Shown here in pieces: positions 1 to 64,000 of a stretch of 64,000 bases of DNA. The stretch comes from Candidatus Eiseniibacteriota bacterium (GTDB taxonomy: Bacteria; Eisenbacteria; RBG-16-71-46; JABDJR01): the NCBI GenBank assembly GCA_963783375.1, contig CAWANH010000028.1, positions 64,001 to 128,000 of the forward strand, given 5' to 3'. Under the pieces are notes generated by a model, which was not told where the DNA came from, did not search any database, and worked only from the letters and a program-made list of their open reading frames with translations. Numbering within the stretch: position 1 is the stretch's first letter; every line of letters starts with the position of its first letter. Both the position numbers and the translations under genes were made by a program.

Positions 1-1
1 C

Positions 2-1879
2 CTGATCGAGAAGGGTCTGGCGATCCTGGTCGTGGTGCTGTTCGTGGGCATCAATTTCCGGGGCACCTCCGAGACCGGGAAGGCGGGAAACATCGTCACC
101 CTGGCCAAGCTCGGGGTCATCGGCCTCTTCGTCGCCGCCGGTCTCTGGGCCATGGCGACCCACCGGCACCTCGCCCATCACTTCGAGCCGTTCTTCCCCA
201 AGGGGACGGGCTCGATCTTCCTGGCCATGGGATTCACCTACATCGCCTTCGAGGGCTACGAGATCATCGTCCAGGCCGGGGAGGAGGTGGAGAACCCGCG
301 CCGGAGCATTCCCCGCGCCGTTTTCTGGTCGCTCATCATCGTGGCTCCGATCTACGTCCTGGTCGGGCTCACCGCGCTGGGGGCGATCCAGAGCACCATG
401 CCGAGCTGGCAGTTCCTGGGCAAGTACAAGGAGCTGGGGCTGGTCGAGGCGGCCCGGCAGTTCATGCCCTTCGGCACCTACGTGCTCCTCGTCGGCGGCC
501 TCCTCTCCACCGTCTCCGCGCTGAACGCCACCACCTATTCCTCGACACGGGTGGCGTTCGCCATGGGGCGGGACAAGGTGCTCCCCGCCTTCTTCGCCAA
601 GGTCCATTCCCGGAACAAGACCCCCTACCTCGCGCTTCTGGTGACCTCGGTGATCATGCTCCTCATGGTCCTCCTCGTCCCCATCGACGACGTGGCCACC
701 GCCGCCGACGTGATGTTCCTCCTCCTGTTCATCCAGGTGAACTACGCGGTGATCCGCATTCGCCGCGAGTTCGGGGACCGGCTGGAGTACGGCTACCTGG
801 TGCCGTTCTACCCCTGGGTGCCGATCCTGGGCATGGGCTTCCAGGCGTTTCTCGCGGTGTATCTCTTCCGCTTCAGCCCCAAGGCGTGGTTTCTGGCCGC
901 GGGCTGGATCGTGGCCGGGCTGGGGGTCTTCTTCGCCTACGTCCGGGGCCGCGTCGAGGAGGAGGACCGCCCCCGCATCGCCCGGAAGCGGGTGCATCGC
1001 GCCCCCGGGCTCTCCAAGCGGGAGCGGATCCTGGTGGCCATCGACGATCCCGAGCGTTCCCGGATCCAGATCAGGTTGGCCGCCGCCCTGGCCCGGGCCG
1101 AGGACGCGGAGGTGATGGCGGTGAACGTGGTGCAGGTTCCGCGGCAGACCCCGCTCCGGTCGGGGAAGCGGCTTCCCGTGGAGTCCGAGACGATGCTCGA
1201 CGCCCTGGAGGACGTGGCCGAGAGCGAGAGCATCACGGTTCGCGCCTACGTGGCGGTGGGGCGTTCGGTCTCCGGGGTGCTCCGAGAGGCGGTGGAGGCC
1301 ACCGGGGCCCGGGCCCTCATCCTGGGGTGGCACGGGCAGGTCTACGAGCGGCGGATCAAGGGGAGCATCGCCGACGCCGTGCTTCGCGACTCGCCGGGAG
1401 ACGTCCTGATCGTGAAGGATCGCGGCCTCCCCGACCGGGTCGGACGGGTCACCCTGGCCATCGCCCCGGGGGCGCAGGAGAAGATCGCGCTGGCCACCGC
1501 CGCGTCCCTGGCCCGGGGACTTCGGAGCACGCTTCGTATCGTCTCCTTCCGCGGGGAGAACCCGCCGGAGAACCTGGAGGACTGGTTCGCGGGGATGCAG
1601 GGGCAGGCCCGGGAAGCGGGGATCGCCGCCGGGAATCTCGACGCCGAGATCCGGGGGTCCGAGAGCTTCATCGACGACCTGGTGGACGAGGCCGACGCCT
1701 CGGACGTGTTCGTGATGGGGGCGGCCCAGGACTGGGTGAGCCCCCGGCACCTCCTGGGGAAGATCCCCGACACCGTGGCCAACCGGTCGGAGAAGACGGT
1801 GGTGGTGGTGAAGCAGGAGGAGGCGCGGGTGATCTCGCTCACCCGGCGGGTCCTGCACCTCGTCCGCCGAAGGTACTGA
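2..1879 (+). CDS. APC-family amino acid permease fused to C-terminal universal stress protein (UspA) domains, 5'-partial
   Basis: Frame is open from the window edge. Multiple TM helices with the APC motif FEGYE..AGEEVENPRRSIPRA, then USP-like segments (ILVAID, LILGW..GSIADAVL, VFVMGA..LLGKIPDTV). Confidence 0.88.
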   Translation: MIEKGLAILVVVLFVGINFRGTSETGKAGNIVTLAKLGVIGLFVAAGLWAMATHRHLAHHFEPFFPKGTGSIFLAMGFTYIAFEGYEIIVQAGEEVENPRRSIPRAVFWSLIIVAPIYVLVGLTALGAIQSTMPSWQFLGKYKELGLVEAARQFMPFGTYVLLVGGLLSTVSALNATTYSSTRVAFAMGRDKVLPAFFAKVHSRNKTPYLALLVTSVIMLLMVLLVPIDDVATAADVMFLLLFIQVNYAVIRIRREFGDRLEYGYLVPFYPWVPILGMGFQAFLAVYLFRFSPKAWFLAAGWIVAGLGVFFAYVRGRVEEEDRPRIARKRVHRAPGLSKRERILVAIDDPERSRIQIRLAAALARAEDAEVMAVNVVQVPRQTPLRSGKRLPVESETMLDALEDVAESESITVRAYVAVGRSVSGVLREAVEATGARALILGWHGQVYERRIKGSIADAVLRDSPGDVLIVKDRGLPDRVGRVTLAIAPGAQEKIALATAASLARGLRSTLRIVSFRGENPPENLEDWFAGMQGQAREAGIAAGNLDAEIRGSESFIDDLVDEADASDVFVMGAAQDWVSPRHLLGKIPDTVANRSEKTVVVVKQEEARVISLTRRVLHLVRRRY

Positions 1880-1888
1880 CCGGTCCGC

Positions 1889-2434
1889 CTACCGGAGAAG
1901 CCCTTCTTTCCGGAAGTAGTCGGCGATCCGCGGATCGTCGAGGGGATCCACGGTCCCCGGGCCCGCCGGCGATCCAGGCGGATAGGCGGGAATGAAGAAC
2001 AACCGGTTGTGCTCGCGATCCAATGGGAAGAGCACGTCCAGCACCACGACGCCGGTGATCCCCAGGGACGAGGCCATCGACCAGAAGCGTCCGCGATAGA
2101 TCTCCTCGCCCCCGATCCGGAACGAGAACTCCTTCTGGTACAGACCGCCCAGCTTGGGGATCGGGGGATCGAAGGACCGGTCGAAGTGGATGGTCGAGTT
2201 CCAGCGCCGGATGCCCTCGTCGTTCAGGACGAGCGAGTGGCGGTCGGCGTCGTAGCCCGCCAGGTCCCGATCGGAGAGGACGATGTCGCCGGTGTCCATC
2301 CGGACCAGGGCGAATCCCTCGCCGGGCCCGGGGGCCGGCCCCGAATCGCATCCGAGGGGCGCGGCGGCGAGGAGCGCGGTCGCGAACGCGGCGGCCAGAC
2401 CGGGGAAGCCGCGGAGCCGGTTCCTGCCGTTCAT
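1889..2434 (-). CDS. hypothetical lipoprotein
   Basis: RBS GGAG, signal peptide ending AAPLGC, co-oriented with the upstream DUF3307 gene. Confidence 0.65.
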   Translation of the reverse strand: MNGRNRLRGFPGLAAAFATALLAAAPLGCDSGPAPGPGEGFALVRMDTGDIVLSDRDLAGYDADRHSLVLNDEGIRRWNSTIHFDRSFDPPIPKLGGLYQKEFSFRIGGEEIYRGRFWSMASSLGITGVVVLDVLFPLDREHNRLFFIPAYPPGSPAGPGTVDPLDDPRIADYFRKEGLLR

Positions 2435-2450
2435 GGTTAATCTCCCAAGG

Positions 2451-3251
2451 CTACAGCGCCCAGCGCACCAGTATCCCCGAGAGCGCGGCCACCAGCATGC
2501 TGGCCAGGGTGCCGATCAGGTAGTACTCGGCGAAGCGGCGGCGCTCGAGATCCTTGAACCGGGCGATGGACTTGGCCGCGATCACCAGGCCCAGGGCCCC
2601 CCACTGCCCGATGAGAACCAGGGTCAGGGCCAGGAGGCGCTCCAGGATCCCGATCATCCGGCCCATGGCCAGGGGGCGAAACCCGCGCGGACCCGCCGGC
2701 TCCCGGTCCAGCTCCCGCGGCACCCCTTCGAGGTGATAGCGGCGGAGGAGCCCGCCCACCAGCGCCGCCCCGCCGTTGCCGTTGAACGCGTAGGCGGCGG
2801 CGAGGGCGGCCAGGGTGGTGACGGTGGGGACCGACGCCGGGGGCAGGAAGAAGAAGGTGCGGGTGGCCGGCGCCGAGGCCTCGATGGCCGCGCACCACGC
2901 CCACCAGGCCCCGAAGAGGACGGCGGTGTGCAGGGCCTGGTCCACCAGAAAATGGGCCAGGGCCCGGGGCCGACGGCGCTCCAGGATGATCTTCAGGTGG
3001 TCGATCAGGCCGTGGCAGACGCCGATTCCCAGCACCATGAGGACACCGAAATAGGAGAGCACCGGGAGAAGCACCGCGCCCTGAACCAGGGTCAGCATGA
3101 GCACGTGCACCCACACCCAGGCCTGGTGCTCCCGTTTCCGCCGGACCATGGCCCCGGTCTGGAACAGGAAATCACCGAGCACGTGTCCGGTGAGGAGCAG
3201 GGCGAGCAGGAGCCCGCGGGCCCCCATGGCGTGGAGCAATCCGTCGTTCAT
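2451..3251 (-). CDS. DUF3307-family membrane protein
   Basis: Motifs GHVLGDFLFQ, HGLID, DQALH and GRMIGILER. ATG at 3251 overlaps the SatD stop codon (ATGA). Confidence 0.85.
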   Translation of the reverse strand: MNDGLLHAMGARGLLLALLLTGHVLGDFLFQTGAMVRRKREHQAWVWVHVLMLTLVQGAVLLPVLSYFGVLMVLGIGVCHGLIDHLKIILERRRPRALAHFLVDQALHTAVLFGAWWAWCAAIEASAPATRTFFFLPPASVPTVTTLAALAAAYAFNGNGGAALVGGLLRRYHLEGVPRELDREPAGPRGFRPLAMGRMIGILERLLALTLVLIGQWGALGLVIAAKSIARFKDLERRRFAEYYLIGTLASMLVAALSGILVRWAL

Positions 3252-3941
3252 GATTCCTCGTTGCGGGCGGGGGCGGGACGCGACCCGATCCCGGCCAGAA
3301 ATGCGGCCAGAGCCTGCTCGCCCTCGCGCACCGCGTCGAAGGCGGCCGCCTTGAGGCTCTCGCTCACCACCGAGGGGCTCACCCCGAAGGCCGCGGCCAC
3401 CTCCTTCTGGAGCCGGGTCCGCGCGGCGGCGGCGTAGCCGGCCTGCTTTTCGGTCCACCGGGAGCGGAGAACCCCCAGAAGCCGGAAGAGGGCGGAGAGC
3501 ATCCGGTCCTCGGTTTCGCCGAACCCCCGGGCGACCGCCCAGACATCCCCGCGGGCGGCTTCGGCGAGGGCGGCGCGGGCGCGGTGGAAGGAAACCCCAT
3601 CCATCTCCGCCACCCGCTCCGAGGCCTCGGTGCTCAGTCCCCCCCAGCCCACACCGAACCGGATCCGGGCGGGGCGAAGCCCCTCATCGAGCAACGCCGT
3701 GGCCTCCACCACCGACTTCGGGCCGCCGGAAGAGCCCCTGGAGCTCGTCCCCCGCGGTCAGGGCCAGGGGGGCGACCAGGATCCCGGGACCCAAGGTCCG
3801 GTTGAGCTCGCCCAGAAGTCCCTTCAGCCGGCGCTGGAATCCGGCCCGATCCTCCAGCGCCCTCGAGGCCACGATGTCCCCGATCAGGGCCACGCCCCGG
3901 AAACCGGACCTGGATTCACCTATTTCGCCGAACTTGATCAT
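3248..3941 (-). pseudogene. SatD-family protein with C-terminal HTH, split by a 1-nt frameshift near 3713-3723
   Basis: N-part has ALIGDIVASR..AGDELQG (ORF 3684-3941). C-part has IRFGVGWG..MDGVSFHRAR..QKEVAAAFGVSPSVVS (ORF 3248-3712). May be an intact gene with a sequencing indel. Confidence 0.8.
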
Positions 3942-4001
3942 GATTCGGTAAATTACCCTGTTTCAAGTGGCGTGGCAAGGCCCTTTCTCGGGGGGGTCTA
4001 T

Positions 4002-4030
4002 TTGCCAGTCACGGGCCGGCTCGGCACAAT
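4002..4030 (+). promoter_or_regulatory. putative sigma70 promoter for mscS
   Basis: TTGCCA-17 nt-CACAAT upstream of ATG 4078. Confidence 0.4.
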
Positions 4031-4077
4031 GGAAGTTCGCGATGGACCGGTTCGAGACCTTCATCGGTAGGACAGAC

Positions 4078-5220
4078 ATGAACGCATTGTGGGAAAGCTG
4101 GCGGCCCCTTCTCACCGCTCTCGCCATTCTGATCACCGCGGGGATCGTGGGGCTGGTGGCCGACGTCGTCTTCTGGAAAATCGTGGCGCCGCTGGCCCGC
4201 CGCACCCGGTTCTCCTTCGACGACGCGCTGGTCCACCACGGCCGGAAGCCCACCCGGGTCATCATCCCGCTCCTGGCCATGCACGCGGTGCGCGCCGTCG
4301 CCGTCGAGCGGCTGGGACCGGGCGCCGCCTCGTTCGTGACCGGACTCCTCACCGTGGGGTTCATCGTGGCCATGGCCTGGCTCCTGATGGCCCTGGTCTC
4401 GGTGATCGAGGACGTGCTCCTGAGCGAGCACCAGCTGGACGTGGCCGACAACCTCACCGCGCGGAAGCTCTACACCCAGGTCGGGGTGTTGAAGCGGATC
4501 CTGAACGTGATCATCGTGATCCTGGCCGCGGCCACCATCCTCATGAGCTTCGACCGGTTCCGCCAGATCGGGACCGGGATCCTGGCCTCGGCGGGCCTGG
4601 CCGGGATCGTCATCGGCTTCGCGGCCCAGAAAACCCTGGGGAACCTGGTGGCCGGCTTCCAGATCGCCATCAGCCAACCGATCCGGATCGACGACGTGCT
4701 GATCGTGGAGGGGGAGTGGGGACGGGTGGAGGAGATCACCCTCACCTACGTGGTGCTTCGGATCTGGGATCTCCGCCGGCTGATCATTCCGGTGAGCTAC
4801 TTCCTCGACAAGCCGTTTCAGAACTGGACGCGGGTCTCCGCCGATCTTCTGGGCACGGTGTACCTGTACATGGACTACTCGATCCCGGTGGACGAGATCC
4901 GGAGCGCTCTCCACGAGGTGTTGGAAGGGTCCGACGACTGGGACCGGAAGGCCGAGGGCGTCCAGGTGACCGACGCCACCGACCGGGTGATGGCGGTGCG
5001 GGCGCTCATGAGCGCCGCCGACGCCTCGAAGCTCTGGAACCTGCGTTGCCTGGTGCGGGAGAAGCTCATCGAGTACATCCAGAGCCGCCATCCCGAAAGC
5101 CTCCCCCGCTTCCGGGCCGAACTGGACCGGCTTCCCGCTTCCGACGTCCCCGGGGACGGGCGGATCGGATCCGGGCCGGGCACGCCGGAGCCCGACCCGT
5201 CCCGCGCCGGATCCCGGTAA
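4078..5220 (+). CDS. mscS: small-conductance mechanosensitive channel (MscS family)
   Basis: GILASAGLAGIVIGFAAQKTLGNLVAG, PIRIDD, GRVEEI, FQNWT. Confidence 0.9.
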   Translation: MNALWESWRPLLTALAILITAGIVGLVADVVFWKIVAPLARRTRFSFDDALVHHGRKPTRVIIPLLAMHAVRAVAVERLGPGAASFVTGLLTVGFIVAMAWLLMALVSVIEDVLLSEHQLDVADNLTARKLYTQVGVLKRILNVIIVILAAATILMSFDRFRQIGTGILASAGLAGIVIGFAAQKTLGNLVAGFQIAISQPIRIDDVLIVEGEWGRVEEITLTYVVLRIWDLRRLIIPVSYFLDKPFQNWTRVSADLLGTVYLYMDYSIPVDEIRSALHEVLEGSDDWDRKAEGVQVTDATDRVMAVRALMSAADASKLWNLRCLVREKLIEYIQSRHPESLPRFRAELDRLPASDVPGDGRIGSGPGTPEPDPSRAGSR

Positions 5221-5326
5221 CGCGGGACCCGCCGGCGGGCTCCATCCTTCACGGCCAACCCCTTCGGAGTTAGAGTCACCCGTCGTGTTGTGAGCGGATT
5301 CCTGGCCATGGGAGGAGGAAGGTGCT

Positions 5327-8300
5327 TTGACGATCGACCCCGCGAACGGGCAGCGGGACGATGAAGCGCAGGGATCCGGTCTCGCCGTGACCGGAGATCC
5401 TCCCTCGCGCGGGCACCGGCGCGGCCGTCGCAGGTGGCGGCGATTGGGGTGCCTGACGCTGCTCCTCGTGGTCCTGGTCGCCGCGATCGCGCTCGAGTCC
5501 CGCACCTCCGCCGTCCAATCCCGGGTCTTCACCCGCATCGACCGGAGCCTCGGATTCCGCATGGAACCCGGAGCGAGCGATTCGGTCTGGTTCCCGAGCG
5601 AGGGCCCCTACGACCAGCGACGGGGCTACACCCTGCTCCCCGAGGTCACCCGCACCCTCCTGAACGGGAGCTACCGGGTGGAGGCCCAGGCCCGCCTCTC
5701 CCCCGCCATGACCCGCCTCACCCACCTGGGCATCTACCCGATCTACCGCGAAGGAACCCAGGCCGGCCTCTTCCTCGAGGACCGGGACGGCGGGACGCTC
5801 TATCGGGCGACCTATCCCCAGAGGGTCTACGCCGATTTCGATTCGATCCCCGCCCTGGTGGTGAGCACCCTCCTCTACATCGAGAACCGGGAGCTGTTGG
5901 ATCCGAAGCACGCGACCAGGAACCCCGCGGTGGAATGGGACCGGCTGGCCAAGGCGGTGGTCGATCTGGGAATCGGGGAGGTGCGGAAGGACCAGGGCCA
6001 CCCGGGGGGAAGCACCCTGGCCACCCAGCTCGAGAAGTACCGCCACTCGCCGGAGGGACGGACCGGTTCCCCCAAGGAGAAGCTCCGGCAGATGATCGCG
6101 GCGAGCCTCCGGGCCTACCTCGGGGGGCGGAACACCATCCCCGCGCGAGAGAGGATCGTGAAGGACTACGTGAACTCGGTGCCCCTGGCCGCGGCGGTGG
6201 GGTTCGGCGAGGTGAACGGCCTGGGGGACGGGCTCTGGGCGTGGTACGACACCGAGTTCGCCGACGTGAACCGGATCCTCGGGTCCGGGGCGGATTCGGA
6301 TCCGGCGAAGGCGGAGGCCTACAAGAAGGTGCTGAGCCTCTTCATCGCGCACCGCCGGCCGAGCGTGTACCTGGCCCGGAACCGGAAGTCGCTCCGGACC
6401 GACACCGACAGCTACCTGCGTCTCCTGGCCCGGGCGGGAGTGATCTCCCCTGCGCTTCGGGACGCCGCCCTCCCCCTGCCGTTGGTCTTCCGCCGGACCC
6501 CCGCCGAATCCGTACGGCCGAGCTACATCGATCAGAAGGCGGCCAACGCGGTCCGGACCCGGCTCCTGAACCTCCTCGGACTGCACCAGCTCTACGTGCT
6601 GGACCGGATCGACCTGAGCGCGGGCACCACCCTGGACGGACCGGTGGAGCGCCGGATCACCCATACCCTGGAACGGCTCGAGGATCCGGCCTTCACCGAT
6701 TCCCTGGGACTCCGGGGCTACCGGCTCCTGGAGCGGGGGGACCCCTCGGGGGTGATCTACAGCTTCACCTTGTACGAGAGCACCCCGCGGGGAAACCTGC
6801 TCCGCGTCCAGGCCGACAACTACAACCAACCCCTCGACATCAACGAGGGGGGGCGCCTCGATCTGGGTTCGACCGCCAAGCTCCGCACCCTGGTCACCTA
6901 TCTGCAGATCGTGGCCGGGCTTCACGATCGCTACGCCGGCCAAGCCCGCCCGGACCTGGCGAAAGCGCGCGCCGAGGCCTCGGACCCGATCAGCCGGTGG
7001 GCGCTCGATTGGCTGAGCGCCGCTCCCGACACCACACTGGCCCCGATGCTCCGGGCCGCGCTCGGACGGAGCTACTCCGCCAACCCGTCGGAGAAGTTCT
7101 TCACCGGCGGCGGCCTTCACACCTTCAAGAACTTCAACGCCGACGACAACGGACGGGTGCTCACGGTGCAGGAGGGGCTCAGGAACTCGGTGAACCTGGT
7201 GTTCATCCGGCTGATGCGGGACGTGGCGCGCTACTACGCCACCAAGGTGCCGGGGTACGACTCGAAGCTCCTGGTGGAGATCGACCATCCGGGACGGAAG
7301 GAGCTTCTGGCCCGCTTCGCCGACCGGGAGGGAAAGGATTTCCTGCGCCAGTTCTGGCGGAAGTACCACGGGAAGGGACCGGGCGAGGCGACGGGGATCC
7401 TGGCCCGGGGGGTTCGCCCCACCCCGAGGAAACTCGCCGCGCTCTACCGGACGGTGCATCCCACCGCGCCGGCGGATTCCCTGGGGGCATTTCTCCGGAA
7501 GTGGATCCCATCGCGGCTGATCGGGGACCGCGACGTGGCGCGCCTGTACGAGGACTACGCGCCGGGGAAGTACAACCTCCAGGATCTGGGGGTGATCGTG
7601 GGGGTGCACCCTCTGGAGCTCTGGCTGGTGGGCCATCTCCAGGACCATCCGGCGCCGACCTGGGCAGAGACCTCCGACGCGGCGGCCGGAGCCCGCCAGG
7701 AATCCTATCGGTGGCTCTTCTCCACCCGGAGCCTGGAGAAGCAGAACACGCGCATCCGTATCCTCCTGGAGATCGACGCCTTCCAGCTCATCCAGCGGGA
7801 GTGGCGGAAGCTGGGCTATCCCTTCGAGAACCTGACCCCGTCCTACGCCACCGCCATCGGCAGCTCGGGGGACCGGCCGGCCGCCCTGGCCGAGCTGGTG
7901 GGGATCCTGGTGAACGGCGGGGTACGGATGCCCCAGCAGCGCCTGGAGCACCTGCACTTCGCGGCGGGCACGCCGTTCGAGACGGTGTTCGACTACGGCG
8001 CGTCGACCGGAGAGCGGGTCATGGACCCCGAGGTCGCCGCCGCGGTCCGGGGCGCCCTCCGGGACGTGGTCCAGAACGGCACCGCCCGCCGCGCCAACGG
8101 CGTGTTCCGGACCGCGGACGGGCAGTTGCTTCCGATCGGCGGGAAGACGGGGACCGGCGACCACCGGTTCGAGACGTTCGGCCGGGGCGGACAGCTCCTG
8201 GAGTCGCGGGTGGTGAACCGCACCGCCACCTTCGTGTTCTTCATCGGCGACCGGTTCTACGGATCCATCTCGGCGTTCGTCCCCGGCCCCGAGGCCGCGC

Positions 8301-8746
8301 GATACGCGTTCACCAGCGCCCTCCCGGTTCAGCTCCTGGCGGACCTGGCGCCGGACCTGATGCCGGCGCTCAGCCGGCCGGCCCCCGCCGGGCCGTGGCC
8401 GCCGGGGGGAGGAACGGCTTCCGGCAAGGCGAGTGCGGTTCATGGCGGTGCGTGGGTCGGGGGAAACTCATCCGGGGGCGCGTCTGCCGGAGCGCCCCCC
8501 GTTCACCCGGGTGCACTCGGTGAGCCTGAAGTTCACCCGGGTGCACCGGGTGAGCCTGAAGTTCACCCGGGTGAACCGGTCGCGGCCCCGATTTCCCCGG
8601 GGAAATCCTCCCCGCCGGCCGGCCCGGAGCCCCTGGACACGGCGCCGGACAGCGGCACGACTCAGGTATTGCAGGATTCGGAGGCCGTATTCGAGGCGGC
8701 GCCGGATACCGCTGCAGCGGACACGTCGGGGGCGCCGAGACGATGA
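5327..8746 (+). CDS. class A penicillin-binding protein-like (transglycosylase + transpeptidase) with a low-complexity C-terminal tail
   Basis: N-terminal TM anchor, GT51-like IENR and GGSTLATQLEK, transpeptidase motifs STAK (SxxK), SVN (SxN) and KTGT. Confidence 0.85.
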   Translation: MTIDPANGQRDDEAQGSGLAVTGDPPSRGHRRGRRRWRRLGCLTLLLVVLVAAIALESRTSAVQSRVFTRIDRSLGFRMEPGASDSVWFPSEGPYDQRRGYTLLPEVTRTLLNGSYRVEAQARLSPAMTRLTHLGIYPIYREGTQAGLFLEDRDGGTLYRATYPQRVYADFDSIPALVVSTLLYIENRELLDPKHATRNPAVEWDRLAKAVVDLGIGEVRKDQGHPGGSTLATQLEKYRHSPEGRTGSPKEKLRQMIAASLRAYLGGRNTIPARERIVKDYVNSVPLAAAVGFGEVNGLGDGLWAWYDTEFADVNRILGSGADSDPAKAEAYKKVLSLFIAHRRPSVYLARNRKSLRTDTDSYLRLLARAGVISPALRDAALPLPLVFRRTPAESVRPSYIDQKAANAVRTRLLNLLGLHQLYVLDRIDLSAGTTLDGPVERRITHTLERLEDPAFTDSLGLRGYRLLERGDPSGVIYSFTLYESTPRGNLLRVQADNYNQPLDINEGGRLDLGSTAKLRTLVTYLQIVAGLHDRYAGQARPDLAKARAEASDPISRWALDWLSAAPDTTLAPMLRAALGRSYSANPSEKFFTGGGLHTFKNFNADDNGRVLTVQEGLRNSVNLVFIRLMRDVARYYATKVPGYDSKLLVEIDHPGRKELLARFADREGKDFLRQFWRKYHGKGPGEATGILARGVRPTPRKLAALYRTVHPTAPADSLGAFLRKWIPSRLIGDRDVARLYEDYAPGKYNLQDLGVIVGVHPLELWLVGHLQDHPAPTWAETSDAAAGARQESYRWLFSTRSLEKQNTRIRILLEIDAFQLIQREWRKLGYPFENLTPSYATAIGSSGDRPAALAELVGILVNGGVRMPQQRLEHLHFAAGTPFETVFDYGASTGERVMDPEVAAAVRGALRDVVQNGTARRANGVFRTADGQLLPIGGKTGTGDHRFETFGRGGQLLESRVVNRTATFVFFIGDRFYGSISAFVPGPEAARYAFTSALPVQLLADLAPDLMPALSRPAPAGPWPPGGGTASGKASAVHGGAWVGGNSSGGASAGAPPVHPGALGEPEVHPGAPGEPEVHPGEPVAAPISPGKSSPPAGPEPLDTAPDSGTTQVLQDSEAVFEAAPDTAAADTSGAPRR
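8501..8607. repeat. 30-bp tandem repeat carrying CCCGGG-centred 16-bp palindromes
   Basis: GTTCACCCGGGTGCAC at 8501 and 8531, GTTCACCCGGGTGAAC at 8561, ATTTCCCCGGGGAAAT at 8591. Confidence 0.9.
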
Positions 8747-8824
8747 CGTCGCCGTCTTTCTCCCTCGGGGCATCAGGGAAGGTTTCCTCACCGGTGGCGA
8801 GGGTGGGCCCGGCGCCCCCGCCGC

Positions 8825-10036
8825 TCATTCCCCGCCCGGCTCCCTCCGCCGCGTGATCACCACCGCGGTGGTGTCGTCCTCCCAGGGGCGGCCGCCGCCG
8901 AACCGCGCCGCCTCGGTGAAGAGCGCGTCGAGGATCTCCGCCGCGGGGCGGTCGCGAAGCCGGACCAGGATCGCCTCGACCCCCGGATCGCCGAACATCT
9001 CCTCCCGCGCGTTCTCCCGCTCCAGCAAACCGTCGGTGACGATGACCAGGGAATCGCCGGGATCCATGCGGGCCCAGCTCCGGCGGAAGTACTGGTCCCG
9101 GACCGGCCCCAGGATGGTGCCCCCGACCTCCAGGCGCCGCACTCCCCGGTCCCCGATCAGCCAGGGCGCGGGATGGCCGGCGTTCACGTAGACCAGGTCC
9201 CCGGTGGTTTCGAGATCGGCGTAGAAGAGGGAGACGAAACGGGACGACAACGCGCTTCGGCTGATCACCCGGTTCAGGCGCCGGATGATCTCCACGATCC
9301 GGAGGGCGCGCTCCGCCCCCATCCGGATCCCGGTCACCGTGTCCCGGGCCAGCAGCGCCGCGCCCAGCCCGTGGCCGCTGGCGTCGCCGACCGCCACCAC
9401 CAGGGTGTCGGCCTCGGAGGAAATGAAATCGTAGAAGTCGCCGCCCACCTGTTCGGCGGGGCGCGACCGCGCCGCGATGTCGAATCCCCGAAAAGGCGGG
9501 GGCGACTCGGGGAGGAGCGCCTGCTGGATCTCCGCGGCCTGGGCTATGTCCATCTGCAGGCCCTCGACCGTCAACTGGAGGTTGAGGGCGTTCCGGATGG
9601 TCTGGAGGGCGAAGTCGAGATCGTCCCGCTGCCATCCCGGCCGGAGGCCGAACGCAAGCACCCGCCGGGGGACGCTGTCCACGCTGAAGGCGGCGGATTC
9701 CGGGCCGCCGAGGCGTCCTTCCAGCTCCGGGGACTGACCTTCCACCGTCTGGTCGAAGATGAAGACCCGGTGCTCGAGGACCTTCCCGAGCGGGCCGTAT
9801 TCGGCGGGGAGGGTCAACCCCACCGAGTTCGGATCGCGGGACCCGATCCCGTGCACGAGCCGGAAGCCCCGATGGTCCTCCTCGTAGACGCGCCCGCTAT
9901 CGATCATGAGCTCGACGCCGAACCGGCTCACGATCTCGTCGACCAGCCACGGAAACCACTCCGGGTTGAGCGGCCCGCCGCGCCGCTCGTGGAGCAACAA
10001 TTCCAGCTCGCGATAAAAATGCTTCGGTTGAAACAC
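8825..10036 (-). CDS. PP2C/SpoIIE (RsbU-like) protein serine phosphatase with N-terminal GAF-like region
   Basis: GGDFYD, GDASGHG, NAGHP, TDGL, DDTT. GTG start at 10036 with AGGAGA RBS and upstream TGaTAGAAT. Confidence 0.88.
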   Translation of the reverse strand: MFQPKHFYRELELLLHERRGGPLNPEWFPWLVDEIVSRFGVELMIDSGRVYEEDHRGFRLVHGIGSRDPNSVGLTLPAEYGPLGKVLEHRVFIFDQTVEGQSPELEGRLGGPESAAFSVDSVPRRVLAFGLRPGWQRDDLDFALQTIRNALNLQLTVEGLQMDIAQAAEIQQALLPESPPPFRGFDIAARSRPAEQVGGDFYDFISSEADTLVVAVGDASGHGLGAALLARDTVTGIRMGAERALRIVEIIRRLNRVISRSALSSRFVSLFYADLETTGDLVYVNAGHPAPWLIGDRGVRRLEVGGTILGPVRDQYFRRSWARMDPGDSLVIVTDGLLERENAREEMFGDPGVEAILVRLRDRPAAEILDALFTEAARFGGGRPWEDDTTAVVITRRREPGGE

Positions 10037-10276
10037 GCAACGTCTCCTGATGGGGATCAAACCTGACTTCAAAGGGGATCAAAGGCGAAGGATTCTATCA
10101 CGTTTGGCGAGCCGTCACGCGGGGCAGTCCACGGGGCCTCCGCGAATTCAGGGTTGGAGGAAGCGGTATCGATTCCGCCATCGTCTCCCTCAACCCCCGA
10201 TACAAACCATGGCCCGGCAACCCGTTCCGGCGCTCCGCCCTCCCCCGCGCTCCCTCGCTCTGCTATCCTTCCCGCC

Positions 10277-11650
10277 ATGAAACACGTCGCCCTTTTCCTG
10301 ACCCTGGCCCTGGTCCTGGCCGCCTGCGGGTCCGGCCCCCGGGAGAAGGCGCCCGCCTCCGGCGACGGCGCCCCCGCGGAAACCACGGCCAAGGCCGGAA
10401 AGCTGACCCTCCCCTTTCTGGCCGACGACTACGCCGGCGCCCTGAGCCAGGCCCGGGAGCGGAAGCTCCCCATCTTCATCGAGACCTGGGCTCCCTGGTG
10501 ACACACCTGTCGCTCGATGAAGGCCTTCGTCTTTACCGATGAGGCCCTCGAGAGCGAAGCCGGGCGGTTCGTCTGGCTCGAGCTGAACACGGAACGCGCG
10601 GAGAACGCCCCGGTGGTGGCCGCCCTCCACGTCCAGGCCCTCCCTACCTATTACATCGTGGACCCGGAGAGCGAGCGCATCCTGGCCCGCCGGCTGGGCG
10701 GCGCCACCGTGGCCCAGCTCAAGGGCTTCCTGGACTCGGGCTACGACACCTTCGCCGGCACCGGACTCGCCCCCGCCGATCGCCACGTGGCGCGCGCCGA
10801 ATCGCTCTACGCCGCGGGGGACATGCCCGCCGCGATCGCCGCCTACCGCGTCGCCCTGGACGAGGGCGGCCCGGAATGGTCCGGCTATCCCATGACCATG
10901 GAAGCCCTCCTCTACGCGCTCCAGATGCACGAGGAGTTCGAGCCCGCGGCGATCCTCGCCCGGGAGAGCTATCCCCGCCTCCGCCGCACCGCCTCCGCGG
11001 CCAACGTGGCCGGGGTGGGGCTCGACAGCGCCCTGGAGCTGGCGTCCGACGACCCCGATCGGGCCGGGCTCATCCACGACCTCATGACCGACGCGGAGGA
11101 GGTCACCTCCGACCGCTCGATCCCCGTGGCCGCCGACGACCGGTCCTCGGTGTTCGGCTCGCTCATCTCGGCCCAGGAAAGCCTCGGGGATTCCGCGGCG
11201 GCGCGCGCGACCACCGAGGCCTGGGCGGAATTCCTGGAGGGCGAGGCGGCCCGGGCCCGGACCCCCGACGAACGCGCGGTGTTCGACTCCCACCGCCTGA
11301 GCGCCTACCTGGAGCTGGGCGAGCCCGAGCGAGCGATTCCCATGCTCCGGCGATCCGAGCGCGACCTCCCCGGCGACTACAACCCACCGGCCCGGCTCGC
11401 CGTCGCCTACCTCCGGATGGGCCGGCTCGACGACGCCCTGAGCGCCTCGGATCGCGCCCTGGCCAAGGCCTACGGGCCGCGAAAGCTCCGCATCCTCCTC
11501 AACCGGGCGGACATCCTGGTCGCGAAAGAGGACCCGGCCGGGGCCCGCAGGACCCTGGAGGACGCCCTCGACCTGGCCCGGGGCATGCCGCCGGAGCAGC
11601 GATCGAAGTCGATGATCGCCCGGATCGAAAAGCGCATCGCGGGGACATGA
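10277..11650 (+). CDS. probable selenocysteine-containing thioredoxin-like/TPR lipoprotein (WAPW-U-HTC)
   Basis: ORFs 10154-10501 and 10517-11650 share one frame and are separated only by TGA 10499-10501 at the first position of a CxxC site. Lipobox LAAC, Trx elements (FVWLELNTE, ALPTYYIVDP), TPR-like helices. Confidence 0.85.
10511..10556 (+). promoter_or_regulatory. candidate bacterial SECIS hairpin
   Basis: GATGAA-GGCC-TTCGTC (10516-10531) with a G-initiated loop 20 nt after TGA. An alternative longer stem (CGCTC..GGCCTTCGTC/GATGAGGCC..GAGCG) is also possible. Confidence 0.5.
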
Positions 11651-13131
11651 CCTTGCCCGCCCCGCGCGCGCTTCGGCCGACGACCGTTCCCGGGGCGATC
11701 GCCGTCACCGCCCTCGCCCTCTTCGTCTTCGGGATCGCGCCGGCCCGCGCCGGCGGCATCGTCATCGACGGCCGGTTCGACGACTGGGCGGGGACCGCGC
11801 CCGCCTACGAACGCGCGCACGCGGAGACCCCGCCGGCGGGCGAACGGGCCGATGCGCGGACGGTGATCGAAGCGGTGTGGGTGTCATCCGACCGCGACCG
11901 CCTGGCCGTCCGCTTCCGGCTGAGCCGCGCGATCTCCCTCCAGAAGGACAACACTCTCGTCCTGGATCTGGACACCGATCTGTCCGGGTCGACCGGCTTT
12001 CTCCCCGATGGCGCCGACCTCCGCTGGACCTTCGCCGGGAGCGAGGGGCGGGCCGTCGTACTCGGGGTTCCGGTCCGGCTCACCCCCGCCGCGGTGGGCC
12101 TTCGCCAGGGACCCACCGTCACCTCCCGCGAGTTCGAGGTCTCCTTCGACCGGCGCGCCTCGGTGGCCGGGGCCCCGATCCTCGCCGGGGACTCGGTGAC
12201 CGTGGTGTTGCGGGACCAGGGCCCTTCGCCGTTCTCGACCGGCAGGCTCACCGCCGCGCTCTCCGATCGCCTCCCCGAGGCCGGCCCGCCGCCCTCCTTC
12301 GCCCGCCGGGACCCCACCGACCTCCGTCTCCTCACCTACAACGTCCTCTTCGACGGCTGCTTCGACCGCCCCGAGCCCTTCCGGCGGATCCTCCGGGCCC
12401 TCGACCCCGACGTCGTCTGCTTCCAGGAGATCTACAACCACTCCCCCGAAGAGGTGCGGGAGTGGATGGAACAGACGCTACCCGGAATCCGGTGGATGAT
12501 CGCGGGAGACGGCGGCCAGGGGATCGTGGCGAGCCGCTACCCGGTCCGGGACTCCGGACCCCTGGGGGCGAGGCGCCGGGGCGGCTGGGCGCGGATCGGG
12601 ACCCCCGAAGGCGACCTCCTGGTGGTCAATCCCCACCCCCCCTGCTGCAACGACGACGCCGGCCGGGAACGGGAGTTCGACGCCATGGCCGCCTGGATCC
12701 GGGACGGGCGCCGCGCCGGGCGCCTGTCCGCGAACATCCCCCTGGTGATCGCGGGGGACATGAACCTGGTCGGGGACGCCCGCCAGCTGGCCACCCTGCT
12801 CACCGGGACCATCGTGGACACCGCGGCCTTCGGCCCGGGGGCCGCTCCCGACGGGGACGGAACCCCCCTCGAGGACGCCGTCCCCCTCCACCTCACCGGG
12901 CGCGAGTCCTATACCTGGCGAAACGACCGCGGGGCCTTCGCTCCCGGCCGGCTCGACTACATCGTCTTCTCGGACAGCGTGCTCGGGCTGGCCCGGTCGT
13001 TCGTGCTGTGGACCCCGGATCTTCCGCCCGCGTTTCTCGAGGCGTCCGGGCTCGAGCCCATGGACACCGCGATCGCCTCGGACCACCTGCCGGTGGTGGC
13101 CGACTTCTACTTCCCCGGCTCCTCCCGCTGA
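11647..13131 (+). CDS. secreted endonuclease/exonuclease/phosphatase (EEP) family protein with N-terminal beta-rich domain
   Basis: Signal peptide, LLTYNV, DVVCFQEI, AGDMN, RLDYI, SDHLPV. ATGA overlap with the upstream gene. Confidence 0.88.
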   Translation: MTLPAPRALRPTTVPGAIAVTALALFVFGIAPARAGGIVIDGRFDDWAGTAPAYERAHAETPPAGERADARTVIEAVWVSSDRDRLAVRFRLSRAISLQKDNTLVLDLDTDLSGSTGFLPDGADLRWTFAGSEGRAVVLGVPVRLTPAAVGLRQGPTVTSREFEVSFDRRASVAGAPILAGDSVTVVLRDQGPSPFSTGRLTAALSDRLPEAGPPPSFARRDPTDLRLLTYNVLFDGCFDRPEPFRRILRALDPDVVCFQEIYNHSPEEVREWMEQTLPGIRWMIAGDGGQGIVASRYPVRDSGPLGARRRGGWARIGTPEGDLLVVNPHPPCCNDDAGREREFDAMAAWIRDGRRAGRLSANIPLVIAGDMNLVGDARQLATLLTGTIVDTAAFGPGAAPDGDGTPLEDAVPLHLTGRESYTWRNDRGAFAPGRLDYIVFSDSVLGLARSFVLWTPDLPPAFLEASGLEPMDTAIASDHLPVVADFYFPGSSR

Positions 13132-13772
13132 GCCAGGTTCACCAGCAGGAGGCGCAGGATCCGACGGGCGTCGTCCGGCCCCACCCGGTCCACCGCCTCG
13201 GCCAGGGCCCTTAGCGTCCGGGGATCCCGGTCCCCTTCCGGCTCCAACCCCGCCTCGGTTTGGAAGTCCCGGATCGCCCGGTCCGCGCCCTCATCCCACT
13301 CCCCGGTGCCGATGTCCGTCGGGTGGCCGAGCGCGGAGAGGACCGCCTTCAGGAGCACCCGCTCCTCGTAGCTGAACCGGTCCGCGTCGAACCGCGGGGA
13401 GGACACGACGATCTGGGAAGGGTCGCGGACCTCGATCTGGGGTTTCCCCCGGTAGGTCTCGACGGTTCCGGTGACGCAGACTTCCCGCTGGGCGAACATC
13501 CGGTGGGGCGGGCTTTCGAACTTGCGGTTGTTGTCCCCCCAGATCACCACGGTGAACGTCTGGTCGGGATAGGGCCGGCCGAAGTTGAGGAAGGTGGGCT
13601 CCCCCTTCAGGCGGTCGAAATGAGCGGCCCCGGCCACCGTGCCGCAGACCGTGATCGCCTCGCCCACGTGCTTCGAGGCCTCGGCGGCGGGCACCGGCTC
13701 CGCGCCCCGGACCGGGCTGGCGAGGACGAGTAGGAGCGCGGCGGACAGCGAAACCCGGACGGATCGAAACAT
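13107..13772 (-). CDS. secreted OB-fold protein with C-terminal peptidoglycan-binding domain
   Basis: AAGGAG RBS, signal peptide, OB-like TFLNFG..FTVVIW..VTGTVETYRGKPQIEV, PG_binding_1-like LSALGH..AIRDFQ..GL..G..DPRTL. Confidence 0.75.
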   Translation of the reverse strand: MFRSVRVSLSAALLLVLASPVRGAEPVPAAEASKHVGEAITVCGTVAGAAHFDRLKGEPTFLNFGRPYPDQTFTVVIWGDNNRKFESPPHRMFAQREVCVTGTVETYRGKPQIEVRDPSQIVVSSPRFDADRFSYEERVLLKAVLSALGHPTDIGTGEWDEGADRAIRDFQTEAGLEPEGDRDPRTLRALAEAVDRVGPDDARRILRLLLVNLAQREEPGK

Positions 13773-13844
13773 CAGAACTCCTTCACCTCGGGCACTTGTC
13801 CCGGCGCCGATACCGTTCATATGGGCGGCCCCGCTCCGGTCCGG

Positions 13845-14462
13845 TCAGTTCATGGTCGCGGAGAAGCGCAGGGCCAGGCTCGTTCCGGTCCAGCTCGCGT
13901 CGATCCCCTTCTCGGGGAAGGAGTGGTAGCCGAAAGCCAGCGCCACCCCGAGTCCCCAGGAGTCCCCCACCCACCACTCCTTGCCCAGCGACAGGTCGGT
14001 GATGGGACCGTCATCGGTCTCTCCGCCCGGGCCGTTGGTCGGATCCACGGTCAGGGATCCCCAGCCTACCGAACCGGAGAGGTACACGTTGGCGGGCATG
14101 AAATAGTAGGTGAGGCCCCCGGCGACCCCGGCCATGCTCACATCTCCGTTGAGTTGGCCCGAGCCGACCCCTTTCCACTCCACGTCGGGATCGCTGGCCA
14201 CCCAGCTCAACAAGGTACCGTGAAGGGCGAGGTTCGGGGAGACCATCCCGCCGATGGCGATGTTCAGGTCGCCGGTGGGGCCGCTGACCTCGAAGCTGGC
14301 CCCCTGGTAGTCGATCGACGTCGTGGCGTAGCCCCCTCCGGCGGAGAGCCGGAGGAAGAAGCCGTCGTGGGTGCGGGGGGCGCCGGCGGCGGCCGCCGCC
14401 GACCAGAGGACGCACAGGAGCACCACCGAGCCGATGATGAGCGCGAAGCGATGGACGGACAT
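13845..14462 (-). CDS. outer-membrane beta-barrel protein
   Basis: GAGGAGG RBS, signal peptide, amphipathic strands (HDGFFLRL, GLTYYFMP, GKEWWV). Confidence 0.75.
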   Translation of the reverse strand: MSVHRFALIIGSVVLLCVLWSAAAAAGAPRTHDGFFLRLSAGGGYATTSIDYQGASFEVSGPTGDLNIAIGGMVSPNLALHGTLLSWVASDPDVEWKGVGSGQLNGDVSMAGVAGGLTYYFMPANVYLSGSVGWGSLTVDPTNGPGGETDDGPITDLSLGKEWWVGDSWGLGVALAFGYHSFPEKGIDASWTGTSLALRFSATMN

Positions 14463-14694
14463 GGGTCGTTCCTCCTCATCGATGAAGTGCCGCATGGCTG
14501 GACTCATCGGACAGGGAAGCGGCGCCGGACTGTCCCCGGGAAGAGCGGGCACGGGGGCGTGCCATCCCCATGCTTAAATCGAATCGGGAAGAAGTGCAAT
14601 CCAATTCGGAGGCCCCTCACCAGGAAGGGATCGAGCCACCCGACGGTTGAAGCGGGGACGGTGGGGCCCGGGGCGCCGGCCCGCCCCGGGGGGC

Positions 14695-15558
14695 TCAGAC
14701 CGCGGGAACCAGCGTCCCGTCCTCGATGAGCCCGGAGACCACGTCGGGGGCCTCCGACGCATCCGCCCCCAGCTTCGTGATCTCACCGACCAGGGCATCG
14801 AAATCCCGGGGGGCACCGGCAAAGGCCAGGAACTCGTAGAGGCCCCGGGTGATCTCCGTGGCCCCGGCGGCGAACCGCACGCGGGGACCGTCGTCCCGGA
14901 CGAGTTCCAGGAGAAGGAACTCGGGCCGCGCCGGGTCGAGCCGGGTACCCGGCATGGACGCCGGGGAATCGAGCACGGCGCGGGCCAGGTCCCCGGTGGA
15001 GCCGGCGAGCGCCACGTGGATCGCCTCGTGGAGGTCGGCGGTCCGGCGGGGAGCGGTGTGAAGCGCCTTGTCCGTGGAGAGCCGCCAGGCCGAGCCCTCC
15101 CCGGGGTCCTCCGGAGACGGCGGGGCGTCCCGGTGAAGCCGGACGATCGCCTGCTCCAGCCGGGCCAGCGCGGTCACCCTTCGATCGGGCACGCTTCCCG
15201 CGGCGGCCTGATCGGCCAGGTAATCCCCGAAGGCCAGGGCCATCGATCCCCGCTCCTGGACCGAAGCGTGGAAGGGGGCGGAGCCGAAGAAGGCGAGGAG
15301 CGGGCCGGGACCTTCGGCCGAGCGCACGGCCAGCGCCCCCGCGGCCGGGTACTGCTGGAGAAGAATGTTGAGCGAGCGCACCGGGCGCTCGGAGTCGACG
15401 CGCCAGGCGCGCGGATCCGGCCCGAGAAGCCACCCCCGCTCCTCGGCGGTGAGATCGATCCCCGCCAGCGCTCCGTCGGGATCCCCCAGCACCCGCCGGG
15501 CGAACCCCGGGTCGTAGAGCATCCGCACCATGACCCGCTGGAGCGCGACGTGGCTCAT
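14695..15558 (-). CDS. DUF2063/RRE-like partner of the DUF692 enzyme
   Basis: ATGA-coupled to DUF692. Motifs LQQYP, FGDYL..LARLEQA and a C-terminal winged-helix-like segment. Confidence 0.7.
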   Translation of the reverse strand: MSHVALQRVMVRMLYDPGFARRVLGDPDGALAGIDLTAEERGWLLGPDPRAWRVDSERPVRSLNILLQQYPAAGALAVRSAEGPGPLLAFFGSAPFHASVQERGSMALAFGDYLADQAAAGSVPDRRVTALARLEQAIVRLHRDAPPSPEDPGEGSAWRLSTDKALHTAPRRTADLHEAIHVALAGSTGDLARAVLDSPASMPGTRLDPARPEFLLLELVRDDGPRVRFAAGATEITRGLYEFLAFAGAPRDFDALVGEITKLGADASEAPDVVSGLIEDGTLVPAV

Positions 15559-16442
15559 CCGGCCCCCGTTCCCAGGAGCGGTGATCCGGAGAGCACCGAG
15601 GCGATCCGCGCGAAGCCCGGAAGGGTCTCGGGAAGGGGGTTTCGCTCGCACTCGAACACCACCGCCCGGAGGTTCGGGCAGCGGGGCACCAGGTGTTCGA
15701 AGATCCTCCAGGTCTCGGCCAGCACCTCGGGGGTGTGGTCGTCTTCCACGTACTCCCATCCGTCGTGGGACCGGCCGCTCCCCCCCGCCACGTGCATCTC
15801 CACGATTCGCTCCATGGGAAACCCGTCCAGGCCGGTGAGCGGCGCGTGCCCGTGGCTCTTCTGGTAGATGGCCAGGTGGGCGCAGTCGAGGAGCATCCCG
15901 GTGTCGGCGCGCCCGATCGCCCGGGCGAAGAAGTCCAGGAGATGGAGGTTCCCCAGGAACACCGCCCCGGGCGGGTTTTCGGGGAACACCTCGTAGCCCA
16001 CCGACTCGCGCAGCCGGATCACGCCCTCGGCGATCGCCTCCGCCGAGGCCTCGGAGAGGATCGGGGGAAGGAGCAGCATGTGCCCAGGCTCGCGCCCCCC
16101 GAAATGCCACATCCCGGCATCCCCGCAGAACCAGGCCGGCCGGAGGGCGGCGGCCAGGGAACGAACCTCGTCCAGCCAGGCCGGCTCGAAGTCCTCGGGA
16201 TCGTCCAGGTTCAGGTCGAGGAAGTGGTAGGTGGCGGGAAGCCCCAGCCCGGCCCACTCCCGGGCGTGTCGATCGAGCCCGGAGAGCGTCTCCACCCCGA
16301 CCTCCAGGAAGCCGGCGTAGGCCGGGTGGAGATGCCGAAGCTCGGGCACGTCGAGACCGCGGGGGGAATCTCCCGCCCCGTATTCGGTAGATACTCCAAG
16401 ACCCAACCGGGGAAGCGCCAGGACACGCTGACTGAAGTCCAT
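15555..16442 (-). CDS. DUF692 family multinuclear non-heme iron-dependent oxidative enzyme (MNIO)
   Basis: LGLG, FLEV, YH, LLLPP, PENPP, MLLDCAH, EMHVAGG, DDH, VVFECE. Confidence 0.88.
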   Translation of the reverse strand: MDFSQRVLALPRLGLGVSTEYGAGDSPRGLDVPELRHLHPAYAGFLEVGVETLSGLDRHAREWAGLGLPATYHFLDLNLDDPEDFEPAWLDEVRSLAAALRPAWFCGDAGMWHFGGREPGHMLLLPPILSEASAEAIAEGVIRLRESVGYEVFPENPPGAVFLGNLHLLDFFARAIGRADTGMLLDCAHLAIYQKSHGHAPLTGLDGFPMERIVEMHVAGGSGRSHDGWEYVEDDHTPEVLAETWRIFEHLVPRCPNLRAVVFECERNPLPETLPGFARIASVLSGSPLLGTGAG

Positions 16443-16559
16443 ATCGAGAGTTTAGCAGCCTGATCCGCTTCCCATCGGGGCCGGGCCGATGCTAGGATCT
16501 TTGCAACCTCCCCTCGGTCCGATCCGTCGGACCCGATACCCCTCGTAGGCCGTCAACCC

Positions 16560-17866
16560 ATGAACATCCTTGATCGCCCGGAGAGGGCCCCCAGGGCCTT
16601 CCGCCGCGGGCCTGTGTACATTCCGAAGCCGTGGCGGCTGGCGCTCGGCCTGGCCGTGGCCGGGCTGCTCTCCGTCGCCCCACCGGTCGGCTCCCCCGCC
16701 GGCGCGGCCCCCCTGTCTCTTCAGTCGGATGCCGCGGTTCCGTTTTCCCCGGGGTCGGGGACGTGGTGGACGCCATGACGGTGTCGCGGCTCGACGGATT
16801 CCTCCGGGATCTCTGCGGGGCCAACGAGGTCACGGTGGACGGGGGTCCGGTGGCTTTCTCCACCCGCTGGTCCCTGAGCACGGAGGGCGCCCAGGCCGGC
16901 CGGTACGTGGCCGACCGCCTCGCCGGGATGGGATACGAGGTGCGCACCGAGGCGTTTCCGGTGGGGAACAAGACCGGGCTGAACGTGGTGGCCCGCCTCC
17001 CCGGGCAGGTGACGCCGGACCGGGTCTACATTCTCGGCGCCCACCTGGATTCGATCTCGGAGCTTCCGACAACCCTGGCCCCGGGCGCCGAGGACAACGG
17101 GAGCGGCTCCGCCGGAGTTCTGACCGCGGCCGCCGCGCTCGCCGGCCGACGCTTCGAGTCGACCATCGAGTTGGTCCTCTTCTCCGGGGAGGAGCAGCTG
17201 GTCAAGGGAAGCTTCGCCTACGTGAAGAACGCCTTGGCCGGAGGCCGGGACATCCGAGGGGTGGTGATTTTCGACATGATCGCGTACTGGAAGGACCACT
17301 ACGGCCTGCTGATCAACGGGGAGACCCGCTACGGGGATCTCATGCAAAGCGCGGCCGACGCCGTGAACGCCTTCACGGATCTCTCCTGGGAGTTTTCCTA
17401 CGACGACCTCCTGAGCGACCACGTGCCCTTCATGGACGCGGGGATCCCCGCCCTGCTCCTGGCCGACCGGGACTTCCGGGCCTATCCCGCCTATCACCGA
17501 TCCGACGACACCTACGAGAAAACCGACCCCGTGCTGGCCCTGAAGATCGCCCGGGCCGGGGCGGCGGTGATCGCCCAGGCCGCGGGGCCGATGGGGCCGG
17601 CGGTCGGGGTCCCTGAAGTCCCGTCCTCCCCGGCCCGTCTCCAGGTGGCTCCCAACCCGGCCCGGGCCGCGATCTCGGTCTCCGGCACCGATGGGAGCCC
17701 GGTGGAGGTCTACGACCTGGCCGGCCGGCTGGTCCGTCGACTCCCGGGGCGGGCGGCCGGCGTCCTTCGCTGGGATCTCACCGATGCCTCGGGCCGCCCG
17801 GTTCCCCCCGGGTCGTACTGGATCCGAAGCGGCCGGGCCACGGAACGGGTGGTGATTCTCCCCTGA
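16560..17866 (+). pseudogene. M28-family peptidase with FlgD/T9SS-like C-terminal domain, frameshifted near 16748-16754
   Basis: GAHLDS, GAEDNGSG, SGEEQ, DMI, SDH, YH. C-terminal PNP..VEVYDLAGRLVRRL..WD..G.Y. The signal peptide lies in another frame and one added G restores continuity. Confidence 0.8.
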
Positions 17867-17925
17867 CCGGGAATCCGCAGGCGACCCCCCGGGTAAATTC
17901 AAAGGAAGATGACTTTTTCAATCTC

Positions 17926-17954
17926 TTGACAAAGTTTATCTTCTAATTTAGGAT
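17926..17954 (+). promoter_or_regulatory. strong sigma70 promoter
   Basis: TTGACA-17 nt-TAGGAT in an AT-rich intergenic region. Confidence 0.75.
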
Positions 17955-18037
17955 TGGATCCCATTCTGGCGATGGGGTTATCCCAGCTACTTCTTTCTGC
18001 TGCTTGAGGGATCCAGGATCTCTCTGCGAGGTGCATC

Positions 18038-18748
18038 ATGAGGCGTTGGCTATTGTCCCTGGGGGTCTTTGCTCTCCTTCTGCCGTCCCTGGCCCTGGCC
18101 GTTCCTGTCCCGGGCACGTACACGTCCACCGATCTGGGGGGAAACCTCCTTACCGGCCGGGCCTCCACCTGGCGCTCGGGCATCAACTCGGGCCTTCCGC
18201 ACGTGCTTCACGCCGAGTCCTGGGACGGAAGCGCTCTGGGCAACCAGTGGGAGGTGAGCTGCCCGACCGAAAACGCCGCTTTCCTCGTCCAGGACAACCG
18301 GGTGGGCGGGGTGGGGACCATCGTCTACACCTCGACCTTCACCGGAGGGACCTTCACCTTCCTTCCCGGCGCGTGGCCCTGGGGCGACGGCTCGGGGACC
18401 TTGGGCACCACCACCCTCATCACCACCGTGCAGTACGTGCTGATCAGCGGGGTGAGCACGCCGGTGGCCGCGGTGGTGAACGGCAACACCAGCGGCCAGT
18501 TCACCGACGGCTGCTACCTGACCTTCGCCATCGGAAACGGGTCCGGGGTGGGCGAGACGACGAGCGAGAACCTCGCCGTCACCAAGCCCGCCGACTACCC
18601 GACCTTCCTCGACGGCTCCTGCGGACCGGCGCCGGCCAACCAGCAGTTCGGAAGCTGGGGCACGGTGATCACGATCACCATGCGGATCGACTGTCCGGTT
18701 CCCACCAAGCCGTCCACCTGGGGCCGGATCAAGGCCACCTACAACTAG
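18038..18748 (+). CDS. secreted Thr/Gly-rich protein with C-terminal VPTKPSTWGRIKATYN motif
   Basis: GAGGT RBS, signal peptide ending ALA, own promoter and terminator. Confidence 0.8.
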   Translation: MRRWLLSLGVFALLLPSLALAVPVPGTYTSTDLGGNLLTGRASTWRSGINSGLPHVLHAESWDGSALGNQWEVSCPTENAAFLVQDNRVGGVGTIVYTSTFTGGTFTFLPGAWPWGDGSGTLGTTTLITTVQYVLISGVSTPVAAVVNGNTSGQFTDGCYLTFAIGNGSGVGETTSENLAVTKPADYPTFLDGSCGPAPANQQFGSWGTVITITMRIDCPVPTKPSTWGRIKATYN

Positions 18749-18772
18749 ACTGCTTTCTTCGAACGACTTCCA

Positions 18773-18807
18773 AAGCGGCCGTCGGGGTTTCCCGGCGGCC
18801 GCTCTTG
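18773..18807 (+). terminator. intrinsic terminator-like hairpin
   Basis: AGCGGCCGTCGGG/CCCGGCGGCCGCT followed by CTT, directly after the stop. Confidence 0.6.
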
Positions 18808-18872
18808 GTATCCGGCGTCCGCTCTGCCATGCTTCCTGGGTCCCGTGCGCTCCCTCCCGAGGAGGATCCGAA

Positions 18873-19604
18873 ATGAACCGTTTCCCGACCGTCGTCCTCG
18901 TGACCGGCGCCCTCCTGGCTCTCGTCCCGGGGGCCGCGACGCCCACCCCGCACCCGGTTCCCGGTGAGACACCCGGGGTCGCCGCCCCGGAAAGCGGGAC
19001 CGCCGCCCCCGCCGACACCTTCCGGTTCGCCGGGGACATCCGCCGCTTCGAAGGGGCGGACCGGGCGAGCGCGCCTCCCGCCCACCCCGTCCTCTTCGTG
19101 GGCAGTTCCTCGATCCGCATGTGGTCGGGCCTGGCCGAGGACTTCCCCGGCGTTCCGGTCCTCAACCGGGGCTTCGGGGGCTCGGAGACCGAGGACGTCC
19201 TCCGCTACGCCGACCGGATCGTCTTTCCCTATCATCCCCGGCTCATCTTCCTCTACGAGGGGGACAACGATCTGGCCGCGGGAAAGAGCCCGGACCGGGT
19301 CTTCGCCGACCTCGACTCCCTGGTCACCCTCATCCACCGGCGACTCCCCGGGACCCCGGTGGCCTTCATCTCGATCAAGCCCAGCCTGGCCCGGCGGAAC
19401 CTCCTGGAGGCGATGCAGGAGGTGAACGCCCGCATGCGCGCCCGGGCCGCCGCGGACCCCGGGCTCGACTACGTGGACGTGATGACCCCCATGCTCGACG
19501 GGCGCGGCGAGCCGCGGCCGGAGATCTTCCTGCCCGACGGGCTCCACCTGAACGCGGCGGGGTACGCGATCTGGGTCCATGCGGTGGCCCCGCTTCTCGA
19601 GTGA
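18873..19604 (+). CDS. SGNH/GDSL hydrolase
   Basis: FVGSSSI, NRGFGG, EGDND, DGLH, signal peptide. Confidence 0.9.
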   Translation: MNRFPTVVLVTGALLALVPGAATPTPHPVPGETPGVAAPESGTAAPADTFRFAGDIRRFEGADRASAPPAHPVLFVGSSSIRMWSGLAEDFPGVPVLNRGFGGSETEDVLRYADRIVFPYHPRLIFLYEGDNDLAAGKSPDRVFADLDSLVTLIHRRLPGTPVAFISIKPSLARRNLLEAMQEVNARMRARAAADPGLDYVDVMTPMLDGRGEPRPEIFLPDGLHLNAAGYAIWVHAVAPLLE

Positions 19605-19734
19605 CGGCGGCGGACCCTGCGGGGCGTCCGCACCGCCCCGGCCTCGGCGCGGCGCGCACCGCGGCCGGGACGGAGCGCGCCGTCCCAGAACGCCCTTGGG
19701 GGGACCGGCCCGGCAGTGTAGAATCCGGGGCCTC

Positions 19735-20721
19735 ATGACACGCGTATTCAGCGGAATCCAGCCCACCGGATCGCTTCATCTCGGAAACTACCTGGGGGCC
19801 ATCAAGAACTGGGTGGCGCTCCAGGACCGGGACGACTTCGAGCGCATCTACTGCGTGGTGGACTACCACGCCATCACCGTCGAGTACGACGCCGGGCACC
19901 TGGCGGAGCGGACCCTGGGGATGGTCCGGGACCTCCTGGCCTGCGGTCTCGACCCCGAGCGGAGCGCCATCTTCGCCCAGTCCCAGGTTCCCGAGCACAC
20001 CGAGCTGGCCTGGATCTTTCAGGCCACCTCCACGTCCTACGGGGAACTCCAGCGGATGACCCAGTTCAAGTCGAAGACCGACCAGCAGGACTTCGTCACC
20101 GCCGGGCTCTTCACCTATCCGGTGCTCCAGGCCGCGGACATCCTGCTCTACGACGCCGCCCGGGTCCCGGTGGGCGAGGACCAGGTGCAGCACCTGGAGC
20201 TGTCGCGGGAGATCGGCCGGCGGTTCAACCAGCGGTTCGGCGAGACCTTCCCCGAGGTCCTGCCGCTCCTCACCAGCGCCCCCCGCATCCTGAGCTTCCG
20301 CGACCCGACCCAGAAGATGTCCAAGAGCGCGGGGGAGGGCCACTACCTGGCCCTGGACGGGACCGAGGACGAGGCACGCGGGATGATCAAGCGCGCGGTC
20401 ACCGACACCGGCCCGGCGGAAGCGGGGGTCATGAGCCCGGGAGTTCAGAACCTCTTCACCGTCCTCCGGGAACTGGGGCGAACCGAGGACCACGACCGGC
20501 TCATGGCCGACTACAAGGCGGGAAGCCTCCGTTACGTGGATCTCAAGGGCGCGGTCTCGGATGCGGTGTGGGAGACGGCGTCCGCCATCCAGGCCCGGAT
20601 GAAGGAGTTCCCCTCCGAGGTGGTGCGGGAGGTGATCCGGGAGGGGGCCGAGCGGGTCAGGCCGATAGCCAGGGCCAAGATCGCCGAAGTCCGGAAGCGG
20701 GTCGGCCTGCTCGAATTATAG
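19735..20721 (+). CDS. trpS: tryptophan--tRNA ligase
   Basis: FSGIQPTGSLHLGNYLGA, YPVLQAADIL, VPVGEDQ, KMSKS. Confidence 0.97.
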   Translation: MTRVFSGIQPTGSLHLGNYLGAIKNWVALQDRDDFERIYCVVDYHAITVEYDAGHLAERTLGMVRDLLACGLDPERSAIFAQSQVPEHTELAWIFQATSTSYGELQRMTQFKSKTDQQDFVTAGLFTYPVLQAADILLYDAARVPVGEDQVQHLELSREIGRRFNQRFGETFPEVLPLLTSAPRILSFRDPTQKMSKSAGEGHYLALDGTEDEARGMIKRAVTDTGPAEAGVMSPGVQNLFTVLRELGRTEDHDRLMADYKAGSLRYVDLKGAVSDAVWETASAIQARMKEFPSEVVREVIREGAERVRPIARAKIAEVRKRVGLLEL

Positions 20722-20782
20722 CGGGCCGCGCGCGGTCGGCCTGAAGCCCGGACGGATTCCATCGGCACGGGGACAAGAAACC

Positions 20783-20810
20783 GGAGGGGGAACCTCCAGG
20801 TCCCCCCTCC
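20783..20810. terminator. hairpin between convergent transcription units
   Basis: GGAGGGGG..CCCCCTCC inverted repeat downstream of trpS. Confidence 0.45.
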
Positions 20811-21092
20811 AGACCACTCGATCGTTCCTTGCATCGCACTCTGATTGTCTCTCAACCATCGAGCGTTCTCAGTCAAGTCGCGGAGCGACTCTTGGACCTC
20901 GGTGAATTGGAGCATCGCTCCCCGGTGAGAACCGTCGACCCGCCGGTCCGGTGACCCTGAACCACCCGACCCCTGAGGATCGCTCTCTCGATAGACTCGA
21001 GACTACGCATCGGGGGGCAATCGGGGAATCGGCTCACCCCTCAATATTAGATAAGATTTTTCCCTATGGTTGCAGGACACTTCCCCACCGGA

Positions 21093-21782
21093 TCAGCGGT
21101 CCTCGAGCACCCACTGGACCGCCCGATAGACCAACTCGTTGCCGTTTTTGAGGTTGAGCTTGGTCTTGATCTTCTGCCGGTGGGCGTCGACGGTCTTGAC
21201 GCTCAGATGGAGGTCCTGAGCGATCTCCCGGCTGGTCTTCCCCCCCCCGATGAGCTCGAAGATCTCGAGCTCCCGGTTGGTGAGCTGCTCCACCAGGGGA
21301 CCGCTGGACGGCGTCCCGAAGTTGGAAATCGAAGAGAGCACGCGCTCCATGCCTCCTTCGCTCAGCCGGATCTTCCCCTGGAGGACGGTGCGGATCGCGG
21401 CCAGGATCTGCTCGCCCCCCTCGGACTTGCAGACGTATCCGGAGGCCCCCGCCCGAAGGCTGCGTTCGGCGTACAGCCCTTCGGCGTGCATGGAACAGAC
21501 GAGCACCCGGCAGGACGGACGTTCCTGCCGGATCATGCGGATGAGATCCAATCCGGACATGTCGTCCAGGGAGATGTCCACCAGGGCCAGATCGGGTTCG
21601 AGCTCCTCCAGCATCTGAATGGCCTGGGACGCTTTGCCCGCCTCCCCACAGACCTCCAAATCGCTCTCCCGGCTGATGAGCTCGACCAGGCCCGTCCGCA
21701 CCACCGGGTGATCATCGACGATCAGGACCCGTCGGGGACGGTCGACCGGATCTCCCATTCGGGAACGGGGCATCTTGTTCAT
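21093..21782 (-). CDS. NarL/LuxR-family response regulator
   Basis: VLIVDDHPVV, DLALVDI, LTNRELEI..SVKTVDAHR. ATGA-coupled to the upstream kinase. Confidence 0.93.
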   Translation of the reverse strand: MNKMPRSRMGDPVDRPRRVLIVDDHPVVRTGLVELISRESDLEVCGEAGKASQAIQMLEELEPDLALVDISLDDMSGLDLIRMIRQERPSCRVLVCSMHAEGLYAERSLRAGASGYVCKSEGGEQILAAIRTVLQGKIRLSEGGMERVLSSISNFGTPSSGPLVEQLTNRELEIFELIGGGKTSREIAQDLHLSVKTVDAHRQKIKTKLNLKNGNELVYRAVQWVLEDR

Positions 21783-24700
21783 GCGGCGGCTCCCCCTCTC
21801 AAAGCACATCTGACGATGAGCCCGCCTCCGGGGGCGGATTCGAAGGTCAATGAGCCGCCGATCAGACCGGAGCGGTAACGCATGATCCTGATGCCCAGGC
21901 CCCTGGTCTCATCCGGCACCTCGAACTTCCCCGCACCGTCGTCGCGGACCTCCAGGACCAGATCGATTCCCTCGGCGGCCAGGGAGACCACGATCTCCGG
22001 CGCGCCGGAGTGCTTGACGGCGTTGTAGAGCGCTTCCTGCGCGATATAGAACAGATGCGTCGCGGTGAAGTTGTCCTCCACCAGAACCGGCCGGGCGCAC
22101 TCGAACCGGCAATTACTCCGGAAACTGCTGCGTAGCCGGGAAACGAGGTCATCCAGGGCGCTCATGAGGCCGGCGGCGTCGACCTCGACCGGCATGAGTC
22201 CCCGCGCCAGGTCGTGGACCTGCTGTTTGGCCTCGGTGAGACTGGCCGCCAGGCGCTGAGCCAGCACGGCCTCCGGTGGCAGGGCCTCCTTGATCCTCCG
22301 ATGCAGGGTCTCGGCCAGGAGAGCCGCGCCCACGATCTGCTGGGCCAGGGTATCGTGGAGTTCCTGGCCGAGCCTGCGATGTTCCTCCACCACCAGGTCG
22401 GCGGTCTGCCGCTCCAGCTCCTCCCGCTCGAGCTCTTTCCGCACCACCACCCGGCCGAGTTGGGTGCCGCACAGGGACGCGGTGTCGAGGAGAAGGGCGT
22501 CGGGTTCGGAGTCCCCGCGACTCAGGAACTTCAAGACCCCCACCCTCCGCCTACCGACCACGATGGGAACGGTGACCGCGCCTCGGATCCCCGCCCGGCG
22601 AAGCACGTCGGCCGGATACGTGGAAATCGCATCGAGGTCGGTGGTCCAGGTCGGACGCACCTCCTCCATCTCCTCCCCCAACGGCCCCCTATCCTTCCCC
22701 TTCCGGGGCTTGCGGGCCGCCGCGTGCATCTTCAAGGATTCCAATTCGGGCTCGCCGAACCACCACGCCCCGGAATCCTCGAGGACCAGCGGGTCCTTCA
22801 TCGAGTGGAGGTAGGCGTGACCCACCGGCCAGTCGAACCCGGCGCACATCTCCTTCAGTACGGCCGGGAATGCTTTCTGGATCGAATCGGCCTGGTTGGC
22901 GATCACCGCGATCCGGCCCAGGAGTTCCAGGTAATGGGTGCGTTCGTGAACCCTGGCATCGAGCTGTTCGTTCAGGGTCCGAAGGGCTTCTTCGGCCGCC
23001 TTGAGCTCGGTCATCTCGATGAAGGCGACGACCACGCCGTCGACCCGGTCCCCGCTGATCCGATAGGGAAGGACGCGGCGAATGTACCAACGACCATCCT
23101 CGCAGCGGATCTGGGATTCCAGCTGGACCCGGGTCTCCATGACCCGTCTCGCGTCCGCTTCCATGTTCGCACCGGCCGCCGGAAGGGAAAGCTCCCGGAT
23201 GGAACGGTGGAAATCGAGGGGCCGCAGGTGTAGGAATTCGCCCGCCGATTCGGTGAACCACTTGATGCACAAGGAGGGATCGAGAAAGACGGTGGGGATT
23301 CCGCTGCTGCTGATGAGGTTGGCCAGGTCGTTGTTGGCGGTCTCCAGGGCCACCACCTTCTCCTGGAGCTTCGAGTTGACGGCGGCCAGCTCGTCGATCA
23401 GCGACTGCAACTCCTCACCGGAGGTCTCCAGCTCCTCGTTGGTGGACTGGAGATCCTCGTTCATCGAGGTCATCTCCTCGTTGGCGGTCCGGAGTTCCTC
23501 GTTCGAGGTCTCGAGTTCCTCGACGCTGATCTGGAGTTCCGATCTGGCCTCGCGGAGCTGTTCCTCGAGGTGGTCGATTATGGCGATCTCGCCGGGGTCC
23601 GGGTCCATGGCGGGCAACGCGGCAATTCCCGCGGGCACCACTTCGCTGAAGGACACAAGGAGAAGTCCCTCGACCGAATTGGGAAGGGTCAACGGATCCA
23701 CAACGATCCGGAAGGCGTGCCCGCCGCCCTGGCCGGGAACCTCGAACGGGCCTCTGGCTATCGGCTTCCCGGTGCGCCTTGCCTTCAGGAGGGTCGCTCG
23801 AAGCTTGGGGTGAGTGGTCAACGGAGTCCAGGCGAACAGGTCGGTGGTCATCGCCCCTCGGGGGGGGGTCAGGTACGGGCTGGCGGCGCCGAAGGAGAAG
23901 AGGATCTCATCCCGGCCGTTCACCACCACGGACGGCGGAGCGAACCGGTTCAGGACCAGCTTCTTGATCGCCTCGACGAAGATGTCGTGATCGCGGCCCC
24001 TCAGCCCGTTGCGCAGCTGGCTTCGGGGGATCGGCGGTTTGGAAAAGCTTCGGAAATCCACATGACTCAGCCGGGTGGTCCCCACTTTCCGAAAGATCCG
24101 GTACCGCTTGGACAGCGGTTCGAACAGAGCCTCTCCCGTACTCGTGGTTTCGGCGTTCCCCAGGAAGAGGCAACCACCGGGCGAGAGGGAGTAGTGGAAG
24201 AGCCGAAGCAGCCGTTCCTGCGCCTCGGGCACCAGGTAAATGAGGAAGTTCCGGCAGGAAACCAGGTCCATGCGGGAAAACGGGGGATCGGAAAGGAGGT
24301 TCTGCTCCGCGAACACCACCTTCTCCCGAACCTCCCTCTTGATCCGGAAGCCTCCGTCGAACCTCGTGAACGAGCGGCTTCGGCGCGCGGGACTCACTTC
24401 AGCGGCTCTCACGACCGGATAGGTCCCGGGACGGGCGACGGCAAGCGCGTCCGCATCGACGTCCGAGGCGAAGATCTGGATGTCACATGGTGATTGGGCT
24501 TCCTTCCTCGCCTCCAGGAGGAGGATCGCCATGGTGTACGCCTCTTCCCCGGTGGCGCAGCCGGGGACCCAGACCCGCACCGTCTCCCCCTCCCCCCTCT
24601 CGCGCGCCAGGGGTAGGAGCACGTCCTGCTTCAAGGTCTTCCACGCCTCGGCGTCTCGAAAGAAACGGGTCACGCTGATCAGGAGGTCCCGGGCCAATGC

Positions 24701-25567
24701 GCTTCTCTCGGCCGGCTTGTCGGAAAGGAGGCGGACGTAGGCTTCAAGGCTATCGAGCTGGTGGAGGCCCATCCGGCGATGAATCCTGCGGAAAAGAGTG
24801 CTCCTCTTGTAGGCGCCGAAGTCGTAGTGGCTGCCGGTGTTCAGGACGTCCAGCACCGACTGCACACCCGAGGTGGCCTCGGGCCGGTCCAGGTCGAACG
24901 GTTCCTCGCCGCGGACGTAGGTGTGCCCGAGGTAGCGCAGAAGGTGCGCGGGCATGGCCTCCACGTCCAGAATCCTGTCCACCAGTCCGGTGGCCATCGC
25001 GGCCCGGGGCATGCCGTCGTAGGCCGCCTTTTCCGGGTCCTGGACCAGAACCAATCCCCCCTGGGCCTTCACGTCCCGGAGACCGCCGGTGCCGTCAGCG
25101 CCCGTTCCGGACAGGATCACCGCCACCGCCTTCTCCCCGACCGCGGCGGCCATGGAGCGGAAGAAGTAGTCGATGGGATGGCGGGCCTCCATCCGGTCCT
25201 TGGGCTTCCGGATGTGAAACCGGCCTTTCTTCAACGAGAGGAGCCGTCCCGGCGGGGCGACGTAGACCCGATCGGCCGCCGGAGTCTCGCCCTCCTCAAC
25301 CTGGCCCACGTGCATATCGGTTCGGCGGCCGAGGATCGAGGCAATCATGCTGTCCCGATCGGGGTCGAGATGCTGAATGACCACGAAGGCGGCGCCGGAC
25401 TGGGACGAAAGCGAGGAGAAGAACTTCTGGAGCTGTTCGAGGCCCCCGGCCGATGCACCCAGGGCGACGATCGGAACGACGGAATCCCCACGGTCCGTGC
25501 GCGACGCCGGCGCGGACTTGGGGGACCTGTCTGCTTTCGAACCGAGGCGGGTTTGCTGTTCTACCAT
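21779..25567 (-). CDS. CheB-CheR-PAS-GAF histidine kinase fusion (HisKA_3 type)
   Basis: CheB GASAGG/IQH/DG, CheR PGCATGEEAY/SCRNFLIY, coiled coil EELETSNEEL, ELHD H-box, QEALYNAVKH, DDG. Confidence 0.92.
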   Translation of the reverse strand: MVEQQTRLGSKADRSPKSAPASRTDRGDSVVPIVALGASAGGLEQLQKFFSSLSSQSGAAFVVIQHLDPDRDSMIASILGRRTDMHVGQVEEGETPAADRVYVAPPGRLLSLKKGRFHIRKPKDRMEARHPIDYFFRSMAAAVGEKAVAVILSGTGADGTGGLRDVKAQGGLVLVQDPEKAAYDGMPRAAMATGLVDRILDVEAMPAHLLRYLGHTYVRGEEPFDLDRPEATSGVQSVLDVLNTGSHYDFGAYKRSTLFRRIHRRMGLHQLDSLEAYVRLLSDKPAERSALARDLLISVTRFFRDAEAWKTLKQDVLLPLARERGEGETVRVWVPGCATGEEAYTMAILLLEARKEAQSPCDIQIFASDVDADALAVARPGTYPVVRAAEVSPARRSRSFTRFDGGFRIKREVREKVVFAEQNLLSDPPFSRMDLVSCRNFLIYLVPEAQERLLRLFHYSLSPGGCLFLGNAETTSTGEALFEPLSKRYRIFRKVGTTRLSHVDFRSFSKPPIPRSQLRNGLRGRDHDIFVEAIKKLVLNRFAPPSVVVNGRDEILFSFGAASPYLTPPRGAMTTDLFAWTPLTTHPKLRATLLKARRTGKPIARGPFEVPGQGGGHAFRIVVDPLTLPNSVEGLLLVSFSEVVPAGIAALPAMDPDPGEIAIIDHLEEQLREARSELQISVEELETSNEELRTANEEMTSMNEDLQSTNEELETSGEELQSLIDELAAVNSKLQEKVVALETANNDLANLISSSGIPTVFLDPSLCIKWFTESAGEFLHLRPLDFHRSIRELSLPAAGANMEADARRVMETRVQLESQIRCEDGRWYIRRVLPYRISGDRVDGVVVAFIEMTELKAAEEALRTLNEQLDARVHERTHYLELLGRIAVIANQADSIQKAFPAVLKEMCAGFDWPVGHAYLHSMKDPLVLEDSGAWWFGEPELESLKMHAAARKPRKGKDRGPLGEEMEEVRPTWTTDLDAISTYPADVLRRAGIRGAVTVPIVVGRRRVGVLKFLSRGDSEPDALLLDTASLCGTQLGRVVVRKELEREELERQTADLVVEEHRRLGQELHDTLAQQIVGAALLAETLHRRIKEALPPEAVLAQRLAASLTEAKQQVHDLARGLMPVEVDAAGLMSALDDLVSRLRSSFRSNCRFECARPVLVEDNFTATHLFYIAQEALYNAVKHSGAPEIVVSLAAEGIDLVLEVRDDGAGKFEVPDETRGLGIRIMRYRSGLIGGSLTFESAPGGGLIVRCALRGGAAA

Positions 25568-25830
25568 GTAGGCTACCCGGATCTTCCGTGTGCTCAGGTT
25601 TCAGGACCGATGAGCGCCCATCGCCAAGCTGAGACAGCGCCGGGTGACCAGGGGGCGGCGGTTCATCGGGGGGTGAAACCGTCCGGATTCGTCACCCCCG
25701 ACTCGTACCAAGATACATCAAATGCAAGACAATTCGAAGCGGCAATGTTCCGATAGGGAAACAGCGGGGGCCGAATCCGGGGCGGGGTGCCGGAAGGACA
25801 ACGAAGAGACGTGGTTGCCCGGCAACCGCT

Positions 25831-26853
25831 CTACCCCCCGGCGGCCACCCCGGGTTGCGCCCGCACCTCGGACCGGGGTTCGGCGACCCCTTCCCCGATG
25901 AGCGCCTCCGGCTCGACCAGGTCCCGCGGGAAGGCGGGCTCCTTCCCCAGCCGGTCGAGGCTCCGCACGACCCACTCCGGACGTCCCCAATCGCTCCAGC
26001 TCAGGCCCTCGAGACTGAACACCCCCAGGGCTTCCGGCGCCCGCTCCAGGACGTCGGTGCAAAAATTGGACGGAGCGGCCCGCCGGTAGACCCGGGCCAG
26101 GGCGGCTTCCTCCCGGAAGGTGCCCGCGGCGCGGGTGAGGTCCTCGAGGAGCGGCATGGCCCCGCGGAGAAACCGCCGTCCCAGATCCCAGTACGTCTCG
26201 AGACGGGCGGTGAGGATGAGCGTGTTCCAGAGCGCGCCCCGGGCCAGGAGCCCGCGCGCCTCGGGCCGGTCCGGCTTCTCCCGGAAGGCGCCCACCGAGC
26301 GAAAGCGCAGCCCGTCCCCGGCCCGGGATACGTCGATCCCGGGAAGGATCCAGCCGAACTCGGTCTCGGGACGGTCGGCGGGGGCACCGGCGATCAGGAC
26401 CCGGTCGGGCCGCCGGCGGGCCGCGGCGACGGCCCGCCGCATCAGGTCGGCGAACTGCGCCTCGGGGTGGACGAAGTGGTCCGAGGGATAGAGGGTCACC
26501 ACCGCCTCGGGATCCCGGGCCCGGATGAGGCTCAAGGCGGCATAGATCCCCAGCGAGGTGCCCCGGTCCACGGGCTGGGGAAGCAGGATGCCGGAGCCGC
26601 GGGCCTGGAACTGGTCGAGCGCCTCGGGAAGATGATGCCGGGCGATCACCGTGACCCGGCGCTCGGCCGCCGAGAGGGCGTCCGCGCGATCCAGGGTGTG
26701 TTGAAACATGGACCGTGATCCGGTGAAGCGACAATACTGTTTCGGGACCGGGCGCCCCATCCAGCGGAGCACCAGGGGCCTCATCCGCTTGCCCTCGCCG
26801 CCGGCGAGGACGATCGACCAGGCTCCGCCGGGTGAACCGGTCCCTGAATCCAT
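25831..26853 (-). CDS. sugar-phosphate nucleotidyltransferase (mannose-1-phosphate guanylyltransferase-like, no cupin domain)
   Basis: IVLAGGEGKR, PKQY, PSDH, FREKP, WSDWG. Confidence 0.85.
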   Translation of the reverse strand: MDSGTGSPGGAWSIVLAGGEGKRMRPLVLRWMGRPVPKQYCRFTGSRSMFQHTLDRADALSAAERRVTVIARHHLPEALDQFQARGSGILLPQPVDRGTSLGIYAALSLIRARDPEAVVTLYPSDHFVHPEAQFADLMRRAVAAARRRPDRVLIAGAPADRPETEFGWILPGIDVSRAGDGLRFRSVGAFREKPDRPEARGLLARGALWNTLILTARLETYWDLGRRFLRGAMPLLEDLTRAAGTFREEAALARVYRRAAPSNFCTDVLERAPEALGVFSLEGLSWSDWGRPEWVVRSLDRLGKEPAFPRDLVEPEALIGEGVAEPRSEVRAQPGVAAGG

Positions 26854-27243
26854 GCCGCACCTCCTCCTCGGGCGGACCGCCGTCCCGAGCGCGCAATGAT
26901 TTGTTCAATCGAAGGAGATGAACCCATGACGGGGCGACGGCCGGGGAGGTTTGTCGCCCACCAGCAACGATACCGCTGCGGAGCCCCGGGGTTTCCCGAA
27001 TAGTTGTCCACGGCGTCGATTGTCACGTGCCCGTGCGCCTTCGCGGGAGACGGCCGCTTGCCAGGCGGCGCACCGGGGCCTCGTCAGGCGAAGCGGACAC
27101 CGGGAGCACGACCGGCCAGGTGGGAAGTCCGCCGAAATGCCCCCCCCCCTTGGACTTCGGCCCGGAGCCCGCCGGCCCGGTCTCCCCCCGGCCGCCGGTC
27201 CGGTTATCCTGTCCCCCGGGGACCGGTGCCTCCGATTCGGGAT

Positions 27244-27269
27244 TGAACGCCCGCGCCCCGCGAAGCGTC
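27244..27269 (+). promoter_or_regulatory. ECF-type promoter, probably autoregulatory
   Basis: TGAACG-16 nt-CGTC, 7 nt before ATG 27277. Confidence 0.6.
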
Positions 27270-27276
27270 TTAACCC

Positions 27277-27903
27277 ATGAGACGAGTAGGATCTCCTCAG
27301 GGGGGAGGCAGGTTGGATCCGATGAGCGACGCCGAGCTGGTGGCCTTGAGTCAACAGGGTAACCTGCAGGCTTTCAACGATTTGGCCCACAGGTGGGACG
27401 GGAGCCTCTTCCGCTTCGCGCGACGGTCCCTGGGCGACGACGAGGAGGCGCGGGACGTCTGCCAGGAGGCGCTCACCAAGGCCTACCTGAACATCGGGCG
27501 CCTCCGCGATCCGGCCAAGTTCAAGTCCTGGGTGCACCACATCGCCATGAACCTCTGCCGGGACCGGTTCCGCTCCCCCCGGCACCGGGCGGTGAAGGCC
27601 GGCTACGAGGAGGGCGAGGCGGGGGAGATGCAGATGGTGGAGGCCATGGGGCACGCGCAGACCGGGGAGCGGGAGGAACGGCGGGTGCTCATGGGCCGGC
27701 TCCTGGAGGGGGTGATGGAGCGGCTCCCCGAGGAGCAGAAGACGGCCATCCTCCTCCGGGAGTACCAGGGGTTCACCTCCGAGGAGATCGGAGAGATCAC
27801 CGGCGTCCCGGCCACCACCGTCCGGACCCGGATCTTCTACGGACTGAAGACGTTGCGAAAGGCCCTCAACGAACGGGGCATCACCTCCCTGGAGGGGCGG
27901 TGA
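27277..27903 (+). CDS. ECF RNA polymerase sigma factor
   Basis: SDAELV, ARDVCQEA, FKSWVHHIAMN, LPEEQK..EIGEI..TVRTRI. Start could instead be 27313 or 27322. Confidence 0.93.
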   Translation: MRRVGSPQGGGRLDPMSDAELVALSQQGNLQAFNDLAHRWDGSLFRFARRSLGDDEEARDVCQEALTKAYLNIGRLRDPAKFKSWVHHIAMNLCRDRFRSPRHRAVKAGYEEGEAGEMQMVEAMGHAQTGEREERRVLMGRLLEGVMERLPEEQKTAILLREYQGFTSEEIGEITGVPATTVRTRIFYGLKTLRKALNERGITSLEGR

Positions 27904-27913
27904 GGAGGTCGGA

Positions 27914-28771
27914 ATGATGAGCGAACAAGGACTCGATCCCCGCATTCAGAAGCTCATGGCTTCACTCTACGGCGAGCTCACCGAGGAGGAGGAGCGCGAG
28001 TTCCAGGCGGTCCTGGCCGGGGACGAGGCGTTGCGCGCGGAGTGGGACGAGCTTCACGCCGCCCGCGCCTTCCTCAAGGAGTGGGATGCGGCGGAGCCGG
28101 ACCGGAGCTTCGTGTTCGTGGAGCCCGCCGGAACCCCGGTGTCCGCCCCTCGAGGCGGCGGCAGCTGGACCGGGTTGCGGCGACGGCTGGCGGGCCTCTT
28201 TCCTCCCCCGGCTTGGGGATTCGCCGGGGCCACCGCGGCCCTGGTGGTGCTGATCTTCGCCGGCTTCCGGGTGGACCGGGTGGAGAACGGCCTGGCCTTC
28301 CGATTTGGATCCCCGACCGAGGTGTCGCGAACGGCGGAGATGGGATCGCCGGGCGGTACCCTCTCCGCTCCCGGAGACCCCACCGCGTACCCCAGGGTGG
28401 TGAGCCCCACCGGCGTGGGAGCCATCCCCGCCGCGGCGGCGGGGGGATACGTCACCCAGGATCAGCTCAACACCTACAACGCCCGGGTCCTGACCACCGT
28501 GTCCTCGCTCCTCGAGAACTTCGAGCAGAAGCGGAACGGCGAGCTGGCCTACGTGCTCCAGAGCTTCTACCAGGACCTCTCCAGCCGGCAGCTTCAGACC
28601 TACGACGAGCTTCGCGGCCAGATCCAAGGGGTCGGGCTGGGACTCATGGCCGAGCAGACCAAGGCGAACGCCCGCCTGGAAAGCTTGGTCGGCCGCACCG
28701 AGGCACCGCAAACCGTGCCCGTGAGTCAAAGTCCCGAAAACAGTCAGAGAGGTGGAAACGAAGATGAGTAG
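27914..28771 (+). CDS. putative membrane-anchored anti-sigma factor
   Basis: Follows the ECF sigma. N-terminal LYGELTEEEERE helix, one TM segment, C-terminal coiled coil. Confidence 0.75.
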   Translation: MMSEQGLDPRIQKLMASLYGELTEEEEREFQAVLAGDEALRAEWDELHAARAFLKEWDAAEPDRSFVFVEPAGTPVSAPRGGGSWTGLRRRLAGLFPPPAWGFAGATAALVVLIFAGFRVDRVENGLAFRFGSPTEVSRTAEMGSPGGTLSAPGDPTAYPRVVSPTGVGAIPAAAAGGYVTQDQLNTYNARVLTTVSSLLENFEQKRNGELAYVLQSFYQDLSSRQLQTYDELRGQIQGVGLGLMAEQTKANARLESLVGRTEAPQTVPVSQSPENSQRGGNEDE

Positions 28772-29453
28772 CGAACTTACCCGCGAGGGAACGCTCCGGG
28801 CCGCGGTTCTCCCGGTGCTGATCGCAACCTTTTTGGGTCTCGGCGCGTCGTATGTGGAGGGGGCCGAATCGCCGATTCCCGACCGGCTCAAGCGTCAGGT
28901 CGGGGTGATGGAGAAGATCCTGGACGAGGTCCTGGTGGACAGCCCCAACCTCCTGGTCTACTCCCAGGCCGCCGCTCGCGGCGTGTATCTGAAGGAGTTC
29001 GGCGTGGTCTTCACCCTGGAGGCCTCCCTGGTCGAGAAGGGCAAGAAGGGGCAGAACTGGATCTTCGGCGGCTACAGCGTCAAGGAAGAGAACGGAAAGA
29101 TCGTGGTCGAGCCGCCCTCCGACGACAAGGACAAGGACGGGGATGACGCAAAGAACCTCGTCCTCAACCTGAGGGACCTCCAGGAGAAGCAGACAAAGCG
29201 CGACAAGGACCTATACGAGCAGGGAAAGTCCGAGCTGGTGAACTGCCTCGTGGACTACGGGGAGACCCTGACCGCTCTCGACGACGGGCAGTATGTGGCG
29301 GTGGCCGCGTTCCTCAAGGACAGCGATTACTTCCTGGACAACCGGATCTCGCGGTTGGTGCTCAAGGCCAAGATGAGCGATCTCAGGGCCTACGGCGCCA
29401 AGCGCATCTCGCGGGAAGAAATGGAATCGCGGTTGGTCGAAGAGGAGTACTGA
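28764..29453 (+). CDS. hypothetical exported protein
   Basis: Overlaps the anti-sigma stop, signal peptide, typical high-GC codon usage. Confidence 0.75.
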   Translation: MSSELTREGTLRAAVLPVLIATFLGLGASYVEGAESPIPDRLKRQVGVMEKILDEVLVDSPNLLVYSQAAARGVYLKEFGVVFTLEASLVEKGKKGQNWIFGGYSVKEENGKIVVEPPSDDKDKDGDDAKNLVLNLRDLQEKQTKRDKDLYEQGKSELVNCLVDYGETLTALDDGQYVAVAAFLKDSDYFLDNRISRLVLKAKMSDLRAYGAKRISREEMESRLVEEEY

Positions 29454-29513
29454 CCGCGGGCCGGAGCGGCCCGCTCGGGTGTCGAATCCAGATGGGCTTT
29501 GGGGGGGCGTTCG

Positions 29514-29912
29514 ATGTTGCAAGGCACGCGGCGCATCGCCGCGGCGACTGTCCTGGCCTCGGTCCTGGTCCTCCTCTGGACCTCGGCCGAGGCCCGGACG
29601 CAGCCCGCGGATCTATCCCGAGAATCCCTCTTTCCCTTTACGATCCTCGCCCTTCCCGGGGACCCCTTCGCTCACGCCCAGCCCGTTCTCGGCCACGACG
29701 CAGCCGATGAAGCCGCCCCCGCCGCCTCCCGGGGCCGGTTCCGCGCTCCCGCCCCCGATTCCACCGAAGGGGCGCCGGAAGCCGGTAGCTCCGGCACGGG
29801 ACACACCACCGCCCGGCCGGCCGCCGGCTGGACGGGCGCGCTCGATCCCATCCTCTCCAAATCCCCCCGGTCATTCCTGTTCCCCTTCGGAGCCCCGCCG
29901 GACGCCGGTTGA
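29514..29912 (+). CDS. hypothetical exported low-complexity protein
   Basis: Signal peptide ending AEA, Ala/Pro-rich, ends FLFPFGAPPDAG. Confidence 0.45.
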   Translation: MLQGTRRIAAATVLASVLVLLWTSAEARTQPADLSRESLFPFTILALPGDPFAHAQPVLGHDAADEAAPAASRGRFRAPAPDSTEGAPEAGSSGTGHTTARPAAGWTGALDPILSKSPRSFLFPFGAPPDAG

Positions 29913-30050
29913 AAGTCTGTTTCCCCCTTCCTGAATCAAGGCGTCGCGAGTCCTTCCTGAACGATTGAGCGACGCCTGGCGCGCAACCAAGCGACGGGGC
30001 CTCGGGTCAAACGGCGTGTGGGCCGGGAGCCGATTCGGCGCCCGTCATCG

Positions 30051-30077
30051 TGAAACCCGGGCCACCTCTCCCCCGTA
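30051..30077 (+). promoter_or_regulatory. ECF-type promoter upstream of the RND operon
   Basis: TGAAAC-17 nt-CGTA. Confidence 0.55.
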
Positions 30078-30167
30078 GGTGAAGGCACGGGGGGGTCGAC
30101 TTCCACATCGGCCGGCGACGGCCGCCGTGCTCCCCAACGAAACCGCCCTCTCGAGAGGAAGAGAATC

Positions 30168-31364
30168 ATGAAGCTCAAGAGCCGTCGGTTCGCCATTCTG
30201 GCCCTCGCCGCCGTCGTTCTCCTCGGCGGCGCATTCGTCGTCGCCCAGCGCATGAACGGGAAGACCGATGTGGCCCTGGCCGCGACCGATTCCACCGCGG
30301 TCGCGGATGCGGGGAAGAAGGACAAGAAGGGCGACAAGAAGGACGAGGAGAAGCCGGTTCCGGTGGAGACGGTGCTGACCACGGCACGGGACCTTCCCTC
30401 CACCTTCAGCGCCACCGGATCCCTGGAGGCGCGGCGCCAGGTCGACATCGTCTCCAAGGCCCAGGGGCAGCTGGTGAAGCTGAACGTCGAGGAGGGCGAC
30501 CGGGTTGCCGCCGGGCAGGTCCTTCTCGAACTGGATCATCGCGAGGAGGAGATCCGCCTCAAGGAATCCGCGGTCCAGGCGGAGACGGCGCGCCGGGAGA
30601 TGGAGCGCCTGCAGGGGCTCCGCGACCGGGGACTGGGCTCCGATCGCGACTTCGAGCAGGCCCAGAAGAACGCCGAGGTGGCCCGCTTCGAGAGCGAGCT
30701 GGCCCAGGTGGACCTCGACAACAAGATCGTGAAGGCCCCGTTCTCCGGGCTCGTGAGCACCCGGTCGGTCCAGCTCGGGCAGACCGTGAACCCGGGGGAG
30801 AAGCTGGTCGGCCTGGCCGACGTCTCGCCCATGGAGATCAAGCTCTACCTCCCCGAGCAGGTGGTTCGGAAGCTCGGAACCGATCAGCCGGTGGAGATCC
30901 GTCCCGACGTGGCCCCCGACCAGGTTCTGACCGGGGACGTGGAGCGGATCGCCCCCACCGTCGACCCCTCCACCTCGACGGTGAAGGTGACGCTCAAGGT
31001 CCGGGAATCGGGGGGGACGGCCCGGGTCGGGAGCTTCGTGCGCGCCCGGATCACCACCGACGTCCACCGCGGCGCGGCATCGGTGCCCAAGAAGGCCCTG
31101 GTTCCCGAGGCGGGCGCGACCTATCTCTTCGTGGCCGAGGCCGACACCGTGCGCAAGGTCCCGGTGACCACCGGCTACGCCGACGATGAGTTCGTGGAGA
31201 TCACCGGCGGGGTGGACCTTGGAGACCGTGTGGTGACGGTGGGCCAGGGCGGGCTCCGCCAGGGAAGCAGGATCCGCGACCTCGCGAACGAACCCGAGCG
31301 GGCCAAGTCCGGGACCGGCAAGACCGAGCCCAAGGTGGACACCGCCCGGGCGGAGAACCGCTGA
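30168..31364 (+). CDS. RND efflux periplasmic adaptor (MFP) subunit
   Basis: VEEGDRV.AGQVL, VKAPFSG, VDPSTST, GDRVVTVG. Confidence 0.93.
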   Translation: MKLKSRRFAILALAAVVLLGGAFVVAQRMNGKTDVALAATDSTAVADAGKKDKKGDKKDEEKPVPVETVLTTARDLPSTFSATGSLEARRQVDIVSKAQGQLVKLNVEEGDRVAAGQVLLELDHREEEIRLKESAVQAETARREMERLQGLRDRGLGSDRDFEQAQKNAEVARFESELAQVDLDNKIVKAPFSGLVSTRSVQLGQTVNPGEKLVGLADVSPMEIKLYLPEQVVRKLGTDQPVEIRPDVAPDQVLTGDVERIAPTVDPSTSTVKVTLKVRESGGTARVGSFVRARITTDVHRGAASVPKKALVPEAGATYLFVAEADTVRKVPVTTGYADDEFVEITGGVDLGDRVVTVGQGGLRQGSRIRDLANEPERAKSGTGKTEPKVDTARAENR

Positions 31365-31366
31365 CC

Positions 31367-34300
31367 GTGCGCCCCCTCATCCAATACGCGGTCGAGCACC
31401 GGGTGACCATGCTGATGGTCACCGCGGCCGCGGTGCTCTTCGGGGTGGTGTCGTTGGGGCGGCTCCCGGTGCAGCTGCTCCCCGACATCAGCTATCCCAC
31501 CCTCACCGTGCAGACCGAGTTTCCGGACTCCGCCCCCAGCGAGGTGGAGAACCTCATCACCCGTCCCCTGGAAGAGGCGGCGGGCGTGGTGCCGGGGCTC
31601 CGGCGTCTGAGCTCCACCAGCGAAGCCGGGGTGAGCGAGATCCGGCTGGAGTTCGGGTGGGGCACCGACATGGACTTCGCCGCGCTCGACGTGCGGGAGA
31701 AGCTCGACCTGGTGAATCTCCCCGACGAGGCCAAGACCCCGGCATTGCTTCGCTACGACCCCGCCCTGGACCCGGTGGTGCGGCTGGGGATCTCCGGCGG
31801 GGAGAATCCCATTCAGCTCCGCTACCTGGCCGAGCAGGTGGTGAAGAAGGAGCTGGAGTCGATGGGGGGCGTGGCCGCGGCCAAGGTGGTGGGCGGGCTC
31901 ACCGAAGAGATCCACGTGGACGTGGACGAGCACCGGTTGGCCGCCCTGGGACTTCCCATCAGCTCGGTCACCCAGGTGGTGGGATCGGAGAACGTGAACG
32001 CGGCCGGAGGGCGCCTTCGCGACCGTGACGCCGAGTACCTGATCCGCACCCTCAACCAGTACACCGGGGTGGAGGACATCGGGCAGACGGTGGTGCAGCG
32101 GGACCGCGACCGCACGGTGAAGCTGTCCGACGTGGCCCAGGTGACCCGGGCCTACAAGGAACGCGAGATCGTGAGCCGCATCGACGGGAAGCCCGCGGTG
32201 GAGGTGGCGGTCTACAAGGAGGGGGACGCCAACATCGTGGATGTGGCCCGGCGGGTGCGGAACCGCGTCCCGGGTCTCCAGAAGATGCTCCCGGCGGGAA
32301 CGCGGGTGCAGGTCCTCTCCGACCAGTCCACCTTCATCCGGGCCGCGGTGAACCAGGTCCGGTCCAACGCGCTGGTAGGGGGGTTGCTGGCCATTCTGGT
32401 CCTCCTGGCCTTCCTCCGCGACGTGCGGAGCACCGCGATCATCGCCCTGGCCATCCCGGCTTCCATCGTCACGACCTTCGTGCTCATGTACCGCCAGGGG
32501 ATCACCCTCAACGTCATGAGCCTGGGCGGGCTGGCGCTGGGGGTGGGCATGCTGGTGGACAACTCCATCGTGGTGTTGGAGAGCATCGTTCGCCATCGCC
32601 GCCTGGGCGGGAAGGATCGCGCGACCGCGGTGATCGACGGCACCGAGGAGGTGGGGCAGGCCATCACCGCCTCCACCCTCACCTCGATCGCCGTCTTCCT
32701 CCCCATCCTCTTCGTGCAAGGGGTGGCCCGTCAGATCTTCAAGGACCAGGCCCTGACCGTGACCTACGCCCTTCTGGTGAGCCTGGTGGTGGCGTTGACC
32801 CTTACCCCCATGCTGGCCGCCCTCGGGCGGGAGGGACGGAGCGGCCGGCCGTGGTGGAAGCGATTCGGCGGGAGCTCCCCCGCGAGCGACGGCGGCGAAT
32901 CCACTCCGGCGGGCCACGCGGCTCCGGCCCGGCCGGAGGCCGCCCCGGGTCGCGCCATGATCGCGCTCCGCTCCGGCTATCGCCGGGTGATCGAGGGGGC
33001 CCTGGACCATCGGGGACTGGTGGTGGCCTCGGTGGCCGCGCTCTTCGTGCTCTCGGTCCTGGGCGCCCGGCGGCTGGGCAGCGACCTCATCCCCCCCCTC
33101 TCCCAGGGAGAGCTTCGATTCGACGTCGAGCTCCCCGAGGGGACGCCGATCGAGCACACCGACCAGGTGGTCGGGCGGCTGGAGGACGCCCTGCGGGACG
33201 TTCCCCAGGTGGAAACGGTGTACAGCAACGTAGGGGTGGACGCGGGCGACGACGGCTCGCTCCGGAGCAAGAAGGAGAACCACGCCGAGCTGAACGTCCG
33301 GTTGGAGAGCGGGGCGGGAAGAGCCGGCGAGGCCGTCGCCCTGGAGGCCATCCGGGCCGAGTTCGCCCGGTTCCCCCACCTCACCGGCACCCTGCGCGAC
33401 CAGACCGCTTTCAGCTTCAAGACCCCGGTGGAGGTGGAGATCTACGGCTACAACCTGGCCGATCTCGCCCAGGTCTCGGACCGGGTGGAGGAGGTGCTCC
33501 GGGGCATCCACGGCCTCCGGGACGTCACCACGTCGATGGAGCCCGGAAGCCCCGAGGTGGAGATCCGCTTCGACCGCGACAAGCTCAAGATGGCCGGCCT
33601 CGGGCTCCGGGAGGCCAGCGAGGCCCTCCGCACCAAGGTCCTGGGCAAGGTGGCGACCGATTTCAAGGAGCGAGACCGCCAGATCGACGTGCTGGTACGC
33701 AGCGCCGACGCCCGCGATCTTTCCTTCGACGAGCTCAACACCATGGTGGTGGGCGAGCGCAACGACCTTCCGGTCCGCCTCGCGTCGGTGGCCGCGGTGG
33801 CGGTGGAGCGCGGGCCGGCCCGCATCCAGCGCATCTCCCAGTCCCGGGCGGCCACGGTGAGCGCCAACCTCGAGGGCCGGGACCTGGGCGGGGTGAGCGG
33901 AGAGATCGAGAACGCGCTGGCCGCGATCCCCCTTCCCACCGACGTCACCCTCCAGCTCGCCGGACAGAACGAGGAGATGCAACAGAGCCTGCGGAGCCTG
34001 GTCTTCGCCGCCGCCCTGGCCATCTTCCTGGTCTACCTGGTCATGGCCAGCCAGTTCGAATCGCTCCTGAACCCGTTCCTCATCCTGTTCACCATGCCCA
34101 TGGCGCTGATCGGGGTGGTGGCCGGTCTCACCCTGACCCAAACCGCGGTGAGCGTGGTGGTGATGATCGGGGCGATCATGCTGGCGGGGATCGTGGTGAA
34201 CAACGGCATCGTGCTCATGGATCTCATCAGCCAGCTCCGCCGCCGGGGCCTCGGCGTGCGGGCGGCGATCCTGGAGGCGGGCGAGGTGCGCCTCCGCCCC

Positions 34301-34486
34301 ATCCTCATGACCACCACCACCACCGTGCTCGGACTTCTTCCCCTGGCCCTGGGGAAGGGCGACGGGGGCGAGATCATGGCTCCCCTGGCGGTCACGGTGA
34401 TCGGGGGGCTCCTCATGTCCACCCTCCTCACCCTGGTGGTGATCCCCGTCCTCTACAGTCTCGTTCACCGGGAAGCCCGGAGCTAG
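31367..34486 (+). CDS. RND efflux permease (AcrB/AcrD/AcrF family), copy 1
   Basis: 1039 aa, GMLVDNSIVVLE, GIVVNNGIVLMD, RLRPILMTT. Confidence 0.95.
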   Translation: MRPLIQYAVEHRVTMLMVTAAAVLFGVVSLGRLPVQLLPDISYPTLTVQTEFPDSAPSEVENLITRPLEEAAGVVPGLRRLSSTSEAGVSEIRLEFGWGTDMDFAALDVREKLDLVNLPDEAKTPALLRYDPALDPVVRLGISGGENPIQLRYLAEQVVKKELESMGGVAAAKVVGGLTEEIHVDVDEHRLAALGLPISSVTQVVGSENVNAAGGRLRDRDAEYLIRTLNQYTGVEDIGQTVVQRDRDRTVKLSDVAQVTRAYKEREIVSRIDGKPAVEVAVYKEGDANIVDVARRVRNRVPGLQKMLPAGTRVQVLSDQSTFIRAAVNQVRSNALVGGLLAILVLLAFLRDVRSTAIIALAIPASIVTTFVLMYRQGITLNVMSLGGLALGVGMLVDNSIVVLESIVRHRRLGGKDRATAVIDGTEEVGQAITASTLTSIAVFLPILFVQGVARQIFKDQALTVTYALLVSLVVALTLTPMLAALGREGRSGRPWWKRFGGSSPASDGGESTPAGHAAPARPEAAPGRAMIALRSGYRRVIEGALDHRGLVVASVAALFVLSVLGARRLGSDLIPPLSQGELRFDVELPEGTPIEHTDQVVGRLEDALRDVPQVETVYSNVGVDAGDDGSLRSKKENHAELNVRLESGAGRAGEAVALEAIRAEFARFPHLTGTLRDQTAFSFKTPVEVEIYGYNLADLAQVSDRVEEVLRGIHGLRDVTTSMEPGSPEVEIRFDRDKLKMAGLGLREASEALRTKVLGKVATDFKERDRQIDVLVRSADARDLSFDELNTMVVGERNDLPVRLASVAAVAVERGPARIQRISQSRAATVSANLEGRDLGGVSGEIENALAAIPLPTDVTLQLAGQNEEMQQSLRSLVFAAALAIFLVYLVMASQFESLLNPFLILFTMPMALIGVVAGLTLTQTAVSVVVMIGAIMLAGIVVNNGIVLMDLISQLRRRGLGVRAAILEAGEVRLRPILMTTTTTVLGLLPLALGKGDGGEIMAPLAVTVIGGLLMSTLLTLVVIPVLYSLVHREARS

Positions 34487-34489
34487 CTC

Positions 34490-37400
34490 ATGTGGCTCAC
34501 CCGCCTGGCCGTCCGCCGCCCGGTCACCGTGGTCATGGTGCTGGTGTCGGTGCTCGTCCTGGGGGCGATCAGCCTCCGACGGGTCCCCCTGAACTTCCTT
34601 CCCAACGCGGAGCTCCCGTTCATCGGGGTGCTGATCCCCTACCCCAACGGCGTTCCCGGCCAGGTGGAAAAGGAGATCGCCCGCCCGGTGGAGGAGGTCC
34701 TGGCCACCATGGGCGGGGTCAAGGAAGTCTTCAGCCAGAGCGACGGCGAGCAGTGCTTCGTGGGGGTGGAGTTCAGCTGGGGACGCGACGTGAATCTCCT
34801 CCGGCTGGAGGTGAAGGAGAAGCTGGATCAGATCCGGCCGGACCTTCCCGCCGACGTCCGCGACATCATGCTCTTCACCTTCAACACCAACGACATCCCC
34901 ATCGTGGAAGGACGGATCAGCGCCAAGGACCACGACCTCTCCGGGAGCTACGACCTGATCGAGCACCGGATCGTGAACCGCCTCCAGCGGGTACCGGGGG
35001 TGGGACGGGTGGGGCTGGACGGGGTGGAGCCGGCCGACGTCTCGGTGTATCTGAAGCTCGACCGGATCAAGAAGCACCGGATCGACGTGGGGAGGCTCTT
35101 CGATCAGCTCTCGGTCAGCAACTTCAACCTGAGCGTCGGACACGTGACCAAGGACGGTCTCCGGTACAACCTGCGTTCGGTCGGTTCGCTGGAGAGCCTG
35201 GAGGATCTGCGGAACCTCCCGGTGGACGACCGGGGGCTCAGGCTCCGGGACATCGCGGACGTGGTCTACGCCGAGCCCGCCCTCACCTACGGCCGCTTCC
35301 TCAACCGGGAGCCCGCGGTGGCCTTCTACATCCAGAAGGCGAGCGGGGCCAACACGGTGGAGGTGGTGAAGCGCATCAAGCAGGAGCTGGGCCGGATCAA
35401 CCAGGATCCGGCCCTGGAGGGGATCGACGTCCTTCTCTTCTTCGACCAGGGAGAGCAGATCACCAACAGCCTGAACGGGCTCCTCCTCTCCGGTCTCATC
35501 GGCGGGGTGCTTGCCGTCCTGGTGCTCTACTTCTTCCTGCTCCGGATCGGCACCACCCTCATCGTGTCCCTGGCCATCCCCATCTCCATCATCGGGACCG
35601 CCTGCTTCCTCTACCTCACCGGGCGGAGCCTGAACGTGCTCTCCATGATGGGGCTCATGCTCGGAGTGGGCATGCTCATCGACAACGCGGTGGTGGTGCT
35701 GGAATCCATCTACCGGCGGATGGGCATGGGCGAGGACCCGGTCTCGGCCACGCTGAACGGCACCCGCGACGTGGGGAAGCCGGTGGTCTCGGCCACCCTG
35801 ACCTCGATCATCGTGTTCGCCCCGGTGATCTTCGGGGCCAAGAACGAGCTCACCACCTGGCTGGCCGAGGTCGGGGTGACCATCACCGTCACCCTGCTCC
35901 TCTCCCTGCTGGTGAGCCTCACCCTGATCCCCCTCCTCACCACGCATATCCTGAAGGGGGGAGCCCGGTCGGTGGCCCGGAACCCCCTGGTCGACCGCTG
36001 GACCGCGGGCTACGAGAAGGTCCTCCGCTGGAGCGCGGTGCGCCACCCCTGGATCACCGGCGTCCCCATCGCCCTGGGGGTGCTGCTCCTCACCGCGGGG
36101 CTGGTCGCGGCCACCAAGTTCAAGCCCGATCCCATGGGTGAACGGGGGCTTCGACAGGAATACCTCCAGGTGACCTACGACTTCAGCGACAACCTGAACT
36201 ACCACCGCACCAAGGAGTACGTGGAAACCGTCCAGGACTCCCTGTGGAAGGTGAAGGACGACCTCGGCGTCAAGTACGTGTACTGCTTCTACCAGGACAA
36301 CGCGGCGATCACCCGGCTCTACTTCGAGGACACGGCGCTCTCCGAGAAGCGGCTGAAGGATCTCCGGAAGCGGGTGCGGGCCGCGCTTCCCACCCTGGCC
36401 GGGGTCACCTACCGGCTGGGGGACGACGAGGGCAAGGGCTCGGGAGCCAAGCAATTCAGCGTCACGGTCTACGGCGAGGACTCCGAGGAGCTGAACGTCA
36501 TGGCCTCGGAGGTGAAGCGCCGCCTGGCCATGGTCACCGACGTCCACGACGTCTCCACCGACGTCGAGCGCGGGGCGGAGGAGGTCCAGGTCCAGATCGA
36601 CCCGGTCCGGGCCCGCCGCCTGGGACTGTCCCCCGGAGACGTGGCCCAGGTGATGGCGGTCACTTTCCGCGGCGTCCAGCTCCCGCGGGTCCGCGCCGAG
36701 AACCGCGAGATCGATCTCTGGGTCTCGCTGGATCCCGCCGATCGCACCAGTATCGAGAATCTGAAGGGGCTCATGGTGGGCGAGGTCGGGGGCAGGGAGA
36801 TCACCCTCGACCAGGTGGCGTCGACGGCCATGGGGCGGGCCGCGGACCGCATCACCCGGCACAATCGGAAGACCTCGGTGGAGATCCGCGGAAGCTACGA
36901 CGGGGACGAGTTCGACGCGGTCCTGAAAGAGGTTCGCGCTACCATGGAAACCGTCCACTTCCCTCCCGGCTACGGCTGGAACTTCGGGAGCCGGATCGTG
37001 GAGGCCCGGGAACAACAGGGGCAGATGGGGATCAACGTGCTCCTGGCGCTCCTCTGCGTCTACATGGTGATGGCCAGCCTCTTCGAGTCCCTGGTCCACC
37101 CGGCCACGGTGATGTTCTGCATTCCGTTCGCCAGCCTGGGGGTGATCTGGTTCATGATCGCCACCAACACCCCGTTCAACCTCATGGCCATGATCGGCAT
37201 GGTGATCCTGGTGGGGGTGGTGGTGAACAACGGCATCGTGCTGGTGGCGCACATCAACCAGCTCCGGCGCGAGGGGTGCTCGCTGGACGAGGCCCTGGTG
37301 CGGGGCGGCCGGGAGCGGTTCCGGCCGATCATGATGACCGCCACCACCACCGTCCTCGGCCTCATTCCCCTGGCCCTGGGGGGAAGCCACGTGGGGGACC

Positions 37401-37615
37401 TCGATCTCTATCCCATGGCCCGGGCGCTGATCGGCGGTCTCACCAGCTCGACCCTTCTCACCCTGATCATGCTCCCGGTGTACTATCAGCTCACCGAGCG
37501 GATGCGGGCGCGCCTGGTCCGGCTCTTCCCAGGCCTCGCCCATCTCGCCTCGCGGGTCCGCGCGCGGGTGCGACGCCGCCCGGCCGGAGCGGTCCTGCCC
37601 GATGCGACGCAGTAG
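34490..37615 (+). CDS. RND efflux permease (AcrB/AcrD/AcrF family), copy 2
   Basis: 1041 aa, GMLIDNAVVVLE, RFRPIMMTA. Confidence 0.95.
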   Translation: MWLTRLAVRRPVTVVMVLVSVLVLGAISLRRVPLNFLPNAELPFIGVLIPYPNGVPGQVEKEIARPVEEVLATMGGVKEVFSQSDGEQCFVGVEFSWGRDVNLLRLEVKEKLDQIRPDLPADVRDIMLFTFNTNDIPIVEGRISAKDHDLSGSYDLIEHRIVNRLQRVPGVGRVGLDGVEPADVSVYLKLDRIKKHRIDVGRLFDQLSVSNFNLSVGHVTKDGLRYNLRSVGSLESLEDLRNLPVDDRGLRLRDIADVVYAEPALTYGRFLNREPAVAFYIQKASGANTVEVVKRIKQELGRINQDPALEGIDVLLFFDQGEQITNSLNGLLLSGLIGGVLAVLVLYFFLLRIGTTLIVSLAIPISIIGTACFLYLTGRSLNVLSMMGLMLGVGMLIDNAVVVLESIYRRMGMGEDPVSATLNGTRDVGKPVVSATLTSIIVFAPVIFGAKNELTTWLAEVGVTITVTLLLSLLVSLTLIPLLTTHILKGGARSVARNPLVDRWTAGYEKVLRWSAVRHPWITGVPIALGVLLLTAGLVAATKFKPDPMGERGLRQEYLQVTYDFSDNLNYHRTKEYVETVQDSLWKVKDDLGVKYVYCFYQDNAAITRLYFEDTALSEKRLKDLRKRVRAALPTLAGVTYRLGDDEGKGSGAKQFSVTVYGEDSEELNVMASEVKRRLAMVTDVHDVSTDVERGAEEVQVQIDPVRARRLGLSPGDVAQVMAVTFRGVQLPRVRAENREIDLWVSLDPADRTSIENLKGLMVGEVGGREITLDQVASTAMGRAADRITRHNRKTSVEIRGSYDGDEFDAVLKEVRATMETVHFPPGYGWNFGSRIVEAREQQGQMGINVLLALLCVYMVMASLFESLVHPATVMFCIPFASLGVIWFMIATNTPFNLMAMIGMVILVGVVVNNGIVLVAHINQLRREGCSLDEALVRGGRERFRPIMMTATTTVLGLIPLALGGSHVGDLDLYPMARALIGGLTSSTLLTLIMLPVYYQLTERMRARLVRLFPGLAHLASRVRARVRRRPAGAVLPDATQ

Positions 37616-37629
37616 CACGTCGCGCCACC

Positions 37630-37655
37630 GGAACCTTGAAGCCATTCGACCCGAC
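37630..37655 (+). promoter_or_regulatory. ECF-type promoter
   Basis: GGAACC-16 nt-CGAC upstream of the RBS and ATG 37672. Confidence 0.5.
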
Positions 37656-37671
37656 CCGGGGGAGTAGGAAC

Positions 37672-38901
37672 ATGAAACACCTCAACGCTCTCGCCCTTCC
37701 CGTCCTTCTCGGCGCGCTCGGCGTCTTCGGCGGCCTCGCGCTTGCCGCCCCCGCCGCCCATGCCGGCGGCGGCGCGCTCTACGGCACCGTGACCACCCAG
37801 GCCGGGGACACCCACACCGGGGAAATCCGCTGGGACAAGAACGAGAACTACTGGGATGACTACCTGGACGCACGGAAGAACGACGAGGTGGAAGTGGCGG
37901 AGGAAGGGGGGCTCGATCTCCGGATTTTCGGGCTCCAGGTGGTGAAGACCAGTCATCACGGCCGGGACCACGTCCGTAGCCAGTTCAGCATCCCCATGGG
38001 TCACATCCTTTCCATCGAGGCCGGCCATGGGGATCTGACCCGGATCACCCTCAAGAACGGGGAAACGGTGGAGGTTCGGAACACCGGGGACCTGGGCGGG
38101 AACATGCGGGGGATCACGGTGACCGGCGTCTCGGGGGAGACGACCGAGCTGGCCTGGAAGGACCTCGACCGGGTGGAGTTCGCTCCCAACCCCGGTCCCG
38201 CCGCCGACCAGGCGCGCCTGTGGGGAACGGTGGAAACCGCGGCGGGCACGTTCACCGGCGCCGTGGTCTGGGACCGGGACGAGGCCGAGGTCTCGGACAT
38301 CCTGGACGGCGACCAGGACGGGATGCGGCGGAAGGTTCCGTTCGGGGAGATCGCGAGCGTCGAGCCCATGGGAAAGAGCCGGGCCAAGGTGACGCTCCAT
38401 TCGGGGAAGGTGATGGTTCTTTCCGGGACCAACGACGTGAACTCGGAGAATCGCGGGATCGAGGTGACCCTGGAGGGGCTGGGCAAGGTGGAGGTCGGAT
38501 GGTCGGAGCTTCACCGGGTGAGCTTCACGCCGGCTCCCCCCTCCCGGGGGTACGAGGCCTTCGACGGGGGCGGCCCCATCCGCGGGACGGTGATCACCCG
38601 CGGCGGAGAGGAGCTTCAGGGCGAGGTGATCTGGGACCGCGACGAAGCGCGGACCTGGGAGTCGCTGGACGGGGAGATGCGCGGGGTGAAATTCCAGATC
38701 CTCTTCGGGAACATCGCGCGCATCGATCGCCAGTCCGAGGCCTCGGCCAAGGTGACCATGCGGGACGGGTTGAGCTTCGAGCTCTCGGGCTCCAACGACG
38801 TCAACGACAAGAACAAGGGGATCGAAGTGGTCGCCCCCGACGGGACGAGCACCGAAGTGCCCTGGGAGGACCTGGTCTCGGTGGACTTCACCGCGAGCTG
38901 A
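37672..38901 (+). CDS. secreted protein with three internal repeats of about 125 aa
   Basis: GGAG RBS, signal peptide, GTV.T..G...G...WD..E......LD repeated three times. Confidence 0.85.
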   Translation: MKHLNALALPVLLGALGVFGGLALAAPAAHAGGGALYGTVTTQAGDTHTGEIRWDKNENYWDDYLDARKNDEVEVAEEGGLDLRIFGLQVVKTSHHGRDHVRSQFSIPMGHILSIEAGHGDLTRITLKNGETVEVRNTGDLGGNMRGITVTGVSGETTELAWKDLDRVEFAPNPGPAADQARLWGTVETAAGTFTGAVVWDRDEAEVSDILDGDQDGMRRKVPFGEIASVEPMGKSRAKVTLHSGKVMVLSGTNDVNSENRGIEVTLEGLGKVEVGWSELHRVSFTPAPPSRGYEAFDGGGPIRGTVITRGGEELQGEVIWDRDEARTWESLDGEMRGVKFQILFGNIARIDRQSEASAKVTMRDGLSFELSGSNDVNDKNKGIEVVAPDGTSTEVPWEDLVSVDFTAS

Positions 38902-38956
38902 GGGCTTCGGTAGTCATGCTCCGACTCGGCCGGGGGGATCCTCGCCGCGACGGGTT

Positions 38957-39640
38957 TCAAACCGGTCGATGCGGCGGCGAGTCCCGCCCGTCCTCGCCGT
39001 TCACCACCAGCCGCCAGCGATCGAAGGGCAGAGCCTCGAGCCGTCCGGCGAGACCCGCGCGCACCACCAGCCCCCGGATCTCCTCCGGGGTGTAGGCGCG
39101 CTCCACGCTCACCGGACCGTCGTAGCGGGCCAGCCGGCTTCGGGTGAAGAGCCGGGTCACGAGGAAAACCATCCACCAGAGCCGTCGTCGCCGCGCCAGG
39201 TCCACCACCACCACCGTCCGGCCGACCCGGGCCATCTCGGTCAGGACCCCGAGGATCTCCTCTTCGCGGAGATGGTGGAGAAAGAGGTGGCAGCAGACGG
39301 TGTCGAAGGCGCGGTCGGGGAAGGGGAGCGCCGAGGCCTCGGCGCGGACGCGCACCACCGCCGGGGACAAGCGGCCGGCCGCTTCGAGCGCGCGGGCGCT
39401 TCGGTCCACCCCCACCGCCCAGCGGGCCCGGCCCCGTTCGAGCAGATAGGCCGGGATGTCCGCGCCGCCGGCGGCCACGTCGAGCACCCGCCCGGGACGG
39501 ACCGCCGCGGCCAGGAACCGGCGGCTGAGGCTCCAGCGGTTGATACGGGCCAGGAACCGGAACGCGCGCTCCACCTCCGGCCCCGGTTGCCCGGGGTCGT
39601 CCATGATTTCCGGGCGGTCCCGGCGCCGGCTCCAGTCCAC
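38957..39640 (-). CDS. SAM-dependent methyltransferase
   Basis: EIMDDP, VLDVAAGGAD, FLHH, DL.R, YDGPVSV.RAY. GTG start just after the oxidoreductase stop. Confidence 0.85.
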   Translation of the reverse strand: MDWSRRRDRPEIMDDPGQPGPEVERAFRFLARINRWSLSRRFLAAAVRPGRVLDVAAGGADIPAYLLERGRARWAVGVDRSARALEAAGRLSPAVVRVRAEASALPFPDRAFDTVCCHLFLHHLREEEILGVLTEMARVGRTVVVVDLARRRRLWWMVFLVTRLFTRSRLARYDGPVSVERAYTPEEIRGLVVRAGLAGRLEALPFDRWRLVVNGEDGRDSPPHRPV

Positions 39641-39642
39641 GG

Positions 39643-40725
39643 TCAGGGCACCGCGCGGAGGAGAAACCCGACCGGGGAGCGGCCGGGATCGAGGCCGGTC
39701 GCCGCCCGCACCAGCGGGACCAGGGCCTGCGGCCGCCGTAGAAGCCGCCGGGCCAGGGCGGGGTGGGCCGAAGCCCCAGCCAGCCACCGCGTCACCCGCT
39801 CCAGGGGCCGGCGAAACGCGCGGGCGCGCGCTTCGAATTCGGCTTCGTGTCCCCGACCTCCCAGCACCCGCTCCACGGTCTCCGCGGCCATCTCCGCGGT
39901 GGCCAGGGCGACGGAGATCCCCTGGCCGCTCACCGGATCGATCCGCCCCGCCGCGTCTCCGATGAGGACCCAACCCGGTCCGGACCAGGCGCGCGCACGG
40001 GTGGCAAGAGGCGCGGCGGCGAGGACCGGCCCGGCCGCGACCACGGCCACCGTCCGATGCGGAAGGACCTCGCGCAAGAACGGGATCACCGCGTCGGGGC
40101 GTGGGGCGGCGCGCCGGTCGAGGAGGAGCGCGACCAAGGTGAGCCCCCGATCCACCGGAGTCAGGTAGACCTCGCCCCCGGGAATGAGAGCCACCTCCAC
40201 CGTCCCGGGTTCCGCGTCGAAGCCGGTGAGATGCGTGGAGAGGCCCACCCGGCCCGGCGGGGCGTCCACCCGGATCCCGAAAGAGCGATGAAAGACCGAG
40301 GTCGGTCCGTCCGCCCCGATCAGGAACCGTCCCTCGAAGGTCCCCCGGTCGGTGTGGACGCGGCCCGGCTCCACCCGGTGGACGCCGGCGCGGACCACCC
40401 GCGCGCCGGAGCCTTCCGCGTGGCGAATCAGGGCGTGGTCCAGGTGGAGGCGCCGGACCGCGAGACCGCTTCCTTCCGGAAACGGCAGGAATGCGGTTTC
40501 ACCGTCCACGCGAAAGCGGAGACCGCGCACCGAACGGGCTTCGGGAAGGGCCACGCCGATCCGGTCGAGCACGGCCTTTCCGTGGGGGAGGATGCCTTCC
40601 CCGCAGGCCTTTTCCCGGGGAAAGCGGTCCCGGTCCAGGACAAGCACCGAGAAGCCGCGGCGGGCCAGGAACGAGGCGGCGGCGGAACCCGCCGGACCTC
40701 CACCGACACAGATGACGTCGAACAT
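39643..40725 (-). CDS. FAD-dependent oxidoreductase (geranylgeranyl reductase-like)
   Basis: DVICVGGGPAGS, FPREKACGEG, GADG, GDAAG.IDP.SGQG. Confidence 0.9.
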   Translation of the reverse strand: MFDVICVGGGPAGSAAASFLARRGFSVLVLDRDRFPREKACGEGILPHGKAVLDRIGVALPEARSVRGLRFRVDGETAFLPFPEGSGLAVRRLHLDHALIRHAEGSGARVVRAGVHRVEPGRVHTDRGTFEGRFLIGADGPTSVFHRSFGIRVDAPPGRVGLSTHLTGFDAEPGTVEVALIPGGEVYLTPVDRGLTLVALLLDRRAAPRPDAVIPFLREVLPHRTVAVVAAGPVLAAAPLATRARAWSGPGWVLIGDAAGRIDPVSGQGISVALATAEMAAETVERVLGGRGHEAEFEARARAFRRPLERVTRWLAGASAHPALARRLLRRPQALVPLVRAATGLDPGRSPVGFLLRAVP

Positions 40726-40871
40726 GGGCACATCATACCCCGGAGGGTGCGAGCCGGGCGGCGGCGGGCGCGGGGAGGGTGGCGCGGCTCCGGCGTGGCC
40801 GCGGATCCGGGGGGCTGGTACTCTCGATCCATCACTTCGCCGGCCAACCACCTCGAATGGAGACCGATCCC

Positions 40872-41581
40872 ATGCCTACCTTACCCGACTCCGGCCGGCG
40901 CGACGGGCGATCTTCCCCCTGGCGGTTCTGGCGGCGGCAGCGTTGCCGATCCGGGCGGCGGTCTCGCCCGCGGGGGCCGGGCCGCCGGCAGTTCCGGCCG
41001 CGGTCCCGGCCGGGGTGGACACTTCCGGCCTGGCCGGCGGGCGTTACGGCGTGATGGAGACCCTCCTCGAGAAGACGATCTTCAAGGTGGACGTCCTCAC
41101 CCTGACGCTCCGGGTGGATCCGGCGACCGCATCGCGTCTGGGGGAACTCGTCACCGGAGCCGGTCCCCGGTCGGCCCGGGAGGATTCCGCGGTGGCCGCG
41201 ATCCTGCGCGCGCCGGACGTCCTGGCCGAGATCCGGTTCAAGCGCACGGTGAGCCTCGGCCAGTTCCTGGGCGGCGTGCGCGACGATATGAAGAAGGCCC
41301 TGGCCGCCGGCATCATCAGCCGGGGCCGATTCGAGGCGGTGAGCGACTCCCTCCCGGTTTGGTTTTCCTTTCTCGGCGACCGGAAGGCCCGGGAAGGCGA
41401 CACGGTCTTCTACCGGATGGACCCGGACTCCATGCGCACGGTGTATGTCGGGCGGGACGGTGAGGTGCTGCTCGATCTTCTCCAGCCCGATCCGCGGGCT
41501 CGCCTGGGGGTCCTGGGGAGCTATCTCGCCCCGGGTTCGGATTTCCGGGACGGGCTTCTGCGGAGCCTGTTCGGCGGCTGA
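40872..41581 (+). CDS. exported protein, possibly chalcone-isomerase-like fold; start uncertain (possible 1-nt frameshift after ATG 40872)
   Basis: Signal-like RRAIFPLAVLAAAALP and globular C-part (IFKVDV, IRFKRTVS, GD.V.Y). The RBS-preceded ATG is one base out of frame. Confidence 0.55.
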
Positions 41582-41719
41582 GGCCGTCGCCGACGCGGCA
41601 CTCGAATGGCAGTAAATTGCATGTCGGCCCCTCCCTGCCACCGCGATACGAACCCACAAAACAAGTAATTTTGTTTGTATATTGAGGTACCCGGGTACAC
41701 CAAACGTGCAGTATTTCGC

Positions 41720-41878
41720 CACGCGGAGGTCTTCCTGGGGCCGTCGCGGGGTTCGGTCCTGTCCCCCCGTTCTGGACTCCGGCAGCCCGGCCCGGAAGGA
41801 GCGGACACCTGCCCCGATCCGACGAAGTGGTCTCTCAGCACGAAATGGCTGTGAACGGCGGGCGAGGTGCACCGCGTG
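41720..41878. ncRNA. candidate structured non-coding RNA (long imperfect rod)
   Basis: Nested pairings CACGCGG/CCGCGTG, GCCGT/ACGGC, GGCAG/CTGCC and an apical CC-GGAA-GG tetraloop in a 730-nt intergenic region. Confidence 0.35.
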
Positions 41879-42242
41879 CGGCCGCCGGGGCCGGCCATGC
41901 CCCTGAGCGAGGCGCGAATCTGAAGGCGCGATGGGTGCGAAGCGGGTCCCATCGCGTATGAAGAGCAAGCGAGGAAACGTCCGGTGGACGTTTCGAGCGA
42001 GCGCTGAGCGCCGAGACGAAGGGGCACCGGCCCCGAGGCCGCGCCCCGCAGACCCGCGACGATCCGGGCCGGGCCGGAGCGCCGAGGCGCGCGGGCCCAG
42101 CGCGCGGGCGCCGAGGCGAGCGGGCGCCGCCGCCCGACAACGCCGCCCCCGGCGCCGCGATTCACCCGGGTGAACTCCCCGGCCCCGCGCACCACCCGCG
42201 TCGCCTCGAATGGGTGAGCTTCCCGACCCGCCCGAAGCCCTT

Positions 42243-42272
42243 TTGAAAAATCCCCCCCGGTTGGGTTAGACT
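42243..42272 (+). promoter_or_regulatory. putative sigma70 promoter
   Basis: TTGAAA-18 nt-TAGACT before ATG 42313. Confidence 0.5.
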
Positions 42273-42312
42273 GCGGGCTCCAGCCCAAAGCACCGACCAA
42301 AACTGAAGGCCC

Positions 42313-43095
42313 ATGCCCCTCTACGACCCACAGCGCGTTCGTCCTCGCGCGGTCGCGATCCTGCGTGCCGCCGCGGTCTTCTTTCTGTTCGTCCATCCGC
42401 TCTTCGAGCTGGCGTCCTCGACCGACGCCCGGGCGGGGAGCCTCCGGGGCTCCCTGGCCTCGGTGCGGCGGCAGGACCGGGAAGCCGATCTCAACGACTT
42501 CACCCGCCTTCGCACGCCGGCCCAGGTGAAGAAGTTCCTGAAGCTGGGGCTGTTGGTTCCGGTTCCCGGAAACGCCGACTACGACCTGGACCGCGAAGTC
42601 TCCTTCCCGGTGGCCCGGCCGGAGGTGAAGCTCTTCGTGGAGCGGCTGGCCCGCCAGTACCACGCCGCCACCGGGGAGAAGCTCGTGGTCACGAGCCTCA
42701 CCCGCCCGATCTCCGACCAGCCCATGAACGCGTCGGATCTGTCGGTGCATCCGGCCGGGATGGCGGTGGACTTCCATCGGAGCTCGAGCCGCGCCTCCCG
42801 CCGGTGGCTGGAGCGGGTGCTCCTCTCCCTGGAGGATCGCGGGGTGCTCGAGGCCACCCGCGAACGCCATCCTCCCCATTACCACGTGGCGGTGTTCCCC
42901 AAGCTCTACGCCGCCTACGTGGCACGGATCGCCGGCGGACCCGACACCGTCACCCACCGGGTCCGACGCGGCGAGAGTCTCTGGCAGATCGCGCGGCGCT
43001 ACGGCAGCACGGTCCGGGAGATCCAGACGGCCAACGGAATGGACACCGCGGACATCCGCCCGGGGATGAAGCTCACCATCCCCCAGCTCCGGTAG
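42313..43095 (+). CDS. DUF5715/peptidase M15-like domain protein with C-terminal LysM
   Basis: VTSLTR, SVH..GMAVD, HYHVAV, LysM HRVRRGESLWQIARRYG. Confidence 0.85.
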   Translation: MPLYDPQRVRPRAVAILRAAAVFFLFVHPLFELASSTDARAGSLRGSLASVRRQDREADLNDFTRLRTPAQVKKFLKLGLLVPVPGNADYDLDREVSFPVARPEVKLFVERLARQYHAATGEKLVVTSLTRPISDQPMNASDLSVHPAGMAVDFHRSSSRASRRWLERVLLSLEDRGVLEATRERHPPHYHVAVFPKLYAAYVARIAGGPDTVTHRVRRGESLWQIARRYGSTVREIQTANGMDTADIRPGMKLTIPQLR

Positions 43096-43277
43096 GGACC
43101 CGGCCGCTCCGCGTCCCGGTCTCCCCGCCGCGACCCGCCCCGTAGGCGCCCCCCGAATCTCGGCCCGGCGCGTAAACGGCTATACTTCCCCCACGGGCCG
43201 TCCCGCGGCGAGACGCCGCCGGTCCGTCCGGGGCGGCACCGGGGTCGCGCCCGAACCTCATGCGTGAAGGAGCGGTC

Positions 43278-43562
43278 ATGGTCAGCGCCATCGTCCTTTT
43301 GAGCCTCGAACGGGACAGGATCAACGAAGTGGCCGGGAAGCTGGTGGACCAGGAGGGGATCACCGAGGTGTACTCGGTGGCCGGGCAATACGACCTGGTG
43401 GCCATGGTGCGTGCCCGGGACAACGATGCCCTCGCCGACCTCATCACCGGCCACCTGCTCCAGGTGGAGGGCATCCTTCGCTCCGAGACCCTCATCGCCT
43501 TCCGCGTCTACTCCCGGTTCGACCTGGAACGGATGTTCTCCATCGGCATGGAGCCCGAGTGA
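43278..43562 (+). CDS. stand-alone Lrp/AsnC ligand-binding domain protein
   Basis: AAGGAG RBS, EVYSVAGQYDL, GI.RSETLI. Confidence 0.88.
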   Translation: MVSAIVLLSLERDRINEVAGKLVDQEGITEVYSVAGQYDLVAMVRARDNDALADLITGHLLQVEGILRSETLIAFRVYSRFDLERMFSIGMEPE

Positions 43563-44491
43563 TCGGACGCCCCATCGCGCACGCGCTGATCCTGTTTCTG
43601 GCCATGGCGGCGACCGTGTCCTGCACCGGAAAGGGCGGCGGTTCCGCGCCCGCCCCCGCTCCTTCGCCCGCCTCCTCCGAGGCCTCGGCGGACGCGCGGT
43701 GGGGCCCCGGGCACGCCCGGGCGCGCCTGATCGCCGACCCCGCCGCCGTCGCCCCCGGCGAGAGCCTCGTCGTGGGGGTGAGCTTCGACATCCAGCCCGG
43801 CTGGCATCTCTACTGGAGCGGCGCCAACGACACCGGGTATCCGATCCAGGTGCGGCCGGAGCTCCCGGCGGACTGGAGCGCGGGGGATCTTCTCTGGCCG
43901 GCCCCCGAGCGCCTGGTCTCACCGGGAAACATCCTCGACCACGTCTACACCGACCGGGTCACCCTGCTGCTCCCGGTCCGGACGGCGTCCTCGGAGACCG
44001 ATTCAGTGACCGTGAAGGCCCGGCTCGAATGGTTGGCCTGCCGGGAGGTGTGCCTCCCCGGAAGCGCCGAGGTTGCGCTCACCCTCGCGGTGCGGGCGAG
44101 AGGCGCGTCCTCCGGTCAAGGGAGCGACGCCCCGCTCCTCGCAAGCAAGGCCCCTCCCGATTCCGACGCCGCGGCCCGCTTCGAAGAGACCCGGGAACGC
44201 CTCCCCCTCCCCCTGAGCGCCTCACGAACCCCGGTGGAGGCGCGCCTGGAGAACGGGGCGGCGGTCGTCGTCGTCCCGGGGGCGGCGCGACTCGTCTTCT
44301 TTCCCGGCACGGATTGCGCCCGGCTGGCCAACCCGATCCGGGATGCGGCCGCCGACGGCAACCGGCTGCGCCTGATCCTGGCCCCCGAAGCCGGATCATC
44401 GCCCCGGGTGACCGGCGTCCTGGAGGTCCGCCGTCCCGGCGCGGACCCCGCGTTCTACACCCTCAGCATTCCACCCCCCGCGGGCAGCTGA
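43559..44491 (+). CDS. DsbD N-terminal-like domain lipoprotein
   Basis: PGWHLYW, WP.PER, WLACREVCLPG. Confidence 0.82.
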   Translation: MIGRPIAHALILFLAMAATVSCTGKGGGSAPAPAPSPASSEASADARWGPGHARARLIADPAAVAPGESLVVGVSFDIQPGWHLYWSGANDTGYPIQVRPELPADWSAGDLLWPAPERLVSPGNILDHVYTDRVTLLLPVRTASSETDSVTVKARLEWLACREVCLPGSAEVALTLAVRARGASSGQGSDAPLLASKAPPDSDAAARFEETRERLPLPLSASRTPVEARLENGAAVVVVPGAARLVFFPGTDCARLANPIRDAAADGNRLRLILAPEAGSSPRVTGVLEVRRPGADPAFYTLSIPPPAGS

Positions 44492-44517
44492 TTTCCCGCG
44501 GCATCGAAGGAGCCACC

Positions 44518-45228
44518 ATGTCGAGCACCCATCGCATCCGCATCCTTGCCGCCTGCGCCGGCCTCACCGTCTTCACCCTGATTTCCGGATGCACCGGGAA
44601 CCAAGCCGCCGGGGACCGGAGCGCCGGGGCGGGAGAAACCGCGGCAAACCCGGAGACCGCCGTCGCGGCCTCGGATACTCCGCTCCAGGTCGCCCAGGTC
44701 GGAAAGCCCGCTCCCGACTTCACCCTCACCGACACCGAGGGGAAGACCCACCGGCTGAGCGACTACACCGCCCAGGGAAAGGTCGTGGTACTGGAGTGGT
44801 TCAACCCCGACTGCCCCTTCGTGCAGAAGCAGCACAAGCGGACCCACAACATGATCGAGACCCAGGCCATGGCCGCGAAGATGAGCGTGGTCTGGCTGGC
44901 GGTGAACTCCAACGCGCCCGGGAAGCAGGGATCGGGGTTGGAGCGGAACCGGAAGGCTAAGGACGAATACGAGATGGACTATCCCATCCTCATGGACGAG
45001 GACGGACGGGTGGGGCGGCTCTACCGGGCCAAGACCACGCCCCAGATGTTCCTGATCGACGCCGAGGGGATCCTCCTCTACGACGGGGCCATCGACAACG
45101 ATCCGAGCCCGGACAAGCTGGGAACGGTGAACTACGTGAAGCAGGCGCTCACCGAGCACGCGGCGGGAAAGGCGGTCAGCGAGGCCGAGACCAAGTCCTA
45201 CGGGTGCAGCGTGAAGTACGCGAGCTAG
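44518..45228 (+). CDS. redoxin/AhpC-TSA family lipoprotein
   Basis: AAGGAG RBS, GKPAPDFTL, EWFNPDCPFV, AKTTP, YDGAID, YGCSVKY. Confidence 0.9.
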   Translation: MSSTHRIRILAACAGLTVFTLISGCTGNQAAGDRSAGAGETAANPETAVAASDTPLQVAQVGKPAPDFTLTDTEGKTHRLSDYTAQGKVVVLEWFNPDCPFVQKQHKRTHNMIETQAMAAKMSVVWLAVNSNAPGKQGSGLERNRKAKDEYEMDYPILMDEDGRVGRLYRAKTTPQMFLIDAEGILLYDGAIDNDPSPDKLGTVNYVKQALTEHAAGKAVSEAETKSYGCSVKYAS

Positions 45229-45333
45229 CCCGGTAGGACCGCCGGACGGCCCCTGGCCTCCGCGTCATGGGCCGGAGTTCTCCGAAGTAACCGCGGGATC
45301 CGCGTCGCCACCCGAACGACCCCGCGCCACCCG

Positions 45334-46816
45334 CTACCGCAGCGCGGTCGCGGTCTCCCGGAGGAGCGCCCAGGTGAGGGCGACGTCCTCGGGGGTGGTG
45401 CGGAGGTTCCCCACCGCGAGCCGGAGGCCGAACCGGCCCCGGACCACCACGTGGGAGAGAAACGCCTGCCCGGAGGCGTTCACCGCCTCCAGGAGGGCCC
45501 GGTTGTGGGCCTCGATCGCCGGCTCTTCCGGGATGAGGTCCCCGGGGCCGGCATCCTCCGCGCGGGCCGGGGTGACCACGGCCGGGGGGATGTGGCGGAA
45601 GAGCACGGTGCTCATGGGGGCGGGGGCCAGCCGCTCCCAGTCCGAGGCCTCGTCCACCCACCCGGCGAAGGTCTGCGCCATCTCCACCGCGGCGCGGATC
45701 CGCTCCGCGACGCCCTCGGTCCCGAAGGTCCGAAGCACCATCCAGAGCTTGAGCGCCCGGAATCGCCGCCCCAGGGCCGGCCCGTAGTCCATGAGGTTCC
45801 GGGCCGTGCCCTGTTCGGGGGTCATGAGATAGGGCGGCACCAGGGAGAAGGCCTCGCGGATCACCTCGGGGCGCCGGCAGTAGAGCGCGCTGAGATCGAT
45901 CGGCACGAAGAGCCACTTGTGGGGGTTCACCACGAAGCTGTCGGCGCGGTCGCATCCCTCCAGTACCCAGCGGTACTCGGGAACCGCCGCCATGGCTCCG
46001 CCGTAGGCCCCGTCCACGTGGAGCCAGATCCCCTCGCGCTGGCAAAGGTCGGCGATGGCGGGGATGGGGTCGATGCTGGTGGTGCTGGTGGTGCCCACCG
46101 TGGCCGAGACCGCCATCGGAACCCAACCGGCGCGGCGGTCCTCGGCCACCGCCCGGGTGAGCGCCGCCACGTCCATCCGGAACTCCGGGTCGGTGGGGAT
46201 CCTCCGCACCCCGTCCTGGCCGAGCCCCAGGGTGAGGGCCGCCTTCTCCACCGAGCTGTGGGCCTCCTCGCTGGTGTAGAGCCGGAGCCGGGGGCCGCCG
46301 GCCAGCCCGCGCTCCCGCACCGCACCTCCGGTCGCGGCCTGGCGCGCCGCGGCGAGAGCCACCAGGGTGGAAACGCTCGCGGTGTCGTTGATGTGCCCGT
46401 CGAAGGTGTCGGGGAGCCCCAGCATCCGGCGAAGCCAGCCCAGGGCGGTCACTTCAAGTTCGGTGGCCGCGGGGGAGGTCCGCCAGAGCATGGCGTTGAC
46501 GTTCAGGGCGGCGGTGAGCGCCTCTCCGAGAATCCCGGGCGCGCTTCCGGTGATCGAGAAGTAGGCGAAGAACCGAGGGTGGTTCCAGTGGGTGATGCCG
46601 GGAACCAGGATCTCCCGGAAGTCGCGGAGGGTCTCGTCCGAGGGGGACGGGACGGGCCGGAGGCTCCGCGGGAAGGGCCGCGGCGATCTCCCCGGGTCGG
46701 GTGCGGGCCAGGACCGGGTAGTCCCGGATGCGCTCCAGGTAGTCGGCGATCCAGTCCACCACCTCACGGCCGTGGCGGCGAAACTCCTCGGGACTCAGAT
46801 CGCCCTGGCTCTCCAT
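45334..46816 (-). pseudogene. group II PLP-dependent (aromatic L-amino acid) decarboxylase, frameshifted near 46639-46646
   Basis: EEFRRHG..DWIADY (ORF 46454-46816) continues into PGITHWNHP, SPAATELE, HVDGAYG, NPHKW, GRRFRALKLW (ORF 45334-46767). Confidence 0.88.
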
Positions 46817-47079
46817 GCCGCTTCTCCTCCGGGGGTTCGGGCCGCGCCGGCCCGCCCCTCTTCCCGGGCTAATTCATTCCGGGATAGCCGTTTAGAATCG
46901 ACCAAGACCATTCAAGACCCGCTCCCCCGTCCCGTCAACCACAAACCCCGGGGCATGCGGCGGTCTTGCCCCCGAATCCCGCGATCCGTAGACTCTATGG
47001 GTTGTCCCTTAAACTGTGAGAGTTTGGGCGTGATGGCGCCCCATTATCCTCCTTTGGCTCACCCTGGAAGGACCACGCG

Positions 47080-49761
47080 ATGGCAGTGCATGACTTCGAT
47101 CCCCCCGAGGGGCTGGATCTCGAGCAGCTCGAGATCGAGGAGTGGCTGGACTCCCTGGACTACGTGATCAAGACCGGGGGGGCGGAACGGGTCCAGAAGC
47201 TCCTCCGCCGGCTCCAGCACCGGGCGGCGGAGTTCGGCATCTCCCTCCCCTTCACCGCCAACACCCCCTACATCAACACGATCCCGCGGACCCACCAGCC
47301 GCGCTTCCCCGGAAACCGGGAGATCGAGCGGCGGATCAAGAGCATCATCCGCTGGAACGCCATGGCCATGGTGGTGCGGGCCAACCGGGAGTCGAGCGGG
47401 ATCGGCGGGCACATCTCCACCTACGCCTCGGCGGCCACGCTCATCGAGGTGGGGTTCAACCACTTCTTCCGGGGGAAGGACGACCCCTCGGGCGGCGACC
47501 AGGTTTACTTCCAGGGGCACGCCTCGCCGGGGATCTACGCCCGGGCGTTCCTGGAGGGGCGCCTCACCGAGGCCCAGCTCCAGAACTTCCGCCGGGAGCT
47601 CAAGCCCGGGGGCGGGCTCTCCTCCTATCCCCACCCCTGGCTCATGCCCAGCTTCTGGGAGTTCCCCACCGTCTCCATGGGGCTCGCCCCCATCACCGCC
47701 ATCTACCAGGCCCGGTTCAACCGGTACCTGGAGGACCGGGGGCTCCTGGAGCACTCGGGAAAGGTGTGGGCCTTCCTGGGGGACGGGGAGCTGGACGAGC
47801 CCGAGGCCCTGGGCGCGATCAGCCTGGCCTCCCGGGAGAAGCTCGACAACCTGATCTTCGTGGTGAACTGCAACCTCCAGCGGCTGGACGGACCGGTCCG
47901 CGGGAACGGCAAGATCATCCAGGAGCTGGAAGCCACCTTCCGCGGCACCGGCTGGAACGTGCTCAAGGTCATCTGGGGGGCGGACTGGGACCTGCTGCTT
48001 CAGAACGACCCGGACGGGATCCTGGTCCAGCGGATGGAAGAGGCGGTGGACGGCGACTACCAGAAGTACAGCGTGGAATCCGGCGCCTACATCCGCGATC
48101 ACTTCTTCGGCCGGGACCCCCGGCTGTCGAAGCTGGTCGAGCACCTCACCGACGAGGAGATCCGGAAGCTCCGCCGCGGCGGCCACGACCCGGAAAAGGT
48201 CTACGCGGCCTACAAGGCCGCCTTCGACCACAAGGGCCAGCCCACGGTGATCCTGGCCAAGACCATCAAGGGGTACGGTCTGGGCGAGGCGGGCGAGGGG
48301 AAGAACATCACCCATCAGCAGAAGAAGCTGAACGAGGTCGAGGTGCGGGAGTTCCGTTCCCGCTTCGGCATCCCCATCTCCGACGACGAGGTGGGGGCGG
48401 CTCCCTTCTACCGCCCGTCGGAGGACAGCCCGGAGATGCGCTACCTCCACGACCGGCGGAAGAAGCTGGGGGGGTACCTTCCCGAGCGGCGCGTGCGCGC
48501 TCCCAAGGGGGAGGCGGTTCCCTCGGAGCTCTTCAAGGAGTTCCTCGAGGGCTCGGAGGACCGGGAAGCGGCCACCACCATGGTGTTCGTGCGCATCCTG
48601 GCCAAGCTCCTGCGCGACAAGTCGATCGGTAAGTACATCGTCCCCATCGTCCCCGACGAGGCCCGCACCTTCGGCATGGAGGCGCTCTTCCGCCAGGTCG
48701 GGATCTACTCCCACGTCGGGCAGAAGTACGAACCGGTGGACCGCGAGACCCTCCTCTACTACAAGGAGGCCACCGACGGTCAGATCCTGGAGGAGGGAAT
48801 CACCGAGGCCGGCTCCATGGCCTCGTTCGTGGCCGCCGGCACCGCCTACGCCACCCACGGGGTCAACACCATCCCCATCTTCCTCTTCTATTCCATGTTC
48901 GGCTTCCAGCGGATCGGCGACCTCGTCTGGCTGGCCAACGACATCCGCTGCCGGGGATTCCTGATCGGGGCCACCGCCGGACGGACCACCCTGGCCGGCG
49001 AAGGGCTTCAGCACCAGGACGGCCAGAGCCACCTTCTCGCCTACCCGAGCCCCAACGTGCGGGCCTACGACCCCGCCTTCGCCTACGAGATCGCGGTGCT
49101 GGTGGAGGAGGGGATCCGGGAGATGGTCGAGGAGCAGAAGCCGGTCATCTACTACCTCACGGTGGAGAACGAGCCCTATCCCATGCCCACCATGCCCGAG
49201 GGCGTGAAGGAGGGGATCCTCCGCGGGCTCTACCGGTTCAAGCCCTCCACCCGGAAGGGGAAGAAGAAGCGGGTCCAGCTCCTGGGGAGCGGGGCCATCA
49301 TGCGGGAGACCCTGAAGGCCCAGGAGATGCTGGAGTCCCGATACGGGGTGACCGCCGACGTGTGGAGCGTCACCAGCTACAAGGAGCTCTTCACCGACGC
49401 CCTGGAGGCCGAGCGCTGGAACCTGCTCCATCCCGGCGAGCCGCCGCGCGTGCCCTACGTGCGGGAGGTTCTCGGCGACAAGCCGGGGGCGGTGGTGGCG
49501 GCCTCGGACTACACCAAGGCCCTCCCGGAGTCGGTGGGCAAGTGGATCCCCGAGCCCTTCCTGGCCCTGGGGACCGACGGTTTCGGGCGGAGCGAGGACC
49601 GGGCGTCGCTCCGCGAGTTCTTCGAGGTGGACGCGCGGTTCATAACCCTGGCCGCGTTGACCGCGCTCTGCCGGACCGGCGCGGTGGAATCCGCGGCGGT
49701 GGTCCAGGCGGTCAAGGATCTGGGTATCGACCCCGAAAAGGCCAACCCCATGATTTCGTAG
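47080..49761 (+). CDS. aceE: pyruvate dehydrogenase E1 component (homodimeric)
   Basis: YFQGHASPG, TVSMGL, GDGE.DEPE, NCNLQRLDG, GEGLQH. Confidence 0.97.
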   Translation: MAVHDFDPPEGLDLEQLEIEEWLDSLDYVIKTGGAERVQKLLRRLQHRAAEFGISLPFTANTPYINTIPRTHQPRFPGNREIERRIKSIIRWNAMAMVVRANRESSGIGGHISTYASAATLIEVGFNHFFRGKDDPSGGDQVYFQGHASPGIYARAFLEGRLTEAQLQNFRRELKPGGGLSSYPHPWLMPSFWEFPTVSMGLAPITAIYQARFNRYLEDRGLLEHSGKVWAFLGDGELDEPEALGAISLASREKLDNLIFVVNCNLQRLDGPVRGNGKIIQELEATFRGTGWNVLKVIWGADWDLLLQNDPDGILVQRMEEAVDGDYQKYSVESGAYIRDHFFGRDPRLSKLVEHLTDEEIRKLRRGGHDPEKVYAAYKAAFDHKGQPTVILAKTIKGYGLGEAGEGKNITHQQKKLNEVEVREFRSRFGIPISDDEVGAAPFYRPSEDSPEMRYLHDRRKKLGGYLPERRVRAPKGEAVPSELFKEFLEGSEDREAATTMVFVRILAKLLRDKSIGKYIVPIVPDEARTFGMEALFRQVGIYSHVGQKYEPVDRETLLYYKEATDGQILEEGITEAGSMASFVAAGTAYATHGVNTIPIFLFYSMFGFQRIGDLVWLANDIRCRGFLIGATAGRTTLAGEGLQHQDGQSHLLAYPSPNVRAYDPAFAYEIAVLVEEGIREMVEEQKPVIYYLTVENEPYPMPTMPEGVKEGILRGLYRFKPSTRKGKKKRVQLLGSGAIMRETLKAQEMLESRYGVTADVWSVTSYKELFTDALEAERWNLLHPGEPPRVPYVREVLGDKPGAVVAASDYTKALPESVGKWIPEPFLALGTDGFGRSEDRASLREFFEVDARFITLAALTALCRTGAVESAAVVQAVKDLGIDPEKANPMIS

Positions 49762-49900
49762 AGGGCGGGCTGGCGCGCGCGGGCAGTCCGCGGGCGCGGG
49801 CGACGGCCGGGAGGAAACGCGATCCCGGGACGACCTGCCGAAAGCAACGACGCCGGGCGTCCCTCGGGACGCGACTCCGAACGCGGAAGGAACGTGAAGC

Positions 49901-51379
49901 ATGGTCAAGGAAATGAAGCTCCCCGAGCTGGGGGAGAACATCGAGTCCGCCCAGGTTCTCTCGGTCCTCGTCTCTCCGGGGGACACCGTGGAGAAGGATC
50001 AGGCGGTGATCGAGCTGGAGACGGACAAGGCCACCGCCGAGGTCCCCTCCGAGGTGTCGGGGGTGGTGAAGGAAGTCCGGATCAAGGAGGGGGACGAGAT
50101 CAAGGTCGGCCAGATCATCCTCACCGTCGAGGAGAACGGGGCCGGACCGGCGGAGACGCCGGCGGAAGCGTCGGCCGGGGCCTCGAAGCCGGCGCCGGCG
50201 AAGAAGGCGAAGGCGGCGGAGGCCGCCGAAGCGCCCGGGGAAGCTCCGGCCGCGCGGGAAGAGGCCGCGCCGGATCGCGCGGTGGCCGCGCCCGGAGCCG
50301 GGAAGAGCGCCCCGGAGCGGAAGGAGGCCGCGCCCCGCGAGACCCCTCCCGCGCGCGGTGAGGTCGTCGCGTTCCCGGGGGGAGCGCGGGAGGAGGGCGA
50401 GGGGCGGACCGGGGTCCGGGGATCCTCGGCCCCGGCCGAGATCGGACGGGTGGCCCCCGCCGCGCCCTCGGTCCGGCGGTTGGCCCGGGAGCTGGGGGTC
50501 GACGTGGAGGAGGTGCCCGGCACCGGTCCCGGCGGCCGGATCTCCCAGGACGACGTGAAGGCATACGTCCGCTACCTGGTGTCGGCCGCCGGGCGGCAGA
50601 ACGGCGGCGGTCCGGCCGTCGCGGGCGGGGCGGGCTTCGCCACCCCCGAGCTTCCCGACTTCAGTCCCTGGGGCGAGGTCGAGCGGGAGCCGGCCACCAA
50701 GCTCCGCCGGCTGACCGGCGAGGCGATGTCCGTCTCCTGGCGCACCATCCCTCACGTCACCCAGTTCGACCGGGCCGACATCACCGAGCTCGAGGCCTGG
50801 CGGAAGCGCCGCGCCGCGGGGGGCGAGGACGCGACCAGGATCACGGTCACCGCGGTGGCGGTCAAGGTGGCGGCGGCGGCGCTTCGACGCTTCCCCCGGT
50901 TCAACGCCAGCTACGACGACCGCGAACACGAGATCGTGCTCAAGAAGTACGTGAACGTGGGGGTGGCGGTGGACACCGACCGCGGGCTCCTGGTTCCGGT
51001 GATCCGCGACGCCGACCGGAAGGGCATCCTGGCCATCGCGGCGGAGCTCGCCGAGCTGGCGGAAAAGGCGCGGACCAGGAAGATCTCCGCCGAGGAACTC
51101 CAGGGGGCCAACTTCAACATCTCGAATCTCGGCGGGCTCGGAACCACCAACTTCTCCCCCATCGTGAACTGGCCCCAGGTCGCGGTGCTGGGGATGGGAC
51201 GGGCGACCCGCGAGGCGGTGTACCGGGACTCCGCGGCCACGACGCCCGAGCCCCGGCTCATCCTCCCCCTGGGCGTCTCCTACGACCACCGGGTAATCGA
51301 CGGCGCCGACGCCGCCCGGTTCCTCCGCTGGTTCGCCGAGGCCCTGGAACAACCCCTGCTTCTCGCCCTGGAAGGCTGA
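49901..51379 (+). CDS. aceF: dihydrolipoamide acetyltransferase E2 (one lipoyl domain)
   Basis: ETDKA, E3-binding PSVRRLARE, DHRVIDG. Confidence 0.93.
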   Translation: MVKEMKLPELGENIESAQVLSVLVSPGDTVEKDQAVIELETDKATAEVPSEVSGVVKEVRIKEGDEIKVGQIILTVEENGAGPAETPAEASAGASKPAPAKKAKAAEAAEAPGEAPAAREEAAPDRAVAAPGAGKSAPERKEAAPRETPPARGEVVAFPGGAREEGEGRTGVRGSSAPAEIGRVAPAAPSVRRLARELGVDVEEVPGTGPGGRISQDDVKAYVRYLVSAAGRQNGGGPAVAGGAGFATPELPDFSPWGEVEREPATKLRRLTGEAMSVSWRTIPHVTQFDRADITELEAWRKRRAAGGEDATRITVTAVAVKVAAAALRRFPRFNASYDDREHEIVLKKYVNVGVAVDTDRGLLVPVIRDADRKGILAIAAELAELAEKARTRKISAEELQGANFNISNLGGLGTTNFSPIVNWPQVAVLGMGRATREAVYRDSAATTPEPRLILPLGVSYDHRVIDGADAARFLRWFAEALEQPLLLALEG

Positions 51380-51383
51380 ACCG

Positions 51384-52799
51384 ATGCCCGACACCCAGAT
51401 GACCCGGGTCGCGGTGCTCGGGGGAGGACCGGGGGGCTACGCCGCCGCCTTCCTCGCCGCCGACCTGGGAATGGAAACCGTGCTGATCGACCCGGAAGCC
51501 AACCCGGGCGGGGTGTGTCTCTACCGCGGATGCATCCCCTCCAAGGCGCTTCTCCACGTGGCCAAGGTCATCCACGAGTCGCGGGCCGCCGCGGACTGGG
51601 GGGTGACGTTCGAGGAGCCGCAGATCGACCTCGATCGGGTTCGCGCCTGGAAGAGCGAGGTGGTCGAGAAGCTCACCGGGGGCCTCGGGCAGCTCGCGCG
51701 GAAGCGCAACGTCACCTACATCCGGGGGACGGGCCGGTTCGAGAACCCCCGGAGCCTCCAGGTGGAGACCGAGGTGGGCACGGTGCGGGTGGGGTTCCGG
51801 GACGCGGTGGTGTCCACCGGGTCGCGCCCCGCCGAACTCCCCTTCGCCCCGAAGAGCGGACGCATCATGGACTCCACCGCGGCCCTGGATCTCCCCGACG
51901 TTCCCGAGCGGCTCCTGGTGGTGGGAGGCGGCTACATCGGCCTGGAGATGGGCTCGGTCTACGCCGCGCTCGGCAGCAAGGTGACGGTGGTGGAGATGAT
52001 GGGGAGCCTCCTCCCCGGGGTGGATGCGGACCTGGTGCGGCCCCTGGCCCGGCGGGTCGAGACCGATTTCGAGGCCGTCCACCTGGGGACGCGCATCGTC
52101 TCCATGGAGGAGACCGCTTCCGGGGTGGCGGTGGTCCTGGACGGAGCGGTGGAGGAGAAACGCCAGACCTTCGACCGGGTGCTGGTCTCGGTGGGGCGGA
52201 AGCCGAACTCGTCGAAGCTTGGCCTGGAGGGGACCGCGGTCCGGGTGGACGAGCAGGGCTTCATCCGGGTGAACGGCCAGCGCCGCACCCACGAGCCCTC
52301 GATCTACGCCATCGGCGACGTGGCCGGCCAGCCCATGCTGGCCCACAAGGCGTCCCACGAGGGGAAGACCGCGGTCGAGGCCATCGCCGGCCACAAGGCG
52401 GTCTACGAGCCCGCCGCCGTCCCCGCGGTGGTGTTCACCGATCCCGAGGTGGCGTGGTGCGGGCTCACCGAGACCGAGGCCAAGGCCCGCGGGATCCCGA
52501 TCGAGGTCGGGCGCTTCCCCTGGGGGGCTTCCGGCCGCGCGCTCACCCTGGGCCGCGCCGACGGGCTCACCAAGGTGCTGGTGGAGCCGGGTTCCGGGCG
52601 CGTGCTCGGGGTGGGGATCGTCGGCCCCGGCGCGGGAGAGCTGATCGCCGAGGGAGTCCTGGCGGTGGAGATGGCCGCCACCGCGCGGGACCTGGACCTC
52701 ACCATCCACCCCCACCCCACCCTCTCCGAGACCATGATGGAAGCCGCGGCCACCATCTTCGGCACCGCCACCGACGTGTACAAACCAAGGCGAAAGTAG
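51384..52799 (+). CDS. lpdA: dihydrolipoamide dehydrogenase E3
   Basis: GGGPGGY, GGVCLYRGCIPSK, HPHPTLSE. Confidence 0.96.
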   Translation: MPDTQMTRVAVLGGGPGGYAAAFLAADLGMETVLIDPEANPGGVCLYRGCIPSKALLHVAKVIHESRAAADWGVTFEEPQIDLDRVRAWKSEVVEKLTGGLGQLARKRNVTYIRGTGRFENPRSLQVETEVGTVRVGFRDAVVSTGSRPAELPFAPKSGRIMDSTAALDLPDVPERLLVVGGGYIGLEMGSVYAALGSKVTVVEMMGSLLPGVDADLVRPLARRVETDFEAVHLGTRIVSMEETASGVAVVLDGAVEEKRQTFDRVLVSVGRKPNSSKLGLEGTAVRVDEQGFIRVNGQRRTHEPSIYAIGDVAGQPMLAHKASHEGKTAVEAIAGHKAVYEPAAVPAVVFTDPEVAWCGLTETEAKARGIPIEVGRFPWGASGRALTLGRADGLTKVLVEPGSGRVLGVGIVGPGAGELIAEGVLAVEMAATARDLDLTIHPHPTLSETMMEAAATIFGTATDVYKPRRK

Positions 52800-52928
52800 G
52801 CGGATTGAGGGGCGGGCTCCGGCTCCCCCCTGGTCGCAAGTCCATCCCCCGCGTGAACCGGGCCCTCCGCGCGTATACAATGGCTCGTCCCCCGGGTCCG
52901 CTCGCTCATCGGGGAGGAGTTCATCACG

Positions 52929-54470
52929 GTGTCGTTCCATCCAGGTTTGAAACGGTCTCCGGCCTCGCGGGGTATCTCGGGTCGATTTCGCGGCGTGGCG
53001 AGGGGGGCTGCGGCGGCCGCCCTCGCGTGCCTAGCGCTTTCCGGCGCGATCACATCCGGCGAGGATCGCGAAACGGGGCCGGCCTCCACCACCCTGCCCG
53101 CCGACAGCCTCACCGCCCGCTATCGCGAGGCCTCGGAGCGGTTGATCGCCGCGGCCCGGACGTCCTCCGACGCCTACGAGAACCTGGCCGTCCTCACCGA
53201 CGAAATCGGGAACCGCCTCTCCGGTTCCGTGGGCATGAGCCGGGCCATCGACTGGGCCCAGGACCTCATGCGGCGGGAGGGGTTCGCCAACGTCCACGCG
53301 GAGTCCGTGATGGTGCCGGTCTGGGTGCGCGGGGAGGAGAGCGCGGAGATCGTCGCCCCGGTCCACCGCCGGCTCAGCATCCTGGGTCTGGGGCGAAGCG
53401 TGGGAACGCCCCCCGAAGGCGTCACCGCCGAGGTGCGGGTGGTGAGCACCTTCGCCGAGCTGGACTCCCTCGGCGCGGAGGCCGGGGGAAAGATCATCCT
53501 CTTCGACGCGCCCTTCGTGGACTACGAGACCACCGTGGCCTACCGGGTCCACGGCGCGTCCCGGGCGGCCCGGCTCGGCGCGGTGGCGACGCTGGTGCGC
53601 TCGATCACCCCGGCCAGCCTCGACACCCCTCACACCGGGACCCTCTTCTATGCCGGCGACGCCCCGCGCATCCCCGCCGCGGCGGTGACCCTGGAGGACG
53701 CCCAGCTCATCCATCGCATGGTCGCGCGGGGCGACACGGTGCGGGTGCATCTGACCATGGAGGCGCACACCCTCCCCGATGCGCCCTCGGCCAACGTGGT
53801 GGGGGAGATTCCGGGACACGAGCGGCCGGAGGAGATCGTGCTCCTGGGCTCGCACCTCGACTCCTGGGACGTGGGCCAGGGCGCGCAGGACGACGGGTCG
53901 GGATGCCTGGCGGTGATCGAGGCCGCGCACCTGATCGGCAAGCTGGACCTCGGGCCCCGTCGGACGGTGCGGGTGGTGCTGTTCGTGAACGAGGAGGACG
54001 GCCTTCGCGGCGGGCTCGGGTACCGCGACCGCCATGCCGCCGAGCTCGAGCGTCACGTGGCGGCGATCGAGTCCGACCTGGGAAACGGCCCCCTTCAGGG
54101 GTACGACTACGAGCTGCTCATCCCCAAGGCGCACCGGGAGGACCCCGGGGCGGGGGCGCGCCTCGCCGAGGCCCGCGACGAGGGCCTGGCCGTCCTTCGC
54201 GGGCTGGCCCCGCTCCTCGAGCCCCTGGGCATGGGGAAGATCCGGGCCGGCGGCTCGGGCGCCGACGTCGGGCCGTCGGTGGAGGAGGGGGTCCCGGGCC
54301 TGGGCGTCCGCCACGACATGACCCGGTACTTCGACATCCACCACACCCGGGCCGACACCTTCGACAAGATCGACCGGGGGCGTCTGGACGACGAGGTGGC
54401 GGCGGTGGCGATCGCGGCCTACGTGCTGGCCGACATGCCCGGGCGCTTGCCACGGGCCGGGGGGCCGTAG
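52929..54470 (+). CDS. M28 peptidase with PA domain (carboxypeptidase Q-like)
   Basis: G.RLSGS, SHLDSWD, GAQDDG, NEE, ESD, HHT.ADTFDK. Confidence 0.9.
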   Translation: MSFHPGLKRSPASRGISGRFRGVARGAAAAALACLALSGAITSGEDRETGPASTTLPADSLTARYREASERLIAAARTSSDAYENLAVLTDEIGNRLSGSVGMSRAIDWAQDLMRREGFANVHAESVMVPVWVRGEESAEIVAPVHRRLSILGLGRSVGTPPEGVTAEVRVVSTFAELDSLGAEAGGKIILFDAPFVDYETTVAYRVHGASRAARLGAVATLVRSITPASLDTPHTGTLFYAGDAPRIPAAAVTLEDAQLIHRMVARGDTVRVHLTMEAHTLPDAPSANVVGEIPGHERPEEIVLLGSHLDSWDVGQGAQDDGSGCLAVIEAAHLIGKLDLGPRRTVRVVLFVNEEDGLRGGLGYRDRHAAELERHVAAIESDLGNGPLQGYDYELLIPKAHREDPGAGARLAEARDEGLAVLRGLAPLLEPLGMGKIRAGGSGADVGPSVEEGVPGLGVRHDMTRYFDIHHTRADTFDKIDRGRLDDEVAAVAIAAYVLADMPGRLPRAGGP

Positions 54471-54487
54471 GGCCCCGGTGACGGTGG

Positions 54488-55025
54488 TCAGCTCACTCTT
54501 GATGGGGCCCGTCATGCCGGTGACGGTCCACCCGTCCCCACGTCTCTCGAGAACGTACGTGCCGCCGAATCCGTTCAAGTCCATGAGGTGATGATTGAAC
54601 GGGACGTTGACCTTGCCGGATGCGACTCTTCTCACCTCTCCCACGACCACGGTGGAACCGCCGCCCTCCACGTTTCCTCCGAACCCCCGCTTCACGTCGA
54701 GGAAGTCTTCGATCCACCGGATGTCCAGGCCCCGGTGCGACAGCCGGCGGGAAATTTCGCGCTGAGCCTCCGGGCTGATCATCCGGGTCGGGGGCAGGGG
54801 AACGAGATCGTCCTCGACGTGGTCTTTCGTCCACTTCACCACGTAGACAATCTGTTCTCGCGGGGCGTCGGGGGAACCCGTGCAGGCGGCCAGAATGACG
54901 GCGGAGCAGATTTCGACGTCATCCTTGTCCTGAGCAGTCAGGTGGGACCTGCCGCACGCGAACGAGCAACACCACAGCGCCAGAAACAAGCAGGCTCGTC
55001 GAGAAACGCGACCTTGTTTCGTCAT
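54488..55025 (-). CDS. hypothetical lipoprotein of about 178 aa with a probable 1-nt indel near its 3' end
   Basis: Signal with FAC, lower GC. The frame lacks a stop and runs antisense into the peptidase. Removing one base gives ..TGPIKVS-TGA at 54488. Confidence 0.5.
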
Positions 55026-55148
55026 GATCGATCCAGCCCGAGCGGTCCAAGCAACGCTGCGTTCCCCGGTGCGCACATCCTTGATCGCACCGGGAATCAA
55101 TGCAATCCAAATCCAAACCGAGCGCCCCGCGCGATCGCCCGCCCCACC

Positions 55149-56435
55149 TCACTCCCGCCGGATGACCACCAGGGTCCGGTCATCGAAGGGGGGCTCGCTG
55201 CCGGCGTGGGCGTCCACCTCGTCCATGATCCGGTTCATGAGGGCCTCGGCGGGAAGCCCCCGCTGGCGATGGAGGAGCGTGGTCAGCCGCTCCAGCCCGT
55301 ACTCGGCCCCGTTTCCGTCCACGCTGTCGGTGATGCCGTCCGAGTAGATCACCAGCACGTCCCCGGATCGGACCTCCACCGAGGCCTCGGGGAAGACGAT
55401 CTCCCGCATCACCCCCAGCACCAGGCCCCCGGTGTCGAGCACGGAAATGCCCCCGTCGGGGGAGAAGATCATCGGGTGCTCGTGACCCGCGTTGGCATAC
55501 CACAGGCGGTGCTCGGCGGTGTCGAGAATCCCGTAGAAGCAGGTCGCGAACTTCTCGGAGTCCGTGCTCTGGAACAGCAGCGTATTGGACCGGTGCAGGC
55601 AGTCCGCGGGCGAAGCCTTCATCAGGGTCTGCCCGCGGATCGAGGCCTGGAGGTTCGCCATGAGGAGCGCGGCGGGCATTCCCTTCCCGGAGACGTCGCC
55701 CAGGGAGATCGCCAGCATGCGCTCGTCGATGGGGATGAAGTCATAGTAGTCCCCGCCCACTCCCAGGGCGGGAACGCTCCGCCCGGCGATGTCGTAGCCG
55801 GGGTAGCTCGGAGACCCCTTGGGAAGGAGGTTGGCCTGGATCTCCAGAGCGAGGCGAAGCTCCTCCTGCATGCGGATCATGGCCTGCTGCTCGTCGATCC
55901 GGCGCTGGTTGAGGAGGAAGTTCTCCAGGGCGATGGCCGCCTGGGAGGCGAGCACGTCGGCCAGCTTCAGGTCCCCGGCGGTGAACAGCGATTCCCCGTC
56001 GTGGCGCCCCACGCAGAGCGCCCCGTACACCGCGCGGTCGGTCTTGATCACCGTGCACAGGAACGATTGGGGCACGCCGTCCCGGGAGAGACCCGGCTCG
56101 TCGCGGAGGGCGTAGTACATGCGGGACTTCCCGGCCTCGATCAGCTCCCCCACCACCGACCCGGTGAGGAGCGCGACCACGTCCTCCCCCACCCGGGTCG
56201 TGACCGGACGGAAGAGTCCTTCCCCGGAGCCGGCCGGGCCCACCCAACCCAGGTCGGCGTCGAAGATCTCCATGGCTTCGCCGAGGATGCGCTCCACGTT
56301 CCGCTGGACGTCCAGGCTGGAGAGGAGCTGGCCGGAGAGCCGGTAGACGAGGTCCAGCTCCTCGTAGCACTCCAGGAGATTCCTGGTCAGGCTCTCGATG
56401 GTCCTGGCGGAGCCCTCCGCCCCGATCTTTTCCAT
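55149..56435 (-). CDS. GAF-domain PP2C/SpoIIE phosphatase (RsbU-like)
   Basis: GAF end FTAGDLKLADVLASQAAIALEN, GGDYYD, GDVSGKG, YSDGI, DDRT. Confidence 0.92.
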   Translation of the reverse strand: MEKIGAEGSARTIESLTRNLLECYEELDLVYRLSGQLLSSLDVQRNVERILGEAMEIFDADLGWVGPAGSGEGLFRPVTTRVGEDVVALLTGSVVGELIEAGKSRMYYALRDEPGLSRDGVPQSFLCTVIKTDRAVYGALCVGRHDGESLFTAGDLKLADVLASQAAIALENFLLNQRRIDEQQAMIRMQEELRLALEIQANLLPKGSPSYPGYDIAGRSVPALGVGGDYYDFIPIDERMLAISLGDVSGKGMPAALLMANLQASIRGQTLMKASPADCLHRSNTLLFQSTDSEKFATCFYGILDTAEHRLWYANAGHEHPMIFSPDGGISVLDTGGLVLGVMREIVFPEASVEVRSGDVLVIYSDGITDSVDGNGAEYGLERLTTLLHRQRGLPAEALMNRIMDEVDAHAGSEPPFDDRTLVVIRRE

Positions 56436-56468
56436 GACTACCCCCAACCCAATTGGTTCGCGAGCCGG

Positions 56469-56843
56469 CTAGCCCGACTCCCCAAGGATCTCCTGCAGCT
56501 TGGCCCGCATCTTCCGCGGACTGAACGGCTTGGTCATGAACTCGTCCGCCCCCATGTCCAGGGCGCGCTTCTCGTCCTCCTCCTGGCCGCGGGCCGTGAG
56601 CATGACGATGTAGATGTCCTTGGTCTTCGGATCGTCCTTCAGGCGGCGGCAGACCTCGTGGCCGGAGAGCTTGGGCATCATGATGTCCAGGAAGATCAGG
56701 TCCGGCCTCGTCTCCTGGGCCTTGGCGAGAGCCTCCTCCCCGTCCTCGGCCACGTCCACCTCGAATCCGGCCTTGCGTACGACGTAGGAAACCGACTCCA
56801 CGATGTAGGGTTCGTCGTCGCAGACGAGAACCTTCTTAGACAT
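56469..56843 (-). CDS. single-domain response regulator receiver
   Basis: VLVCDDE, DLIFLDIMMP, MLTA, KPF. Confidence 0.93.
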   Translation of the reverse strand: MSKKVLVCDDEPYIVESVSYVVRKAGFEVDVAEDGEEALAKAQETRPDLIFLDIMMPKLSGHEVCRRLKDDPKTKDIYIVMLTARGQEEDEKRALDMGADEFMTKPFSPRKMRAKLQEILGESG

Positions 56844-59253
56844 GCTGTTCCTCCTCCCCGGTGCGGGCTCGCTGCCCCTCCTTCGTCGTCTCGCAGGCTT
56901 CGATAGCCGTGCCGTCCCCCACCACCGGCAGGGTGAAGTGGAAGGATGCGCCCTCCCCTACCGGGCTCTCCGCCCAGATCCGCCCGCCGTGATGCTCCAC
57001 GATCTCCCGGCAGATCGCCAGCCCCAGGCCGCTCCCTCCCCGGGCCCGGGTCTCGGATGCGTCCACCTGGGAGAACCGCTCGAAGACCCGTTCCAGGTGG
57101 TCGGGGGGGATGCCGCATCCCTCGTCGCGGACGGTGATCTGAAGCAGGGGTCTGCCGTTGCCCCGTTGCTCCTCCATCCGGCAGCCGAGCCAGACCCGCC
57201 CTCCCGGCTCGCTGAACTTGATCGCGTTCTCCAGAAGGTTGGTGATCACCTCCTGGATCCGGTCGCGGTCCGCGCGCACCTTCCCCCCCGGGCAGGATAT
57301 CTGGCGCTCCAGGCGGACCTCCTTGGCCTTGAACGCGGGGAGGAGGCCGTCCACCGCGGCCTCGGCCACCTCGCGCACCGGAAATTCGGACATCCGCCAG
57401 GCCAGCCGGCCGGATTCCAGCCGCGACAGGCTCAAGAGGTTCTTGATGAGGCGTCCCAGCCGGTCGCTCTCCGAGTTGATGATCCCCAGGAACCGCTTCA
57501 TTTCGGGCGTGACGGGCACGGTGTCCGCCTCGTCGAGCAGAATCTCCGAGAACGCCTTGATCGAGGTGAGCGGGGTGCGGAACTCGTGGGATACGGTGGA
57601 GAGGAAGTTCGACTTCAACCGGTCGAGCTCCTTGAGTTCGCGATTGGCCTCGTTCAGGGCCTGGTTCAACGCCTCCAGCTCCCGCGTGCGCTCCTGAACG
57701 CGGTCCTCGAGGGTCCGGTTCAGGGCCTCCAGCTCCCGGGCCGCCTTCTCCCGGAGCTCGATGTTCTCGCGCAGGGAAGCGGTCATGGCGTTGAAGGTCT
57801 CGCCCAGGGTCTGGATCTCGTCGTGGGTCTTGACCCGGATGGAGTGATAGAGGTTTCCCGCCGCGATCTCGCGGGCCCCCGCGGTGACCACGCCCAGGGA
57901 GCGCGAGATTCGCCCTCCCGCCACCACCAGGAGGGAGCCGGCGACCAACAGCGCCAGGCAGGCCACCAGGAGGTTGATGATCCCCGCCCGCCGGGCCTCG
58001 CTCTCGAATTCGCGGGGGAGCGCGGTGGCGAATACGGTCCACGGAACCGTCCCCAGCCCGATGGCCGACGCCAGCCGGGTCCCGTGCTCCCCCGGGACCT
58101 TGATCCAGGGCGCGGTGGGAGGCTCCGAGCCCTCGCCTCCGGCGAAGGCGTCGACCAGAGGATGGTCGGCGAGCCGGATGTTCCGGCCGATCAACTCGGG
58201 ACGGGAGTGGAACAGGATGTCGCCGTCGGAGCTGTTGACCACCGCCAGTTCCCCGCTGGCCCCGAACCGCTCGGCGGACAGATCCTGGGGAAACAGATAG
58301 TCCAGCTTGAGGTTGGCGACCAGGGTGCCCAGACGCTGATCCTTGTCGTCCACCGAGAAGATCGGCATCACCAGCCGGAGGACCCGGGAGCCCCCGGGGG
58401 TCACCCGGTCGGCGTAGACCAGCACCTCGCCGTGGGAAAGGGCCGCCCCGCGCTTCACCGCCCGGAGGTCGCTGTCGGTGAAGCCCCAACCCAGGGGAAG
58501 CCCGTGCAAGATGACCGCGCGGGGGGTGGTGGGAAAGGGAGCGGATCCCGCCGGCGGCGGCTGGAGGTTCACGTTCACGTCCGCCGCCTCGAGGGCCTTC
58601 TCGATGAGCCGGGAGACCCGGTCGGAGATCTCCATGCCTTTCCGGAACGCCTTCAAGGTGTCGGTCGATTGCTCACGGCGGACTTCATCGCGGAGTCTGC
58701 CGCTCACGTTCCGCCCCAGCGCCTCGAGGGTCTGGGTCAGCTGTCCACCGAGGATGGTCTCGGGCGCGGAGGGCGCGATCACGGTGTCCTGGGCGCTCGT
58801 ATCTACCGTGACGTCGGGAACGCCGGCGAGCGGCGCTGAATCCGTCCCCCCGGATCCTCGAAGGCGGAACACCGGCTCGCCGTCGTCGCCGGCGATCACC
58901 AGATCGCTGTAGTAGTTCTCGTACTCCTCGAACAGCTTGTCGAGATACACGCGAAGGGTGCGGTAGGTGTCGACGCGGCTCTCCCCGCCCGTCCCGTCGC
59001 GCGCCAGGAGGTAGTCCTGAACCGGGCGGTTCTCGACGAGGATGCGATCGTTCACCCGCCGCTGGAGCTTCCGGGAGAGATCCTCCCCCACCGACTGGGC
59101 CAGCCGGTCGGTGCGGTTCCCCACCATGTCCTCCACCGCCTTCAGCGAGTTGAAATAGGCGACAAGGCTCACCAGGGCGATCGGGAGCACTCCCCCCACC
59201 AGGAAGAGGGCGATGAGCTTGGCACGGATGGAAGCCAGGGGAATCAGCGACAT
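56836..59253 (-). CDS. membrane sensor histidine kinase (extracytoplasmic domain, HAMP, HisKA, HATPase)
   Basis: Two TM segments, DEIQTLGETFNAM, SHEFRTPLTSI, NLLENAIKF, GSGLGL. Confidence 0.93.
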   Translation of the reverse strand: MSLIPLASIRAKLIALFLVGGVLPIALVSLVAYFNSLKAVEDMVGNRTDRLAQSVGEDLSRKLQRRVNDRILVENRPVQDYLLARDGTGGESRVDTYRTLRVYLDKLFEEYENYYSDLVIAGDDGEPVFRLRGSGGTDSAPLAGVPDVTVDTSAQDTVIAPSAPETILGGQLTQTLEALGRNVSGRLRDEVRREQSTDTLKAFRKGMEISDRVSRLIEKALEAADVNVNLQPPPAGSAPFPTTPRAVILHGLPLGWGFTDSDLRAVKRGAALSHGEVLVYADRVTPGGSRVLRLVMPIFSVDDKDQRLGTLVANLKLDYLFPQDLSAERFGASGELAVVNSSDGDILFHSRPELIGRNIRLADHPLVDAFAGGEGSEPPTAPWIKVPGEHGTRLASAIGLGTVPWTVFATALPREFESEARRAGIINLLVACLALLVAGSLLVVAGGRISRSLGVVTAGAREIAAGNLYHSIRVKTHDEIQTLGETFNAMTASLRENIELREKAARELEALNRTLEDRVQERTRELEALNQALNEANRELKELDRLKSNFLSTVSHEFRTPLTSIKAFSEILLDEADTVPVTPEMKRFLGIINSESDRLGRLIKNLLSLSRLESGRLAWRMSEFPVREVAEAAVDGLLPAFKAKEVRLERQISCPGGKVRADRDRIQEVITNLLENAIKFSEPGGRVWLGCRMEEQRGNGRPLLQITVRDEGCGIPPDHLERVFERFSQVDASETRARGGSGLGLAICREIVEHHGGRIWAESPVGEGASFHFTLPVVGDGTAIEACETTKEGQRARTGEEEQHV

Positions 59254-59419
59254 CTCAGAATTCCGTCGTCGGGGGATCCGGCCCTCCGGCGCTCGGATCG
59301 CGACCGGATCCAGTCTTCAACCGGACCTCTAGAATCGCACAAGCGAGACCCCGGCGACAGGCCAAAGACCGCGGCCGGCGGGAGGTGTAGCGAGCCATGC
59401 CGGGCCCCTTTCGGGCCTC

Positions 59420-59488
59420 TCAGGCCAGGAAAAAAACGACGACGAGGACGGCGACGAAGCGCCCGAGCAGGTTCAGGGAGCGGATCAC
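59420..59488 (-). CDS. putative 22-aa hydrophobic peptide MIRSLNLLGRFVAVLVVVFFLA
   Basis: GTG start overlaps the TGA of the TolB-like gene (GTGA), G-rich RBS, single TM-like stretch. Confidence 0.4.
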   Translation of the reverse strand: MIRSLNLLGRFVAVLVVVFFLA

Positions 59489-61350
59489 CGCGCCACCCCC
59501 GCCTTGTCGTCGTTCTGGCTCGCACGCAGGAGTTCCCCGACCCGGAGGAGGTAGACGTCGGAGGTGTGGTCGCCGTCCACGTAGGCCCGGATGCTCCCCG
59601 GGTAGATGACGCCACGATAGCGCTCGCCCTCGGGGGTGAGGTCGAACTTGGCCGGCATCCCACCGTAGAGCAGGTCGTCGGTGCTTCCGATGCGGGTCCG
59701 CTGCGAGCCGTCCACCGCACAGGCCCAGAGGCTCTGGGCGTTCGCGGACCGCTCTCCGATCAACACCTCCCTGCCGTCCTTGGACCAGGCCACGGGAATG
59801 AGGAAGTTGTCTTCCTTCATGAGCACGCGGTCGTCCGCCGGGTTCCCGAAGGAGACCACGTGGATCTGGTATCCGCCTTCCCTGGGGAGGGAGAGATAGG
59901 CGATCCGCTCCCCCTTCGGACCCCAGATGCCGGCCTCGTTCAGGACCCCGCCCCGGGTCACCTGACGCGGGATCCCGCCGGTGGCCGGGATGGCCCAGAT
60001 CTGGGTCTCGCCGCCCTCCGGCTTGATATAGGTGATCCAGCGGCCGTCCGGAGACCAATCCTGGAGGATCTCGGTCCCGGGGTTGGTGGTGACCCGGGAG
60101 ACCGGCCCGCCGCTGCGGGGAACGCGGTAGATGTCCACGTTTCCGGTTCCGTCGTCGGCGGCGAAGGCGATCTGAGCTTGGTCCGGCGACCAGCCCACCC
60201 CGCTGTTGTCGCTCAGGATCAGCCCCTGAAGATCGATCCGGTGAACCTGGGGATCGTCGCTCGGGGACACGCAAAGAGAGAGCGACCTCCCCTGCCCCTT
60301 GGCTCCGGCCTGGCGCAGGAAGAGGACCCACTTCCCGTCCATGGAAGGCATGGCGAACACGTCGCGCGGCTCGCCCTCGGTGATCTGGGTGGTTCCCCCG
60401 GAAACCATGTTCTCGATGAAGACATGCGAAGTCCGGACGTCGCGTGAGAAGGCGAGCAGCTCGCCGTCCGGGGACCACGATGGGTGCGCGTCCTCCTCCG
60501 TCCCCCCGGTGACCTGGGTGGTCCGGCCGGTGGCCGAGTCGAGGATCCACAGGTCGAGGTTCCCCGCCTGGTCCGAGGCGTAGGCCAGGAACCTACCGTC
60601 CGGCGACCACGCCGGGTAGTGGTTGCGGGCCTTGGGAACGGGGAGGGGCTTGTACTCCCGGGCTTTCGGGGACCACACCGAGAACTCGGTGGTCGTGGCT
60701 CCGTACACCGGCATGCTCACCGCGGTGACCTCGCCGGGTTTGGGCCCGAAGCATCCATCGAACTCCCAGGCCGGGGTCTTGGCCAGGACGTCGTATCCGC
60801 TGTCCTGTTCCGCGGGACGAAGCGCCAGGTCCCAGTTGTCCCCGTTGAAGGCGCGGATCAGGAACGTCCGGTCGTCGCGAGTAACGCCCACGTAGTCCCC
60901 GAGGCGCGGCCGGTGAAAGGTGGCGAGTTCCTTCCCGTCCATCCCGATCCGGCGGAGCGTGTTGTCCGACCGGAAGAGCACGAACAGGCTTTGCCCGTCC
61001 GCGGCGAAGGCCAGGGGAAGGATGAACGAGGAATCGGAGTAGACGGCGCGGGGTTCCCCGCCCGCGACGGCCAGGATCTCCAGCACGTAGGGGGAACCGT
61101 CCTCGGCTGCCCGGTGGGAGAAGGCCAGGAATCGCCCGTCGGGGGAGAAGACGGGACTGCCGTTCAGGCCACCTCCCTGAGTCAGGCGGGTCTCCCGGCT
61201 ATCCGCCTCGACGGGACTGCGCTTGGCGCAGCCGGCGGGGGGAATCACCGCTAGCACGACCAGGAGACCCGCCATGACCAGGGAAACCACGTGGGGGATG
61301 CCCGGTGGTCGCCTGGGGAGGCGTCTCGCAACGATACGCTCAGGGCTCAT
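59485..61350 (-). CDS. TolB-like PD40/WD40 beta-propeller lipoprotein
   Basis: Repeated (F/W)SPDG..(L/I)A(F/Y), lipobox-like PAGC. Confidence 0.88.
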   Translation of the reverse strand: MSPERIVARRLPRRPPGIPHVVSLVMAGLLVVLAVIPPAGCAKRSPVEADSRETRLTQGGGLNGSPVFSPDGRFLAFSHRAAEDGSPYVLEILAVAGGEPRAVYSDSSFILPLAFAADGQSLFVLFRSDNTLRRIGMDGKELATFHRPRLGDYVGVTRDDRTFLIRAFNGDNWDLALRPAEQDSGYDVLAKTPAWEFDGCFGPKPGEVTAVSMPVYGATTTEFSVWSPKAREYKPLPVPKARNHYPAWSPDGRFLAYASDQAGNLDLWILDSATGRTTQVTGGTEEDAHPSWSPDGELLAFSRDVRTSHVFIENMVSGGTTQITEGEPRDVFAMPSMDGKWVLFLRQAGAKGQGRSLSLCVSPSDDPQVHRIDLQGLILSDNSGVGWSPDQAQIAFAADDGTGNVDIYRVPRSGGPVSRVTTNPGTEILQDWSPDGRWITYIKPEGGETQIWAIPATGGIPRQVTRGGVLNEAGIWGPKGERIAYLSLPREGGYQIHVVSFGNPADDRVLMKEDNFLIPVAWSKDGREVLIGERSANAQSLWACAVDGSQRTRIGSTDDLLYGGMPAKFDLTPEGERYRGVIYPGSIRAYVDGDHTSDVYLLRVGELLRASQNDDKAGVAR

Positions 61351-61561
61351 GTGGTTCCGCTCCGACCTTGGTTCGAGACCACCCGCCGGGGAACCAGCCC
61401 GCAAAAAGCAGACCCCCCCGGCCTCGGAGGATACCCCTCAGTCCATTTTCCATTCATCGCACCGAGGCCAGGGAAGGTCAGGGATGCCTTGGGTGTTCCT
61501 CAGATCTGGTCCAGCATCCCGACGCCGAAACGTTGCCATCCCGTCGTCTGGCCTACCTATG

Positions 61562-61577
61562 AGCAATCGCCGTGCCA
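61562..61577 (-). promoter_or_regulatory. sigma54 (-24/-12) promoter
   Basis: TGGCACGGCGATTGCT matches TGGCACG-N4-TTGCW exactly and lies next to a sigma54 activator gene. Confidence 0.85.
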
Positions 61578-61754
61578 TCTGGCCCAGCCCCTGACAAGCT
61601 CTTGTGGCTGTTAGAGATAGCTCGAAAGCCAACGGGCCCGCGGAAGATCCGGCGCGAATCACTACGACACGATTCATGACACCGTTTCCACCACAGCCAT
61701 CTAACATACTGAAAAAGAACAAATTACAGGACAAGGAGGGAGCTCCCGGTGATG

Positions 61755-63395
61755 TCACCTGTCATGACTATCGTCATCATTCGTGTCGCCTCTCATCAAA
61801 CCATGCTTTCGCATCTTGTTGTGGAGGTTGGTCCGCGAGATCTGAAGCGTTCGTGCGGCCCGGGAGACCACGCCGTTCTGCCGGCTCAAGGCGTCGAGGA
61901 TGAGGCGCCTCTCGTAGCGTTGAACCGCTTCGGGAAGCGGGGCGCCGGCGACCGCCCGCTCCGAGGCCTCGGAGCGGCGGGGGGCGGGCCCCATGGGAAG
62001 CTCCTCCACCTCCACCAGGTCCCCCCGCTGCTTGAGCAATAGGCTCCGCTCGACCACGTTCCGGAGTTCGCGCACGTTCCCCGGCCACCCGTAGCCCAGG
62101 AGCACCTCCTCCGCCGCCGGAGAGAACCCGGACACCTTGCGGTTGGTTTCCCGCGCCAGATCCTCCAGGAAGCGCCGGGCCAGGGGGAGGATGTCGTCCC
62201 GCCGCTGGCGAAGGGGAGAGACGGTGAGGGTGATCACGTTGAGACGGTAGAAGAGATCCTCGCGAAACCGCCCCTGGCGGACGGCGAGCTGGGGGTCGGC
62301 GTTGGTGGCGGCCACCACGCGGACGTCCACGCTCCGGTCGCGGTTCTCCCCCACCCGGCGCACCTTCCGCTGCTCGAGCACGGTGAGGAGCTTGACCTGG
62401 GCCTCCGGAGGAAGCTCGGCCACCTCGTCGAGCAGGATGGTGCCGCCGTTCGCCTCCTCGAACAGGCCGTGGCGTTCGCGGTCCGCACCGGTGAACGCGC
62501 CCTTGGCGTGCCCGAAGAGTTCGCTCTCCACCAGACCGGGAGCCACCGCCCCGCAGTTGACCTCCACGAACGCCCCCTCCCGCCGGGCGCTCAGGTTGTG
62601 GAGGATCCGGGCAACCAGGCTCTTTCCCGTTCCGCTCTCACCCAGGAGGAGCACGGTGGCGTCGGTGGCCGCCGCGGCCTCGACCTGCTGGGCGAGCTGC
62701 CTCATCACCGGGCTGGGGCCCCGGATCCAGGAGAGATCCGGGCGACGGCGGGGATCGGCCTCGAGCCGCTTGACCCGCCGCCCGAGGCTCCGCGCCTCGT
62801 CCCGGAGCCGGCGCACCAGGTCCGCGTTCCGGATGAACAGGGCGGCCTGGATGGCCAGGGCGGAGAGGAGCTTCAGGTCCCCGGCGCTGAAGAGGTCCCC
62901 GGCCCCCCGCTTGCCCAGGCAGATCACCCCGAGGACCTCCGTCCCCGCGGCCAGGGGGGCGGCCAGAAACGCGCGCGGGAGCTCCCCGGCGTGGGCCCGG
63001 GCGGCCAGCCGGCCCTTCCGGTCCGCGGGTTGGAGGCGAAGGCTGAGCGCCCGCGGGAGGTCGTCGACGACGTAGGGGAGGGCCCCCTCATCCGCCAGGG
63101 GCTCCAGGAGGGAGCGAGCCAGAAACTCCGAAACCGCCGGCTTGACTCCCTGGGAGGCGGTGGTCTCCAGCCGGCCGAGGGTTCCCCTTCGGGCCATCCA
63201 TCCCCCATCGGCCCGAAAGATCGCCGCGGTCTCCCGCACCAGGTACTCGTCGAGGTCCCCGATCCCCTCCGGCCGGGCCAGGACTGCGGCCAGACTGTGG
63301 ACGAAGTCCAGCTCCTCGAAGGTCCCGAGGAGTTTCTCGGTGATGTTCTCGAGACGGCGTTCCAACTCCGCCGCGTCGCGTGGCGCCAACTCCAC
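61755..63395 (-). CDS. GAF-domain sigma54-dependent enhancer-binding protein (Fis HTH)
   Basis: GESGTGKS, ESELFGH..GAFTGA, LLDEV, FREDLFYRLNV, WPGNVREL. Start uncertain (63389-63443). Confidence 0.93.
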   Translation of the reverse strand: MELAPRDAAELERRLENITEKLLGTFEELDFVHSLAAVLARPEGIGDLDEYLVRETAAIFRADGGWMARRGTLGRLETTASQGVKPAVSEFLARSLLEPLADEGALPYVVDDLPRALSLRLQPADRKGRLAARAHAGELPRAFLAAPLAAGTEVLGVICLGKRGAGDLFSAGDLKLLSALAIQAALFIRNADLVRRLRDEARSLGRRVKRLEADPRRRPDLSWIRGPSPVMRQLAQQVEAAAATDATVLLLGESGTGKSLVARILHNLSARREGAFVEVNCGAVAPGLVESELFGHAKGAFTGADRERHGLFEEANGGTILLDEVAELPPEAQVKLLTVLEQRKVRRVGENRDRSVDVRVVAATNADPQLAVRQGRFREDLFYRLNVITLTVSPLRQRRDDILPLARRFLEDLARETNRKVSGFSPAAEEVLLGYGWPGNVRELRNVVERSLLLKQRGDLVEVEELPMGPAPRRSEASERAVAGAPLPEAVQRYERRLILDALSRQNGVVSRAARTLQISRTNLHNKMRKHGLMRGDTNDDDSHDR

Positions 63396-63545
63396 CTCCA
63401 GGGATCGAGGGGGGGACTGACACCGATTATGACACAGGGGCACGGGTTGTGACAGGTGAAGGAGGCTGAGGGTCGGAAGCCGGGCTCGAGTGGGGGGGTG
63501 CGGCCGGACCGGGGTGGGGCGTGACGATGGGGGACCCCCGGGAGG

Positions 63546-64000
63546 TCACCCCCGGCGGGCGCCCTCGCCGGCTCTCCGGATCGCCTCGACCATGCCGGCG
63601 GGATCGGGGGCCTTGAAGATCGCGCTCCCGGCCACCAGCACCTCGACCCCGGCCCGGACCGCGGCCGGGGCGGTCTCCACGTCGATCCCCCCGTCGATGT
63701 GGATGGCGTAGTCGTAGCCGTGGGCGCGCTTCAGCTCCAGCGCGCGCGTCGCCTTGGAGAGAACCTCCGGCATGAACGACTGTCCGCCGAACCCGGGGCG
63801 GACGCTCATCACCAGGAACACGTCGCACTCCCCCAGGAAGGGCTCGACCGCCTCGATCGGGGTCTCGGGGTTCAGGGTGATTCCCGCCCGGGCCCCCAGC
63901 CCCCGAATGCGGCGCAGGGTCGGAGACGGGTCGTCCAGGACTTCCACGTGCACGATCACCGCGTCCGAACCCGCCTTCACGAACTCCTCCAGGTACTTCC
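63546..64000 (-). CDS. rpe: ribulose-phosphate 3-epimerase, 5'-partial
   Basis: VH.E, LNPETP, MSV.PGFGGQ, IDGGI, VAGSAIF. Confidence 0.95.
   Translation of the reverse strand, partial: KYLEEFVKAGSDAVIVHVEVLDDPSPTLRRIRGLGARAGITLNPETPIEAVEPFLGECDVFLVMSVRPGFGGQSFMPEVLSKATRALELKRAHGYDYAIHIDGGIDVETAPAAVRAGVEVLVAGSAIFKAPDPAGMVEAIRRAGEGARRG

Follow-up and report, generated by a model that had tools for sequence, protein, structure and literature searches.

A likely selenocysteine-containing thioredoxin-TPR gene of Candidatus Eiseniibacteriota with a proposed two-hairpin recoding signal

The window, a stretch of 64,000 nucleotides from a Candidatus Eiseniibacteriota genome (contig CAWANH010000028.1, positions 64,001 to 128,000), carries on its plus strand at 10277..11650 a single frame of 457 codons plus a stop, which begins at ATG 10277, ends at TGA 11648-11650 and has as its sole internal break TGA 10499-10501 (codon 75), around which the translation reads WAPW, stop, HTC. 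A plain ORF caller returns two ORFs here, one ending at 10501 and the other spanning 10517-11650. An earlier first-pass annotation, made from the sequence, had joined the two into one frame broken only by TGA 10499, and our re-reading of the frame agrees; its further remark that automated pipelines would split the gene holds for the ORF caller and also for the protein collection, where 43 of the best 120 homologues start at a Met six codons past the TGA and the remaining 77 extend over the full length and have CxxC. The annotation had also advised looking for TGC or TGT at 10499-10501. Contigs (not raw reads) from four runs of four studies span these positions and list no other letter; because these contigs agree, and because 99 distinct homologous alleles have the same TGA, the codon is not an assembly error.

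A predicted extended −10 promoter element, TG-n-TATCCT, lies at 10261..10269 (plus strand), 7 nt before the ATG. Of 122 alleles, 78 have TAnnnT 6-8 nt upstream of the start, compared with 2 of 738 internal ATGs, and this sequence pattern suggests a leaderless mRNA; a scan for sigma-70 promoters and terminators found none. The stop codon of the gene is overlapped (ATGA) by a gene at 11647-13131 that encodes an endonuclease/exonuclease/phosphatase domain and, by prediction, a signal peptide, a neighbour found only among the closest relatives. When 238 ORFs around the homologues were clustered (flanks 1.5-4 kb), no conserved neighbourhood hinting at a client was found, the neighbours that recur beyond close kin being only generic kinases in variable position. 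Farther on, the minus strand of the window carries at 14695-16442 a gene for an MNIO (MbnB/TglH/ChrH, PF05114) RiPP-modifying enzyme, adjoined by an ORF with a weak Frankia_peptide match; the start of this second gene is uncertain.

The encoded protein is predicted to be exported. Its first 17 residues (10277..10327, plus strand) form a predicted lipoprotein signal peptide, in which the LAAC lipobox that had been noted earlier together with WAPW-TGA-HTC is again seen, at residues 14-17; the lipobox Cys17 follows a hydrophobic signal and the genome has lspA (signal peptidase II), so lipidation is predicted. A lipid anchor, as first proposed, fits this gene and its own clade, eight members of which keep the lipobox, but does not extend to most of the family, where the N-terminus is of the ordinary signal-peptide-like kind; of 122 alleles, 12 have a lipobox-like motif. 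By a crude hydrophobicity rule, 122 of 132 alleles have a signal-peptide-like start.

A thioredoxin (Trx) fold domain follows at residues about 47-160 (10415..10756, plus strand), with the motif W74-U75-H76-T77-C78, and then a TPR-like helical solenoid at residues 166-456 (10772..11647, plus strand) with 15 predicted helices. Pfam matches the former with PF13899 (40.2 bits, cut-off 27) and PF00085 (26.5, cut-off 23.5) and the latter with TPR_12 (40.3, cut-off 30.1). The fold, the (U/C)xxC at the start of helix 1 and a conserved Pro loop, whose Pro123 is invariant in 96 alignment rows, place the first domain in the thioredoxin superfamily, and the solenoid has the conserved motifs DDRS, DSHRL, DYNPPARL and YGPRK. 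An AlphaFold2 model built from the 96-row alignment has a pLDDT of 91.7 and a pTM of 0.88, with a disordered N-terminus. In fold searches the solenoid matched the LGN TPR domain (Z 17.0, rmsd 5.4, 284 aligned) and the Trx domain matched the DsbD C-terminal domain and DsbH (Z 14-16); by sequence, the nearest solved structures are a putative disulfide isomerase and DsbD C-terminal domains. Pfam, model and fold search thus agree with the fusion of thioredoxin to TPR that had been proposed at the outset.

Codon 75 and the selenocysteine machinery

Codon 75 was compared in two sets of homologous alleles. The first comprised 89 loci, which, minus 10 duplicates and 2 short ones, gave 77 distinct alleles (65 TGA, 12 TGC/TGT). 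The second, held out, consisted of 60 stretches picked by the presence or absence of an internal TGA before the RNA was looked at, and with 5 already seen dropped it gave 30 TGA alleles, 21 Cys alleles and 4 TGA alleles of a divergent subfamily. Across the 132 distinct alleles the codon is TGA in 99, TGC or TGT in 33 and nothing else, the two states for which the first-pass annotation had advised checking homologues. The UGA aligns with the Cys of homologues, the frame is conserved on both sides, and the full UxxC/CxxC motif is retained in all 132 alleles.

The genome, which is 97% complete, has genes above cut-off for selA (551 bits), selB (328) and selD (391), the last with an in-frame TGA of its own, as well as a tRNA-Sec(tca) (score 68.5), so that the search for selA, selB, selC and selD suggested earlier found selA, selB, selD and the tRNA-Sec all present. 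The length of SelB, judged by eye, is ordinary, and a special linker is therefore not invoked. A second, low-scoring tRNA-Sec call (G000:C29:1065038-1065127) appears only with relaxed ARAGORN settings, has no RF01852 match and is probably spurious. Among genomes with a TGA allele, 26 of 27 have selA or selB, the exception being G073 (2.4 Mb), in which neither was found; this is a weak test, since 59 of 61 relatives have selA, as do all 8 Cys-allele genomes, and the machinery cannot separate TGA from Cys alleles. Together, the Sec genes and the interchange of TGA with Cys codons alone back the original proposal for the in-frame UGA at 10499..10501 (plus strand), and residue 75 is very likely selenocysteine.

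The Trx-TPR family is present in 105 of 206 genomes of the phylum and comprises 750 clusters at 50% identity (E at most 1e-30), with named relatives labelled Candidatus Eisenbacteria, Acidobacteriota and others; a Ca. Eisenbacteria relative, 69% identical, shares a supported clade with the window gene. The divergent subfamily (L161-L164, 35% identity) has the motif W-U-Y-S-C and is a second copy in four genomes. Two TGA alleles, L058 and L059, appear in the search table as two frames after about residue 160, through assembly error or decay.

Just 5′ of the window lies a second exported Trx-TPR gene (L120:4123-5328; contig C28, about 62120-63328), with an in-frame TGA in W-U-G-S-C and 20% identity to the window gene in the Trx part. 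Its family is found in 25 of the 206 genomes, against 105 for that of the window gene, and the two are almost complementary: in f10 they occur in 0 and 82 of 89 genomes, in f16 in 8 and 0 of 15, and both are found in f1 and f2. A heuristic scan, incomplete by design, gave further UGA selenoprotein candidates in this genome (L229-L233, L010), namely SelD, a SelW-like protein, a TUGYCR redoxin lipoprotein and four UshA-like genes, of which the C28 827464 copy agrees at its start with that on C25 and then apparently shifts frame.

Two hairpins behind the UGA codon

The first-pass annotation had placed a hairpin 14 nt past the TGA. The hairpin is real, with its start 8 nt past the codon: hairpin 1 (10510..10557, plus strand) folds at −26.3 kcal/mol (z −4.3; as stable in 0 of 200 shuffles). 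Against synonymous shuffles its mean z is −2.5 in the 65 TGA alleles and −0.5 in the 12 Cys alleles, while the next 21 nt, taken as a control in the same test, give −0.1 and −0.15, and hairpin 1 is under selection only in TGA alleles. Its sequence and register vary: 70% of cells are paired in the register of the window, RNAalifold returns only hairpin 2, and in the divergent subfamily the sequence differs yet a long stem still folds in all four members. The same annotation had taken this 3′ hairpin to complete the selenocysteine signature; hairpin 1 is indeed selected, but its predicted loop, UUUACC (10532-10537), is without G, and it is probably not the element to which SelB binds. We propose that it acts as a spacer.

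Directly behind it lies hairpin 2 (10559..10577, plus strand), missed in the first-pass annotation, which has an 8-bp stem and a GUU loop at 10567-10569 and is our proposed SelB-binding SECIS core. The loop falls at +66 to +68, that is, 65 nt past the UGA, and at 62 nt in the divergent subfamily. By the bSECIS rules hairpin 2 (3-nt loop, 8 bp, mean −12.4 kcal/mol) is within the ranges for loop (3-9 nt), upper stem (4-16 bp) and energy (at most −7.5 kcal/mol) and has the loop pattern N1-G-[GU]-N-N2 with G within the first two loop positions, the consensus pattern given in section 5 of PMC13188914; it falls outside the rule of 16-37 nt from UGA to loop. In joint folds of the first set it forms in all 65 TGA alleles and in none of the 12 Cys alleles; in the held-out set it forms in 30 of 30 TGA and 1 of 21 Cys alleles. 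Its mean pairing probability is 0.98 in TGA and 0.03 in Cys alleles. The loop is GUU in 63 of 65 and 30 of 30 TGA alleles. The closing pair alternates between G-C and A-U and is A-C in 13 of 65, hence a 5-nt loop.

At the codon level, this difference between TGA and Cys alleles is largely synonymous. The Gly codon in TGA alleles is GGA or GGG, with GGC in 0 of 63 against 900 of 1596 elsewhere in these genes, and the Val codon is GTC in 60 of 61 TGA alleles, with GTG taking its place in Cys alleles (first set 11 of 11, second set 14 of 21). The only TGA allele with GTG (L108) has a compensating change on the other strand, G-C to C-G. Compensatory double changes occur in three pairs of hairpin 2; this covariation is thin because most pairs are invariant, which constraint on the protein explains in part. 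Separately, Val GTG at this position of the Cys alleles (codon 24 past the site) is commoner than the 320 of 818 found for Val before Trp in the genome, an excess that may mean that a remnant SelB-binding hairpin is selected against, or that the alleles share this stretch by descent.

Hairpin 2 also follows the codon along the phylogeny. On a FastTree tree of 117 rows (hairpin codons excluded, 11 rows left out as short, divergent subfamily not included; a quick tree had 67 rows, with 10 left out as short), the Sec/Cys state changes 17 times, at least 12 of these changes being forced by supported branches, and in independent pairs hairpin 2 follows the codon in 11 of 12 and opposes it in none (p about 0.001). 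L122, the one Cys allele that keeps an intact hairpin 2, has the codon TGT, one base from TGA, and its sister row is Sec, as would be expected of a recent Sec-to-Cys switch. The divergent subfamily (35% identical), which is one codon shorter here, has hairpin 2 letter for letter, 3 nt earlier; in 120-nt folds it forms in two of the four members, rival pairings competing in the other two. In 301 sampled genomes of a second phylum, the pattern of TGA, gap and hairpin 2 was found in 16, always in this gene and with a 57-nt gap (15 of 300 without the unpublished genome G244), and a reversed control pattern gave no match in the same sample.

Other approaches to the RNA were less informative. Between 10400 and 10700 no Rfam family reached its gathering score. 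Another candidate close to the UGA, a hairpin with a GGCC loop at +21, was rejected at mean pairing probabilities of 0.00 in TGA and 0.02 in Cys alleles. A covariance model of both hairpins matched only this site in the genome, with 150 of 9434 candidates scored, and was set aside as evidence since coding sequence common to both kinds of allele lets it score Cys alleles too.

Elsewhere in the genome, a SelW-like gene (TIGR02174) and a redoxin (NF053656) have the same purine-GUU-pyrimidine loop as hairpin 2, placed at +22 and +17, and in the second Trx-TPR family a near hairpin whose loop lies at about +22 was counted by eye in 13 of 17 TGA rows. Because these other UGA sites have near hairpins, the far hairpin is a peculiarity of the window-gene family and not of the organism.

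How a loop so distant could serve SelB is suggested by the fold itself. With the UGA in the A site, hairpin 1, whose outer pair joins +6..+12 to +53..+58, would fold out about 45-50 nt, and the 5-15 unpaired nucleotides that would then separate the UGA from hairpin 2 (a range found in 65 of 65 alleles with hairpin 1 folded out) would bring the GUU loop to the normal place of a SECIS loop, where SelB-GTP-Sec-tRNA bound to hairpin 2 could decode the UGA; failure of recoding would release a short truncated lipopeptide. The published bacterial consensus has a loop with G at 16-37 nt from the UGA (PMC13188914). In E. coli the 17-nt upper hairpin, whose loop includes G23 and U24, stands 11 nt from the UGA (PMC8659212); modelling of SelB on the ribosome separates the loop from the A-site codon by about 57 Å, or about 13 nt (PMC4605307), and an approaching ribosome unwinds the lower SECIS (PMC7026636). 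The spacer model fits these distances.

The same region could be read differently, with Sec real, hairpin 1 as the SECIS, and hairpin 2 reduced to an enhancer, a pause site or an additional loading site for SelB. Hairpin 1 is selected in TGA alleles and its distance is the usual one; if a 9-nt loop that starts with G-U at +28 is forced on it, it passes the consensus rules. However, a permissive bSECIS rule scan passes it only with the top three tip pairs opened, one of which (U29-A38) has a pairing probability of 0.998 in the window, and with the tip so opened the scan accepts 97 of 99 TGA alleles together with 26 of 33 Cys alleles and does not discriminate between them. The divergent subfamily, moreover, replaces the tip sequence and keeps hairpin 2 letter for letter, and it is the loop of hairpin 2 that is common to two other selenoprotein genes of the genome. 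We regard this arrangement as unlikely.

Hairpin 2 is probably the SelB site, and a bipartite SECIS, in which a SelB-binding hairpin some 65 nt from the UGA stands behind a sequence-free spacer, would rather likely be a second architecture, with hundreds of genes across two or more phyla using it.

Role of the exported protein

The genome encodes DsbD, next to a ResA/TlpA-like gene, and neither DsbB nor VKOR was found in it at 97% completeness. Given the presence of DsbD, the failure to find DsbB or VKOR, a Trx domain whose nearest solved structures are DsbD and isomerase domains, and the lack of conserved gene neighbours, we favour, by a modest degree, a stand-alone envelope disulfide reductase or isomerase recycled by DsbD. 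In such an enzyme the TPR groove would hold envelope proteins, the exported Sec would attack their disulfides or oxidised cysteines, Cys78 would resolve the adduct, and DsbD would re-reduce the site. The conserved TPR motifs presumably form the client site, and the TPR arm may select the clients.

The chief rival to this role, possible but improbable in our view, is that the selenoprotein acts mainly as an exported chaperedoxin, a CnoX-like holdase whose TPR groove holds unfolded envelope proteins while Sec protects their cysteines. The Trx-TPR order is that of CnoX/YbbN as outlined in PMC8129009, some database names read 'thioredoxin-like negative regulator of GroEL', and YbbN structures are among the fold matches; these matches are, however, poor (TM 0.20, rmsd about 24), the many invariant polar residues of the TPR part suit a site for specific binding better than the surface of a general holdase, and UxxC/CxxC is kept whole in every allele.

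Still less probable is a DsbA-like oxidase that puts disulfides into exported proteins. The protein has an export signal, and the His within its xx dipeptide is reminiscent of DsbA and PDI, which counts for such an oxidase, but it has no DsbA family match, and the genome offers DsbD and, as far as found, neither DsbB nor VKOR. Finally, a TGA that truly stops translation, or that is decoded as Trp or Cys, giving two genes, a pseudogene or a variant code, is very hard to sustain: there is an ATG six codons past the TGA, the start point of the 43 database homologues, but a stop here would sever the catalytic motif, the 99 TGA alleles, from at least two phyla, keep the frames on both sides intact and never have TAA or TAG, TGA closes ordinary genes of the genome (including this gene, selA, selB and selD), and the hairpins co-vary with codon 75. 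Taken as a whole, the combination of a Sec-decoded UGA, an envelope Trx-TPR protein, a DsbD-fed reductase or isomerase and a two-hairpin signal appears fairly probable.

Relation to known selenoproteins and SECIS elements

The family adds one more thioredoxin-fold selenoprotein, but one that is large, truncated in databases and without a curated model. No NCBIfam model (June 2026) matches the protein at cut-off, and a scan of 96 family members gave only generic thioredoxin, DsbD and TPR models, whereas the other selenoproteins of the genome match dedicated ones. TPR, tetratricopeptide and lipoprotein have no occurrence in the main text of a 2026 inventory (PMC13188914), including its table of 119 families, and the main texts on BSepDB (PMC13326102) and deep-Sep (PMC12013277) make no mention of TPR. 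Searches of open-access text turned up no account of the Trx-TPR family or of a far bacterial SECIS with a spacer hairpin. The family is thus apparently uncatalogued, and members could sit in the BSepDB family list under a generic thioredoxin class.

The RNA signal carries greater weight than the family. The main texts on BSepDB and deep-Sep state that atypical SECIS elements exist (PMC13326102, PMC12013277), 87.4% of BSepDB entries being canonical (PMC13326102), and the two-hairpin signal is a concrete candidate for the uncharacterised elements on which, according to reviews, some genes must rely, with at least 12 independent Sec/Cys switches and matching hairpin loss as natural controls. If the bipartite SECIS is true, some of the selenoprotein genes without a canonical SECIS could be explained by it, bacterial selenoprotein prediction would change, and the SECIS could be moved off the residues beside the active site in recombinant selenoprotein production.

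Among known proteins, the closest in kind are the UxxC thioredoxin-fold selenoproteins of Table 1 in PMC13188914 (Sec-thioredoxin PF00085, the PF13098 'thiol:disulfide interchange protein' and SaoT NF040730), with which this protein shares the fold, Sec as the first residue of the motif, Cys homologues and the SelB pathway; it differs in its 457 residues, its export signal and its TPR solenoid of 290 residues. The Trx7/PDZ selenoprotein NF041199 and TsoB (NF045694) likewise have a Thioredoxin_7 or DsbD-gamma-like domain in a selenoprotein, but with CxxU and UxxxxU motifs and other partner domains. Membership of either was rejected, for NF041199 at 12.1 bits against a cut-off of 300, with UxxC in place of CxxU and no PDZ match, and for TsoB at 24 against 805. 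CnoX/YbbN has the same N-terminal thioredoxin domain followed by a C-terminal TPR domain, but CnoX has about 282 residues and, as portrayed in PMC8129009, works with the cytoplasmic foldases DnaK and GroEL, whereas the present protein has a signal peptide, a longer solenoid and Sec; the CnoX/YbbN structures 3qou and 3qdn match it at TM 0.20 and are absent from the best 60 sequence matches listed. The proposed SECIS, for its part, resembles the canonical bacterial element (E. coli fdhF type; bSECISearch consensus) in being a coding-region hairpin 3′ of the UGA with a small G-then-U loop, a stem of 7-8 bp and an energy below −7.5 kcal/mol, and differs from it in that the loop stands 65 nt from the UGA, as against 16-37 nt, with a separate hairpin of 45-50 nt between.
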